Origin: Desulfobacteraceae bacterium
GTDB lineage: Bacteria > Desulfobacterota > DSM-4660 > Desulfatiglandales > Desulfatiglandaceae
Assembly: GCA_030642205.1 (NCBI GenBank)
Contig: DAOWOF010000001.1
Coordinates: forward strand, 1-49,300
DNA: 49,300 nucleotides
Direction of reading: 5' to 3'
In this document: in pieces, positions 1 to 49,300 of the stretch
How the letters are laid out: every line of letters starts with the position of its first letter
How positions within the stretch are numbered: position 1 is the first letter of the stretch
Notes under the pieces: generated by a model
Seen by the model: only the letters and a program-made list of their open reading frames with translations
Told to the model about the DNA's origin: nothing
Databases searched by the model: none
Translations under genes and position numbers: made by a program

Positions 1-290
1 AGTGCTTAAAATCTTTATCTTTTTTGAAATTAAACGTAACCTTAGAGGTTCCAACTTATTCAAATCGATATGAAAAATCGCTCTTTGTGGATAGGTAGTA
101 TCTAATTGTTTTAGCTTTGCTTTTTTTCCTGGATATGATATTTTTTAATTGAATAAAAGATTTTTTTGATCAATTAACTGGATTAATTTCAATGCGCTTA
201 ATTTGCCCAAAGTCAAGTGTAAAAGATAAATTTACCATAAAAAATGGGCAAAAGAGGGCTTTTGAAATTGAAATGGCAAAGATATAATTT

Positions 291-1052
291 ATGGGTAATA
301 TAATTTCCATTACCAACCAGAAAGGTGGAGTAGGTAAAACCACAACTGCGATTAATCTGGCTGCCTCGCTTGCTGCTGCTGATAAGAGCTGTCTTTTGAT
401 CGATAGTGATCCACAGGGGAATGCAACCACTGGGATGGGAGTTGATCGTATTTCCTTAAAAAATGGGCTTTTTAAATTTATGGTGGAAGATGCTCAGGAA
501 GAAGAGGTAATCAAAAAAACAAATATTCCCGGACTTGATTTCATTGGAGCAAGTATGGACCTTGTCGGGGCTGAAATTGAGATGTCCGATTTAGAGGACA
601 AAGAATACTGCCTGCGCAAAAAGCTTATTAATTTAAGAAGAAAATATAAATATATTTTTATTGATTGCCCTCCTTCATTGGGTTTTCTGACGATTAATGC
701 CCTGACAGCTGCTGATACCATTCTGGTCCCTCTTCAATGTGAATATTATGCCTTAGAAGGATTGTCTCAACTTTTAACAACGGTCAACGCCCTCAAAAAA
801 AGGCTTAATCCTAATTTGGGTTTAATGGGCATCCTTTTGACTATGTATGATAAACGAAATAATATTTCACAACAGGTTGCAGAAGAGGTAAGGTCTCATT
901 TCAAAAGTAAGGTGTTTAAAACTGTAATCCCGCGCAATGTACGTTTGAGTGAGGCTCCCAGTTATGGAAAGCCAATCCTGCTTTATGATATCAATTGCAA
1001 AGGGGCTCAAAGTTATCTTGCATTAGCAACAGAAATGATCAAAAAGGGATAA
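291..1052 (+). CDS. parA: ParA/Soj chromosome-partitioning ATPase
   Basis: 253-aa ORF with the N-terminal deviant Walker A (NQKGGVGKTTTAINLA). Typical ParA/Soj length. parB follows 8 nt downstream. Confidence 0.95.
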   Translation: MGNIISITNQKGGVGKTTTAINLAASLAAADKSCLLIDSDPQGNATTGMGVDRISLKNGLFKFMVEDAQEEEVIKKTNIPGLDFIGASMDLVGAEIEMSDLEDKEYCLRKKLINLRRKYKYIFIDCPPSLGFLTINALTAADTILVPLQCEYYALEGLSQLLTTVNALKKRLNPNLGLMGILLTMYDKRNNISQQVAEEVRSHFKSKVFKTVIPRNVRLSEAPSYGKPILLYDINCKGAQSYLALATEMIKKG

Positions 1053-1060
1053 AACTAATA

Positions 1061-1915
1061 ATGGCAAAACGAAAAGTTCTCGGAAGAGGTTTATCAGCCT
1101 TGATTCCCGAAGCAAATAAATTGATTGATAAAGAAGTAAAATATTTTGAGTGTTCTGTTGATGAAATAGAGCCCAATCCCTATCAACCCAGGGAAGATTT
1201 TTCGTCCTCTCGTATGGAAGAAATGGTGAACTCAGTAAAAGAAAAGGGGATTATCACGCCGTTGTTAGTAAATAAAATTGATTCGGGATATCAACTGATT
1301 GCAGGAGAACGGCGCTGGCGTTCAGCCAAACAGGCAGGGCTAAAACATGTACCAGTGGTGGTACGTAATGTTTCTCTAACTGAGTCATTGGAGCTGGCAC
1401 TAATAGAAAATATTCATCGAAAAGATCTCAATCCCATAGAAGAAGCTACTGCCTATAAAAAATTATTAGATGATTCAGGGCGTAGTCAGGAATCCCTTGC
1501 CAAATTATTGGGAAAAAATCGTACAACTATTACCAATATGCTGAGGTTGTTAAATTTACCCATATATATCCAGCAAGATTTAATTTATGATCGGCTTTCC
1601 ATGGGGCACGCTCGCTTGCTGGCCGGCATAAAGGATGAGGCATTACAGCAATTTTTAAGAGATATTATTATCAAAAAATCCCTGACGGTTCGTCAGGCAG
1701 AGTCACTGGCAAGGGTCAAACAATCTTCTGCTAAAAAACAACCATCTCAGAAGCAGGATTTAGAAATGGATTATTATATACAATCATTGGCGGATAATCT
1801 TAAACGCTCCTTTGGCACCAAAGTTGATATCAAGAGAAAAGGACAGAAAGGTAAAATTATTCTTCACTTTTATTCTGATGATGAATTGGATCGGTTGCTC
1901 AATATTTTAAACTAA
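1061..1915 (+). CDS. parB: ParB/Spo0J partition protein
   Basis: The track ORF starts at 995 and overlaps parA. The ATG at 1061 gives MAKRKVLGRGLSALIP, a canonical ParB N-terminus. A GERRWRSAK box and an HTH region are present. Confidence 0.93.
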   Translation: MAKRKVLGRGLSALIPEANKLIDKEVKYFECSVDEIEPNPYQPREDFSSSRMEEMVNSVKEKGIITPLLVNKIDSGYQLIAGERRWRSAKQAGLKHVPVVVRNVSLTESLELALIENIHRKDLNPIEEATAYKKLLDDSGRSQESLAKLLGKNRTTITNMLRLLNLPIYIQQDLIYDRLSMGHARLLAGIKDEALQQFLRDIIIKKSLTVRQAESLARVKQSSAKKQPSQKQDLEMDYYIQSLADNLKRSFGTKVDIKRKGQKGKIILHFYSDDELDRLLNILN

Positions 1916-1950
1916 GGACTTGTCCGGAAATAAGTTGGACAAGTCCCAAG
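1913..1950. repeat. REP-like hairpin element, copy a (AAGGACTTGTCC-GGAAATAAGTT-GGACAAGTCC)
   Basis: Perfect 10-bp stem, 1916-1925 with 1937-1946. Starts at the parB stop codon. Same stem and loop sequence family as 17841, 25823 and 39225. Confidence 0.7.
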
Positions 1951-2089
1951 GAACTGAGAATATTGAATTCAGGTTCTTCAGAATAATATGTAGACAGTAA
2001 GGTGTTGTTCTAAAACGGTAAGTATAATTAGCATGTGGAAGGTCTTTTTTATTGGCTAAAATACAGGGTAGTCTCAGGAGTTGTAAAAC

Positions 2090-2506
2090 GTGAAATTAAT
2101 GATAATGGATGGGCAAGGGGGCGGGATAGGATCGACTATTATTAAGGGTCTTAGAGAGAGACTTGGTCATGATATTGAAATACTTGCCTTGGGCACAAAT
2201 TCTATCGCCACTTCCCGAATGATGAAGGCCGGAGCCAACAGGGGAGCCACTGGTGAAAATACAATTGTCAGGACAAGTATGCTTGTGGATGTAATTATTG
2301 GACCATTGGCTATTATTATGGCCAACTCAATGTTGGGAGAAGTAACCTCCAGGATGGCTAGTGCTGTAAGTTCAAGTAGTGCTAAAAAGATATTAATTCC
2401 CCTAAACCAGGAAAATGTTCAGGTTATTGGCGTCTCAGGTGAACCATTACCACATTTGGTAAACAAGGTTGTAAATATTATAAGGGAAATGAATCAACAT
2501 GTGTGA
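2090..2506 (+). CDS. DUF3842-family protein
   Basis: 138-aa ORF with N-terminal MDGQGGGIGSTIIKGLRE, matching my recollection of DUF3842 proteins. GGAG lies 10 nt upstream of the GTG at 2090; ATGs at 2099 and 2105 are alternative starts. Confidence 0.65.
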   Translation: MKLMIMDGQGGGIGSTIIKGLRERLGHDIEILALGTNSIATSRMMKAGANRGATGENTIVRTSMLVDVIIGPLAIIMANSMLGEVTSRMASAVSSSSAKKILIPLNQENVQVIGVSGEPLPHLVNKVVNIIREMNQHV

Positions 2507-2687
2507 ATCAACAGCTTATATATTAAAAAATGGCGTGGAAGAATTAGTCCTTGAGAGCGTTGACAGTATCGAGGATCTTGGAAACGGAATCAAATTGCGT
2601 AGTATGTTTGGAGAAGAAATTAAAATAAAAGCAAGGTTTAAAACATTGTCTCTTGTGGATCACAAGATTATCCTGGAGTCATATTAG
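2499..2687 (+). CDS. CooT-family small nickel-binding protein
   Basis: 62 aa starting with Met-Cys (MCESTAYILKNG...). Size and pattern are those of CooT. Overlaps the upstream gene by 8 nt (ATGTGTGA). Confidence 0.65.
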   Translation: MCESTAYILKNGVEELVLESVDSIEDLGNGIKLRSMFGEEIKIKARFKTLSLVDHKIILESY

Positions 2688-3292
2688 GATATCGGAAATT
2701 TATTCAGCGCTCTTATTTTAACAAGTGCTTTAATCAGGTCGCATAAAGGTAGCCCAACAACATTTGAATAAGAGCCTGAAATGCTTTCAACCATAAATGC
2801 CCCAATCCCCTGGATAGCATAGCTCCCTGCCTTGCCATATGGTTCTTCGGTGTTTATATAAGCATCTATTTCTTGTTCTGTAAGCTTTTTAAAATAGACA
2901 TTGGTGGTAATCGCTTCCAGGCTGGCCATCTGACCTGATGGGTCTAAAATACATATGCCGGTTATGACCGCATGCCTCCTTCCATTCAGCAATAACAACA
3001 TCTGTCTTGCTTCTCTGGTATCTTTTGGTTTCCCAAGCAGTTGATTACCCGACAGCACCAGTGTATCAGCTCCAAGAACCCAGTAACTGCCAATAACAGC
3101 CTTAACACTTGCTGCCTTCTTTTGAGCTAAATGACAGCAAAGTTCTTCTGGAATAAAGCCTGTTTCATTCTCTATGATGTTACTTGCTTGAATTCGGAAA
3201 GGAATACCTGTTTGTATCAGAAGTTCTTCTCTGCGTGGAGAAGCTGAAGCCAGAATCAAAGGATTCTCTGTGCTGATAAATGGAAATTTCAT
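2684..3292 (-). CDS. maf: Maf-family nucleoside triphosphate pyrophosphatase
   Basis: Contains LILASASPRREELL and a C-terminal GAFMVESISGSYSNVVGLPL. The ATG at 3292 avoids overlap with tatD; the track start at 3325 is the alternative. Confidence 0.85.
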   Translation of the reverse strand: MKFPFISTENPLILASASPRREELLIQTGIPFRIQASNIIENETGFIPEELCCHLAQKKAASVKAVIGSYWVLGADTLVLSGNQLLGKPKDTREARQMLLLLNGRRHAVITGICILDPSGQMASLEAITTNVYFKKLTEQEIDAYINTEEPYGKAGSYAIQGIGAFMVESISGSYSNVVGLPLCDLIKALVKIRALNKFPIS

Positions 3293-3299
3293 AAATGAT

Positions 3300-4058
3300 C
3301 TACAAATCAAAAAGGGCTTTGGCATTATTGGTGGTTTGTCGGGCCAGGTCTGCCAGGGTTATATTTCTCAGGCGCGCCACTTCTTGAGCCGTATAAGATA
3401 CAAAAAAAGGTTCATTTCGCTTGCCTCTTTTGGGAACTGGCGCCAAAAAGGGAGCATCAGTTTCCAGGAGCATAGATTCAATAGGAATACTGGATGCCAC
3501 CTCCTTTGTTAAAATAGCATTCTTATAAGTTACTACTCCGGGAATTGAGATATAATATCCTAATTCTATAAAAGCCAAGGCCAGTTCCTTGTCACCTGAA
3601 AAGCAATGGATAACGCCCTTGCCTTTTCCATATTTTTTTAAAATATCATATACTTGAGTGTGAGCTTCTCGATCGTGGATAATGACCGGCAGATCCAGGT
3701 CATTGGCTAGTTTTAGTTGAAGCTTAAAGAAATCCAGCTGGTCTGAGGGCGAAGAATAGCCTCGATAAAAATCGAGTCCGATTTCTCCCCATGCGACCAC
3801 CTTGGAATCTCCTGCCAATTGGGTTACCTGATCAATATATTTCAAAGAGGATGGGCCGGCATTATGAGGATGATAACCAACTGATGCATATATGGAATCG
3901 TTCTGGTGCGCTAGTTCTATTGCTTTTTTGGAGCTATTATAATCAATTCCCACAGTGATTATATGAGAGAGGCCTCCTTCTAAGGCAGTTTTAATAACTT
4001 GCTCTCTATCCTGGTCAAATTCATGTAAATCCAGGTGGGCGTGTGTGTCAATTAACAT
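3300..4058 (-). CDS. TatD-family metal-dependent hydrolase
   Basis: MLIDTHAHLDL start at 4058. Later HCFSG and ETDAPFL motifs are typical of TatD. The 43 upstream codons of the track ORF are unlikely to be coding. Confidence 0.85.
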   Translation of the reverse strand: MLIDTHAHLDLHEFDQDREQVIKTALEGGLSHIITVGIDYNSSKKAIELAHQNDSIYASVGYHPHNAGPSSLKYIDQVTQLAGDSKVVAWGEIGLDFYRGYSSPSDQLDFFKLQLKLANDLDLPVIIHDREAHTQVYDILKKYGKGKGVIHCFSGDKELALAFIELGYYISIPGVVTYKNAILTKEVASSIPIESMLLETDAPFLAPVPKRGKRNEPFFVSYTAQEVARLRNITLADLARQTTNNAKALFDL

Positions 4059-4255
4059 GCTTTCAAATATATCTCTCAAGTTTATCACCTTATCTGACAA
4101 TAAAATGGACATAGGCATAATTAAAAAAATATCTGTTTGGCTCATATTTGCCAAGCACAAATTTTGATGCGATACTAATAAGCCCATCTATTTTTTCGTT
4201 TGGTATACTATATTTTCTTTTTTATTTCTTTAAAAATATATTGGTTGCTAAAACA

Positions 4256-6574
4256 ATGTCTCAATTAAAAGAAGAACAAATATTTCCTGAAAAAAAACGG
4301 TTGCTTGAGACGCAATTAGCTTACCAAAAAAAACTCAATAATATTACCAATCAAATTCACTCTGCCAATAATACAAATGAAATTTTATTGAACCTCCAAG
4401 GCGAAATTCTGGGTCTTTTTGACGCTGATCGTATTACAGTCTACTTGATTGATGGGATAAAGAAACAAATAGTATCCAGATTCAAGACAGGTAATGAAAT
4501 AAAAGAAATCAGAATACCTATTGACTGCCGGAGTCTTTCCGGTTTTTGTGCAGCTACCGGCAAAGTAATGAATTTCAACAATGTTTATGACAAAGAGGAA
4601 CTAAAAAAGCTTAGTCCTCAATTGGTATTTGATCAGAGCTGGGATAAAAAATCAAACTATAAAACAACGCAGGTGCTTGTAGCCCCCATTTTTTATAATA
4701 AATTTATGCTTGGAGTCATCCAGGTCATCAATAAAAAAGGGAATACGGCTTTTACCAAGGCTGATCAGATAGCGATTCTGGATATCGCCAAAGTCCTGGG
4801 ATTGGCATTTTATAAAAATCAAAAAGCGTCCAAAAAAGATAAACCGACTAAATTTGAATTTCTTATTACAAATAATATAATAAGCGGCAAAGATCTTGCC
4901 GAGGCTATGTCACGCGCCAGGAAAACAAAAAGAACCATAGGCTCAATTTTAATTTCCGATTTCCAGGTATCAAAAGATGATATAGGCAAATCTCTTTCCA
5001 ATTTTTTCAATACCCGCTTTATTCCCTATGATGATAAAATGGTCATCCCTGGCCAGCTACTCAAAGGCCTGAAGGTCAATTTCCTGAAAAACAATCTTTT
5101 TGTGCCTATTGCCCAGGATAGGGAAAAAGTAATTATAAGCATGGGAGATCCAAGCAATCTTCCAGTAAAAGATACTATAAAAAGAATTATTCCTGCCAAA
5201 GAGTATGAATATTGTGTGTCTACCAAGGATGATATTTTTAATATGATTGATCTGTTCTTTGATGTGAAAAGAACAGAAATGATGACCGATTCCGGCAGTA
5301 TCGAAGACATTCTGGGGCAGTTAGATAGCGTTGATGATGATGAAATGGACGCTAGTTTTGATAGTTTATCGGAGGATGACAGCGCCATTGTCAAGCTTGT
5401 CAATAAAATGATTGTAGATGCCTATAATAGAGATGCATCTGATATCCATGTTGAACCTGGTCAAGGGAAGGATAATGCGGAAATACGATTCAGGATAGAT
5501 GGGTCCTGCCAAATTTATCAAACTATTCCATACACTTATAAGAGGGCTATAGTCTCCAGACTCAAGATCATGTCTGACCTCGATATCGCTGAAAGGAGAC
5601 TCCCGCAGGATGGTAAAATAAAATTCAGAAAATTTGCTCCACTTGATATCGAGCTCAGGGTCGCTACTATTCCTTCTGTTGGGCAGAATGAGGATGTGGT
5701 TATGCGTATCCTTGCCTCGGGAGATCCTATTCCTTTAGAAAAAATGGGCATGAGTGAAAGAAATTATAATTCTTTTATAGATCTGGTAAGCAGACCTTAT
5801 GGTATTATCCTGGTAGTCGGACCTACGGGTAGCGGTAAAACAACTACCCTGCATGCGGGTCTTGGTTATATTAATAAGCCTGAAACAAAGATATGGACTG
5901 CTGAAGATCCTGTTGAGATAACGCAGAAAGGCTTGCGTCAGGTGCAGGTACAGGCAAAAATAGGATTTAATTTCGCAACAGCCATGCGTGCCTTTTTAAG
6001 GGCTGATCCAGATGTTATTATGGTGGGCGAAATGCGTGACCATGAAACAGTTTCAACAGGAATTGAAGCTTCTTTAACAGGCCATTTAGTATTCAGTACA
6101 CTCCATACAAATAGTGCCCCTGAAACAATAACCAGGCTTTTAGATATGGGAATGGACCCATTTAATTTTGCAGATGCTTTATTAGGTGTTCTTGCTCAAC
6201 GTCTGGTGCGAACACTTTGTAAGGATTGTAAGGAAAAATATCATCCTGATAGAAAAGAGTTTGAGGCCCTGGAGAGGGCATATAATGGAGATTTTAATGG
6301 CCTCGGATTTGAGTATAATGACGATTTTTTCCTATATAAGCCTGCTGGTTGCGCTCAATGTGGGAACACAGGCTATAGGGGCAGAACAGGAATTCATGAA
6401 TTGCTTATTGGAACAGATCCCATGAAAAGTCTTATCCAGGACCGAGCCAAAATGGAGGATTTAAGAAAGCAATCTATTGAAGATGGAATGACAACCCTGT
6501 TGCAGGATGGCATCCGCAAGGTCTGCTTAGGTCAAACAGATCTTTTACAAGTTAGAAAAGTGTGCATTAAATAA
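4256..6574 (+). CDS. GspE/PulE/PilB-family secretion ATPase with N-terminal GAF-like domain
   Basis: Walker [11 protein letters not shown], Walker B/Asp box VIMVGEMRD, His box and a tetracysteine CKDC...CAQC are present. The N-terminal ~200 aa looks like GAF (ends LGVIQVINKK). The ATG at 4256 (MSQLKEEQ) is preferred over the track start at 4148. Confidence 0.85.
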   Translation: MSQLKEEQIFPEKKRLLETQLAYQKKLNNITNQIHSANNTNEILLNLQGEILGLFDADRITVYLIDGIKKQIVSRFKTGNEIKEIRIPIDCRSLSGFCAATGKVMNFNNVYDKEELKKLSPQLVFDQSWDKKSNYKTTQVLVAPIFYNKFMLGVIQVINKKGNTAFTKADQIAILDIAKVLGLAFYKNQKASKKDKPTKFEFLITNNIISGKDLAEAMSRARKTKRTIGSILISDFQVSKDDIGKSLSNFFNTRFIPYDDKMVIPGQLLKGLKVNFLKNNLFVPIAQDREKVIISMGDPSNLPVKDTIKRIIPAKEYEYCVSTKDDIFNMIDLFFDVKRTEMMTDSGSIEDILGQLDSVDDDEMDASFDSLSEDDSAIVKLVNKMIVDAYNRDASDIHVEPGQGKDNAEIRFRIDGSCQIYQTIPYTYKRAIVSRLKIMSDLDIAERRLPQDGKIKFRKFAPLDIELRVATIPSVGQNEDVVMRILASGDPIPLEKMGMSERNYNSFIDLVSRPYGIILVVGPTGSGKTTTLHAGLGYINKPETKIWTAEDPVEITQKGLRQVQVQAKIGFNFATAMRAFLRADPDVIMVGEMRDHETVSTGIEASLTGHLVFSTLHTNSAPETITRLLDMGMDPFNFADALLGVLAQRLVRTLCKDCKEKYHPDRKEFEALERAYNGDFNGLGFEYNDDFFLYKPAGCAQCGNTGYRGRTGIHELLIGTDPMKSLIQDRAKMEDLRKQSIEDGMTTLLQDGIRKVCLGQTDLLQVRKVCIK

Positions 6575-6646
6575 TTTAATATCAAAATTTGTTTTCTAAT
6601 TAGCTCGGTTTTGAAGGTCGTGGACGAAAAAAATATTTTGATGCCA

Positions 6647-7846
6647 TCAATATTTAAACTGTCCTTTTTCATAAATTATAACTTTTTTACCATCTGTAAG
6701 CTCGGCTTGTACTATTTTTTCCTCTGTGTTTACAAGGTCCCAATGAAGAGCTGAATCATTGAAGCCTAATGTGTTTTTAATTTCTTTTGTAAGTTCAGTT
6801 GGGTCACCATCATAGGTATCGGTATAAGAAGATCCCATGGCTATATGACAATTGCCATGACGTCCGCCATAGTTTTCATCGAAAAGGGTATTAGCCATAA
6901 ATTTATTAATCCTTGAAAAACGTTTATCTGTAAGAGAAAATTCACCTAGTCTGGATGCCCCGCGATCCATGGCTAATTGTTGCTGAACAAATTGGAGCCC
7001 TTTTTTTGCCTTAATCTCTTTTAATACTCCTTTTTTAAAAAAGAGATGGATACCCTCAACATAATTTCCGTTTCGAAAAGATGGTTGATTAGCGTAATAT
7101 TGTCCTTCGGTCTTGTGCCAATCAGGGGAAAGAAAGAGTTCAAAACTTGGAATATTATGGCCTGAGATGCCAATCCATTTACGTTTTTTACCTGGCGCAA
7201 TTCGTAAATCTATTTGATTCCCTGTAATATGATAATATTTGACATCCATACTATTAATCCAGGTTTTGATCGTCATGGCATTCTTATGAATTTCTTTCCA
7301 GGCGCGAACAGGATCCTTTTTATCCAGATAACATGCCCTAATAATTTGATTAGTATATTCTTTAGGAGTTAACTGTGCATATTTAGCCAATTCTTCTGTA
7401 GGAGAAACGCAAAGAGTCCATCCAAATTTTCCTTGTTCTTCCCGTTCATTGAGGATGTCACGCAAAAATTTTCTTGCCACTGCTGCTTTACCAATTTTCT
7501 TTGGATCAATCTGGCTAAGATGGGTTAGCGATTCAGGGGCTCGTAAGAAGATGTTTCCATTGACATTTTCCATTAACTCCTTTTGGCCTGGCGCAGTGAA
7601 AGCGAGTTGATTCTTGTTGGCCAAATTATAAAAATCATACTCAATAACAGGCGAGATCACTGGCCTCATAATTGGATTCATACCCATTTCCAGGATTTTT
7701 TTATGCAGGACCTCGGCCAATTTTAAAGCCGCCGGGTCAAATCTTATAAGGATCTTATCCCCTCTTTTATAAGTTTCCTTCCTTGCTGTTTTAAGCCCCC
7801 ATAAAAGCACGTCTGCGTATTTTATTATTTGTAATTTTGTGAGCAT
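6647..7846 (-). CDS. M29-family (AmpS/PepS-type) aminopeptidase
   Basis: 399-aa ORF. Overall pattern (FDENYGGRHGNCHIAMG..., HWDLV near the C-terminus) matches thermophilic metalloaminopeptidase family M29. Confidence 0.75.
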   Translation of the reverse strand: MLTKLQIIKYADVLLWGLKTARKETYKRGDKILIRFDPAALKLAEVLHKKILEMGMNPIMRPVISPVIEYDFYNLANKNQLAFTAPGQKELMENVNGNIFLRAPESLTHLSQIDPKKIGKAAVARKFLRDILNEREEQGKFGWTLCVSPTEELAKYAQLTPKEYTNQIIRACYLDKKDPVRAWKEIHKNAMTIKTWINSMDVKYYHITGNQIDLRIAPGKKRKWIGISGHNIPSFELFLSPDWHKTEGQYYANQPSFRNGNYVEGIHLFFKKGVLKEIKAKKGLQFVQQQLAMDRGASRLGEFSLTDKRFSRINKFMANTLFDENYGGRHGNCHIAMGSSYTDTYDGDPTELTKEIKNTLGFNDSALHWDLVNTEEKIVQAELTDGKKVIIYEKGQFKY

Positions 7847-8028
7847 TTTAACTCCAGACTTCGTGAATTGAATTTTATTATTTGCCTAACACTTTAACAT
7901 CAATGAATAATATTAGAATAGATAGAAAAAATATTTCAGGGGAGTTAACCACTGTAAAACAATAAAAGGATTAATCCCAAAAAATAGTGACTGTAATAAT
8001 CGTTTTATTAAAATGATGTCCGGATAGA

Positions 8029-10386
8029 TTATGTTTTTTTACATAATTTCTTCTTTATTGGATTGAATGCTATTTTCAGGACTTCATCCATTTGCTTGAC
8101 AAAGTAAAAATTTAGCTGCTTTTTAATTTTATCAGGGATGTCATCAAGATCTCTTCTGTTGTCATGGGGAAGTATTATGTGTTTAATGCCATAACGATTT
8201 GCTGCAAGTACTTTTTCCTTGACACCTCCAACAGGCAGTACTGCACCCCTTAGTGTAACTTCACCGGTCATTGATAGTTGAGGTTTAATTGATCTTGAGG
8301 TTAACAAAGAAGTCAAGGCAGTCAGAATAGTAATTCCGGCTGAAGGACCATCTTTTGGAATGGCGCCTGCCGGAACATGAATATGCAGGTCATGATTTTG
8401 ATAAAAGTCATCAGAGATATTGAGGTGTTTCGCATTGGATCTTATATAACTAAGGGCAGTTTGAGCTGATTCCTTCATGATCTCTCCCAATTGGCCAGTT
8501 AGAACCAGCGATTTCTGTCCAGGCATCATTGTAGCTTCCACAAACAGGATATCTCCACCAGATGCTGTCCAGGCCATCCCAATGGCTACTCCCGGGATAG
8601 ATGTACGTGTTTGTAAATCAGAAGTAAATTTGGGATTCCCCAGGAATTCATGGATGTTTTTATCTGTTATAATAAATTTATCTTTTGCTCCTTCAGCTAC
8701 CCTTCGTGCCAGCCCCCTACAAACAGAACCGATTTCCCGCTCCATGTTTCTGAGGCCTGCCTCACGAGTATAACCCCGTATTATTTTTCTAATGGCTGAT
8801 TTTCGAAATAAGACTTTTTTTATGGCTAACCCATGTTCTATTATCTGTCTTTTGATGAGAAACCGGGTTGCAATATTTATCTTTTCATCTTCAGTGTAAC
8901 CCACCAATTCCAGAACTTCCATCCTGTCAAGTAATGGAGAAGGAATAGGATCCAGTTGATTGGCAGTAGTAATAAACATAACTTTACTGAGATCAAATTC
9001 CAGTTCTAAATAATGGTCTGCAAAAGAAAAATTTTGTTCAGGGTCAAGGACTTCAAGAAGAGCGGATGCTGGGTCTCCCCTGAAGTCTGTTCCAAGTTTA
9101 TCTATCTCATCCAACATAAATACAGGATTATTTGAGCCAGCCTTTTTTAGCCCCTGGATGATCCTGCCAGGTAGTGCCCCAACATAAGTCCTGCGATGGC
9201 CACGAATTTCAGCTTCATCCCTGACTCCTCCCAGAGAGATCCTGATAAATTTTCTGCCTAGTGCTTCCGCAATGGAACGTCCCAAACTGGTTTTGCCTGT
9301 TCCTGGAGGACCAGTGAAACATAAAATAGGGCCTTTATGGGCAGGATTGAGTTTGCGAACCGAAAGGTATTCAAGTATTCTTTGTTTGATTTTTTCTAAA
9401 TTATAATGGTGTTGATGAAGTATCTTCTCCGCCTGTTTTATATCCAACATATCATCTGTACTATCTAGCCATGGTAAGTCAAAAAACCAATCAAGATATG
9501 TCCTTGATACGGTATATTCAGGAGAAATAGGCTGCATTTTAGATAACCTCTTGAGCTCTTTGTTCACGACTTTTCTAGCGTCCTTGGGAAGATCTTTTTC
9601 GTCAAATTTCTCCTGTAATTCTTCGATTTCGCTTATCTCACTTTGATCCATGCCTAGTTTTTCTTTGATAGTTTTTAGCTGTTCTTTAAGATAATATTCC
9701 CTCTTTGATTGATCCAAACCCATTTCTACTTCTTCCTGGAGTTCTTTTCCCATTGATTTGAACTGAATTTCCTCATTAAGAAATAAATTCAGCTTTTCTA
9801 ATCTTTTTTTGACGTCCAGGGTTTCGAGCATCTCCTGCTTCTTCTTTCTATCTAGCTTGAGGGTGGATGTAATCATATCCGCCAAAGGACCTGGTTGATC
9901 GATATGCAAAGAAATTTTAACTAGTTCATTGGCTAGATGAGGGGATAAGTTTACTATTTGTTTAAATAAAATCCATATATCAGTCATTTGGGAATCGATT
10001 TCTTTTCCCGAATGTTCAATGTTTTTAAGTTCTGTAATCCTGGCCTGTTTGTAAGGATGCTCTGAGATAATTTCATCTATATTCGCCCTGGATAGTCCTT
10101 GAACAGCAAGAACCCTTCCTTCTTTTTCCGAGGTGAATTTTATTATTTTGCAGATTGTAGCTATTTTGTACGTCTTGATGAGATCTTTATCCTTCTTCTT
10201 TTTATCTTTTACCATAGCCACAATGATTAATTTATCACCTTTAAGGGCATCATCAATCAGATTTATGTTGTCATCGTCTTTAATCATTAAAGGCACTATG
10301 ATCATGGGAAAGATAGCTGTATCACGCACCGGAAGCACAGGCATGATTTCAGGGTAATTAAGTTCTGGTTTATCAGTTTTTTCCAT
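8029..10386 (-). CDS. lon: ATP-dependent Lon protease (LonA), paralogue 1
   Basis: 785 aa. Has a Lon N-domain (LPVLPVRDTAIFP), Walker A GPPGTGKTS and the protease Ser motif [13 protein letters not shown] lies upstream of the ATG. Confidence 0.93.
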   Translation of the reverse strand: MEKTDKPELNYPEIMPVLPVRDTAIFPMIIVPLMIKDDDNINLIDDALKGDKLIIVAMVKDKKKKDKDLIKTYKIATICKIIKFTSEKEGRVLAVQGLSRANIDEIISEHPYKQARITELKNIEHSGKEIDSQMTDIWILFKQIVNLSPHLANELVKISLHIDQPGPLADMITSTLKLDRKKKQEMLETLDVKKRLEKLNLFLNEEIQFKSMGKELQEEVEMGLDQSKREYYLKEQLKTIKEKLGMDQSEISEIEELQEKFDEKDLPKDARKVVNKELKRLSKMQPISPEYTVSRTYLDWFFDLPWLDSTDDMLDIKQAEKILHQHHYNLEKIKQRILEYLSVRKLNPAHKGPILCFTGPPGTGKTSLGRSIAEALGRKFIRISLGGVRDEAEIRGHRRTYVGALPGRIIQGLKKAGSNNPVFMLDEIDKLGTDFRGDPASALLEVLDPEQNFSFADHYLELEFDLSKVMFITTANQLDPIPSPLLDRMEVLELVGYTEDEKINIATRFLIKRQIIEHGLAIKKVLFRKSAIRKIIRGYTREAGLRNMEREIGSVCRGLARRVAEGAKDKFIITDKNIHEFLGNPKFTSDLQTRTSIPGVAIGMAWTASGGDILFVEATMMPGQKSLVLTGQLGEIMKESAQTALSYIRSNAKHLNISDDFYQNHDLHIHVPAGAIPKDGPSAGITILTALTSLLTSRSIKPQLSMTGEVTLRGAVLPVGGVKEKVLAANRYGIKHIILPHDNRRDLDDIPDKIKKQLNFYFVKQMDEVLKIAFNPIKKKLCKKT

Positions 10387-10796
10387 ATATTATCTCCTCG
10401 GTTTTATGAGGTTGTAGAAAGCAAAATAATGCCTTTTTGCAAAATTTTATATGTTAATCGATCTATAAGCTTTGCGAAATCTCTCCTTTTATCCAATTTC
10501 GCCTTTCTTGAGCCTAAACGGAATTGATTTTTTTCAAAGGTTTCGATCTGCCGCAGGTTTATTTATAATTTATCCCGTTTGACAAAAGACATCAAGAATG
10601 GATGCGTATTTTATAATAATCATTCATTGAGTATAGTAAAGGGATTAATAATATTGATAATCCAAAAAGACAGACAAAAATTGATGGATTTGTGCAAAGT
10701 TAATCAACAGGCAGGGGAAGAATAGGCTCTGGTCTGAAGTAGAACCGTTTGTATGCACTAAAAAAAATGGTACAGAAAGGGTAGCACACTTCCACG

Positions 10797-10829
10797 CCTG
10801 GTAAAAAGGCGCATTAACTTTTTACCAGG
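10797..10829. other. Strong hairpin: 12-bp perfect stem CCTGGTAAAAAG/CTTTTTACCAGG with a 9-nt loop
   Basis: Read directly from the sequence. It lies 76 nt downstream of the enoyl-CoA hydratase stop. There is no U-tract on either strand, so it is not a canonical intrinsic terminator. Confidence 0.4.
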
Positions 10830-10904
10830 TTATAAAACATTGAAGTAGAAATTGGAAGAAAAGGAGACTTTTCTTATTGGATCCTAAAATTTGGCATGGC
10901 CCTT

Positions 10905-11693
10905 TTATTTTCCCTGAAAATTTGGCCTCCTTTTTTCAAGAAAAGCAGCAACACCCTCTTTATAATCTTTACTGGTGCTGCAACGGGAAGCCAACATGGA
11001 TAGTTTATCAAGATCACGATCCACAGGTGGCTTCAATAGTTCATTAATAGAAACTTTATGGGCAGATAGACTCAATGGGGCATTTTTTGCCATATCAGAG
11101 GCCCATTTATAGGTAAATTCTTCTAGTTCGGATTTGGCTATAATTCGGTTGATAAGTCCCATATGATAAGCTTTGTCAGCATCAAAATCTTTATTACCGG
11201 TTAGAAGAATTTCGGAGGCATTGCCAGGCCCGACAAGTTGCACCAATCTTTCGACACCCCTGGAGGTATAAGCAATACCCAGTTTTGCAGCTGGTATTCC
11301 GAATTTTGCATCATCAGCGGCTAATCGTAAATCGCTCATAAGGGCGATGGCACATCCTCCTCCCATGCAAAAACCATGGATCATGGAGATTACCGGTTTT
11401 TCCAGCGCCAAAATGCTTGCCAGGGCATTTTTTATGGCTTCATCATAATTGATGGTAGAAGATCCAAATCTGACTTTTTCAAATTGAGAAATGTCTGCCC
11501 CAGCAATAAAGGCTTCTTCTCCTGCTCCGCGTATAATAAGCGCTCTGATAGAGAGATCTTCTTTTATCTCCTCTATCAAGATGGGTATTTCTCTCCACAT
11601 CTCAAGACTGATGGCATTGCGCATTTCCGGGCGATTAAAAATTAACCAGGCCAGAGGTGGTTCTTTGTGAATATAGATGGATTTGTTTATCAT
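10905..11693 (-). CDS. Enoyl-CoA hydratase/isomerase (crotonase) family protein
   Basis: 262 aa. Crotonase-like pattern (ALIIRGAGEEAFIAGADI..., MIHGFCMGGGCAIALMSDLRLA). Confidence 0.85.
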   Translation of the reverse strand: MINKSIYIHKEPPLAWLIFNRPEMRNAISLEMWREIPILIEEIKEDLSIRALIIRGAGEEAFIAGADISQFEKVRFGSSTINYDEAIKNALASILALEKPVISMIHGFCMGGGCAIALMSDLRLAADDAKFGIPAAKLGIAYTSRGVERLVQLVGPGNASEILLTGNKDFDADKAYHMGLINRIIAKSELEEFTYKWASDMAKNAPLSLSAHKVSINELLKPPVDRDLDKLSMLASRCSTSKDYKEGVAAFLEKRRPNFQGK

Positions 11694-11714
11694 GCTTCTT
11701 CTCGTTTGCTAAGT

Positions 11715-11788
11715 GTCTGTAACGAAATAAGAATCTCATTTCTAACCTGAATCTGAGCGCTAAATGCAATACTGATTTCGTTACAGAC
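11715..11788. other. 14-bp perfect inverted repeat GTCTGTAACGAAAT / ATTTCGTTACAGAC with a 46-nt spacer
   Basis: Arms at 11715-11728 and 11775-11788. It lies in the 138-nt gap between the ttcA-like stop and the hydratase start. Confidence 0.5.
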
Positions 11789-11831
11789 CTTAGTAGTTTT
11801 TATGGCAAAGGGCCTGTTTAAAGATAGTGTT

Positions 11832-12551
11832 TTATAATAGATAGTCAGTGTTTACATTTTTGAGGGCATGAAAAATATTTCCCTTTATCTTTTTATTTGA
11901 GCGATAGAATATTTTTAACATTGTTTTTATTTCTTCCCTTTTAGTCGATACGGAGCTTGGGCAACCCAAATCTATTATTGGCAATTCCATATAATCAGCA
12001 TATCTTTGAACCACATTTTCATCCAATAAGTAGAGAGGCCTGATAATCGAAAGGGTTCCATTGAATAATTGCTGAACAGGTAGCATGGTACTAATTGATG
12101 CCCCATAAAAAATGTTCAGAAAAAGGGTTTCTATTAAATCATCCTTGTTATGCCCAAAGGCAATCTTGTTACATCTAAAGTCAGAAGCCAGTTGGAAGAG
12201 CAGTTTTCTCCTGAGTCGAGAACATAAAAAGCAGGGATTTTCCTTGTTCTCTGGACCATGGGCCTTTAGCCCGATATCAGTCCTTAAAACTTTATATTTA
12301 AAGCCGTGATGAATAAAAAAAGATTCCATTTGGGAGCCTGAATTAAATCCAAATCCCGGATCAATATGTACTGCGGTTATCTGGTATTCAATAGGGATAC
12401 GCCTGATTCGTTCCCTTAGAAGCCATAGTAGAACCATGCTATCTTTGCCTCCTGATACAGCAACAAGAACATGGTCCCCATCCTTTATCATTTGGTGCTG
12501 GTGAATGGCCTTTCCAGCAAGCCTTTTTAATTCTTTTGCAACAAAACTCAT
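11832..12551 (-). CDS. PP-loop ATPase, TtcA-like tRNA thiolation family
   Basis: Has the SGGKDS PP-loop and a CFLCSRLRRK motif as in TtcA. The second CxxC is not obvious, so the exact subfamily is uncertain. Confidence 0.75.
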   Translation of the reverse strand: MSFVAKELKRLAGKAIHQHQMIKDGDHVLVAVSGGKDSMVLLWLLRERIRRIPIEYQITAVHIDPGFGFNSGSQMESFFIHHGFKYKVLRTDIGLKAHGPENKENPCFLCSRLRRKLLFQLASDFRCNKIAFGHNKDDLIETLFLNIFYGASISTMLPVQQLFNGTLSIIRPLYLLDENVVQRYADYMELPIIDLGCPSSVSTKREEIKTMLKIFYRSNKKIKGNIFHALKNVNTDYLL

Positions 12552-12559
12552 GGTTTCAG

Positions 12560-13231
12560 CTAAACTCCAGTTTTTATTTGCGCTCGTGGCCCAAAAAGTT
12601 TAGTTCCGAGTCTGATGATATTTGCCCCTTCTTCAATTGCTACCTGGTATGATGAGGACATCCCCATTGAAAGATATCTCATTTCAAATGCTTTATTGTC
12701 CTTTCTCTTCAACTCTTCAAATAACCTGCAAACCCTTGAAAAATATGGGCGACAGTCTTCCTGATTGCTGGTTGCGGGACCCATTGTCATTAAACCCATA
12801 ATTTTGATGTTTTTTAATTGAGAGATCTTTTCTACAAGAGAGATCGTATTTATGGGTAAAACTCCAGGTTTCTGCCCCTCTTCAGCGCTGTTTATCTCTA
12901 TCAGGATTGGCATTGATTTGGCATGTTTTAAGCTTGCCTTATCAATAGCTTTGGCCAGCTTAAATGAATCTACTGTCTCAATCATATCGAACAGTGCAAC
13001 CGCCTTTTTTGCCTTATTACTTTGGAGGTGTCCAATCATATGCCATTTAGCACGGTCGCCTATAGCTTGAAAGGCAAGCTCAGCCTCTTTAACATAGTTA
13101 TGACCAATAATATGGAGCCCTCCTTCCAAGGCCTCCAGCATTTCAGAAGATGATCTGGTCTTGGCTGCCCCCACAAGTTCTACTGTCTTTGGGATGTCTT
13201 TCAGGATTCTGGCTACATTTTCTTTGATCAT
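12560..13231 (-). CDS. yggS: YggS-family pyridoxal-phosphate homeostasis protein
   Basis: 223 aa. VELVGAAKT carries the PLP-lysine context, with HMIGHLQSNK and LSMGMSSSYQVAIEEGANIIRLGT. This is the typical YggS/PROSC pattern. Confidence 0.85.
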   Translation of the reverse strand: MIKENVARILKDIPKTVELVGAAKTRSSSEMLEALEGGLHIIGHNYVKEAELAFQAIGDRAKWHMIGHLQSNKAKKAVALFDMIETVDSFKLAKAIDKASLKHAKSMPILIEINSAEEGQKPGVLPINTISLVEKISQLKNIKIMGLMTMGPATSNQEDCRPYFSRVCRLFEELKRKDNKAFEMRYLSMGMSSSYQVAIEEGANIIRLGTKLFGPRAQIKTGV

Positions 13232-13262
13232 AACAGCACTCCTCTGATAATATAAAATATAA

Positions 13263-13273
13263 ATGCATAAAAG
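13263..13273. promoter_or_regulatory. ATGCATAAAAG motif, copy 1 (candidate operator)
   Basis: Lies 45-55 nt upstream of the ATG at 13318. The same 10-mer occurs twice upstream of the selenoprotein gene. Confidence 0.35.
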
Positions 13274-13317
13274 TTAAAAGGGCTTCTGCCTGGACCAATT
13301 TTTTAAAGGACGATACC

Positions 13318-13704
13318 ATGAAAAATAAATGCTGATGTTATCAAGATTATTAAACAACATTCTTCAGAAGCTGAGATAACATGTGCACTACTTTTTAAGA
13401 TTGCAAATAATTATCATATACAACTTGAAGAACTAAGTTTTGCAATAGATCAGCTTGAGATCTCCCTTATTAAATGTCAATTGGGACTCTTTGGCTATAA
13501 ACCACAAAAAAACAAATTAAACCGGCAGAATATGTTCCTGAAGGTCTTGAAAGGGCTATTCGGGACTCTTTAATTGGGGGCAAGTTGCATTGCAAGATCG
13601 CATGGAAGATTGCGAAACAACTCAATATTGGCAAAATGGATATTTCATCTGCATGCGAATCTCTTAAGATTAAAATTTCAGGCTGTCAGTTAGGCGCTTT
13701 TTAA
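13318..13704 (+). pseudogene. Frame-disrupted gene for a small protein with two tandem ~37-aa Cys...CQLGxF domains
   Basis: ATG at 13318 with AGGA upstream. Coding sense continues in a second frame from 13331 (ADVIKIIKQHSSEAEITCALLFKIANNYHIQLEELSFAIDQLEISLIKCQLGLFGYKPQK). It continues in a third frame from 13513 (QIKPAEYVPEGLERAIRDSLIGGKLHCKIAWKIAKQLNIGKMDISSACESLKIKISGCQLGAF, stop at 13702-13704). Both switches fall at A-rich runs. Confidence 0.55.
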
Positions 13705-13742
13705 TAAACTTCTGTCTAAAAAATACTTATTTATGCAAAAAA

Positions 13743-13791
13743 GCCTTATCCTCAGTGAAAGCAATAGAACTCCAGGGTTGAGGATAAAGGC
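13743..13791. terminator. Bidirectional hairpin between convergent genes (GCCTTATCCTCA ... TGAGGATAAAGGC)
   Basis: ~12-bp stem with one bulged A and a 24-nt loop, flanked by A/T runs. It sits between the ends of the 13318-13704 (+) and 13806-14120 (-) genes. Confidence 0.5.
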
Positions 13792-13805
13792 TTATCAAAA
13801 GATAC

Positions 13806-14120
13806 TCAGCAAGAGCTACAAGAGCCACCGCAGGAAGGCGCCGCTGACATGCTGGACACAATATTAAAACCAGAGCCCATGGGGCTGTTAATAAAATCGA
13901 TCTTTATTGGTTTTACACGGTTAAAAAGATCTTTTTCAACTAGATAGGTGATATCTCTGTCTTCAAATTTCATATCATTATCTTTAAGCTCATCCAGAGC
14001 CATACCCAAAGAGGGCCCTGATCAGCCTCCTGGCGTAAGCATTATCCTGACTGAGGCATTTCCCTTGTCTTTAAGGATATCCCCCAGCATTTCATTTGCT
14101 TTTTCTGTTACTTCAAACAT
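13806..14120 (-). CDS. HesB/IscA-like selenoprotein (in-frame UGA = Sec at codon 33)
   Basis: ATG at 14120, preceded by GGAGG with 5-nt spacing. Reads MFEVTEKANEMLGDILKDKGNASVRIMLTPGG-U-SGPSLGMALDE..., with TGA at 14022-14024 in the GG(C/U)SG position of HesB/IscA proteins. The tail is Cys-rich (CGGSCSSC). The ORF track only reports the part after the TGA, from TTG 14009. Confidence 0.75.
13995..14020 (-). promoter_or_regulatory. Candidate bacterial SECIS hairpin
   Basis: Starts 1 nt after the UGA, separated by a single U. The CAGGGCC (14020-14014) / GGCUCUG (14001-13995) stem is 7 bp including one G-U. The 12-nt loop CUCUUUGGGUAU contains GGGU. Confidence 0.5.
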
Positions 14121-14146
14121 GTCAACCTCCTAATTATTTTAATATG

Positions 14147-14169
14147 ATGCATAAAATAATGCATAAAAG
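14147..14169. promoter_or_regulatory. Two tandem ATGCATAAAA motifs (candidate operator), 12 nt centre to centre
   Basis: Copies at 14147-14156 and 14159-14168, 27-49 nt upstream of the selenoprotein ATG. The core ATGCAT is palindromic. Confidence 0.35.
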
Positions 14170-14253
14170 CGTGTTTGTCAAATATTGAGACCTAATAAAC
14201 ATAATACAGTCTAGGAATACCATTGGTTTTAAAATATATAGTTTTATTTTAAA

Positions 14254-14898
14254 TTAAGATACTTCAGATAATCTCTGTTTAAGCCAGATTAGAACTTTAT
14301 TAAATTCATACCCCAGTTCAGCCATTGCTTTTCCTCTGTGACTTACTCGATTTTTTTCTTCTAAGCTCATCTCCGCAAATGTTTTTTCCAAAGGGGGATA
14401 ATAAAAGAGAGGGTCATATCCAAAGCCTTCCTGACCTGTTAACTCTCTGGTAATGATTCCTTCACATTGGCCTTCGTAGATTAACGCTGGCCCCATGGGA
14501 ACTGCGATTGCAATCACGCACATGAAAGTGGCTTTACGATTTTCCATGCCTTCCATGGTCTTTAATAGTTTAAGATTATTTTCAAAATCAGTGGCCTTGT
14601 CTCCTGCATAACGGGCAGAATAAACGCCTGGTTTACCATCTATTGCATCGACCATTAATCCGGAATCATCGGCCAGGGCTGGAATACCTAAGACTCTTGC
14701 TGTAAAGCGTGCTTTTTTTACTGCATTATCCTCAAAAGTTTCACCGTCTTCCTCAACTGTGGGGATAGGCCCAAAATCTTGCAGCCCCTTTATATCTACC
14801 TGAAAATCAGCAACCATATGTTTGAATTCGGTAAGTTTACCCTCATTTCCGGTAGCTAAAACCAGTGATTCATCATATTTTATTATCTCGTTGTTCAA
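14254..14898 (-). CDS. rdgB: RdgB/HAM1 non-canonical purine NTP pyrophosphatase
   Basis: Contains LVLATGNEGKLTEF, a central DDSGL and GFGYDPLF motifs. The TTG start overlaps the pgi stop (TTGA). Confidence 0.88.
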   Translation of the reverse strand: MNNEIIKYDESLVLATGNEGKLTEFKHMVADFQVDIKGLQDFGPIPTVEEDGETFEDNAVKKARFTARVLGIPALADDSGLMVDAIDGKPGVYSARYAGDKATDFENNLKLLKTMEGMENRKATFMCVIAIAVPMGPALIYEGQCEGIITRELTGQEGFGYDPLFYYPPLEKTFAEMSLEEKNRVSHRGKAMAELGYEFNKVLIWLKQRLSEVS

Positions 14899-16406
14899 AT
14901 TCTGATCCTTTCTAATTTATCGAGTTTTGCTTTAATATCCAGAGCCTGTTTTTCGAAACCGGGCTTGTTGATTAAGGCAAACATGGCCTGTTTATAAGCT
15001 TCTACACCAGGTTGTATAAATGGATTATGTCCCAGAAGATATCCACTAATGGCTACTGATCTTTCCATCAGATAGTAAAACTGGCCCAGATTAAAGGCAT
15101 TTCTTCTGGGGATTTCGACCGTCATATTAGGAACTCCACCCTGGTAATGCGCATAGGCTGGACCTTCAATTACCTTGCGATTGACAAAGCCCATGTCCTG
15201 ATCTTGTTTGGGAAGGAAATTCAGTCCATCAAGATTTTGTTCCGAAAAAGGAATCTTAATAGAATTATCGTGGTCTAATAGCAGGAGAAAAGTCTCTATA
15301 ATGTTTCTTTCACCTTGCTGAACCATTTGTCCGTTTGCGTGCAGTTTTTCAGAGTAGAGGGAAGGGGATAGCCAAAGCCCATGGCCATGATGCCCTTCAC
15401 TTTCAGGAAATAGCTGTTCCATCCATCTGGCCACTGGATAAAGAGCCATGGCATTAGTTGCTATGACCTCAATCTTTTTTCCTGTCTGCCAGGCGGCAAA
15501 ACGAATGGCTGCATGCACCAGTGATGGATTTTGCCAAAAATCATTTCCCAATGATATCTCTCTCATATGTCTGAAGCCAGCCGCAAACTCTTCAATATCT
15601 ATATTAGCCATGGCCAGGCCGACCAATCCCACATCTGTCAGGACTGAAAACCTGCCTCCAATATTATCCGGGATTTCAAAGGATTGGTAGCCTTTTTTAT
15701 TTACAAGTTCCCTCAATGCGCCCTTGACCTTATCTGTAGTTGCCAGGATCAACTTGTCCGCAGATACCCCCCAGTTTTTTTCCATTAGATCCTGGATTAT
15801 ACGGAATGCAATAGCTGTTTCAGTGGTAGTTCCTGATTTGGAAATAACATTGATTCCTACCTTTTTCCCTGCCAGCATATCCAGAGTATCACGAAAAAAA
15901 TCAGGGTCCATATTTTGTCCCAGGAAATAGATCTCTGGGGCACCCCCCCTCTCTTTTCTGCTCAATTGATTAAAAAACTGATGAGAAAGAGCCTGAAAAG
16001 TTGCTTCAATACCAAGATATGATCCTCCAATACCCAATGAAACAAAGACATCTATTTCTTGTGAAAGCTTCTTTGCGGTGAATTTAATTTCTAAAAGATG
16101 TTGCCTGACTATTTTTATAGGAAGATTATGCCAACCGGTCATTGGGGTAGGCCCATCATGGATGTCCCCTTCATTATCTATCAGCATCTGATGGGCCTGC
16201 ATGATTTGTGGCACAAGATCCTCAATCGTTTTTTTTCTGATTGGTTCTTTTCCAGGTGTATCAAAGATATAAGTCGGATCTAAGGTTATTTTATTTGCAG
16301 CCTTGAATTCTTTTGATTCAAAAGGGCTTTGTTCTCCTTGTCCTCTCTGAATCTGCTTTGTTACTGTTTGATTTGCTCCGATGTCGATTAGCTTTAATCC
16401 TTGCAT
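14895..16406 (-). CDS. pgi: Glucose-6-phosphate isomerase
   Basis: 503 aa. Has SIS-domain motifs (GIGGSYLG, ISKSGTTTET) and GGRFSVL. Confidence 0.88.
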   Translation of the reverse strand: MQGLKLIDIGANQTVTKQIQRGQGEQSPFESKEFKAANKITLDPTYIFDTPGKEPIRKKTIEDLVPQIMQAHQMLIDNEGDIHDGPTPMTGWHNLPIKIVRQHLLEIKFTAKKLSQEIDVFVSLGIGGSYLGIEATFQALSHQFFNQLSRKERGGAPEIYFLGQNMDPDFFRDTLDMLAGKKVGINVISKSGTTTETAIAFRIIQDLMEKNWGVSADKLILATTDKVKGALRELVNKKGYQSFEIPDNIGGRFSVLTDVGLVGLAMANIDIEEFAAGFRHMREISLGNDFWQNPSLVHAAIRFAAWQTGKKIEVIATNAMALYPVARWMEQLFPESEGHHGHGLWLSPSLYSEKLHANGQMVQQGERNIIETFLLLLDHDNSIKIPFSEQNLDGLNFLPKQDQDMGFVNRKVIEGPAYAHYQGGVPNMTVEIPRRNAFNLGQFYYLMERSVAISGYLLGHNPFIQPGVEAYKQAMFALINKPGFEKQALDIKAKLDKLERIRI

Positions 16407-17267
16407 GGAATTTCTCCTGTAACAGTTATCGTCATTAAAGACAGATTCCTTAAAGGTAAAAAAAATACATAGTATTTAAACTATACGATTTTCAGTACGA
16501 GCTTTTTGCCGAAACAAAAAAACTTTTGAATTATTTTAATCAATAAAGGAATAATTATGGTTAAAGAAATTGTCTCTATGCCATAGTTTAACCAACTGAT
16601 TTAATTGAATAATTGGTTAATACAAAGAGAATATTTATTGAAAATTATCACAGACCTGGTTTAATATCCAGGGATTTCTTTTCCCTTTTATTTCATGTTT
16701 TAACAAACAAGGAGATTGCTTTGATTAAAATAACTTATTCCAAAATTAGATAAAAAATAAGAATGACAGCTAACAGCGATTAAGGCAGGATAAGACAACC
16801 TGGTCAAAGTATTGCTTCAGCAATGAGCCGTTTGGTATTGAATTTGCTACAACATACCAAATAACAGGGATATGAACAATTAGATCATATCGTTCAGACA
16901 CTAGTTAGGTAAAAAAATGGGGTTCAATATAAAGACATCGGTTCTAAATAATTTCAAATAATTACAGCTATCTGAGCTGCCAGAGTAAAAAATTGCAAAA
17001 GTGTTAGCTGCTTTTATGCCTAAAATGAAGGATTCCACAAATTTAATTGATTTCCTAATCATAAAATGATATCGGATTTAGGTTGGAACTTATATTTTAT
17101 ATTTGGCATCATTCTATAGCATTATAACATGTTGAATAGCTTAAACCTATTTTTATTTAATAATGCTATATATTTCATATGCACTAAAGGCTTTTCTCCT
17201 GCACCTCTTGAAATTTTTCCAGGAGTGTCCTCTTGATGCATTTATAGATTTTTTTAAGGAGGTCTTA

Positions 17268-17807
17268 ATGAAAAAAAGATTCATTTTTTTAATTTGTTGC
17301 ACTTTTTTCCTTTTATACAGTAGTTTTGCCTGGTCATGTCACATTGATCTTAGCTCTTTCCAAACGAATAGTGGTATAACATTAATACCTGGAGAGATAT
17401 ATGATGGGGAAGCTGCATTTTTCGAAGAGATAATCGGTTCCAATGAAAATGTCATTCTAAAAAATGACGCATTTAATATCCCGTCAAATGCTGGCGATCT
17501 TATCTTTCAATACATATTTATATCGGATACTGGTGGTAATGACCACTTAAGGGCTACAATCAATTCCACCAATCTAATTGATATCTATACTACAAAAACC
17601 GGATGGTATTCTATGGATTTAAGCCCCTATCAAGGGCAAATGGTTAGCTTGTCATTTGAATTATTAACACATAATTCACCTGTTGAGTCAAAGGCCATTA
17701 TCTCTAATTTAGATATTATCCCTGTCCCCAGTCCAACAAGTATGTTCTTGCTGGCAAGTGGTTTGATAGGCTTGGTTATACGTCACAGAAGGCCTCGCCT
17801 CAAATAA
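17268..17807 (+). CDS. Secreted protein with C-terminal PEP-CTERM-like sorting signal
   Basis: The ATG at 17268 follows AAGGAGG. Has a signal peptide (MKKRFIFLICCTFFLLYSSFA). The C-terminus IPVPSPTSMFLLASGLIGLVIRHRRPRLK has the motif, TM helix and basic tail of a PEP-CTERM signal. Confidence 0.7.
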   Translation: MKKRFIFLICCTFFLLYSSFAWSCHIDLSSFQTNSGITLIPGEIYDGEAAFFEEIIGSNENVILKNDAFNIPSNAGDLIFQYIFISDTGGNDHLRATINSTNLIDIYTTKTGWYSMDLSPYQGQMVSLSFELLTHNSPVESKAIISNLDIIPVPSPTSMFLLASGLIGLVIRHRRPRLK

Positions 17808-17840
17808 AGAGACATATTTCTTTTGATATTTATTTTGCAA

Positions 17841-17890
17841 TAAGGAGTTGTCCTGAAATAAGTTGAACAATATTACGGGCAACTCCTAAG
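17841..17890. repeat. REP-like hairpin element, copy b (TAAGGAGTTGTCC-TGAAATAAGTTGAACAA...GGGCAACTCCTAAG)
   Basis: ~11-bp stem AGGAGTTG(T/C)CC. The loop starts with the family-specific GAAATAAGTTG. It lies 34 nt after the PEP-CTERM gene stop. Confidence 0.65.
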
Positions 17891-17932
17891 CATTTATTAC
17901 AGAATGAACATCTTTAACAGCCTCTCCTAAAA

Positions 17933-19120
17933 TCAATAACCTCTTTTGTTTGTTGTATCCCTTGCCAGGTTTATCTCAACTCCTGCTTCCTCCAATAAAG
18001 CTTGTACTGTTCCTTCTTTTTTATAGGCAACAATAACCTGATCAGGTTTAAATTCCAGTAGCCATTTGCCTACTAAGAACCCGCGTTTATGCTTTTCCAT
18101 GGAATATGGGTTGCGGATGTATTCTTCCGAAATAACATCGTTACTAATACTGTCTATTGTTTGAAGCAAAAACCAGGGAGCCTTAGCCAAATGCTTTGCA
18201 AGAATTCCTTTTGGTCCATCAACAGGAATAAAACGATGGATATGTTCAGGCTTATGGCACAGTGCCTTAATCCTGATCATCACCACCCTTGGAAATCCTT
18301 CCAGGATCTCCTTTTCAAGGATACGAACAATGCGATCAGCAAGTTCGTAGGAATGGATTTTTAAGACTACATCCAAGTCAACCAAAAAACGTCCGCCAGC
18401 TGTACGGCTTAAGCATCGCTCAACTTTTACAACTCTGGGATTATTTTCTACTAGTCCTATGATTTCACGTTCAGAATCTCTGTCAATAGCCTCATCCATT
18501 AGATCACGAAGGGCTTTGAACAATAATTGCCCTCCTGACCAAAAAACAAAAATAGATACTAAGCCTGCAGCCCAGCTATCAAGATTGAAACCAAAATAAG
18601 AACCAAGGAGACTTACAAGAACGACCCCTGTAGACAGGCTATCAGCAAGATAGTCACGGGCATCAGCTACCAGGGCTGGGGAATTGAGACGATTTCCAAC
18701 ACCAAGCTGATAAAAACCAAAGGCTAAACTTATAGCTAATGAAATCAAGGCAACCGGCATCGCAATAGTTATATCAGGATAGGTGGTGGGTCCTAGTATG
18801 GCTTGACGGCCTATTTCATAGCCAGCAATTATAATAATAATTGATGTTATTAATGTTGCTATGTTCTCTGCCTTATACAAGCCATAAGGAAAGGATGGAT
18901 GCTTCATACCTGCAAAGGATAAGCCTATAAAGGCTGCTAAAGCTGAAATGACATCAGCTCCAGAGTTTATAGCATCACCAAGAAGAGCCGCTGAATTTGA
19001 GTAAATACCAGTTATACCCTTCCCGATAGCTAAAACCAGATTGATTCCAATAGAAAGACCTGCGCTTGTACGTGCTCTTTTAATTGCGAGCGAAGAAGAT
19101 GTGTCTTTGTTCGATGACAT
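17933..19120 (-). CDS. Cation diffusion facilitator (CDF) transporter fused to a C-terminal NifX/NifB-like (Nitro_FeMo-Co type) domain
   Basis: The N-terminal ~290 aa has 6 TM helices plus a CDF cytoplasmic domain. The C-terminal ~100 aa (IPVDGPKGILAKHLAKAPWFLL...NPY...DQVIVAYKKEGTVQALLEEAGVEI) resembles the HFGxAxxF...GIxV pattern of the dinitrogenase FeMo-cofactor-binding domain. Confidence 0.8.
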   Translation of the reverse strand: MSSNKDTSSSLAIKRARTSAGLSIGINLVLAIGKGITGIYSNSAALLGDAINSGADVISALAAFIGLSFAGMKHPSFPYGLYKAENIATLITSIIIIIAGYEIGRQAILGPTTYPDITIAMPVALISLAISLAFGFYQLGVGNRLNSPALVADARDYLADSLSTGVVLVSLLGSYFGFNLDSWAAGLVSIFVFWSGGQLLFKALRDLMDEAIDRDSEREIIGLVENNPRVVKVERCLSRTAGGRFLVDLDVVLKIHSYELADRIVRILEKEILEGFPRVVMIRIKALCHKPEHIHRFIPVDGPKGILAKHLAKAPWFLLQTIDSISNDVISEEYIRNPYSMEKHKRGFLVGKWLLEFKPDQVIVAYKKEGTVQALLEEAGVEINLARDTTNKRGY

Positions 19121-19253
19121 CTTGGACTTATATCCCTGGTAGATAATAATTATTTATGATAATCGTCTTCCTGGACAAATAGAACCAAAGTATTCTCTCC
19201 CTGATCTACCATCAAAAAAATATAAATCCTCGTTGCGCTTAAAAAGACAAGGA

Positions 19254-19287
19254 GATAGAATAGATTTGGAGTAACAAATCTATTATC
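19254..19287. promoter_or_regulatory. Imperfect palindrome GATAGAATAGATTT-N7-AAATCTATTATC (candidate operator)
   Basis: Located in the divergent region between the CDF gene (-) and the ABC exporter (+). The 8-bp core ATAGATTT/AAATCTAT is perfect. Confidence 0.3.
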
Positions 19288-19356
19288 AATGAAATAAATT
19301 TATAATGGCATAAGGCCGTTATCCTTTCAAGTATGAAAAAGAGATAAAAACATAAT

Positions 19357-20244
19357 ATGAAACGACCTATCCTTGAATTAAAAAATATTATTAAAGACTT
19401 TTCAAAAGTTCGTGCTGTAGACGGAATTGATTTATCAATTGAATCAGGGATCTGTTTTGGGCTTTTAGGCCCCAATGGAGCAGGGAAGACGACTCTGTTT
19501 GAGGTCATAGAAGGGATTCTGACTCCAACATCGGGACAAATTTTATACAAAGGTAAGCCGCGTAAAAGAAGGTTTAAGGAGGAAGTGGGAGTCCAATTCC
19601 AGCATACTGAATTTCCTCATTTTTTGACCGTAAAAGAGACTTTAATGTCTTTTCGTAATTTGTATAAACACAAAGCAGATCTAGACTATTTAATTGAAAC
19701 CTGTTATTTGCAGGACATTTTAGATCGCGATAACAGAAAGATCTCCGGAGGGCAAAAACAGCGGCTCCTTTTAGCAGTAGCCTTGGCCAATGACCCTGAT
19801 CTCATTTTTTTGGATGAGCCAACGACTGGCCTTGATCCTCAATCCCGACGGCATTTATGGGAGATTGTCAAACAAATTAAATCAAATAATAAGACAGTCA
19901 TCCTAACGACACATTATATGGATGAGGCCCAGATTTTATGTGATAAAATCGCAATTATGGATTTAGGAAAATTTATTGCAGAAGGCTCACCAAAAGAGCT
20001 TCTTATTACCAACAATAAGACTAATTTTATTGTCCTTGAAGGAGATGTAGATAAGGATATCCTGGTAAAATTGCCATGGCCCTGGAAAAGATTAAGGGGT
20101 AGAATTGAGATATATACAAATAGCGTCAATGATTGTATGAAAATTCTATTAGAAATGGATATCGATCTTTCAAGGATATCTGCCCGGGCACAAAATCTTG
20201 AAGACCTTTTCATTAAACTAACAGGAAAAGAATTACGTGCTTAA
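19357..20244 (+). CDS. ABC transporter ATP-binding protein (ABC-2 exporter type)
   Basis: Has Walker A GPNGAGKTT, signature SGGQKQR and Walker B LIFLDEPTTGLD. Confidence 0.9.
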   Translation: MKRPILELKNIIKDFSKVRAVDGIDLSIESGICFGLLGPNGAGKTTLFEVIEGILTPTSGQILYKGKPRKRRFKEEVGVQFQHTEFPHFLTVKETLMSFRNLYKHKADLDYLIETCYLQDILDRDNRKISGGQKQRLLLAVALANDPDLIFLDEPTTGLDPQSRRHLWEIVKQIKSNNKTVILTTHYMDEAQILCDKIAIMDLGKFIAEGSPKELLITNNKTNFIVLEGDVDKDILVKLPWPWKRLRGRIEIYTNSVNDCMKILLEMDIDLSRISARAQNLEDLFIKLTGKELRA

Positions 20245-20273
20245 GTAATTAAGGACAATACAGGAGATCTTTG

Positions 20274-21305
20274 ATGTCGCAACGCATATGGACACTTTTT
20301 CTAATGAGAAACAAGGAATTTTATCGAGATAAGGGTTCCTTGATGTGGAATATTCTCTTTCCTTTTCTAATAATAGTCAGTTTCAATATGATTTTCAACA
20401 ATGATCAAAATCTTTATAAAGTGGGTGTGGTTGATACCATTAATGATGGAACAAGTGCCCTTGATAATAAACCTGTTTTTTTTCTGGAAACAAAATTTAT
20501 TGATTTTGTTTCTTTTCATTCAATAGAGGAAGGATTAGATAAGCTTAAACATCATCGAATTGATTTTCTAATTCGGCCTGCCTCAAAACAATACTGGGTC
20601 AATACACCTTCTCCTAAAGGCTATATTGTTGAAAAACTTTTGGCAGCTTCTTTTACAAATAAGCAATCAGGTTTTGAAAAACAGTTAATTGTTGGGAAAA
20701 AGATATCTTATACAGAATGGCTCTTCCCTGGAATTCTGGCAATGAATACAATGTTTAGTTCCTTGTTTGGTGTAGGCTATGTAATCGTCCGTTATAGAAA
20801 GAACGGAGTCTTAAAAAGATTAAGTATGGCGCCAACAAAGACATATGAATTCTTAATCGCTCAAATTCTTTCCAGGATGTTTATAATACTTTTATCAACA
20901 ATAATTGTTTATTTTGGATGTGTTGTGCTTTATGGATTTAAATGTAATGGTTCTCTGCTTAACCTGTTAGTTGTTTTTTCATTAGGTCTTTTCAGCTTAA
21001 TATCTCTTGGATTATTGATTGCCGCTCGTAGTAGCAGCGAGGAATTCGCCGGTGGGATTCTAAACCTAATCAGCCTTCCTATGATGTTCCTTTCTGAGGT
21101 ATGGTTTTCTCTGGAGGGCGCAAATCCATGGGTTATATATGTTTCCAAGATCTTTCCGCTTGCCCACCTGGTTGATGCGTCCAGAAAAATAATGAATGAT
21201 GGAGCAGGGTTGGCCGAAATAAAATATCATATTACAGCCTTAATCATAATGTCATTTTTATTTTTAACTATTGGCTCCTTCCTTTTTCGATGGCAGAAAA
21301 CATAA
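20274..21305 (+). CDS. ABC-2 family transporter permease
   Basis: Has a long periplasmic loop after TM1 and 5 C-terminal TM helices, and lies directly downstream of the ATPase. The ATG at 20274 has GGAG 7 nt upstream; the track uses TTG 20271. Confidence 0.8.
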   Translation: MSQRIWTLFLMRNKEFYRDKGSLMWNILFPFLIIVSFNMIFNNDQNLYKVGVVDTINDGTSALDNKPVFFLETKFIDFVSFHSIEEGLDKLKHHRIDFLIRPASKQYWVNTPSPKGYIVEKLLAASFTNKQSGFEKQLIVGKKISYTEWLFPGILAMNTMFSSLFGVGYVIVRYRKNGVLKRLSMAPTKTYEFLIAQILSRMFIILLSTIIVYFGCVVLYGFKCNGSLLNLLVVFSLGLFSLISLGLLIAARSSSEEFAGGILNLISLPMMFLSEVWFSLEGANPWVIYVSKIFPLAHLVDASRKIMNDGAGLAEIKYHITALIIMSFLFLTIGSFLFRWQKT

Positions 21306-21324
21306 GTGTTACGTCCCGAACAAG

Positions 21325-21852
21325 CTAGAGTCCACGAAGGATCCCCATAACAGCTTTTTTTGGAAGCTGGGAACTAATTTTACCATTAGCATAAAAACCT
21401 AAGCCTAAAATAAAATTCTGATAGTCAAGAATTATATAGCCTGTATCAAGATCTGTCTCTACTTTTATTTTTTCATTAGATATGAGTTTATGCAACTGAT
21501 CTTGATCAATTTTTAACCTCGCACGAGTAGCATGGTGTCCAAATATCTGTATAAAACAGGTAGTTGGTTTAAGATAAGAACTGACACGCCTAATAGCAAT
21601 CAACCCTACCTTTGCCACTTTTAATTGCGATCCAACTGCTAAATGGTGTGTGGATCGCATTAAAGACCATGCCTTTTCCCTCCCAAACAAAATATAGTCA
21701 TCAAAAAGGCTCTTATTGATTCCAAATCTATTTTCAAGATATGCCATGATTTTCTTTCGATCATGCTCTTTTGCTAATTCTGGCCATGAAGAATCCCACG
21801 GAGTCGACCCAATGAGGATACAATCTGATGGTTTTTTCAATTCTTTTGTCAT
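21325..21852 (-). CDS. RsmF C-terminal / PUA-like RNA-binding domains, normally fused to the upstream methyltransferase
   Basis: LENRFGI... and GYIILDYQNFILGLGFYANGKISSQLPKK match the RsmF C-terminal domains. It overlaps the upstream ORF by 92 nt in another frame. See the finding on the frameshift. Confidence 0.7.
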   Translation of the reverse strand: MTKELKKPSDCILIGSTPWDSSWPELAKEHDRKKIMAYLENRFGINKSLFDDYILFGREKAWSLMRSTHHLAVGSQLKVAKVGLIAIRRVSSYLKPTTCFIQIFGHHATRARLKIDQDQLHKLISNEKIKVETDLDTGYIILDYQNFILGLGFYANGKISSQLPKKAVMGILRGL

Positions 21853-22666
21853 ATATTTTCCCCACCCAGGAAATAATGCCTGGAGAGTATCTCAAATTCA
21901 TCTCAATAGGCAGCAATTCAGCATCTCTATTTTCCAAAAGATAATTAACCACAGCTTCATTCTCATCAGGATTATAGGTGCAAGTTGAATAAATCATTTG
22001 GCCACCAGGCTTTAACAAATCATAGCCCCTGATTATTATCTTTTTCTGTAAATCAGGAAGCCTGCCTTTTTTCATCTTTTCTTTATAGCGCATTCCTTTT
22101 TTAGTTTTTCTAAACATTCCCTCGCCAGAGCAAGGCACGTCGGCCAAAATATAATCAAATTTTTGCCTTAAAGGGAATTCCTGGGCTTGATAACTCGTAA
22201 CAATGGTGTTAAGAATTCCTAATCTATTCAAGGTATTTCCCAGAGCAAGATGCCTGCTAGGATAAAGTTCATTGGCAACAATCAATCCTGAGTTACCCAT
22301 TATTTGAGCCATATGCGCAGTTTTTCCTCCAGGCGAAGCACACATATCAAGAACCAATGAATCTTCTTTCGGTGAAAGAATGATAGAGGCGAGGCAAGAG
22401 GTCAAGGCCTGAGGATGAATATATCCCAAAAAATATTCCAGAAGATTTCCAGGAGAATAAAGCCCAGGAATAAAAAAAGTATAATCCACTTGTTTTGTTG
22501 ACGAGACAATATTGACACCTTTCTTTAAAAAGGCATCGACCAGGATGGCTGGTTGAACTTTTAGCAGGTTCACCCTTAGATGGGGAATAAAAGGACGCTG
22601 TATAACTTCCTGAAAAAGGGAAAATTCAGGGATAATTTCATTATAATGCTCAAAAATAGGTAACAT
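21761..22666 (-). CDS. NOL1/NOP2/Sun (RsmB/RsmF-type) RNA m5C methyltransferase, catalytic part
   Basis: Has the SAM motif DMCASPGGKT, catalytic DVPCSGEG and STCT, and ends with the domain-terminal GFFMARISK. The stop falls just after an A4 run. Confidence 0.85.
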   Translation of the reverse strand: MLPIFEHYNEIIPEFSLFQEVIQRPFIPHLRVNLLKVQPAILVDAFLKKGVNIVSSTKQVDYTFFIPGLYSPGNLLEYFLGYIHPQALTSCLASIILSPKEDSLVLDMCASPGGKTAHMAQIMGNSGLIVANELYPSRHLALGNTLNRLGILNTIVTSYQAQEFPLRQKFDYILADVPCSGEGMFRKTKKGMRYKEKMKKGRLPDLQKKIIIRGYDLLKPGGQMIYSTCTYNPDENEAVVNYLLENRDAELLPIEMNLRYSPGIISWVGKIYDKRIEKTIRLYPHWVDSVGFFMARISKRA

Positions 22667-22711
22667 TTGATTGACAATAATAGGATCTCTCCAGGTTATT
22701 AACCCTTTAGA

Positions 22712-23854
22712 TCATTTTCCTATAATATGTTTTGAAATAACTCTTCTTTGAATCTCTGATGTGCCCTCATAAATGGTGAAAACTCTTGCATCCCTGTATA
22801 ATCTTTCAATAAGAAAATCTTTGATATAACCATAACCGCCATGCATCTGGAGGGCTTTATAGGCCACTTTATTAGCGACTTCCGATGCATACACTTTTGC
22901 CATGGACGCGGCTAAAGTAATATTCTTTTTCTGATCTTTCATAGCAGCAGCATTAAAGGTCAAAAGCCTTGCAGCCTCAATTTGAGTTGCCATATCAGCT
23001 ATCATCCAACGTAAACCCTGAAAATGAGAAATGGATTTATTAAACTGGGACCTCTCTTTTATATAGTTTACAGCAGTATCCAGGCATGCCTTGGCTAAAC
23101 CTACAGATTGGGAAGCAATACCAATTCGTCCTCCATCAAGAGAGGCCATCGCGATACCAAAGCCATCACCTTCATTGCCAAGAATATTTTCTTTCGGGAC
23201 CCTGCAATCTTCAAAAATTAGCTCAACTGTATCAGAACTTTTTAGCCCCATTTTTTCTTCTTTTTTCCCAACATAAAAGCCGGGCGTTCCCTTTTCAACA
23301 ATAAAAGCGCTGAGCCCACGATGTTTTTTCCCTCTATCAGTATAGGCTGTAACCACTGTTAAGCCTGAATTTTTTCCACTTGTTATAAAAATCTTATTAC
23401 CATTAAGGATATAGCTGTCTCCATCCTTTACGGCTTTTGTGCGTTGAGCAATTGGATCAGAACCGGCATTGGCTTCAGTCAATGCAAAAGAGCCAATCAT
23501 TTGGCCAGCAGCCAAAGGCTTAAGAAATTTTTCTTTCTGGTAGTCTGATCCAAAAATATATATAGGTCCACAACTTACTGAATTATGAACCGACATAATT
23601 ACTGCAGTAGAGGCACATGCATATGCGATTTCCTGAAGAGCAACGGAATAACTTATGGTATTTACCCCAGCGCCATTATATTCAGGGGGAACATTCATTC
23701 CCATAAGGCCAAGTTCCCCCATTTTTTTTAGTATTTCTAAGGGAAATTCTCCTGTTCGGTCTCTTTCAGCAGCAGAGGGAAAAACCTCATTCAACGCAAA
23801 CTCACGAACCATTGCCTGAATCATCTGTTCTTCTTCGTTTAATTGATAAGACAT
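22712..23854 (-). CDS. Acyl-CoA dehydrogenase (short/medium-chain type)
   Basis: 380 aa. Has typical ACAD motifs (FALTEANAGSDP, IYEGTSEIQR). Confidence 0.92.
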   Translation of the reverse strand: MSYQLNEEEQMIQAMVREFALNEVFPSAAERDRTGEFPLEILKKMGELGLMGMNVPPEYNGAGVNTISYSVALQEIAYACASTAVIMSVHNSVSCGPIYIFGSDYQKEKFLKPLAAGQMIGSFALTEANAGSDPIAQRTKAVKDGDSYILNGNKIFITSGKNSGLTVVTAYTDRGKKHRGLSAFIVEKGTPGFYVGKKEEKMGLKSSDTVELIFEDCRVPKENILGNEGDGFGIAMASLDGGRIGIASQSVGLAKACLDTAVNYIKERSQFNKSISHFQGLRWMIADMATQIEAARLLTFNAAAMKDQKKNITLAASMAKVYASEVANKVAYKALQMHGGYGYIKDFLIERLYRDARVFTIYEGTSEIQRRVISKHIIGK

Positions 23855-23923
23855 CCTTCTCCCTACTATTGTGTAATTATTTTTTTATTTATGGGTCACT
23901 CCAGGGTAAAACAAACTGAATTT

Positions 23924-24472
23924 TTAAGGAGTATACAATATTACAAGAAGTTCAGCATGGTTTGCGCTAATATTTTGTAATTTATGTACTATGGAAGAAT
24001 TAAAATGTAAACATTCACCGGAAGATAAGATATTCTTATTTTCTCCAACCATGACTTCTATCTTGCCCTCAAGAACATATATGAATTCTTCACCCATGTG
24101 TTGATAGCTAACCCCTTTATGCTCTGATTGAGGATCAATAAAGATACGAAAGGCCTTTAAGTGCTTATCTCTTGCTTCCGGGGTTAGAACTTTATAGCTA
24201 TAGTCTTTAGTTCTCTTGATATAGTCTTCATCAGATTGCTTGACAAGCTTTCCTCTTTCTACATTTAAAAGAATACTTGAATCAATTCCTAATGCTCTTG
24301 AAAGCTGTAAGATTACAGAAACAGGTGGAATCACATCTCCCTTTTCGATCTGGGATATAAACTGTGGTTTCAAGCCTGTTTCATTTCCCAAATTCTTAAA
24401 AGTCAGCTTTTTTTCCTTCCTCAATTTCTGCAGTTTCTTCCCTATAGGCTGAGTGGCCTTCGATTTAAGCAT
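23924..24472 (-). CDS. XRE-family HTH regulator with C-terminal cupin domain
   Basis: The N-terminal HTH_3 pattern (LRKEKKLTFKNLGNETGLKPQFISQIEKG) is followed by a cupin fold (EEFIYVLEGKIEV...GECLHFNSSIVHKL). Confidence 0.85.
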   Translation of the reverse strand: MLKSKATQPIGKKLQKLRKEKKLTFKNLGNETGLKPQFISQIEKGDVIPPVSVILQLSRALGIDSSILLNVERGKLVKQSDEDYIKRTKDYSYKVLTPEARDKHLKAFRIFIDPQSEHKGVSYQHMGEEFIYVLEGKIEVMVGENKNILSSGECLHFNSSIVHKLQNISANHAELLVILYTP

Positions 24473-24770
24473 TTGCTAATTACTCCTATATAATTTTGAT
24501 AGCTTGCCAAAAGATACTATCCATAGAGTTGCTGCACGGATTCTTTTCTGCAAAAAACAATAAATAGAGTCTTTGTATGTACAATGGAATACGTTGTTGT
24601 AGAAGGCCCTGAATTTTAATTCATTATTCATTGATTAACCTTTATAAATCAATAGAATAGGAGGGGGATAAGCCTCAAAGCGATTTATTAATCTTCACAC
24701 ATTAAATAAAGCACAATTTGATGTCAATTTATTTCCCTTACGACTGTTAGTTTAATTCAGTCAATTTATG

Positions 24771-24799
24771 TTGACACTTAATAAATCTTTAATATATAA
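24771..24799 (+). promoter_or_regulatory. Sigma-70-like promoter (TTGACA-N16/17-TATATA/ATATAA)
   Basis: The -35 element is at 24771-24776 and the -10 at about 24793-24799. The predicted transcription start is at or next to the ATG at 24806. Confidence 0.35.
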
Positions 24800-24832
24800 A
24801 AAAATATGGAGAGAAAACCTTCTATACACTCA

Positions 24833-25825
24833 ATGTACCAAACACAAATAATCGGGACAGGTTCCTGTCTTCCCAAACGGGTGTTAACTAATAAAGATCT
24901 TGAAGATATAGTGGACACCAGTGACAAATGGATTACTAGACGAACAGGTATCAAAGAACGCCATATTTCATCTAATAATGAAAATGAAACCACTACTGAA
25001 TTGGCAACTCAAGCCTCTTTAAAGGCTATTGAAATGGCCGGAATTGAGAATCAGGATATTGATCTGATCATTACAGGAACCGTTACATCTGATCGCCAGT
25101 TCCCCTCCACTTCCTGTATGGTTCAAGACTCACTCAAGGCCACCAGAGCAGCCGGATTTGATGTGTCTGCTGGTTGTTCGGGTTTTCTTTATGCACTAAG
25201 TATAGCAGATAATGCCATTCGGTGTGGCACTAGTAAAACAGCATTGGTTATAGGAGTGGATCGTCTTTCGAGCATCACCAACTGGCTTGATCGAAGCACA
25301 TGTGTCCTTTTGGCAGATGGTGCTGGTGCAGTTGTCCTCAATTCCACTACAGAAAATCAAGGAATCCTCTCAACACATATCAGATCTGACGGGGCTTTAT
25401 GGGAACTACTATATTCTTCTCCAGGGAATAGCTATAGCCCCAAAATCCTTAATGATTTAGATCAAATGACATACCATCTCAGAATGGAAGGAAAACGTCT
25501 ATTTAAAAAAGCAATAAATTGTTTGACTTCTATTGCAAAAGAGGCATTGCAATATAATTCACTTTCCAGTAGTGACATCAATCTTGTGGTACCTCATCAA
25601 GCCAATCAGCGAATTATTGAAGGTCTTGCAAAATCTTTAGCCATTCCTCTTGAAAAGATGTACTCAAATATTCAATTATTTGGAAATACTTCCTCAGCAT
25701 CTATTCCCATAGCCTTGGATAATGCAAACAGAGAAGGCCTCATTAAAAAAAATGACTACGTCCTTCTCTCAAGTTTTGGAGCAGGATTAACGTGGGCATC
25801 ATCCATTCTTAACTGGTCACGCTAA
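24833..25825 (+). CDS. fabH: Beta-ketoacyl-ACP synthase III
   Basis: MYQTQIIGTGSCLPKRVLTNKDLEDIVDTSDKWITRRTGIKERH aligns from the first residue with the E. coli FabH N-terminus. Has active-site context AGCSGF, plus HQAN and GNTSSAS. The track ORF starts 9 codons earlier at 24806, which remains possible. Confidence 0.9.
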   Translation: MYQTQIIGTGSCLPKRVLTNKDLEDIVDTSDKWITRRTGIKERHISSNNENETTTELATQASLKAIEMAGIENQDIDLIITGTVTSDRQFPSTSCMVQDSLKATRAAGFDVSAGCSGFLYALSIADNAIRCGTSKTALVIGVDRLSSITNWLDRSTCVLLADGAGAVVLNSTTENQGILSTHIRSDGALWELLYSSPGNSYSPKILNDLDQMTYHLRMEGKRLFKKAINCLTSIAKEALQYNSLSSSDINLVVPHQANQRIIEGLAKSLAIPLEKMYSNIQLFGNTSSASIPIALDNANREGLIKKNDYVLLSSFGAGLTWASSILNWSR

Positions 25826-25837
25826 GGAGTTGTCCGT
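25823..25837. repeat. REP-like element, copy c (left half only: TAAGGAGTTGTCCGT)
   Basis: Starts at the fabH stop codon and is identical to the left arm of copies b and d. No right arm is present. Confidence 0.5.
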
Positions 25838-25893
25838 TATAGCTTTTGCTTTAGCAGGTAAATCCTTTTTTAACCAACAAGGCATAAAAAAAA

Positions 25894-25916
25894 TGGATAA
25901 GGTTAAACCTTATCCA
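25894..25916. terminator. Bidirectional intrinsic terminator (TGGATAAGG-TTAAA-CCTTATCCA)
   Basis: Perfect 9-bp stem, flanked by an A8 run upstream and a T7 run downstream. It lies between fabH (+) and tRNA-Asp (-). Confidence 0.65.
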
Positions 25917-25924
25917 TTTTTTTA

Positions 25925-26003
25925 TGGCGGGGACGACGAGACTCGAACACGCGACCTCCGGCGTGACAGGCCGGCGTTCTAACCAGAACTGAACTACATC
26001 CCC
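25925..26003 (-). tRNA. tRNA-Asp (anticodon GUC), CCA encoded
   Basis: Manual fold: acceptor GGGGATG/CGTCCCC, anticodon stem CCGGC/GCCGG, loop CTGTCAC, T-loop TTCGAGT. Has an 11-nt D-loop and one U-U mismatch in the T-stem. Confidence 0.88.
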
Positions 26004-26140
26004 AATTCTTCCAAAATTGTTATAATTTCGCTGTCAGGCGAATATTTTAATCCTAGCTCGAAATACGGGGGATATTCCTGAGGTTAAAATTGTTCTTCCT
26101 TGAACTTGAACAAAATTAAAAATATTTTTCAAATGTATCA

Positions 26141-26216
26141 TGGTAGGCGGAACAGGGCTTGAACCTGTGACCCTCGGCTTGTAAGGCCGATGCTCTCCCA
26201 ACTGAGCTACCCGCCC
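26141..26216 (-). tRNA. tRNA-Val (anticodon UAC), CCA encoded
   Basis: Manual fold: GGGCGGG acceptor, anticodon stem TCGGC/GCCGA, loop CTTACAA, T-arm ACAGG-TTCAAGC-CCTGT. Confidence 0.9.
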
Positions 26217-26272
26217 AAGCAACTAGGATTAAATAACAGTTTGGTTCTTTCTTGTCAAGCTATTTCAACAAC

Positions 26273-28756
26273 TCAATGGGCTATTACTTCAGATGTCGTG
26301 GATCCTTTTTTTAGGTGATCTTGAATGCAGAAAGGTTGATACTCCTTTTGCTCTAAAAAAAGAGTTTCACCTTCTTCAAGAACAAGAGCCTCTCTTAGTA
26401 CTTCATCCATATTACTAACAAGAATTATCTCGACTTTTTTCAAAATTTTCTTAGGGATATCGCCAACATCTTTTTTATTTTCAAATGGTATCAACACTTT
26501 GTTAACACCTCCACGATGAGCGGCTATTATCTTTTCTTTAAGTCCTCCTATGGCAAGAATCCTTCCTCTAAGAGTAATTTCACCCGTCATAGCAATGTTA
26601 CAATGTACCGGTTTTTGAATAAGGGCGGAAACAATTGAAGTAGCCAGGGTAATCCCTGCCGAAGGGCCATCCTTTGGGATTGCTCCCTCTGGAACATGTA
26701 CATGAATATCAATCAGCCTGTAAAAATTATCCGGTAGTTGTAATTGTCTCGCCTTGGAGCGCACATAACTGAGGGCAGCCTGCGCTGATTCTTGCATAAC
26801 CTCCCCCAGCTTGCCGGTAAGAGACAGACTTCCTTTTCCGGGCATAATAGTTGCTTCGGTCTGTAAAAGTTCCCCTCCAGCCTCAGTCCATGCAAGGCCT
26901 GTGGTCAAACCAACAGTATCTTTTTCTTCTGCTCGACCATAATTAAATTTAGTAACGCCTAAATATGTTCGAATAGATTGGGCTTTTACCGCTATCTTCT
27001 CATATTTGCCCTCAGTGGCCACTTTTCTGGCAAGCTTACGACAGATGGCTGAGATTTCGCGCTCCAGATTCCTGACACCTGCCTCTCTTGTATAATGCCT
27101 TATTATTTTAAGAATTGCTTTTTCAGTAAAGGAGATATTTTCTATTTTAAGGCCATTTAACGTAATCTGTTTTTTTACCAGGAATTGCTTTGCTATTTCC
27201 AATTTCTCCAATTCAGTATACCCAGGTAATTGAATAATTTCCATCCGATCCTTCAAAGGAGCCGGAATAGAATGAAGACTATTGGCAGTCGTTATAAAAA
27301 AGATATCAGATAAATCATAATCCAGATCCAGATAATGATCATTGAAAGCTGAATTCTGTTCGGGATCAAGAACTTCCAATAAGGCTGATGATGGATCACC
27401 CCTGAAATCGGTACTCATTTTATCGACCTCATCCAAACAGAAAACTGGATTATTAGACCTTGCCTTTTTTAGAAATTGGATAATTTTTCCTGGCAAAGCG
27501 CCTATATAGGTTCTTCTATGCCCCCTTATTTCGGCTTCATCCCGAACACCCCCTAATGAAAGGCGCACAAAATTACGGCTCGTGGCATTGGCGACGGATT
27601 TGGCTAAAGATGTTTTTCCAACTCCCGGAGGTCCAACCAAACACAGAATAGGGCCCCTTAGCTTCTTTGTCAGACTTTGTACAGAAAGATACTCCAGAAT
27701 TCTTTCCTTTGGTTTTTCAAGCCCAAAATGATCATTATGTAAGATTTTTTCAGCTTCTTCAATGTTCAGTTTATCTTTTGTTTTTTTATACCATGGCAGA
27801 GATAAGATCCAATCGATATAATTTCGAACCACAGTTGCCTCTGCAGACATGGGAGACATAAGCTTGAGTTTTTTATATTCCTGATTAGCCCTGACATAAG
27901 CTTCTTTAGAAAGCCTTTTTCGTTTTATGGCTTTTTCAAGTTCAGCCAATTCCGCCTTGAAGTCATCCTGAGTTCCCATCTCCTTATGGATAGCCCGCAT
28001 CTGTTCATTAAGATAATAATCCTTTTGGGTCTTTTCCATCTGCTTCTTGACCCTCTTTCTTAATCGTTGTTCCAGACGAAGGATATCTATTTCATTGCCA
28101 ATCTTTTCAAAAAGCCTCTCTAAGCGAAGATTCAGGTTTTTAGTCTCCAAAATCTCTTGTTTATCACTTACTCCAAGAGCTAAATGGCCTGCAATTGTAT
28201 CTGCCAGACGTAAAGGATCTTCAATAGAGGTCACTTGGGCTATAATTTCTGCCCCAATTTTATTATTCAATTTAGCATATTCTATAAAATTGAGATTAAG
28301 GCTTCGAATTAGAGCTTTGGTTTCAAGATTAGTTTTATTATTAGTTTCAACCTTATCCACCTCTACCAGAAAAAAATCTTCCTGTTCTTTAAATCTCGCT
28401 ATTTTTCCCCTTTCTTTCCCTTCAATGAGTGCCTTTACTGTGCCATCCGGAAGTTTTAGAAGCTGAAGTACAGTACTAAGAGTGCCATGCAAATAGATGT
28501 CATCATTTGAAGGATAATCAATTTTGGCATCTTTCTGGGCGGAAAGGAATATCTCCTTCTGGAGAGACATCGCATATTCAAGTGCCTTAATTGACTTTTC
28601 ACGTCCCACAAAAAGGGGCACTACTACATTTGGAAAAACCACCACATCTCGCAAGGGGAGAAGTGGATATAAAAGACGAGGTTCTTTACCGAAATCATTG
28701 TCTTCTTTTTTTGATAAATTTAACATATCGCTATGCATATCCCACCTTATTTTCAT
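26273..28756 (-). CDS. lon: ATP-dependent Lon protease (LonA), paralogue 2, in the tig-clpP-clpX-lon cluster
   Basis: 827 aa. Has [13 protein letters not shown], Walker [10 protein letters not shown] and PKDGPSAG. The start is ambiguous: ATGs at 28756, 28738 and 28726, and only the last avoids overlap with clpX. Confidence 0.93.
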
Positions 28757-29978
28757 AGATTAAAAGGGGTTCATGGTCCTGTAAGATAACATCCTCTCCT
28801 ATAACGCATTCTCTGACGTTAGGAGAAGACGGAATCTCATACATTATATCCAACATTATGGATTCAAGAATTGCTCTTAGACCACGAGCACCGGATTTCC
28901 GATCAAGTGCTTTTTTCCCAATAGCACAAAGTGATGCTTCGGTAAACTTGAGTTCAACGTCTTCTAGTTCAAAGAGTTTTTGATACTGCTTAACAAGTGC
29001 ATTTTTTGGCTCTGTCAAGATTCTAACAAGGGCATCCAAACTTAGTTCATCTAATGTTGATGTGATTGGTATCCGACCAATAAACTCAGGAATAAGTCCG
29101 AATTTAATAAGATCTTCCGGCTGAACCATGGCTAGGATTTGATTTATATCCATGTCATCCTTTCCCTTAATTTCAGCCTCAAAGCCCATTGATTTACTTC
29201 CAATACGATTACGGATAATCTTGTCCAGCCCATTAAACATTCCACCACAGATAAAAAGGATATTTTTGGTATCTACTTTTACAAAATCCTGTTGCGGATG
29301 TTTTCTGCCTCCTTTAGGAGGGACATTGGCTAGAGTTCCTTCAATAATCTTTAAAAGTGCCTGCTGCACACCCTCGCCTGAAACATCACGAGTAATCGAA
29401 GGGCTATCCGATTTACGTGCTATCTTATCTATTTCATCAATATATACAATCCCTTTACAGGCTGATTCGACGTCATAATCTGCCATCTGGACTAAATTTA
29501 AAATTATATTTTCAACATCCTCTCCGACATATCCGGCTTCAGTCAGAGTAGTCGCATCTGCAATAGTAAAGGGTACCTTTAAGATCCGTGCCAAAGTCTG
29601 TGCCAAAAGGGTTTTTCCGGAGCCGGTAGGACCAATCAACAAGATATTACTTTTCTCAATATCGATACCATCCAGATCTACCTTACTGTTTATTCTCTTA
29701 TAATGGTTATAAACGGCAACAGAAAGGACTTTTTTAGATTGATCCTGCTCTATTACATATTGATCGAGAATGTCCTTTATTTCAGAGGGCTTTAACAATT
29801 TTTCATCACTATTTTCAGCTTCCTGGCTATACTCCTCGACTATAATTTCATTACATAATTGTATACATTCATCGCAGATATAAACAGACGGTCCTGCAAT
29901 AAGTTTTTTTACCTCATCCTGACTTTTACCACAGAACGAGCACAACAATTCTTCATTTGAGCCATTATTTTTAGCCAT
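28731..29978 (-). CDS. clpX: ATP-dependent Clp protease ATP-binding subunit ClpX
   Basis: Has the N-terminal zinc ribbon [11 protein letters not shown]...CDEC, Walker A GPTGSGKT and IGF-type loop context. Overlaps the clpP stop by 8 nt. Confidence 0.96.
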
Positions 29979-30591
29979 GATTAATACCTTCTGAATTCAC
30001 CTTTGTTTGCATTTCTCTGGTGGTAATTATTTTATCAATCACCCCATAATCTTTGGCTTCTTCACTGTTCATGAAAAAATCGCGTTCAGTATCTTTTCGA
30101 ATTTTCTCAATACTTTGGCCTGTATGTTTAGCCAAAATTTCGTTTAGGAGCTCCCGAATTTTCAGGATTTCCCTGGCATGTATATCTATATCTGTGGCCT
30201 GACCTTGAGCGCCCCCCAGTGGTTGATGGATCATAACCCTAGAATGGGGCAAGGCATATCTCTTCCCTTTTGTTCCCGCGGCCAAAAGCAATGCGGCCAT
30301 GCTGGCATTTTGTCCCATACAAATTGTTGTAACATCCGATTTTATATATTGCATGGTATCATATATAGCTAATCCGGCAGTAACAGAACCACCGGGAGAA
30401 TTTATATAAACATTAATATTTTTATCTGGATCCTCTGATTCTAAAAAAAGCATCTGGGCAATAATAATACTGGAAACATCATCATTTACAGTATCCCCTA
30501 AAAAGATGATCCTATCTTTTAAAAGCCTTGAATAAATATCATAGGCTCTCTCTCCTCGACTCGACTGTTCCACAACCATTGGAATTAACAT
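29971..30591 (-). CDS. clpP: ATP-dependent Clp protease proteolytic subunit ClpP
   Basis: Contains [26 protein letters not shown], catalytic Ser context GQNASMAA and IHQPLGG. Confidence 0.96.
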
Positions 30592-30596
30592 GGGGC

Positions 30597-31931
30597 TTAA
30601 TTATTCTCCTTTTGAGAGCTAGATTCATTAATAAAAAAAGCCTTTTCCTTTTCTATTACCTTAGCATGCTCAACAAGGTAACTCAATGTTTTTTCATCTA
30701 ATAGTGTTTGCTTAAAAGCCTCATCATAGTTCCTTGCTTCATGATATTTCTTTAGTGTTTCAGTGTCCTGTCCAGTAGCAACAGCCATGTCCTCATATCC
30801 CCGGGCTAAATCATCATCATTGATGGCTATAGCAGCTTCTTTATCAATAGCCCTTAAAACAATCATACCCTTGACACGCATCTCTGATGCTGGCCGTAGT
30901 TCCTTCCTCATAATATCTTCATTAAGCCCTGCACTTTCAATTGTTGACCCATTGCGGTAAAAGTTTTGTTTAATGGATTGTAACGCATTCTCAATTTCCG
31001 CTTCCACAAGTGTCTGAGGCAATTCAATTTCAACAGTATCGGCAATTTTATTCAAAAGCCTTTGCTGTAGATGATCTTGGATCCTTTTTTCTTCATTGGC
31101 AACTAGAGATTCGTTAACCTTATCCTTGAAATCATCAATAGACTTAATATCATCCCCTAGCTTATTAAAAAAGGTCTCATCCATTTCGGGTAAAACCATC
31201 TCTTCAATATCATGAATCTTGACTTTATATTCAACAGTCTTTCCTGCTAATTGTTGATTTGGATGTTTTTCATCATAACTGACATTAATATTTGTTTCGT
31301 CCCCCTTATTAAGATTAATCAATGCCGTTTCAAATTGGGGATGGAATTGATTGCTCCCTACTTGCAGAGTCATATTTTTAGCCTGATGGCCTTCGATTGC
31401 CTTTCCATTTTCAAATCCTTCAAAGTCCAAAAGAATAAAATCATCTTTTTGTATAGATCGTTGAGGCTCTATTGTTTCTAAAGTCCCATGAGACTGCTGA
31501 ATTTGTTCCATCTGTTTCGATACATCTTCATCTGTAATAGATAATATTTCTTTTTCTACTTCAATGCCAAGATAATCTTTTACCTCAACCTCAGGCTGGA
31601 CCTCCATCACAGCTGAATATTTGAAAATCTCCCCCTGTTTTAGAACTTCCTTTTCAAGTAAGGGTGTCCCTAGAGGAAGGAGATTAACTTCATTCAGTGC
31701 TTGTGGAAAAGACTCATTAATTAATTCTTTCACTAAATCATCTGCAACCTGAGTACCAAACTTCCTCTCCAAAATTTTTCTTGGGATTTTACCTGTTCTA
31801 AATCCTGGAATCTTAACGTTTTTATTTAAATCACCATACGCAGTATTTAATTTTTCATCAACCGTCGTAGAGTCAATTTCAATCAACAGTCTTTTCTTTA
31901 TTGAACTTATACTTTCCAAGCTAGTCTTCAT
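30597..31931 (-). CDS. tig: Trigger factor
   Basis: 444 aa. Has the ribosome-binding signature [13 protein letters not shown] near the N-terminus and lies upstream of clpP-clpX-lon. Confidence 0.93.
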
Positions 31932-32442
31932 AAATACCTCTTAATGAGCCCTAAGTCATGAGAACTTTAGTCATTATCTACTAGGGTGTCCACGGCAGAA
32001 AATGCTATATGTTGTTAATTTATTAGAATGGTTACTAAAATTAATAATTATTTTTCCCTTTTCAAGGGAAAGAAACTAAAAAAAACAATGGATCCTTATT
32101 AATATTGTTTAATTCCAGACTTCATGATACGAAGATATCATAAATTTATACTAAACTTCAATCTTATGGAGAATATAAAAAGAATGAAATAACTGTCAAT
32201 ATTAAAATAGTTTCAGATGACCTGGATGCAGGTCTTTACCTGATGAACGTTAATATTTTTATATACCCAGGAAGCTTATAAACCCTGGTTTTTTTCAGTG
32301 AGTGAGCCATGAGCATCAAGACTAAAGCAACTCAGCTATTGATGTTCGGGGCTATCGAAAAATTGCTGGGTGAAATTTTAATTTATACAAATAATATTCA
32401 GTCATTATTGCCTTTAAGGATTAAACACTGTCATTTTATTGA

Positions 32443-32700
32443 TTAGATGCGAAATTCCACACACTCACTTCCATGATTTAATTGCCCATCTTCTTCAATT
32501 ATCCAGGTATCCAGAATTTCTGCCTTAGGTAGTCTGCTCTTAATTTTTTCCAGAATCATTTGCAGACCAACTTGCCCTGATGGTTTAAAAAAAACATTCA
32601 TTATTATAAAGGAATTTGGACATTTATTATATGTTACAAGAAAGGCTCCCGAAGGAGAATTAATAGCCTTTTCCACTTCTTCCAATGTCATTTTTGGCAT
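32443..32700 (-). CDS. Hypothetical 85-aa protein
   Basis: The ORF has GAGG about 11 nt upstream of the ATG. No recognisable motif. It sits isolated in a gene-poor stretch. Confidence 0.4.
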   Translation of the reverse strand: MPKMTLEEVEKAINSPSGAFLVTYNKCPNSFIIMNVFFKPSGQVGLQMILEKIKSRLPKAEILDTWIIEEDGQLNHGSECVEFRI

Positions 32701-33105
32701 ATCAAGAGTGCCTCATATTTTGAAATGAAATGGTTAATACCTCGAAATACTACAAAGTGCATTTTGCATAAAATCTATACATTGACAGAGAGATTGATCA
32801 ACTTGTAAAAACCTGCCATTTCTGCAGCTTTGCTTAATCAAATCGGCCTTATAGCAAAGAAACTTTAGAAATATATAAAAGTTTTATAGGTTCAGATATT
32901 TACTAATTGATCTGACTTGATCTTTATGGCTTTTGCTGTCACATATGGAGCACATATTGCATGAAATATTTCCAGTATTTTTTATACCGAATTAATAACT
33001 GCTTGAAATCTTACAAATTAGTATAGAAATTTTTTGATATTGATTTTCAGTTAAGTTCAATATAAAAGTGACGCTTTATTTTTAAGAGGCAATTAATTTA
33101 TAGGT

Positions 33106-33190
33106 TGGTGCGAGAGGGGGGAGTCGAACCCCCACAGGTAACCCCACTGGATCCTAAGTCCAGCGCGTCTACCAGTTCCGCCACTCTCGC
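33106..33190 (-). tRNA. tRNA-Leu (anticodon UAG), long variable arm, CCA encoded
   Basis: Manual fold: acceptor GCGAGAG/CTCTCGC, anticodon stem CTGGA/TCCAG, loop CTTAGGA, 13-nt variable arm, T-arm GGGGG-TTCGACT-CCCCC. Confidence 0.9.
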
Positions 33191-33624
33191 AAGATGTGAT
33201 AGAAATTGTTTCTGCTAAAATGTTGGTACTGAGACCTTTAAAATATGCCTTTTTTGTCTTCCTTGAGCGTAAACGAACTTGAACTTTTTATCAAGGCTTC
33301 ATGCTCTATGAAAATTCCGAATTCACTTGGCTAAGTAAAAAAAATAATTATAATAATTTGATAATCAATAATTTTTATGTTGTGTTGATGGGAACCCACA
33401 TAGATGTGACTCATTATAAGACATTTAAAATTTAATTCATTAAAGATTATTTTCTCTGATTTTTTCTAATGTGTCAAGGACTTAGATTGATGGCCTCGTA
33501 TTTTTACTAAAAGCTCGGCAGGTCAAGTCCTTAAGGGTTGAGGTTAAAGGATACTAAGCTAGATTTAAAAAATATTTTTGATCTGAATAAGGTCAGCATT
33601 CTCAATGAATATGTTTTAATTTAT

Positions 33625-33654
33625 TTGACAAATTTCCTAGCAATCTATTATAAA
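33625..33654 (+). promoter_or_regulatory. Sigma-70-like promoter (TTGACA-N17/18-TTATAA/TATAAA)
   Basis: The -35 element is at 33625-33630 and the -10 at about 33648-33654, roughly 110 nt upstream of the M23 peptidase start. Confidence 0.3.
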
Positions 33655-33764
33655 AATAATTAAAGTATTAATACAAAGTGCTTAAGATATATAGACCGTT
33701 GGACAATACCAAATAAAAGGGTTTTGCAAATATTGATACCTAAATATTAAACCTCAATAAATCA

Positions 33765-34673
33765 ATGATTAAAATGTTTCATTTAAAAAAAACAACGATT
33801 TTTCTGATTCCTGATGGCAAGAATAGAGTAAAGAAAATTCGATTTTCAAATTTTCTCCTAAACTCTATGGCCTTCATTTTTATTGCTTCTATCCCATGCC
33901 TTATTTGGTTTATATATGATTATACATCAATGAGAGGACAACGCCCACATATAACATTATTGGAATCAGAAAATAATCAGCAAAAACAGCAAATCAAACA
34001 TTTCGCGCAAAGGATAACCAGGATTTCCAAAACGATCAAAGATCTACAAGAATTTGATCGCAAATTAAAGATAATGGTTAATCTGGAAGACGCGGGTGAA
34101 GATACAGGGTATCAGGGCATGGGGGGGTCATCTCCCAACCTCCTCGATCCGAAACTCAATTTAAAAAAACAGGTTCGATTAATGCATAATGCCCTGGATA
34201 GTATTGAAAATGATATTGCTCTGGAGGAGCATGACAAGTTAGAGCTTCTTAAATTCTTTGGAAATCAAAAAAATCTTCTTGCTGCCACACCATCTATTTG
34301 GCCGGTAAAAGGATGGCTTAGTTCACGGTTTGGAAATAGAATTTCACCATTTACAGGCAAGAAAGAATTCCATAAAGGAATTGATATCGCAACCAGGATG
34401 GGGACTCCTATTATTGCACCTGCGGATGGTATTATATCATACATTGGCTGGGATCATGGTTATGGCCGAATGATGACTATAAAACATGGTTATGGCCTGG
34501 TTTCACGCTATGCCCATATAAAAAAAACACTTATAAAAAAGGGGCAATATGTTAAACGTGGAGAGACAATCGCTCTGGTAGGTAATTCAGGACGATCTAC
34601 TGGACCTCATTTACATTACGAAGTCCACCTAAATAAAGTTGCATTAAACCCACTCCATTATATTCTGGATTAA
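33765..34673 (+). CDS. M23-family (LytM-type) metallopeptidase with N-terminal membrane anchor and coiled coil
   Basis: Has HKGIDIA and GNSGRSTGPHLHYEV zinc-ligand motifs and a TM helix at residues ~30-50. Confidence 0.88.
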   Translation: MIKMFHLKKTTIFLIPDGKNRVKKIRFSNFLLNSMAFIFIASIPCLIWFIYDYTSMRGQRPHITLLESENNQQKQQIKHFAQRITRISKTIKDLQEFDRKLKIMVNLEDAGEDTGYQGMGGSSPNLLDPKLNLKKQVRLMHNALDSIENDIALEEHDKLELLKFFGNQKNLLAATPSIWPVKGWLSSRFGNRISPFTGKKEFHKGIDIATRMGTPIIAPADGIISYIGWDHGYGRMMTIKHGYGLVSRYAHIKKTLIKKGQYVKRGETIALVGNSGRSTGPHLHYEVHLNKVALNPLHYILD

Positions 34674-34678
34674 TCTTA

Positions 34679-34814
34679 GGAGTCGTAAAAAGCCTAGTTG
34701 CTAGTTAGTACCTGAACGAAAACTGCTAATTTCTCCAATTTCTGCGCCTTTGTACGAGGCCGGGGAGGGATAGCCCTTCTCAGCCTGGCTGGTTTTGGGC
34801 TTTTTACGAGTTCC
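34679..34814. repeat. 136-nt element bounded by inverted repeats GGAGTCGTAAAAAGCC / GGGCTTTTTACGAGTTCC
   Basis: The 12-bp perfect core TCGTAAAAAGCC pairs across about 100 nt. The interior holds a locally GC-rich stretch (GGCCGGGGAGGGATAGCCCTTCTCAGCCTGGCTGG). A third copy of the arm motif is at 37899-37914. Confidence 0.5.
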
Positions 34815-35035
34815 TTAAATCTATATAGAATATATTTTTTAAAGTCTGGATAGGCAAACCTGAATAAGACATAAAAAAAATAGGCCTGACGCCGAAATTG
34901 AGCGAAAGTGGAAATTTTGCAAAGAGTTAGAAAAGAAGACATCCAGACCAATTAATATAATCGAGGGGGAACGGATAATCCAATCATTAACTTTTTTAAA
35001 GAAATCAATATAACCAATAAAATAACAGGATAGCA

Positions 35036-37894
35036 ATGTTCGGAAAATTTCTCAAAGATCTCTTTGGTAGTAAAAACGAACGTGAACTAAAACAGGTAAC
35101 TCCCCTTGTTGACAATATTAATGCCATAGAGCCAGATTTTAAGGCCCTTTCCGATGATCAGCTTAGGGCAAAAACTTTTGAGTTTAAAGAACGAATTTCT
35201 CGTGGAGAACCTATTGATGGCATCCTTGTTGAAGCCTTTGCCCTAGTAAGAGAAGCTTCAGTCAGAGTACTAAACATGAGGCACTTTGATGTCCAACTGA
35301 TTGGAGGAATATTTCTGCATAATGGAAAAATTGCAGAAATGAAGACTGGTGAGGGGAAAACTCTGGCCGCAACGCTCCCATTATATTTAAATGCATTATC
35401 CGGTAAAGGAGTCCATCTGGTAACCGTTAATGATTATCTTGCCCGGCGAGATGCGGAATGGATGGGGGCGATTTATAATTTTTTATCTCTCTCCGTAGGT
35501 GTAATTGTCCATGGCATGGACGATCAGGAAAGAAAAAAGGCCTATAATTGTGATATAACCTATGGCACGAATAATGAATTTGGCTTTGATTATCTCCGCG
35601 ATAATATGAAATTTGAGGCTAATGATCTGGTACAACGAGGTTTTCATTATGCCATTGTTGATGAGGTCGACAGCATCCTTATTGATGAAGCAAGAACCCC
35701 ATTAATTATCAGCGGCCCAGTGGAAAAAAGTGAAGATGAAAACCGAATTTTTATGGAAGTTAAACCACTGGTAATAAAACTAAAAAATCAGCAGAGCCTT
35801 ATCATTAATTCCTTGTTAGAGGATGTCAAAAATCGGTTACAAAACAATGATACAGATGATAAAACTATTGAAATACTACTTCAAATCAGGAGAGGAGACC
35901 CAAAAAACCAGGATTGTCTAAAAATACTTGCCGAAAAACAGCATCTTAAAAAACATATCGACAAACTGAGCGGAATGCTGAGCGCTCAAAAGATGTTGCC
36001 CGAATTGGACGAAATTCTTTATTGTACCATTGACGAACGAGCTAATTCGGTAGAGCTTACTGAAAAAGGCCTTCAGCTGGTAAGTACCGGAGGTATGGGA
36101 GATTTTATTCTGCCCGATCTGGATGATAGCAGTCACTCCATTCGAGAAGATGACCAACTAACAGCTGAAGAAAAAGATAAACGTCTACAAGAACTTGAAA
36201 TACAATATATTCGGACTTCCGATCTTTTACATGCAACCCAACAATTAATTAAGTCTTATTGGTTATTTGAGAAGGATGTCCATTATGTTGTCAAGGAAGG
36301 GCAGATTGTTATCGTAGATGAATTTACAGGACGAATGATGCCTGGCCGTAGATGGAGTGATGGATTGCATCAAGCTGTAGAGGCCAAAGAAGGAATAAAG
36401 ATCGCAGGTGAAAACCAGACCTTGGCAACGATTACATTTCAGAACTATTTCAGGATGTACGATAAATTAGCAGGAATGACCGGCACTGCCGATACTGAAG
36501 CAGGCGAATTTCGTAATATCTATAATCTTGAGGTTGTGGTCATTCCAACCAATCAAGACATGATCAGAAATGATTTTCCGGATGTAATTTACAAGAGCGA
36601 GAAGGAAAAATTCAAGGCTGCAGCACGGGAGATTAAAGAGCTCTACCAAAAGGGCCAGCCAGTCCTTGTGGGAACCATCTCAATTGAAAAATCCGAGATG
36701 CTAAGCAAGATGCTGAAAAAGGATGGGGTTCCACATTCTGTTTTGAATGCCAAACATCATCAGAAGGAAGCAGAAATCATTGCTAATGCCGGACAGAAAA
36801 AGGTTGTAACTATATCGACAAATATGGCAGGCAGGGGGACTGATATTGTCTTGGGAGAAGGCGTACGAGAATCAGGAGGCCTGCATATTCTAGGGACTGA
36901 AAGGCATGAGAGTCGAAGGGTTGATAATCAGCTAAGAGGCCGATCAGGAAGGCAGGGTGATCCTGGATCATCACGCTTTTATTTGTCCCTGGAGGATGAT
37001 CTGTTAAGAATTTTCGGTTCTGACAGGATCTCCTCCATTATGAGCCGTCTGGGCATGGATGAAGATGAACCGATAGAACATAATCTGATTTCCAGGGGAA
37101 TCGAAAATGCCCAGAAAAAAGTTGAGGGCCATAATTTTGACATCAGGAAGCATTTATTGGAATATGATGATGTCATGAATAAGCACCGCGAGATTATCTA
37201 CTCCTTTAGAAAAGAAGTATTGAGCAGTCAAGAGATTAATGAGATTATTGAAAATATGATTGATGACCAGACTGAAATTCTGGTTGGAAACATAATAGAC
37301 CCCAAGGCCTATCCTGAGGATTGGGATTTAAAAGGGCTAAATGACAGCATAGCAAGAATTTTCGGGACTCGTTTACGGATTGGAGAGCAAGATGTCGAGG
37401 GAATGCCATTTGATGATCTCAAAGTAGAAACTCTGCTCAATCTGATTCAAAAACAGGCCAAGGATTCCTATCAAGAGAAGCAAAATCTTTTTGGCAAAGA
37501 GGACTTTGAAGGGATTGGCCGTTTCTTTATTTTGCAAATTATCGACAATCTATGGATAAAACATCTCCAGAATATGGAACATATGAAGGAGGGTATCGGC
37601 TTGCGTGGCTATGGACAACTGGATCCTCTTAAGGAGTATCAAAAGGAGGGCTTTGCCCTTTTTGAAGAACTCATGGAACAGATTAAAGATGAATCTTTAA
37701 GCACCCTTTTTCGACTGCACTTATTAAAACGGCGCACAGATAATGCACCAAAAAAAGATAAAACATTAAACCTTAGCCATGGAGGGGATTCACCCCGGGA
37801 ACCCATAAAAAGAGACAAACAAAAGATTGGCAGGAATTCACCTTGTCCTTGTGGCAGTGGTAAAAAATATAAAAAATGCTGCGGCGCAAATTAG
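35036..37894 (+). CDS. secA: Preprotein translocase ATPase SecA
   Basis: 952 aa. Has Walker [10 protein letters not shown], the DEAD-like [19 protein letters not shown] and the C-terminal zinc motif [14 protein letters not shown]. Confidence 0.97.
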
Positions 37895-37917
37895 GATGGA
37901 CTCGTAAAAAGTCCATC
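37895..37917 (+). terminator. Hairpin right after the secA stop (GATGGACT-CGTAAAA-AGTCCATC)
   Basis: Perfect 8-bp stem. It contains the CTCGTAAAAAG motif shared with 34679 and 34797. It is followed by an A-run rather than a U-tract, so terminator function is uncertain. Confidence 0.4.
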
Positions 37918-37985
37918 AAAAATTATTTCTAAAATGAAATCCGGGATTTCTTCGCACCTTATCAATTAAAGTTCATTTATATATC

Positions 37986-39182
37986 ATGAAAATACCAGAC
38001 AATAAACAGGTGGTTCCGGGATTTACAGCCTCAGCGCTGTCTATTGGTCTTAAAAAAGATAAAGCTTTGGACCTGGGCCTGATCTTTTCTGAACAGGAAG
38101 CTATAATAGCGGGGGTTTTTACAACCAACAAAGTTCAGGCTGCTCCAATCATTCTAACCAGGCAACACATCAAAAACCACAAGGGGCATGCGATTATTGT
38201 AAATGCCGGCAATGCCAATGCCTGCACAGGGGCACGGGGTCTTGATGATGCTTACAAGACCTCAAGTCTTGTAGCCAATTTGTTGAACATTCACCCTGAA
38301 GAGGTAATGGTAGCCTCCACCGGAGTTATTGGACAACCTCTTGATATGCCATTAATTGAAAATGCCCTCCCGGATTTGATAAAAAACCTGTCTAAAACGT
38401 CCATCCCAAGGGTAGCCAAGGCTATTTTAACTACAGATTCATTCTCCAAGCTGAGCGTCAGAAAAGGCTATATTGATGAAAAGCCTTACCAGATTACAGG
38501 GATAGCCAAGGGAGCGGGCATGATCATGCCCAATATGGCCACCATGCTCTGTTTTGTATTAACTGATATCCGTATTGAAAATGAACAAATTAATGCAGCA
38601 CTTCAGGCCGCAGTGGAAACAACCTTCAATCGAATCACAGTAGATGGTGATACCAGCACAAATGATATGGTACTAGTGATGGCTAATGGAATGGCCGAAA
38701 ACAGACTTCTTACAAAAGAGCATCTGGATAGTTTCACCAAATCATTAGAAGAAGTAATGGGTGAACTTGCCCAAATGATTATACAGGATGGGGAAGGAGC
38801 CACCAAAGTAATTCGGATTGAGGTGAAAGGCGCGCTGACACCTGCCGATGCCATCCAGGCTGCAAGAACAGTTGCCAATTCCAGCCTGGTTAAAACAGCC
38901 TTTTATGGCCAGGATCCCAATTGGGGCCGAATCATGGCTGCCTTGGGTCGTTCCGGGGTCACTATGGATGAAAGTACAGTAGATATCTGGATAGATGACA
39001 TCCGGATTGTTTTACATGGACTCGGTGTGGGACCAGAGGAGGAAAAAAAGGCTGCCGTCAGGATGGGTCAAAAAGAATTCTCCCTTTTAATCAAGCTTAA
39101 CCAAGGCCGTTTTCAGGAACAGATACTCACTTGCGACCTGACACATGAATATATAAATATCAATGCAGATTACCGAACGTGA
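37986..39182 (+). CDS. argJ: Bifunctional glutamate N-acetyltransferase / amino-acid acetyltransferase ArgJ
   Basis: 398 aa. Has the autoprocessing site context PNMATMLCFVLTD and the conserved ending EYININADYRT. Confidence 0.93.
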   Translation: MKIPDNKQVVPGFTASALSIGLKKDKALDLGLIFSEQEAIIAGVFTTNKVQAAPIILTRQHIKNHKGHAIIVNAGNANACTGARGLDDAYKTSSLVANLLNIHPEEVMVASTGVIGQPLDMPLIENALPDLIKNLSKTSIPRVAKAILTTDSFSKLSVRKGYIDEKPYQITGIAKGAGMIMPNMATMLCFVLTDIRIENEQINAALQAAVETTFNRITVDGDTSTNDMVLVMANGMAENRLLTKEHLDSFTKSLEEVMGELAQMIIQDGEGATKVIRIEVKGALTPADAIQAARTVANSSLVKTAFYGQDPNWGRIMAALGRSGVTMDESTVDIWIDDIRIVLHGLGVGPEEEKKAAVRMGQKEFSLLIKLNQGRFQEQILTCDLTHEYININADYRT

Positions 39183-39224
39183 TCCTTTTATATCTCGGAG
39201 CGGAGGCTTATAAAAAAAGTCACC

Positions 39225-39256
39225 TAAGGAGTTGTCCGTAAACAAGTTGGACAATT
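39225..39256. repeat. REP-like hairpin element, copy d (TAAGGAGTTGTCC-GTAAACAAGTT-GGACAATT)
   Basis: Same left arm and loop family as copies a and b. It lies between the convergent argJ and receiver-domain genes. Confidence 0.6.
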
Positions 39257-39842
39257 ATTTTCTTTTGTCCAGAAGTGCCCTGATAATTTCGGACAATTCC
39301 GGAAGTCCATATGGCTTCATAATAAAGGCAGAGATACCCATCTTCTCCGCTTCCTCTTTAGATATCACTTCGCTGAATCCAGTACATAGGACAATCAGAA
39401 TATCTGGTCTAATGGCCATGAGCTTTGTGGCTAATTGATCTCCTGTCAGATTAGGCATGGTCATATCAGTGATTACCAAATCAAAGTCTTTTGCCTGACT
39501 CCTAAACAGCTCAAGAGCCTTTAAACTATCAGTCTGAACAACAACATCATAGCCCAAATGCTCCAACATCTGTTTCCCCAGATCAACGAGACTCTCTTCA
39601 TCATCAATAAAGAGAATTCGTTCGTTGCCAATCTGTTGAAAACCTGGATTTTTCTTCACTTCTATTGTTTTCTTTTCTATACGAGGTAAATATACGTCAA
39701 ATGTGGAGTCTGCATCCTTCCGGCTTGATAGAATAATTTCTCCACCATGATTTTTTGCTATCTTTAGGCTAACAGCCAGCCCCAGCCCCGTTCCGCGGTT
39801 CTTGAATTTGGTTGTAAAATATGGGTCAAAGATTTTATCCAT
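39255..39842 (-). CDS. Remnant of a hybrid sensor kinase: last ~55 aa of HATPase_c (F and G2 boxes) plus an intact receiver domain
   Basis: MDKIFDPYFTTKFKNRGTGLGLAVSLKIAKNHGGEIILSS... is the C-terminal third of a histidine kinase ATPase domain. It is followed by REC (ILFIDDEESL...DLVITDMTMP...CTGFS...MKP). No HisKA, N or G1 box is present, and stops in the CDS frame and an AT-rich non-coding-looking sequence lie upstream. AGGAG lies 8 nt before the ATG. Confidence 0.75.
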   Translation of the reverse strand: MDKIFDPYFTTKFKNRGTGLGLAVSLKIAKNHGGEIILSSRKDADSTFDVYLPRIEKKTIEVKKNPGFQQIGNERILFIDDEESLVDLGKQMLEHLGYDVVVQTDSLKALELFRSQAKDFDLVITDMTMPNLTGDQLATKLMAIRPDILIVLCTGFSEVISKEEAEKMGISAFIMKPYGLPELSEIIRALLDKRK

Positions 39843-39944
39843 GGTGAATTCTCCTATTATAATATGGTGTTATATATAGAGGTATTCTATCATGGAACAT
39901 CCATTTAAATACATTTTAATTCATCAGGAAATCCTACAAATAAG

Positions 39945-39960
39945 CCATCAGCGCTGATGG
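39945..39960. other. Perfect 16-nt palindrome CCATCAGCGCTGATGG
   Basis: Abuts the tail of repeat copy 1 and is followed on the plus strand by GTTCTTTTTT. It could act as a terminator for queC (-) or be part of the repeat junction. CAGCGCTG recurs at 40012-40019 inside the repeat. Confidence 0.4.
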
Positions 39961-40041
39961 GTTCTTTTTTAACGATCTCTAAGTTCAAACAGTTTCAAAG
40001 TTTAATCAGACCAGCGCTGCGTGTCTGAAATAGCTGAATAG
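39959..40041 (-). repeat. ~80-nt intergenic element, copy 1 (subfamily A; orientation defined as CTATTCAG head to AAAGAACC tail)
   Basis: The reverse complement reads CTATTCAGCTATTTCAGACACGCAGCGCTGGTCTGATTAAACTTTGAAACTGTTTGAACTTAGAGATCGTTAAAAAAGAACC. Confidence 0.75.
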
Positions 40042-40071
40042 TTAAGAAAGAATAAAGGATAAAAATGGAAC

Positions 40072-40761
40072 TCACAAAAATATTGGGTCAGGAAAACCTG
40101 CTTCATGAAAGCCTTTTTTTCTCAAAAGGCAACTGTCACATTGACCGCAGGGCGTTCCATTTGGCAATGGGTCATAACAACTGTGGGTGAGGCCAAAATC
40201 AACTCCAAGATCTATACCTCTTTGGATTATCTCTGCTTTACTCATATTAATAAGCGGAGTCTGGATTTTTATTTTGGTTCGGCCTTCTACTCCTGTTTTA
40301 GTAGCAAGATTTGCCATCTTTTCAAAGGCCTCTATATATTCAGGACGGCAATCCGGATATCCGCTATAATCAACAGCATTAACTCCAATAAAGATTTCTG
40401 CTATCTCCAAAACTTCTGCCCAGGCAATGGCATAGGCAAGAAAAACTGTATTTCTTGCAGGCACATAGGTTTTAGGGATAGCAGCTTCCATTGCCTCAAG
40501 GGGCCGACCTTTTGGAACATCAATATCATCTGTAAGGGCTGATCCGCCAATCGAAGTTAAATCAGAATGAATGACCAATTGCTGTCTTGCGCCAAAGATT
40601 TGAGCAACCTTTTTGGCGGCCTTGATTTCTACCCGATGGCGTTGGCCATAATCAAAAGTCAGGCTATATATTTCATAACCTTCAGATTTAGCCATTGCCA
40701 TAACGGTTGTGGAATCAAGGCCGCCACTGGATAGTATAACAGCTTTTTTTTTGTCAGACAT
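40072..40761 (-). CDS. queC: 7-cyano-7-deazaguanine synthase QueC
   Basis: Has the PP-loop [11 protein letters not shown] and the C-terminal zinc cluster CYDP...[10 protein letters not shown]. Confidence 0.93.
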
Positions 40762-40780
40762 TTTATTGCTTTTAGGCCCC

Positions 40781-41425
40781 TTAAACTTTTGTATCCTGTC
40801 CCCAAATGATTTTATGAAGTTGAATATGGAGTTTCACTCTTAGATGGTCTTCTAAAATCCATTTGGCAAGTTTTTTATATTCAAGCTGACCAAAAACAGG
40901 AGAAAAGTGAACCTTGTTCCTTTGCAGTTCTGAAAATTGAGGTCTCTCAATGACTTCCTTTGCATACTCATAATCCTCTTTGTTTGAAAGAACAAACTTG
41001 ACCTCATCAAGAGAGGTGAGTCTTTTTAGATTTTTGAAGTTATTATGCCCAGCTTCATTGCTGGAAGGACATTTAATATCCACAACCTTGACACAACGAT
41101 CATCTACTAAATTGATGTCCTGACTGCCGTTGGTTTCAAGGAGAACCTGAAAGCCATTTTCAATAAGGCTTAAAATCAAATCAGGAGTGTTCTTTTGAAT
41201 TAAGGGTTCTCCTCCTGTCACTTCAACCAAAGGACATTTATACTGAGAAATTTCATCAATTATCCGGTTTATCTCCATTGCCTTTCCCGTATGGTAAGCA
41301 TACTGTGTATCACAGTAGGAACAGCGAAGATTACAACCTGTTAGTCTGATAAACACGCATGGCTGTCCAGCAAAGGATGATTCTCCCTGAAGGCTGTAAA
41401 ATATCTCATTAACTATTAATATCAT
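40781..41425 (-). CDS. queE: 7-carboxy-7-deazaguanine synthase QueE (radical SAM)
   Basis: N-terminus [34 protein letters not shown] carries the CxxxCxxC cluster. 214 aa. Confidence 0.9.
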
Positions 41426-41491
41426 ATGGTTGTCTTAAAAAAGGGGAACTACCCGATAAATTCCAGTAAAAAAATACTAAATTATTTGTCA

Positions 41492-41580
41492 CTATTCAGC
41501 TATTTTAAGGATGCTTATTTCAGACACACAACACTAATCTGATTCAATCTTGAAACTGTTTGAATGTATCATTCTTTAGT
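41492..41580 (+). repeat. ~80-nt intergenic element, copy 2 (subfamily A with a 16-nt insertion, degenerate tail)
   Basis: CTATTCAGCTATTTTAAGGATGCTTATTTCAGACACACAACACTAATCTGATTCAATCTTGAAACTGTTTGAATG... shares the head, the CAGACAC segment and TTGAAACTGTTTGAA with copy 1, and CAACACTAATCTGATT with copies 3 and 4. Confidence 0.7.
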
Positions 41581-41606
41581 ATATCATTACATACTTATAT
41601 TTAACA

Positions 41607-41692
41607 GGTTCTTTCTTTATGTCCCCTTAGGTGAGGTTTTCATGGTTTAATCAGATTAGTGTTGCTGTGGATATTAGGAGTTATCCGAATAG
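41607..41692 (-). repeat. ~80-nt intergenic element, copy 3 (subfamily B)
   Basis: The reverse complement CTATTCGGATAACTCCTAATATCCACAGCAACACTAATCTGATTAAACCATGAAAACCTCACCTAAGGGGACATAAAGAAAGAACC is near-identical to copy 4. Confidence 0.8.
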
Positions 41693-41704
41693 TTACACAA
41701 AATT

Positions 41705-43009
41705 TTAAAATACTTCATAGGTGTTTTGCACCCGATTTTGCAGGTAAACATAATCAAAAGAATTTTTTAAGGCTTTAGAATACCATAAAGAACCCATTTT
41801 TTGACAAGCATCACATGCCCTGATGGGAATCCGGATTGCCATGGTGTGCAAACCTAAGCTGGATCTGGATTCAATAGAAAGGAGGCCGGCGCAGTCATGG
41901 CATGAACGGATCCTTTCATTCTGTGACTCCTGAATTCCGTCTGTGTCATAGTAGATCTCCTTGGTTCGGGAAATAATTTGTCCTGATTTAAGATAGGGCA
42001 TCTTGTGATCTTTTAAAAAACGGTCTTTTAAATCGCGTACTAAATCTTCGATATATCTTGTGATAGTCTCTGGTTGTTCTTGATAGTCACGGTCGTAATT
42101 TGGTTCTTTGACAAATGAAGTATCCAGCCCTGCCATGGCCAGGATGATGCCTAAATTTACATAAGGCAGGGCATTTTCAACCGCATAGCCTCCTTCAAGT
42201 ACTGCAAGATCCGGTCTTAGACGTGAAGTTAACGCGGCATATCCACGAGCTGAAAAGTTCATATTGGTGATCGGATCATTAAAGTGATTGTCCTGACCAG
42301 CTGAATTTATTATTAACTCGGGCTTGAATTTATCAAGGATAGGCATAACAAGTTCATCAAGGACAAATAAAAATCCTTTTTCTCCTGTCCTGGGAGGCAA
42401 GGGAATATTTACTGTTGAACCCCTGGCATTAGGACCGCCATCTTCATCCGGAAAACCGCTTCCGGGATATAGGGTAGAGCCATCCTGATGAATAGAAATA
42501 AATAAGGTATCGGGATCATGCCAATAAATATCCTGGGTGCCATCCCCATGATGGCAGTCTGTATCTACAATGGCGATCCTGTTGATCCCATATTTCTCCC
42601 TGATATATTCGATCATGACAGCCTCAATATTGATATTGCAAAATCCACGGTTGCCAAGGACTACTGTCCTGGCATGATGTCCTGGAGGGCGTACCAGGGC
42701 AAAAGCACTTTCAACTTCACCTGTAAGTACGGCATCAGCTGCTACCATGCATCCACCAGCAGAAATCAGATGGCTTTTTGTTGTGACTGCTTCTTCGTTG
42801 GGGATACAAAAATGAACCCTTCTGATATCTTCAAAGGTAGCTGGACGAACCCGATATTCCTCTATACCATCGATGTCAAGGATGCCTTCTTCCATTATCT
42901 GATCCTGGGTATAAAGAAGTCTTTCCTCCCTTTCCGGATGGGTAGGACTAATAGCCCAATCAAAGGCGGGGAAAAAGACAAGGCCTGTTCGGCGTGGCGC
43001 TTTTATCAT
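41705..43009 (-). CDS. Histone deacetylase-family (HDAC/acetylpolyamine amidohydrolase-like) enzyme with C-terminal 2xCxxC extension
   Basis: Has PPGHHA and DTDCHHGDGTQ zinc/active-site motifs. The extra ~100-aa tail contains CHDC...CDAC. The ATG directly abuts the upstream stop (TAAATG). Confidence 0.88.
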   Translation of the reverse strand: MIKAPRRTGLVFFPAFDWAISPTHPEREERLLYTQDQIMEEGILDIDGIEEYRVRPATFEDIRRVHFCIPNEEAVTTKSHLISAGGCMVAADAVLTGEVESAFALVRPPGHHARTVVLGNRGFCNINIEAVMIEYIREKYGINRIAIVDTDCHHGDGTQDIYWHDPDTLFISIHQDGSTLYPGSGFPDEDGGPNARGSTVNIPLPPRTGEKGFLFVLDELVMPILDKFKPELIINSAGQDNHFNDPITNMNFSARGYAALTSRLRPDLAVLEGGYAVENALPYVNLGIILAMAGLDTSFVKEPNYDRDYQEQPETITRYIEDLVRDLKDRFLKDHKMPYLKSGQIISRTKEIYYDTDGIQESQNERIRSCHDCAGLLSIESRSSLGLHTMAIRIPIRACDACQKMGSLWYSKALKNSFDYVYLQNRVQNTYEVF

Positions 43010-44677
43010 TTAAAAATTCCTCTTCCACTCTGGGAGCAAGCCTGGATTAATACATAATTTTAAGCGTATATTTTGGCCTACCCTAGAATAATTCCTGATC
43101 ATGTTAAAATTCTGCTTTTCAACAACCGAGAATTCAATCTCCTCGGGATCGGCGCCAAATTTGAGGGCTTGCTCACGAATAGTACTACTTGCAAGCCTGA
43201 CAGCATCGTCCATATCAAAGGCAGGATCTATTGCTTTACTAAAACACGCCTCTGGAATTATTACAGTGCCGCGCCGGGTATCGGCCTGAAGAGTAATTTC
43301 AGTTGTTACCCTGGCCAGAGCTGCTCCGATGGCATTAGCCATTTCGGCATGGGCCGGAACTTCATAGGGTAAATTCAGGGATTCTCCGATATATTTGGCA
43401 AGTTGGCTGGCTGGACCACCTATGATAACCAGCCTTTCAGGCTCTATTTTTTGTTCATAAAAAACTTCTTTTATAGTATAAACCGGTCTGGAATTGATGT
43501 AATTCACAAAGGATTTGACTGATTGAGCTATTGCATTTCCCATTTCCAGCATGACATGTTCCGCTGTTGATTTTGCATCTAAATCAATGCTTGCACCAAG
43601 TATTGACATGGCTTTAATCGCAGCGGTTTTTGACCCGATATTAAGCAGATCAAGGGTAATCATGGCATCAGTGGGCGTAGGAACTTTGCCCCCCAGGGCA
43701 ACAGGCCTTCCCTTTCTAAGCGGGCCTATCTTGAATATCCCATTTTTATTAACCTTGATTTCACTGTCTCCACCCAGGCCAATTGAATGTGTCATAAGAG
43801 AGCGTATAAGGGTATGAAAATTTCCCAGCCTGATACCAAAAGGGGTACGCAAGGGTACTCCATCCACAATCACCGCCATATCAGTAGTTGTCCCTCCAAT
43901 ATCAAGCGCCAGGGTTGTCCCCTTGCACTTATCAAGGGCCAGCGCCCCCATAACACTGGCAGCTGGTCCTGACTGAGCAGTTCTGGCGGGAAATAGATTG
44001 CTTTTTGACAATTCCACTGTCCCCCCGTCCGGCTTTAAGATGAATTTTGGCGCATGGCAGCCTTTTTCGTCAAGGATTTTGGTTAAGGCAGCTGTAAATT
44101 CATTATGCATTTTAGAAAGAGCCGCATTCAGGTAAGTGGTTGTAATTCGGCGTGGAAAATTAAGGGATCCTGAGACTGAATGACCCAGGAATATATGTTG
44201 AAATTCTTTTGTTACCCATTTCTTGATTTGAATTTCATGGATGGGATTATGGACAGAAAATTTACTGACGATACCAATGGTTTTGATCCCTTTGTTTTTG
44301 ATTTGTCCGGCAGCAAAAAGGATGTCCTTCTTATTAAGAGGCCATGTTTCAATCCCTTGATGATCAAGACTGCCTTCAACCAAAGAGTAAGCTGGCCCCA
44401 CAGCAAAAAGGTGAGGGTCAATACCTGGGCCTGCAGAGATAATCATTCCAGTTTCAACCAGCTGATTTTGTATAATGGCATTGGTAGCCATGGTGGTTGA
44501 AAAGACCAGTCGTTCTATTTGAAAGGGATCGACATCGGATATAGCTTGATTTATAGCTGTTTTTAAGGTCTGAACAAGATTAGATTCTGTTGGAATTTTA
44601 TTTACAGCAAGGATTTCATTATTATCAATCAGCACAGTATCAGTGTGAGTGCCGCCTACATCAAGTCCAAGAATCAT
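43010..44677 (-). CDS. Hydantoinase A/oxoprolinase-family ATPase-like protein
   Basis: MILGLDVGGTHTDTVLI N-terminus, with a second phosphate motif LALDIGGTTTDMAV (ASKHA fold duplicated as in HyuA). 555 aa. No HyuB partner is nearby. Confidence 0.85.
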   Translation of the reverse strand: MILGLDVGGTHTDTVLIDNNEILAVNKIPTESNLVQTLKTAINQAISDVDPFQIERLVFSTTMATNAIIQNQLVETGMIISAGPGIDPHLFAVGPAYSLVEGSLDHQGIETWPLNKKDILFAAGQIKNKGIKTIGIVSKFSVHNPIHEIQIKKWVTKEFQHIFLGHSVSGSLNFPRRITTTYLNAALSKMHNEFTAALTKILDEKGCHAPKFILKPDGGTVELSKSNLFPARTAQSGPAASVMGALALDKCKGTTLALDIGGTTTDMAVIVDGVPLRTPFGIRLGNFHTLIRSLMTHSIGLGGDSEIKVNKNGIFKIGPLRKGRPVALGGKVPTPTDAMITLDLLNIGSKTAAIKAMSILGASIDLDAKSTAEHVMLEMGNAIAQSVKSFVNYINSRPVYTIKEVFYEQKIEPERLVIIGGPASQLAKYIGESLNLPYEVPAHAEMANAIGAALARVTTEITLQADTRRGTVIIPEACFSKAIDPAFDMDDAVRLASSTIREQALKFGADPEEIEFSVVEKQNFNMIRNYSRVGQNIRLKLCINPGLLPEWKRNF

Positions 44678-44726
44678 AGTGCCCTCTTTTATTAAGGCTT
44701 GCAGTAACTTATTTCGGGCTCGTCCC

Positions 44727-47700
44727 TTAGTATCTTAACATCCAAAAAATAACCATGAGCAATAAAAAAACAAGAATTATCCCCAGGACAGGATTAATAT
44801 AACCTTGTATTGAGTATAATTTATTCTGATTGTATCCATATTTATTTACAGTCGAATATTTTGTTTCTCCTGCTTTATTTTTTACTATACTTGCTTTTTT
44901 ATAGAGCGTATTGGCTGTTGCCTCATGTGGATAAACCCTGCCCTGATCTTTGAGACCCTTAGCCATTTTATCTACTATTGTGATTAGAACTGAATCCGAA
45001 TCGCTTCCTCCATTTGCATCCGCGACTGATAGCTGTACTATATAATTTCCAGGAAGATCTACAAATAAAGTGGGGTGAATACTTTCGCATTCAGCAAGAA
45101 AAGGGTTACTTCCAGGAGGAAAGGAGAGAAGACTCCATATAAAATATAATGGGTCTCCATCTGCATCTTTAGATCCATTACCATCAATTTGTACACTGTT
45201 CACCATGGTATATGTCTTATCAGGCCCCGCATCAGCCTTCGGAGGTGAATTCTGGGTGCTGATTATAACTTCAACAATATCGCTATCAATCAAGCCGTTA
45301 TTTATAACTAGCTGGACTATATAGGTTCCGGGCATATCCACTTCAAAAGAAGGATTAACCACTGAAGGATTTGATATCTTTGCCTTGCTTCCGGATGGTC
45401 GGGATTTAAAAGACCAGATATAGTTCAAGGGATCTCCAGATGTGTTTTTTGACCCGCTTCCATCTAATCGAACAAGATCTTTTACAAATACGATTTGATC
45501 CGCGCCGGCATCCGCAACAGGAGCCAAAGGGTTCTTTTCCTGGAGAGAGGTCACATTAAATACTACTTCAGATGGAATACTGTTTTGTGTCCCGTTATTG
45601 ACTATTAGTTGAAATATATATTTACCAGGGGTATCAGTCTTGAATTCTGGCCTGCTGGTATTAGTATCAAGGAGTTCCATATTTCCGTAAGCATTTGAGA
45701 TTAATGACCATTGGTAGCTCAGTTGTTTTTTATTTGAATCATAGGAACTGCTTCCATTGAGACGGACTGATTCCATGACTGATATCGTACGATCTGATCC
45801 AGCGTCTGCTATTGGCGCTATGCTACTACCTATTGCCTGAACCACGGTAATGCTTATCTTGTCAGGCTTGCTCTTTTCAATTCCATCTTCAACAATAAGC
45901 TCTATTTCATATTTCCCCTGGGTGTCCGCGATAAAATAAGGTCTGATGGTTTTAGGATTATTAATTATTGCCCTGCTGCCTGTTGGGGCGGATATTAAGC
46001 GCCAGCTATAACTAAGGGAATCATTATCCTTATCCATTGATCTATTGCCATTAAGAAGAACCCGATCGCCCAGTGAGACATTTTGATCATTTCCGGCAAT
46101 CGCAACCGGGATATTATTTAAAACATTAATAAGAACCGTATCAGGGGGACTATCCTCAATATTATCATTTACAATAAGTTGGGCGACATAAGTTCCATGT
46201 GAATCAATTCTAAAACCTGGTCTGGCAATATAAGTATTTGAGAATTCGACCCTGCTGCCTGTTGGCATTGAACTGAAAAACCAATTATATGACAAGAGAT
46301 CTCCATCAGGATCCCTGGATCTGGTTCCGTCTAAAATAATGTCATCGCCAATGCAGGCAGTAATATCATTTCCTGCATTGGCGACAGGCCTGCTATTTTC
46401 GGTGGTTACGATAGTCGTGACAGGGTCGCTATCCACAAAACCATCATTAACGATTAACTGAACCACGTAGATTCCATGAGCGTCCACTTCAAAGCTGGGC
46501 CTTAATGCCTTCTGATCCGAAAGAATTGCCCCACTGTCAAGAGGAATGGAGGTAAAAGACCAACTGTAGGTTATAAGATCTTTATCATTGTCTTTAGATA
46601 AACTTCCATCCAGAATAACTGTGTCCCAAAGAAAAGTGGATTGATCACTGCCAGCATCTGCTACAGGTTTGGTGTTTCTAGTGGTTATAACAACTGTGAC
46701 AGGATCGCTATCCACAAAACCATCGTTGACAATAAGCTGGATTAGATAGGTTCCATGGGCATCCACTTCAAGGTTTGTCATAACAGCCTCTTCTTCATCC
46801 AGGATTGCGTTGCTATCATGGGGAGACGAGATCAATGACCATTTAAAGCTAAGCAAATCTCCATCAACATCAGTCGATGAACTGCCATCCAGCATAATTT
46901 TATCCCAGAGAAAGGCTGTCTGATCATCACCAGCATTGGCGATAGGCGCACTGTTTTCAGTAGTAATGATAACAGTCTCCGGATAACTGTCTATAAGCCC
47001 ATCATTAACAATTAGCTGTGCGATATAGGTCCCTTTCACATCCATAAAAAATACAGGCTTAACACTACCTGGATCATCCAGTTGGGCATCGCTGCCATCG
47101 GGTATTGAAATTAAGGACCAGTCAAAATTTAACAAATCTCCATCAATATCGGTTGAACTACTGCCATCCAATGTAACTGTATCCAGCAAATAAAAACCTT
47201 GATCAGAGCCAGGATTTGCCACAGGTCTTGAATTTGCCGTTGTGATGACAACGGCCATAGGATCGCTGTTTTCAATCCCGTCATTGGTAATTAACATGGC
47301 GATATATTTACCATAGACATCCACAGTGAAACGAGGATTAATTGTATCTGATTCTGAAAGCAGGGCCTTACTGCCAGGAGGAATTGAGATCAGGCTCCAA
47401 TCATAGAGGAGAGGATCACCGTCAATATCGCTTGAGTTACTGCCATCAAGAGTGACCAGATCCATTAAGTAAACACTTTGATCAGGCCCTGCATCTGCCA
47501 CAGGCTTGCTGTTAGTTGTATCGATCGTAACTTTATCAGGGAGACTTGCAGAAAAAGCATCTTTTACAATAAGCTGGACCACATATTCACCATAAACATC
47601 CACATAAAAAGTGGGGTTAACAGCGCTTTGATCAGAGATTCGGGTATTACTATTGGCAGGTAATTCAATAAAAGACCAAGAATAGCTCAGGGGATCACCG

Positions 47701-47876
47701 TCAACATCGCTGGAACTGCTGCCATCAAGAGTGACTGTTTTACTTACAACAGTACTTTGATCCGCTCCTGCATTCGCTATAGGGATAGCCGCAAAAGCAT
47801 AGCAACTCCATAACATTATAAATACAAAAACCATGAATAGAAAAATCGGCTTCTTCATGGAAAGTTGTTTTACCAT
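44727..47876 (-). CDS. Large surface protein: signal peptide, ten tandem ~93-aa PKD-like (K319L-type) domains, C-terminal TM anchor
   Basis: The repeat signature A(N/D)AG.DQ...LDGS.S.D.DGD.L.Y.WS.. occurs ten times. N-terminus MKKPIFLFMVFVFIMLWSCYAFA; C-terminus INPVLGIILVFLLLMVIFWMLRY. The start is 47876 or 47858. Confidence 0.85.
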   Translation of the reverse strand: MVKQLSMKKPIFLFMVFVFIMLWSCYAFAAIPIANAGADQSTVVSKTVTLDGSSSSDVDGDPLSYSWSFIELPANSNTRISDQSAVNPTFYVDVYGEYVVQLIVKDAFSASLPDKVTIDTTNSKPVADAGPDQSVYLMDLVTLDGSNSSDIDGDPLLYDWSLISIPPGSKALLSESDTINPRFTVDVYGKYIAMLITNDGIENSDPMAVVITTANSRPVANPGSDQGFYLLDTVTLDGSSSTDIDGDLLNFDWSLISIPDGSDAQLDDPGSVKPVFFMDVKGTYIAQLIVNDGLIDSYPETVIITTENSAPIANAGDDQTAFLWDKIMLDGSSSTDVDGDLLSFKWSLISSPHDSNAILDEEEAVMTNLEVDAHGTYLIQLIVNDGFVDSDPVTVVITTRNTKPVADAGSDQSTFLWDTVILDGSLSKDNDKDLITYSWSFTSIPLDSGAILSDQKALRPSFEVDAHGIYVVQLIVNDGFVDSDPVTTIVTTENSRPVANAGNDITACIGDDIILDGTRSRDPDGDLLSYNWFFSSMPTGSRVEFSNTYIARPGFRIDSHGTYVAQLIVNDNIEDSPPDTVLINVLNNIPVAIAGNDQNVSLGDRVLLNGNRSMDKDNDSLSYSWRLISAPTGSRAIINNPKTIRPYFIADTQGKYEIELIVEDGIEKSKPDKISITVVQAIGSSIAPIADAGSDRTISVMESVRLNGSSSYDSNKKQLSYQWSLISNAYGNMELLDTNTSRPEFKTDTPGKYIFQLIVNNGTQNSIPSEVVFNVTSLQEKNPLAPVADAGADQIVFVKDLVRLDGSGSKNTSGDPLNYIWSFKSRPSGSKAKISNPSVVNPSFEVDMPGTYIVQLVINNGLIDSDIVEVIISTQNSPPKADAGPDKTYTMVNSVQIDGNGSKDADGDPLYFIWSLLSFPPGSNPFLAECESIHPTLFVDLPGNYIVQLSVADANGGSDSDSVLITIVDKMAKGLKDQGRVYPHEATANTLYKKASIVKNKAGETKYSTVNKYGYNQNKLYSIQGYINPVLGIILVFLLLMVIFWMLRY

Positions 47877-48142
47877 AATTCATTTTCCATCGATGAATCT
47901 TTATTAGGGAAAAAATGATTTATTTTTCCTGGTCTTATAACTGATCAATAAATTTATCGAGTTAAGATCAATTTTTTAGAGCAGATACAACAGGGAAAAA
48001 CTAAACAATGGTTTGGCACCATATATAGTGAGATTAATAACGGGGAGCTTAAACATACAAGCTTTTTAAAACCATATTAATTCAAGCTATTGATACAGAT
48101 AGCAAAATTTTTAAGAACAAATCAAGTAAAAAATTATAGTAG

Positions 48143-48222
48143 CTATTCAGCTAAATATCCACCTCAACACTAATCTGATTAAACCATGAAAAACTCACCT
48201 AAGATGTCGTAAAGAAAGAACC
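48143..48222 (+). repeat. ~80-nt intergenic element, copy 4 (subfamily B)
   Basis: CTATTCAGCTAAATATCCACCTCAACACTAATCTGATTAAACCATGAAAAACTCACCTAAGATGTCGTAAAGAAAGAACC. Confidence 0.8.
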
Positions 48223-48423
48223 CGCTAAAAAGAAAAAAATTGAAGGTATTATTGACAAAGCCAATGAAAAAAAGTGACTAAGTCTACGGTTGAAAAATAA
48301 TCTCGGGAATCGATAGTTGTTGATATTCCAATTTGCACAGTGGATATAAATTTGATATGCATTTATAAAATGCTCAGGGTAAAAACCCGCCTTTAAGAAT
48401 CCACAATAAGAAAGGAGATAATA

Positions 48424-49300
48424 ATGGATAAGACTTCCGATGGAAACGGTTTATCCCAAATCAGTATGTCAAATACAAAAAAAGAAATGCTCGATGTCTA
48501 TGAAAAACTTAAGAGACAAATAGAAACAAAGAACAAAGAACTTATTAATGCGGAAAAATCGAAAAAAGAGATTGAAAAGAAAGTTGCGCTGGTAACTGCG
48601 GAAACTCAGGCTTCCCAGGATCCAGTCTACAGGATCCATGACCTCCGTTCTTCATTAAATAAAGAGCTGTCTTCTCTTGCCGAAAAGTTTGAAGAAGAAT
48701 TGGAGACGTATCGTAAAGTACAATCTGCTGTTCAGGAGAAGCAGGAAGAACTCAAAAGTATCTATGATATTGAAGCCGGCGCTTCCGATCTCGAAGCCTT
48801 GATTCAAGCCCAGCATGTAAAAAAAGAGGAATTTGATAGTGAGATAAATCTCCAACAAAGTGAATTTGATCAGGAAATGGCTGAATCGCGGGAAAGCTGG
48901 GACCAGGAAAAAGCAAAAATGACGACACAAGTCAAGGAAGAAAAAGAACAGCTCAAAAAGCAAAAAGAAAGGGAAGAAGCTGATTATGAATACAATCTGA
49001 ACCGCGAGCGTGAACAGCGAAGAAACAAATTGGAAGACGAGCTTCAGGCATTGCAAAAAGAAATAAATCAAAAAAAGGAGGCCTTTGAACAGGAGATAAG
49101 TTCCAGGGAGGTGGGATTAAAACGCAAGGAAATCGAAGCCGCCCAAAAAGAACAGGAATTTGATGAACTGAGTAAAGAGGTGGAATCTTTTCCATCAAGA
49201 CTTGAAGCCAAGGTTAAAGCGGTGGTCAATGAAACCACGGCACGACTTACTGCGGATTTTGGAAAAAACGAAACGCTTCTCAAAGCGAATTTTGGAGGCG
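48424..49300 (+). CDS. Coiled-coil K/E-rich protein, 3'-truncated by the window edge (not in the ORF track)
   Basis: ATG at 48424 with AAGGAG 7 nt upstream. I translated 292 codons to the window end without a stop (MDKTSDGNGLSQISMSNTKKEMLDVYEKLKRQIETKNKELINAEKSKKEIEKK...). The minus-strand track ORFs here are its F/L-rich antisense. Confidence 0.7.
   Translation, partial: MDKTSDGNGLSQISMSNTKKEMLDVYEKLKRQIETKNKELINAEKSKKEIEKKVALVTAETQASQDPVYRIHDLRSSLNKELSSLAEKFEEELETYRKVQSAVQEKQEELKSIYDIEAGASDLEALIQAQHVKKEEFDSEINLQQSEFDQEMAESRESWDQEKAKMTTQVKEEKEQLKKQKEREEADYEYNLNREREQRRNKLEDELQALQKEINQKKEAFEQEISSREVGLKRKEIEAAQKEQEFDELSKEVESFPSRLEAKVKAVVNETTARLTADFGKNETLLKANFGG

What the first reader, a model, noticed from the sequence alone, without database searches (positions are those of the whole stretch)
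13318..13704. Cys-motif tandem-domain gene needs two frame changes, one exactly on an A_AAA_AAC -1 slippery heptamer
The coding signal runs through three frames. ATG-AAA-AAT-AAA (13318) stops after 5 codons. The next frame encodes ...ITCALLFKIANNYHIQLEELSFAIDQLEISLIKCQLGLFGYKPQK. The third frame opens only after a TAA at 13498-13500, has no start of its own, and encodes QIKPAEYVPEGLERAIRDSLIGGKLHCKIAWKIAKQLNIGKMDISSACESLKIKISGCQLGAF. The two halves are internal duplicates: C-x30-CQLGxF, with shared K-I-A, S-x-A and L-x-I positions. The second switch is a -1 shift, and the zero frame reads CA-A AAA AAC (13507-13513), the classical X_XXY_YYZ register. I saw no convincing downstream stimulatory hairpin. 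The first switch is a +1 shift near AAATGCTGA. The options are a decaying pseudogene, homopolymer sequencing errors, or programmed recoding. I cannot place the domain itself in a family. The gene is convergent with, and shares an upstream motif with, a selenoprotein gene.
Basis: partly seen in the sequence, partly recalled or inferred. Interest (0 to 1): 0.62.

Follow-up and report, generated by a model that had tools for sequence, protein, structure and literature searches.

The report
Recently broken small cysteine-repeat gene
This is a recently inactivated copy (pseudogene) of a widespread, uncharacterised 144-residue four-cysteine protein of sulfate-reducing bacteria, broken by a 50-base deletion and a one-base loss in an A-run, not a case of programmed ribosomal frameshifting.

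Summary
The three-frame pattern is real. ATG 13318 stops after 5 codons, domain 1 lies in the next frame, and domain 2 lies back in the first frame after the A7 run at 13506-13512. It is not recoding.

A relative about 93% identical in DNA carries the same gene in the same gene order on four independent metagenome contigs. There it is one open 145-codon frame. Aligned to it, the window shows two lesions:
- It lacks exactly 50 nt between two copies of a 9-nt direct repeat, GAAAAATAA. This removes codons 2-18 and puts the retained ATG out of frame.
- It has A7 where the relative has A8 (CCA CAA AAA AAA CAA).

The "A_AAA_AAC heptamer" is simply what remains when one A is lost from Gln-Lys-Lys codons.

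Other evidence:
- All 80 distant orthologous loci, and 32 of 38 related genera, have one uninterrupted frame.
- No downstream structure stands out (z = -1.1).
- Independent per-run contigs from the source sample reproduce both lesions. One run has A8, so the 1-nt lesion looks polymorphic.
- Over 9.4 kb of comparison, no neighbouring gene has an internal frame-breaking indel.
- dN/dS is raised: 0.48 against 0.11-0.27 for neighbours.

Verdict: an ordinary young pseudogene. The gene family itself (tandem C-x30-CQLGxF, wHTH-like repeats) remains uncharacterised.

The parts
13305..13310 (+). Shine-Dalgarno-like AAAGGA, 7 nt before the retained start codon; conserved in the intact relative
   Evidence: Read directly from the sequence. 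Identical block AAGGACGATA(C/T)CATG in the relative's contigs.
13318..13335 (+). Retained ancestral start codon plus 4 codons and a TGA (MKNKC*). After the deletion it is out of frame with the rest of the gene.
   Evidence: the relative reads ATG AAA AAT AAG AAC... from the same ATG.
13320..13328 (+). Single remaining copy of the 9-nt direct repeat GAAAAATAA, which marks the junction of the 50-nt deletion. The relative has two copies 50 nt apart and encodes MKNKNRGHSFSKKYLNDRKIN across them.
   Evidence: Alignment A1. Repeat positions 50 nt apart in L016. The junction is present in contigs of runs X1 and X2.
13322..13510 (+). Repeat/domain 1 (C-x30-CQLGLF) in window frame 2, with no canonical start codon of its own
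   Evidence: Aligns to residues 19-81 of intact P0001.
13506..13512 (+). A7 tract, an A8 tract in the relative (CCA CAA AAA AAA CAA = PQKKQ) that has lost one A. Site of the second frame break and of the apparent A_AAA_AAC heptamer.
   Evidence: four relative contigs have A8. (X1 and X3 have A7; X2 from the same sample and X4 have A8). (tract length varies from 3 to 8 in other orthologues).
13510..13707 (+). Repeat/domain 2 (C-x30-CQLGAF) plus stop codon, in window frame 1
   Evidence: Aligns to residues 82-145 of P0001.
13741..13793 (.). Long hairpin between the convergent pseudogene and the selenoprotein gene. Likely a shared terminator (inferred).
   Evidence: Fold: a 15-pair stem with one bulge. 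The energy of the whole 102-nt stretch is not exceptional (z = -1.2).

Best explanation
The locus is a young pseudogene of a conserved, stand-alone ~144-aa protein made of two tandem three-helix (winged-HTH-like) repeats. Each repeat carries two invariant cysteines (C-x30-CQLGxF).

Two independent DNA lesions broke it in this population:
1. A 50-nt deletion between two copies of the 9-nt direct repeat GAAAAATAA. This is the signature of replication slippage or microhomology-mediated deletion. It removed codons 2-18 and left the original ATG one base out of frame with the body of the gene.
2. A one-base contraction of an A8 tract (Gln-Lys-Lys codons) to A7 in the inter-domain linker.

The A_AAA_AAC 'slippery heptamer' is a by-product of lesion 2. 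The 5' deletion is found in both runs of the source sample that cover it, whereas A7 and A8 coexist. The likely order (inferred) is that the deletion killed the gene first, and the tract contraction is a later neutral change still segregating.

Shown: both lesions, their reproducibility, intact orthologues, intact neighbours. Inferred: the deletion mechanism, the order of events, and the absence of any protein product.
For: - Close relative: P0001 (145 aa, 88% identical to the conceptually joined window protein) is encoded intact on contigs from ENA, JGI (two) and Logan, in the same gene order: ECH / ttcA-like / yggS <- -> gene <- hesB-Sec / ham1 / pgi.
- Lesions: DNA alignment shows the 50-nt gap flanked by GAAAAATAA, and A8 against A7. 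The repeat spacing of 50 nt was verified.
- Orthologues: 32 of 38 related genera have one open frame covering residues 2-128 with no internal stops. All 80 loci from genome contigs are uninterrupted (the one exception, L079, was checked and is intact with a CRLG variant). The A-run at the linker is not conserved, ranging from 1 to 9.
- Read data: the X1 contig (971 nt, depth 4) spans the whole gene with both lesions and no gaps. An X2 contig covers the deletion junction. X3 has A7. X2 has A8 linked to a C>T change at 13495.
- Neighbours: across 9.4 kb aligned to the relative at 92.8% identity, every other indel is intergenic, in frame (3 nt in hesB-Sec), or at the extreme 3' end of yggS. Only this gene has internal frame-breaking indels.
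- Selection: dN/dS is 0.48 (Nd 15, Sd 8) against 0.11-0.27 in five neighbours, Fisher p = 0.025. The window lineage has G57S at a position that is Gly in 99% of 110 homologues.
- Loss elsewhere: the gene is missing from 7 of 40 related genomes, including all four genomes of one family. It can therefore be lost.
Against: - Coverage is very low (2-4x), and the data are assembler contigs, not raw reads. The A7/A8 calls rest on few reads.
- Decay is slight. Apart from the two indels only a few damaging substitutions are seen, and several window residues are closer to the family consensus than the relative's. dN/dS rests on 23 substitutions.
- Natural 126-aa homologues start where the truncated window gene would start. 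Loss of the N-terminal 18 residues alone need not be fatal. Only the frame mismatch is.
- The genome is a MAG about 80% complete, so an intact second copy elsewhere cannot be excluded. None was found.
Confidence: 0.88

Rival explanations
1. Sequencing or assembly artefact: the organism's real gene is intact, and the MAG contig carries errors at one or both sites.
For: Depth is only 2-4x in the source sample. One of three runs of that sample gives A8, which restores the frame at the second site. The genome is a fragmented MAG of 294 contigs.
Against: A 50-nt deletion bounded by a 9-nt repeat is far below assembler k-mer sizes and is not a read-level error. Independently built contigs of runs X1 and X2 reproduce it. 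A7 is reproduced in two runs (X1, X3), and the A8 contig carries a linked SNP at 13495, which points to real haplotypes. No other coding indel occurs in ~7.6 kb of neighbouring genes compared with the relative. The relative shows no indel in another 1.35 kb tested.
Confidence: 0.06
2. Programmed recoding: a +1 slip on the A5 run after the ATG and a -1 slip on A_AAA_AAC together yield a ~128-aa protein resembling the natural short (126-aa) forms.
For: The heptamer is in the correct X_XXY_YYZ register. A +1 slip of tRNA-Lys on A_AAA_A would read MKINADV... A -1 slip would give ...PQKNQIKP..., one residue different from the ancestral PQKKQIKP. Natural 126-aa homologues begin at the same point.
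Against: Both sites are derived lesions that are absent from a ~93% identical relative and from every orthologue. There is no stimulatory structure at 5-9 nt, no internal SD at dnaX-like spacing (read from the sequence), and no stop or rare codon to drive +1. Two unstimulated events in series would give a negligible yield. A7/A8 is polymorphic in the sample.
Confidence: 0.02
3. Phase-variable (contingency) gene: the A-tract switches between A7 and A8 to turn the gene off and on in the population.
For: A7 and A8 alleles coexist in the same sample. The tract sits inside the coding region.
Against: With the 5' deletion the gene is out of frame whatever the tract length. The relative's four contigs from different samples all have A8. 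The tract is not conserved among orthologues. The tract is short, and the protein is a small cytoplasmic type, unlike known contingency loci.
Confidence: 0.03

Closest known systems
Ordinary bacterial pseudogenes formed by repeat-mediated deletion and homopolymer contraction
   Same: The gene is intact in a close relative and in all orthologues. The deletion is bounded by a short direct repeat. There is a 1-nt loss in a poly(A) tract. dN/dS is raised. Neighbouring genes are intact.
   Different: Nothing essential differs. It is young, with little substitutional decay, and the 1-nt lesion appears still polymorphic.
dnaX-type programmed -1 ribosomal frameshifting (A_AAA_AAG with upstream SD and downstream hairpin)
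   Same: An A-rich heptamer in the X_XXY_YYZ register. The -1 frame carries the rest of a recognisable protein.
   Different: There is no conserved shift in orthologues, no stimulatory hairpin at the right spacing, and no internal SD. The heptamer arises from the loss of one A from an ancestral A8 tract. A second, unrelated frame break lies upstream.
Rescue of poly(A)-tract frameshifts by transcriptional slippage in endosymbionts (from my own knowledge: Tamas et al. 2008, Buchnera/Blochmannia)
   Same: A frameshift located in a poly(A) tract inside an otherwise conserved gene.
   Different: That rescue needs longer tracts (about 9 or more A). Here the tract is A7, and a 50-nt deletion independently disrupts the 5' end. 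This was not tested here.
Uncharacterised tandem C-x30-CQLGxF family (weak similarity to Pfam DUF7645 and to HTH families)
   Same: The joined window protein aligns end to end with the family at ~50% identity, with all four invariant Cys, W113 and the CQLGxF motifs present.
   Different: The window copy is broken. No curated family reaches threshold: DUF7645 scores at best 26.6 bits against a cut-off of 27, and only in other members. No function is known.

Membership tests
Programmed -1 ribosomal frameshift site | Slippery heptamer X_XXY_YYZ in the zero-frame register | tested here: met
   A_AAA_AAC at 13507-13513, with frame-2 codons CAA AAA AAC.
Programmed -1 ribosomal frameshift site | Stimulatory downstream structure 5-9 nt after the heptamer (and/or an upstream SD-like element) | tested here: not met
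   The fold of 13514-13600 has z = -1.12, and the stem begins ~19 nt downstream. No GGAGG-like element lies ~10 nt upstream (read).
Programmed -1 ribosomal frameshift site | The frame change is conserved in orthologues | tested here: not met
   All orthologues are in a single frame: 32 genera, 80 of 80 loci, and the ~93% identical relative with A8.
Programmed +1 ribosomal frameshift site (prfB/antizyme type) | Shift-prone P-site codon followed by a stop or slow codon, conserved in orthologues | tested here: not met
   The first switch coincides with a 50-nt deletion junction that is absent from relatives. The zero-frame codon after AAA is AAT, not a stop.
Pseudogene | Frame-disrupting lesions relative to intact orthologues, at the orthologous (syntenic) locus | tested here: met
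Pseudogene | The lesions are real in the DNA, not assembly errors | tested here: met
   Independent per-run contigs reproduce both lesions. The caveat is low depth (2-4x) and that these are contigs, not reads.
Pseudogene | Relaxed selective constraint | tested here: inconclusive
   dN/dS is 0.48 against 0.11-0.27 in neighbours, p = 0.025, but on only 23 substitutions. One substitution falls at a 99%-conserved Gly.
Pseudogene | No protein product | not testable with these tools
   No RNA or proteome data were found for this population.
Pfam DUF7645 / winged-HTH superfamily (for the domain) | Score at or above the curated threshold, or a significant fold match | tested here: not met
   The window halves and P0001 give no Pfam or NCBIfam hit. 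DUF7645 is sub-threshold in 24 of 111 members. Foldseek against PDB finds nothing at E < 0.1; the best local resemblance is to the N-terminal helical domain of FdsG/NuoE/NfnC and to homeodomains.

The most novel reading that the evidence does not exclude
Despite both lesions, the locus still yields a low level of a ~128-aa short-form protein, like the natural 126-aa homologues. This would need a +1 slip (or transcriptional slippage) on the A5 run after the ATG and a -1 slip on A_AAA_AAC. It would be a freshly arisen, unselected double-recoding rescue caught in a wild population.
Probability: 0.03. Interest if true: 0.55.

Novelty: already known. Interest (0 to 1): 0.1.

Why it matters
For recoding, the result is negative. 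A textbook-looking slippery heptamer in the right register can arise trivially when one A is lost from Lys-Lys codons in an AT-rich genome. One comparison with a close relative settles such a case.

There is a small positive by-product. The locus documents, at population level, an early stage of gene death: a repeat-mediated deletion found in every covering run, followed by a homopolymer contraction still segregating.

It also draws attention to a widespread, unnamed protein family. The family has about 1,000 clusters at 50% identity and at least 581 matching loci, the 80 examined mostly from Thermodesulfobacteriota. It has four invariant cysteines, and about 30% of loci lie next to an IscA/HesB (seleno)protein gene. 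Its function is unknown.

Tried and rejected
- Pfam and NCBIfam scans of each half, of the joined protein and of P0001 gave no family. Only sub-threshold DUF7645/HTH hits appeared, and only in other members.
- A profile search of PDB sequences gave only a chance-level match to archease, E ~0.9.
- AlphaFold2 models of the full relative (pLDDT 76, pTM 0.41) and of window domain 2 (pLDDT 75) gave no Foldseek match at E < 0.1.
- Rfam found nothing near the locus, only three tRNAs elsewhere in the window.
- A search for a stimulatory hairpin was negative.
- The literature search for DUF7645 returned 0 papers.
- A second search for sequencing runs found no further samples holding the window haplotype.
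- I considered alternative starts for frame 2. The nearby ATGs at 13329 and 13335 are in the third frame. Frame 2 has only ATA/ATC/ATT before domain 1, and its first TTG is inside the CQLG motif. These were rejected as credible starts.

Full report
**Observation.**
- ATG 13318 opens a 5-codon frame, MKNKC, followed by TGA at 13333-13335.
- The next frame (phase of 13319) reads KINADVIKIIKQHSSEAEITCALLFKIANNYHIQLEELSFAIDQLEISLIKCQLGLFGYKPQKNKLN... and stops at 13568-13570.
- The first frame reopens after TAA 13498-13500. It reads TTKKQIKPAEYVPEGLERAIRDSLIGGKLHCKIAWKIAKQLNIGKMDISSACESLKIKISGCQLGAF, with its stop at 13705.
- Both halves are C-x30-CQLGxF and align without gaps: 34% identity over 41 residues, E = 6e-8.
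- In the second frame the A7 run (13506-13512) is read CAA AAA AAC. A_AAA_AAC is therefore in the X_XXY_YYZ register.
- The frame holding domain 1 has no ATG, GTG or TTG before the domain.

**What the gene is.** Neither half, nor the conceptually joined protein, matches any Pfam or NCBIfam model.
- A six-frame search of 40 related genomes found one uninterrupted open frame covering residues 2-128 of the joined protein in 32 of 38 genera. Identity is about 40-52% and there are no internal stops. In the window's own genome there are only the two fragments.
- The protein-cluster search found 147 homologues. Nearly all are exactly 144 aa, all are called hypothetical, and they come from Desulfobacterales, Desulfatiglans and allies.
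- A profile search of 1.84 billion representatives found 1,076 clusters at E <= 1e-3, overwhelmingly stand-alone proteins of about 144 aa.
- A scan of species-representative genomes found at least 581 loci. The 80 examined are mostly from Thermodesulfobacteriota.
- The family alignment has invariant C39, C70, C109, C140, D61, W113 and the two CQLG motifs, plus a conserved N-terminal MTHEDxGxYAKKH extension.
- AlphaFold2 gives each repeat as helix-strand-helix-helix-strand, a winged-HTH-like fold (pLDDT about 76).
- Foldseek finds nothing significant in the PDB. The best local resemblances are the N-terminal helical domain of FdsG/NuoE/NfnC and homeodomains.
- Sub-threshold Pfam hits in other members go to DUF7645 and various HTH families.
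- The family is real, widespread and uncharacterised.

**The decisive comparison.** The closest homologue, P0001, is 145 aa and 88% identical. It is encoded intact on contigs from four independent data sets (ENA, two JGI, Logan). The gene order matches the window: enoyl-CoA hydratase, ttcA-like, yggS, then the gene divergently, then convergent hesB-selenoprotein, ham1 and pgi. The DNA alignment shows two differences that matter.
- Deletion. The relative reads ...AAGGACGATATC ATG AAA AAT AAG AAC CGT GGG CAT TCT TTT TCA AAA AAG TAT CTT AAT GAC CGA AAA ATA AAT CCT GAT... The window reads ...AAGGACGATACC ATG AAA AAT AAA TGC TGA. Exactly 50 nt are missing.
- The missing segment lies between two copies of GAAAAATAA that are 50 nt apart in the relative. 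One copy remains, at 13320-13328.
- Because 50 is not a multiple of three, the retained ATG is one base out of frame with the body of the gene.
- Tract contraction. The relative reads CCA CAA AAA AAA CAA ATT (PQKKQI) with A8. The window has A7.
- Losing one A from Gln-Lys-Lys codons automatically produces CAA AAA AAC, the apparent slippery heptamer.

**Conservation.** All distant orthologues pass through the linker in one frame.
- The A-run there varies from 1 to 9 bases, depending on codon choice for the conserved (E/Q)-K-K.
- 79 of 80 loci had both motifs in one ORF by pattern. The one exception, L079, is intact with a CRLG variant.
- No lineage conserves a frame change.
- No stimulatory structure follows the heptamer: z = -1.12, and the stem starts about 19 nt downstream.

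**Are the lesions real?** Contigs built independently from single runs of the likely source sample (marine sediment metagenome, S1) were laid on the window.
- The X1 contig (971 nt, depth 4) spans 13100-13900 with no gaps, so it carries both lesions.
- An X2 contig covers the deletion junction without any difference.
- X3 has A7.
- Another X2 contig is otherwise window-like over 13437-13712, but has A8 together with C>T at 13495.
- X4, from another sample, carries the roughly 93% identical relative at depth 14. It has A8 and 66 nt in place of 13305-13319, which is the intact 5' end.
- Both covering runs of the sample therefore show the 50-nt deletion, while A7 and A8 coexist as linked haplotypes.
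- This fits a gene killed by the deletion and then drifting. That ordering is an inference.
- Depth is low, and these are contigs rather than reads. That is the main caveat.

**Specificity.**
- In a 9.4-kb alignment of the window with the relative (92.8% identity), all other indels fall into three harmless classes. They are intergenic, in frame (3 nt in hesB-Sec), or at the extreme 3' end of yggS.
- Lon, ECH, ttcA-like, ham1 and pgi keep identical lengths.
- Another 1.35 kb elsewhere shows no indel against the relative.
- Two frame-breaking lesions in the one 0.4-kb gene are therefore not general assembly noise.
- dN/dS between window and relative is 0.48 for this gene, against 0.11-0.27 for five neighbours. 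Fisher p = 0.025, on small numbers.
- Polarised against 110 homologues, the window lineage changed G57 (Gly in 99%) to Ser, plus P53L, P22A and E114K. The relative has its own changes.
- Decay is therefore slight and recent.
- The gene is absent from 7 of 40 related genomes, including all four genomes of one family. It can be lost.

**Residual possibilities.**
- Natural 126-aa homologues begin exactly where the truncated gene would begin. An in-frame version of the deletion might have been tolerated.
- A +1 slip on A_AAA_A would give MKINADV..., and a -1 slip on the heptamer would give ...PQKNQIKP....
- Nothing supports either as an evolved mechanism, and two unstimulated events in series would give negligible product. 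I put this at about 2-3%.
- Phase variation is moot, given the 5' lesion.

**Context.**
- The convergent neighbour (13806-14120, minus strand) is an IscA/HesB selenoprotein (NF038090, 116 bits with TGA = Cys).
- By tblastn, a HesB-like gene lies within 3 kb of the family member in 24 of 80 loci, ham1 in 21, and yggS, mltF and gcpE in 14 each. The yggS arrangement is also seen in a Desulfatiglans contig.
- The shared ATGCATAAAA motif is real but weak. It is not conserved at the first site in the relative, which reads ATACATAAAA. The other two copies sit at an indel boundary.

**Verdict.** This is an ordinary, young pseudogene of an uncharacterised but widespread four-cysteine tandem-repeat protein. 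Interest is low. The family itself may merit a separate look.

Noticed in passing
window 13318-13707 and homologues P0001-P0270: The intact family is widespread but has no name or function. It is ~144 aa, with two wHTH-like repeats, four invariant Cys, CQLGxF motifs and a conserved MTHEDxGxYAKKH N-terminus. It has about 1,076 clusters at 50% identity and at least 581 matching genome loci; the 80 examined are mostly Thermodesulfobacteriota. A HesB-like (seleno)protein gene lies within 3 kb in 24 of 80 loci.
   Followed up: partly
window 13263-13272, 14147-14156, 14159-14168: ATGCATAAAA occurs three times, only here in the 49-kb window: upstream of the pseudogene and, twice, upstream of the selenoprotein gene. 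All copies are on the + strand. 4 of 100 shuffles reach three copies. The relative has ATACATAAAA at the first site, and the other two copies abut a 103-nt indel.
   Followed up: partly
window 10446, 11726, 14148, 14231, 16460 (intergenic): Relative to the ~93% identical lineage, the window lacks several intergenic blocks (146, 38, 103, 113 and 101 nt) and has only two extra blocks (44 and 158 nt). This suggests a deletion bias in this small-genome MAG (2.3 Mb at 80% completeness).
   Followed up: no
Contigs of the ~95% identical relative in two other samples show no indel anywhere in 21348-22700. The arrangement is therefore shared with that lineage and is not an error of this assembly.
   Followed up: partly
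window 12579-12581 (yggS 3' end): A 2-nt indel relative to the relative lies near the stop of yggS, giving 223 aa here against 220 aa there. It changes only the C-terminal tail.
   Followed up: no
window 13741-13793: A ~15-bp stem with a 22-nt loop lies between the convergent pseudogene and the hesB-selenoprotein gene. It is a possible bidirectional terminator.
   Followed up: partly

Follow-up and report, generated by a model that had tools for sequence, protein, structure and literature searches.

The 49,300-nt stretch of DNA analyzed here (the window) carries four copies of a discrete, noncoding element with a unit length of about 95 to 115 nt, arranged as two inverted pairs around two adjacent gene blocks. 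As a repeat family, the element is new; its general kind is known. The explanation that we tentatively favor, at a probability of roughly 0.4, is that the copies are relic inverted-repeat ends, either of a nonautonomous, cassette-like element or of inversion events. A lineage-restricted repeat of this size would act, or would have acted, at the DNA level, with each subfamily supplying an inverted-repeat pair around one block: tail-head (queC-queE) head-tail, followed by tail-head (HDAC-hydantoinase-PKD) head-tail. Mobility or recombination is what we infer as the cause of the copies.

Copies, subfamilies, and borders of the element

The four copies alternate in orientation (- + - +), and their heads point toward the enclosed genes. 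Subfamily A comprises copy 1 (c1; positions 39959 to 40041, minus strand), the head of which lies 30 nt downstream of the queC stop codon, and copy 2 (c2; 41492 to 41580, plus strand). The latter is mosaic, is interrupted by a 15-nt insertion, and has a degenerate tail; its head precedes the queE start by 66 nt. The tail of c1 adjoins a terminator-like hairpin and a truncated kinase gene. Subfamily B comprises copy 3 (c3; 41595 to 41692, minus strand), with the head 12 nt downstream of the HDAC stop codon, and copy 4 (c4; 48143 to 48234, plus strand), with the head 266 nt upstream of the start of the PKD gene and the tail ∼190 nt upstream of a KE-rich gene. The tails of c2 and c3 are separated by a short spacer (41581 to 41594), and together these copies form a tail-to-tail doublet of ∼200 nt.

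A repeat search of the window identified, as the top inverted repeats in its entire length, those between c3 and c4 (I1; 41595 to 41675 versus 48154 to 48234, 81 nt, 86% identity), between c1 and c2 (I2; 39984 to 40032 versus 41516 to 41564, 49 nt, 84%), and between c2 and c3 (I12; 27 nt, 89%). The closest relative of each copy is the partner that flanks the same gene block, as would follow if the two were opposite ends of a single unit or had been copied in one inversion event, and cross-pairs are alike only in the core. This common core, CNCTRRTCTGATTNAAYYNTGAAA, occurs 4 times in the window against 0.06 expected occurrences; exact matches to CTATTCRGNTA are found in the window only at the four heads; and an HMM derived from these copies finds all four at E values of 6e-26 to 9e-21, with the next match at an E value of 2.2. 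The repeat search, the core pattern, and the HMM thus agree on the four positions given in the preliminary description of this DNA, and its depiction of inverted, inward-facing pairs that bracket two gene blocks is borne out. All copies lie within 8.3 kb, and neither the core pattern nor the HMM detects another one in the remaining 41 kb, where the REP-like scatter against which that description had set its reading is not seen.

Three blocks, CTATTCRG, TCTGATTNAA..TGAAA, and AAAGAACC, are conserved in both subfamilies, and the segments between them are variable. The borders of the unit are discrete: likeness among the copies, which are 14 to 35% diverged from one another, ends at the head and the tail, and the flanks are at the level of shuffled sequence. 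The length originally proposed, ∼80 nt, had to be revised to about 95 to 115 nt because the likeness between c3 and c4 extends ∼12 nt beyond AAAGAACC and possibly also past the head, where ∼20 nt may be shared by c2, c4, and the c3 of the sister species, a likeness that is not significant by shuffling. Two finer details hold in part: c1 and c2 share CTATTCAGCTATTTCAGACAC only when the 15-nt insertion of c2 is skipped, not as a contiguous match, and the TAATC-T-GATTA palindrome is perfect in c3 and c4 only. The window also harbors a separate family of REP-like hairpins (D7).

Enclosed genes and lineage-specific junctions

Block 1 (40072 to 41425, minus strand), bracketed by c1 and c2, consists of queC (40072 to 40761) and a queE-like radical SAM gene (40781 to 41425). 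Block 2 (41705 to 47876, minus strand), bracketed by c3 and c4, consists of the genes for an HDAC (41705 to 43009), a hydantoinase (43010 to 44677), and a 10× PKD protein (44727 to 47876). All these gene calls were confirmed, as was that of the kinase fragment at the left edge. The latter is a 5′-truncated hybrid sensor kinase gene (39255 to 39842, minus strand) that retains only the last half of HATPase_c (profile positions 55 to 109) plus the receiver domain, in agreement with the truncation noted earlier; it is identical in contigs L015 to L017 and is a rearrangement relic beside the c1 tail. At the same tail lies a perfect 16-nt palindrome, CCATCAGCGCTGATGG (39945 to 39960, no strand), which is accompanied by T-runs on either strand and resembles a bidirectional terminator.

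QueC and HDAC show the same vertical-looking profile, with ∼92 to 94% identity in the sister species and ∼75% in other Thermodesulfobacteriota, and the hydantoinase-HDAC pairing is conserved elsewhere in the absence of the element. Judged from sequence comparison, the enclosed genes are native and of the housekeeping type, with no foreign cargo. The element itself was seen only in one sulfate-reducer-like Thermodesulfobacteriota species and its sister species (93% nucleotide identity), in which the head of c3 occupies the same place after HDAC. Relatives at 75 to 85% protein identity lack the element and have different neighbors, which places the copies, as far as gene order can tell, at lineage-specific junctions that coincide with gene-order changes. 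For example, the similarity between the window and relatives of the KE-rich gene ends at 48404 or 48318, and a relative at 85% identity keeps the conserved upstream region of this gene (48318 to 48423, plus strand) with no similarity to the left of it, so that a synteny break lies just right of c4. HDAC relatives have either the order pyrF-hydantoinase-HDAC-ugd or no element after HDAC.

Public contigs provide a further view of these junctions. Of 12 contig ends, 5 lie inside a copy or no more than 15 nt away from one; for example, contig L008, from the same species, stops at 41593, in the spacer between the tails of c2 and c3. The strain-level contig L017 departs from the window exactly at the c2 tail (41579/41580) and continues into the terminal part of another gene, in DNA unrelated to the window, via a junction of only 52 nt that could be an assembly chimera. 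A single contig, L018, spans all four copies in the same order and orientation as in the window, and L016 and L017 agree with the window over the part covered. Contigs end at the copies although no exact match between copies of the window is longer than 28 nt, which suggests that populations contain additional copies or alternative junctions. The earlier proposal of a recombination or boundary role draws support from the synteny breaks at the copies, the switch of L017 at the c2 tail, and the sister relationship of partners; its cassette flavor, with gene cassettes between mobilization sites, is weakened by the vertical-looking identities of QueC and HDAC and by the hydantoinase-HDAC pair elsewhere.

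The same picture could be produced with neither a mobile element nor a function, if local inverted duplications arose during chromosomal rearrangement, for instance when inversion breakpoints were repaired by fold-back or template switching, and persisted as neutral relics. Such an origin, which we regard as unlikely, would account for copies that are confined to one locus within the window, coincide with synteny breaks, have a truncated gene next to them, have sisters as partners, and come with no detectable transposase or target-site duplication. It is, however, hard to see how independent breakpoint duplications would yield the same sharp borders four times, in two subfamilies with three common blocks; moreover, the element is still recognizable in the sister species, and the contig ends and the L017 junction may reflect additional copies or variation that continues.

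If the copies are instead relic ends of nonautonomous units or of inversions, two origins can be envisaged. The copies may have been inverted-repeat ends that bounded passenger genes without a transposase, in the manner of a mobile insertion cassette, or they may be duplicated inverted copies left by intramolecular replicative transposition around an inverted segment. In either case, the events would have made neighbors of two native operons, cut the adjacent kinase gene short, and given rise to the lineage-specific junctions. The copies would then record this juxtaposition and the destruction of the kinase gene in an uncultured Thermodesulfobacteriota lineage and would point to a repeat at which metagenome assemblies from this lineage break up.

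RNA structure and promoter-like sequences

A structured RNA is disfavored because the element has no ORF, single copies have no self-structure (fold z of -0.3 to +1.5 versus shuffles), the consensus fold of the copies reaches only -0.04 kcal/mol with 0 compensatory pairs and no covariation, and the whole window has no Rfam match at the gathering score. A permissive Rfam rescan of positions 39850 to 41750 (c1 to c3, without c4) at E values up to 10 returned nothing relevant, preQ1 classes included. The regulatory RNA or leader considered in the preliminary description is likewise disfavored; furthermore, the promoter region of the downstream gene is conserved, does not include c4, and is retained in relatives that lack this copy. 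Its statement that the unit has no ORF, no terminal inverted repeat, and no counterpart among known RNA or IS classes stands.

A role at the RNA level would have c1 and c3 as 3′ untranslated or intercistronic segments and c2 and c4 as their antisense partners in long-range pairing, either of 5′ with 3′ untranslated regions or of c3 with c2 in a hairpin, with RNase III sites, stabilizing hairpins, or small RNAs derived from the 3′ untranslated region, with an unstructured seed, as possible outcomes. We consider such a role very unlikely. It is in line with the location of c1 between the queC stop codon and the terminator-like hairpin, with the sense orientation of c1 and c3 right after stop codons, and with the doublet, which, as c3-spacer-c2 RNA, folds at -61.8 kcal/mol, far better than shuffles (z of -3.6), a score that is not independent evidence because any inverted DNA repeat yields a hairpin. 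Against it stand the lack of structure, consensus fold, and Rfam matches described above and the absence of a terminator at c2, c3, and c4; if promoters at the heads are real, c2 and c4 would, in addition, be located upstream of the transcription starts and hence outside the mRNAs. For relic ends, a long hairpin formed by c3 and c2 in any read-through RNA from HDAC to queE is a possible by-product.

Two sigma-70-like sequences, recognized by consensus match only, span the heads and flanks of the upstream copies: TGGATA-17-TATAAT at c4 (48133 to 48161, minus strand), directed toward the PKD operon, and TTAAAA-16-AATAAT at c2 (41481 to 41508, minus strand), directed toward queE. These promoter-like features of c2 and c4 toward the downstream operons might likewise be by-products. 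Alternatively, the element could be a cis-regulatory DNA module that supplies or gates the promoters of queEC and the PKD-hydantoinase-HDAC operon, with a putative dimeric protein bound to TAATC-T-GATTA (TGAAAC-T-GTTTGA in subfamily A). The hexamers over the heads of c2 and c4, the conservation of three blocks across subfamilies between variable segments, and the difference of 0 to 1 nt per copy between two strains fit this possibility, which we nonetheless hold to be quite unlikely. Two of the four copies follow genes and are directed into the 3′ ends of these genes, only two have a perfect palindrome, and the region contains 27 promoter-like matches versus 28.5 in shuffled sequence, with a spacing that is not conserved among copies. 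The 80 to 100 nt conserved between partners look like common descent rather than selection on an 11-nt site, and the conservation between strains is little informative because the whole region differs by only 0.1 to 1.2%.

Mobile-element hallmarks and comparison with known systems

No transposase, integrase, invertase, or recombinase was found in the 49-kb window or in the adjoining 1 kb, and no target-site duplication was found. The sequence AAAATAC around c2 and c3 was rejected as such a duplication: it is native HDAC 3′ sequence, common to the sister contig, and excision of the c2-c3 unit at this point would destroy the normal HDAC stop. Terminal inverted repeats, the hallmark of MITEs, are absent from single units, and only the c2-c3 doublet is palindromic. 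Measured against a 38-bp Tn3-family end of the form GGGG...GAAAA...ACGYTAAG, the element lacks the GGGG terminus, and its GAAAA(A)CTCAC.TAAG likeness is not significant (P of 0.04 to 0.17 per copy before multiple-test correction). An invertible segment of the inverton or shufflon type was discarded, given the lack of an adjacent recombinase and a single orientation in the window, L018, and, over the parts covered, L016 and L017. The core pattern has no match in GTDB representative genomes, JGI metagenomes, or viral contigs, and blastn of the element has none in plasmids and phages; hence, no autonomous partner is known.

By analogy with dif modules, a site-specific recombination system might shuffle chromosomal gene modules, a possibility that we consider remote. 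The strict - + - + alternation around two adjacent modules, the alternative junction exactly at a site boundary, and the contig breaks at sites would be in its favor; however, with four sites, such alternation arises by chance in 1 of 8 cases. The 28-bp dif/pdif core consists of XerC (11), spacer (6), and XerD (11) segments; the element has no conserved inverted arms with a 0- to 9-nt spacer, those around a 6- to 8-nt spacer included, and no window sequence comes within 8 substitutions of E. coli dif. No recombinase gene is nearby, and the sites are ∼100 nt long and 14 to 35% diverged, whereas functional sites are short and conserved. Slighter still is the chance of an as yet undescribed system in Thermodesulfobacteriota that works on DNA, has the copies as its recognition sites, and delimits and rearranges gene modules of the chromosome. 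In that case, a pair of inward-facing ∼100-bp sites would belong to each native operon, and the tails would be where modules are swapped or flipped, an idea prompted by the L017 junction; the system would be a chromosomal counterpart of plasmid dif modules with a different recombinase. Only if the tails were active exchange points for such modules would the element carry greater weight.

Among known repeats, REP units are imperfect palindromes of 20 to 40 nt that reach high copy numbers genome-wide and are linked to RAYT transposases. Like REP/BIME and REPIN doublets, the element is intergenic and can form inverted doublets after genes; unlike them, it has a nonpalindromic unit of 95 to 115 nt, present in only four local copies within one 8-kb stretch of the window, and assignment to these classes was rejected. 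Neisseria Correia elements and enterobacterial ERIC sequences are MITEs with cotranscribed hairpins and outward promoters. The c2-c3 doublet resembles them in being palindromic, ∼200 bp long, located between same-strand genes, and predicted to form an RNA hairpin, with promoter-like sequences at its outer ends; here, however, the repeated entity is a single 95-nt unit without terminal inverted repeats, present in four copies in the window rather than tens to hundreds, and with no target-site duplication found. Intramolecular replicative transposition of the IS26, Tn3, or Mu type leaves inverted copies around an inverted segment. The segments between inverted sister copies, the rearranged gene order, and the truncated gene at the edges match such products, but the copies are short, noncoding, and not complete elements, and the expected inverted target duplications are not recognizable.

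The pdif sites of Acinetobacter plasmids, with a 28-bp XerC-spacer-XerD structure, bound modules in alternating orientation (PMC6449649, PMC13141974). The element shares with them adjacent modules, strictly alternating sites, and modules that can have different neighbors, and differs in the lack of a XerC-spacer-XerD core, the chromosomal context, and the divergence of the sites. Mobile insertion cassettes carry passenger genes between IS- or Tn3-type inverted repeats, without a transposase (PMC3913671, PMC4337579). In contrast to these cassettes, neither a target-site duplication nor a matching autonomous element is known for the element, its repeats (about 95 to 115 nt) are long and sharply conserved at the inner border, its passengers are native genes of the housekeeping type, and two units abut tail to tail. 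What it has in common with them is the basic arrangement, passenger gene blocks with no transposase inside, each located between related inverted repeats that are one another's closest relatives.

A four-copy repeat bordering two gene blocks

Among the inverted repeats of the 49.3-kb window, the two longest join positions 41595-41675 to 48154-48234 (81 nt, 86%) and 39984-40032 to 41516-41564 (49 nt, 84%). They belong to four copies of one element, c1 (39959-40041, −), c2 (41492-41580, +), c3 (41595-41692, −), and c4 (48143-48234, +); c2 and c3 match over 27 nt (89%), and exact identity between any two copies in the window extends over 28 nt at most. A degenerate 24-nt core common to all copies, CNCTRRTCTGATTNAAYYNTGAAA, occurs four times against 0.06 expected, and a scan of the window found the motif CTATTCRGNTA exactly at the four heads only. 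A search of the window with a four-copy profile recovered the copies at E values of 6e-26 to 9e-21, with the next match no better than E 2.2. All these searches agree on the four positions reported in the preliminary description. The unit somewhat exceeds the ∼80 nt proposed there, the likeness of c3 and c4 running ∼12 nt beyond AAAGAACC, and the TAATC-T-GATTA palindrome is perfect in c3 and c4 but not in c1 and c2. A 15-nt insertion is present in c2, and a head extension of ∼20 nt (AGTAAAAAA..ATTAT..), not significant alone, is found in c2, c4, and the c3 of a sister species. Similarity outside the unit, namely a degenerate partner to the right of c4 or the left of c1 or common head flanks, scored no better than shuffles.

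The copies alternate in orientation (−, +, −, +), with their heads toward the enclosed genes. Copies c1 and c3 lie 30 nt after the queC stop and 12 nt after the HDAC stop, respectively, both in the sense orientation; c2 and c4, both in the opposite orientation, precede queE by 66 nt and the PKD gene by 266 nt, respectively. Pfam confirmed the surrounding genes as encoding SecA, ArgJ, QueC, a QueE-like radical SAM protein, an HDAC-family deacetylase, a hydantoinase/oxoprolinase-like protein, and a protein with ten PKD repeats; no Pfam match was obtained for the KE-rich coiled-coil protein encoded from 48424 onward. The remainder of the window belongs to the core chromosome (ParAB, Maf, TatD, two Lon proteases, ClpXP, trigger factor, and three tRNAs), and gene and domain annotation of the window revealed no transposase, integrase, or invertase.

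Several neighboring features were recorded in their own right. The kinase fragment at 39255-39842 (−) matches only positions 55-109 of the HATPase_c profile, followed by a receiver domain; it lacks the sensor, HisKA, and the first half of the ATPase domain. Its ORF begins at an IFDPYFTTK motif, with in-frame stops before the start; the adjoining stretch 39843-39958 was included in this observation. Three other assemblies carry the identical fragment, so it is either a remnant that has become fixed or a receiver protein put to new use. The PKD protein (44727-47876, −) has 1,049 aa, with ten tandem 279-nt (93-aa) PKD/K319L-like repeats at 60-76% nucleotide identity; its counterpart in another strain (contig L018) has 1,043 aa and differs by 1.2%. 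The KE-rich protein (window 48424-49300, +; L018 8459-9541) is conserved, 360 aa long, and widespread in Thermodesulfobacteriota. Its gene differs by 5.4% between the two strains versus 0.1-1.2% elsewhere, suggesting allelic replacement or fast evolution. Downstream of it, past the window's right end, two small ORFs noted in the raw sequence (L018 9880-10252) resemble a DUF4160/DUF2442-type pair. Separate from the four-copy element is a family of 40-nt hairpin repeats (TAAGGAsTTGTCC...GGACAA, 78-85% identity) at 1903-1942, 17831-17870, and 39215-39254, each just 3' of a gene (parB, the ORF at 17163-17807, and argJ/kinase fragment, respectively), and in this genome the family seems to be of REP-like or terminator-like type. 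Finally, a 27-nt inverted repeat (11715-11788, 85% complementary, 20-nt loop) lies between enoyl-CoA hydratase and PP-loop ATPase genes.

RNA, coding, and regulatory readings

At the gathering score, Rfam models identified no relevant family in the window, and a permissive rescan of 39850-41750, covering c1 to c3, at E up to 10 returned nothing relevant; in the same region, these scans found no preQ1 riboswitch, conceivable beside que genes, upstream of queE. The fold of each copy on either strand was no better than that of shuffles (z −0.32 to +1.48). The consensus fold of the four copies had an energy of essentially zero and no compensatory pair, contrary to the earlier suggestion of a leader or regulatory RNA. 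Every reading frame is closed inside the core on direct inspection, so that the absence of an ORF stands, as does the lack of a match to a known RNA class. Only the 279-nt HDAC-queE intergenic RNA folds strongly (−61.8 kcal/mol, z −3.6), and its long hairpin is trivial because c3 and c2 are inverted neighbors. We regard RNA-level pairing or 3'UTR-derived RNAs as improbable explanations of the repeats. The copies could also form a cis-regulatory module, given that the heads and flanks of c2 and c4 match the sigma-70 hexamer consensus and are aimed at operons. However, shuffled sequence yields such matches as often as the region does, and two of the copies are directed into gene 3' ends; we consider this reading unlikely.

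Other candidate resemblances were discarded. Likeness to a Tn3 38-bp end, from GAAAA(A)CTCAC.TAAG and the GGTCTGA of c1, was not significant. Sequences that we took to resemble half of a Hin/Gin hix site (CATGAAAACC), a DnaA box (ATATCCACA), and parS half sites (in TGAAACTGTTTGA) are probably chance likenesses, involving only some copies or half sites. The reverse strands of c3 and c4 carry a small ORF, ATG-GTT-TAA, with a Shine-Dalgarno-like AGGTGAG; it was dropped because c1 and c2 lack it. A 6- to 7-nt direct repeat, AAAATAC, was rejected as a target-site duplication of the c2+c3 doublet because the sister contig shows TAAAATT after the HDAC stop as native and because excision of the doublet would add >20 aa to the HDAC C terminus that are absent from every homolog.

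Distribution and junction variation

Judging by the homologs of its HDAC, the organism belongs to Thermodesulfobacteriota (Desulfatiglandales/Desulfobacteraceae-like names); the same-species protein P0001 is 100% identical, the nearest other 94%, and the next ≤79%. No record matched the HDAC, QueE, QueC, or PKD protein of the window exactly. Same-species contigs were drawn from three ENA samples (LASO19-1 assemblies ERZ23495065, ERZ23495241, and ERZ23495476) and the sister-species contig from SRR5248753. L018 is 98.85% identical to the window over 9335 nt without gaps and carries c2 to c4 and most of c1 in unchanged order, with 0-1 differences per copy; in L016 and L017, c1 is unchanged. In the sister species (L007, 93% nucleotide identity), the c3 head is present after HDAC, offset by 30 extra nt. 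These lie between the HDAC stop and the c3 head (L007 3016-3077 versus window 41660-41707), and from the alignment the window's shorter gap seems to have lost sequence by deletion between two TAAAA..ATT microhomologies.

At the matching positions, the element is missing from relatives that are more distant. In a 79% relative (L009), HDAC is followed by unrelated sequence; a 75% relative (L024) has the order pyrF-hydantoinase-HDAC-UDP-glucose dehydrogenase, with no que genes, PKD gene, or element. In relatives whose KE-rich gene is 80-85% identical, the coding region is retained together with as much as 106 nt of upstream sequence amid other neighbors, and similarity ends at 48404 or 48318, with none farther left. 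No copy was found when all the HDAC and KE-rich loci examined in relatives were searched with the HMM. Thus, only the hydantoinase-HDAC pair is ancestral, and the copy-bearing junctions are specific to the present lineage. QueC identity falls as that of HDAC does (92% in the sister [P0218, JGI], then ∼75% in other Desulfobacterales and Syntrophaceae), and therefore neither block looks like foreign cargo: synteny bears out lineage-specific boundaries, but the enclosed genes are native. The core pattern CNCTRRTCTGATTNAAYYNTGAAA matched six times in GTDB representative genomes, five times in JGI metagenomes, and never in viral contigs; these matches are single, with the rest of the element missing, and hence due to chance. 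A blastn search with c4 found no match in plasmids and phages.

Five of the 12 ends of six contigs retrieved from the present and sister species fall in a copy or ≤15 nt from one. L007 ends inside the c3 head, L008 ends 14 nt beyond the c3 tail, and two ends lie inside c1, that of L015 at 40000 and the start of L018 at 39966 (their overlap is 35 nt). Since the longest exact match, 28 nt, is too short to cause breaks in larger-k-mer assemblies, we infer that additional copies or else alternative junctions exist in the populations. L017 tracks the window to 41579 and then has, beside the c2 tail and in place of the window's spacer and c3, 52 different nt (L017 1-52, CTGTTGCGGATGGTCGCGTGATTAAACAGGCTTAATTTCGGTGAAACTTCAG) that match nothing else in the window or the retrieved loci. 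Translated in the queE direction, they give the C terminus of a different gene product (...LLRMVA, stop), and they include GATTAAAC and TGAAACT, short matches to the element core. This end may be that of a chimeric contig.

Origin and comparison with known systems

The discrete unit with sharp borders, the sister copies around each block, the confinement to one lineage, the coincidence of copies with synteny breaks and a truncated gene, and the junction change exactly at a tail point, at the sequence level, to a DNA-level origin rather than a conserved RNA or operator. Two routes would fit. Inverted ends of a nonautonomous element could bound passenger genes, as in a mobile insertion cassette, or intramolecular replicative transposition could invert a segment and leave an inverted sister copy at each end. 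Jointly, we assign these routes a probability of roughly 40%. Against both stand the lack of a target-site duplication, of a transposase nearby, and of an autonomous partner in any collection searched, a single unit without a terminal inverted repeat, and the native character of the enclosed genes. Duplications at rearrangement breakpoints, involving no mobile element, are a rather doubtful alternative. The preliminary observation is confirmed and its interpretation borne out in part. It is highly improbable that chromosomal modules are actively exchanged at the tails.

In its alternation of sites, the locus resembles dif modules (PMC6449649, PMC13141974); the window contains no dif-like sequence, the element has no conserved inverted arms with a 0- to 9-nt spacer such as form recombinase core palindromes, and a site-specific system of that type is an improbable explanation. 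In architecture it resembles mobile insertion cassettes (PMC3913671, PMC4337579), and the c2+c3 doublet is akin to hairpin-forming MITEs. The element did not show the defining features tested for MITEs, REP/REPINs, Tn3 ends, dif sites, invertons, or structured RNAs and is thus placed in none of these classes. Judged by its sequence, it represents a family without a class of its own among the short intergenic inverted repeats of bacteria, a broad and well-known kind.
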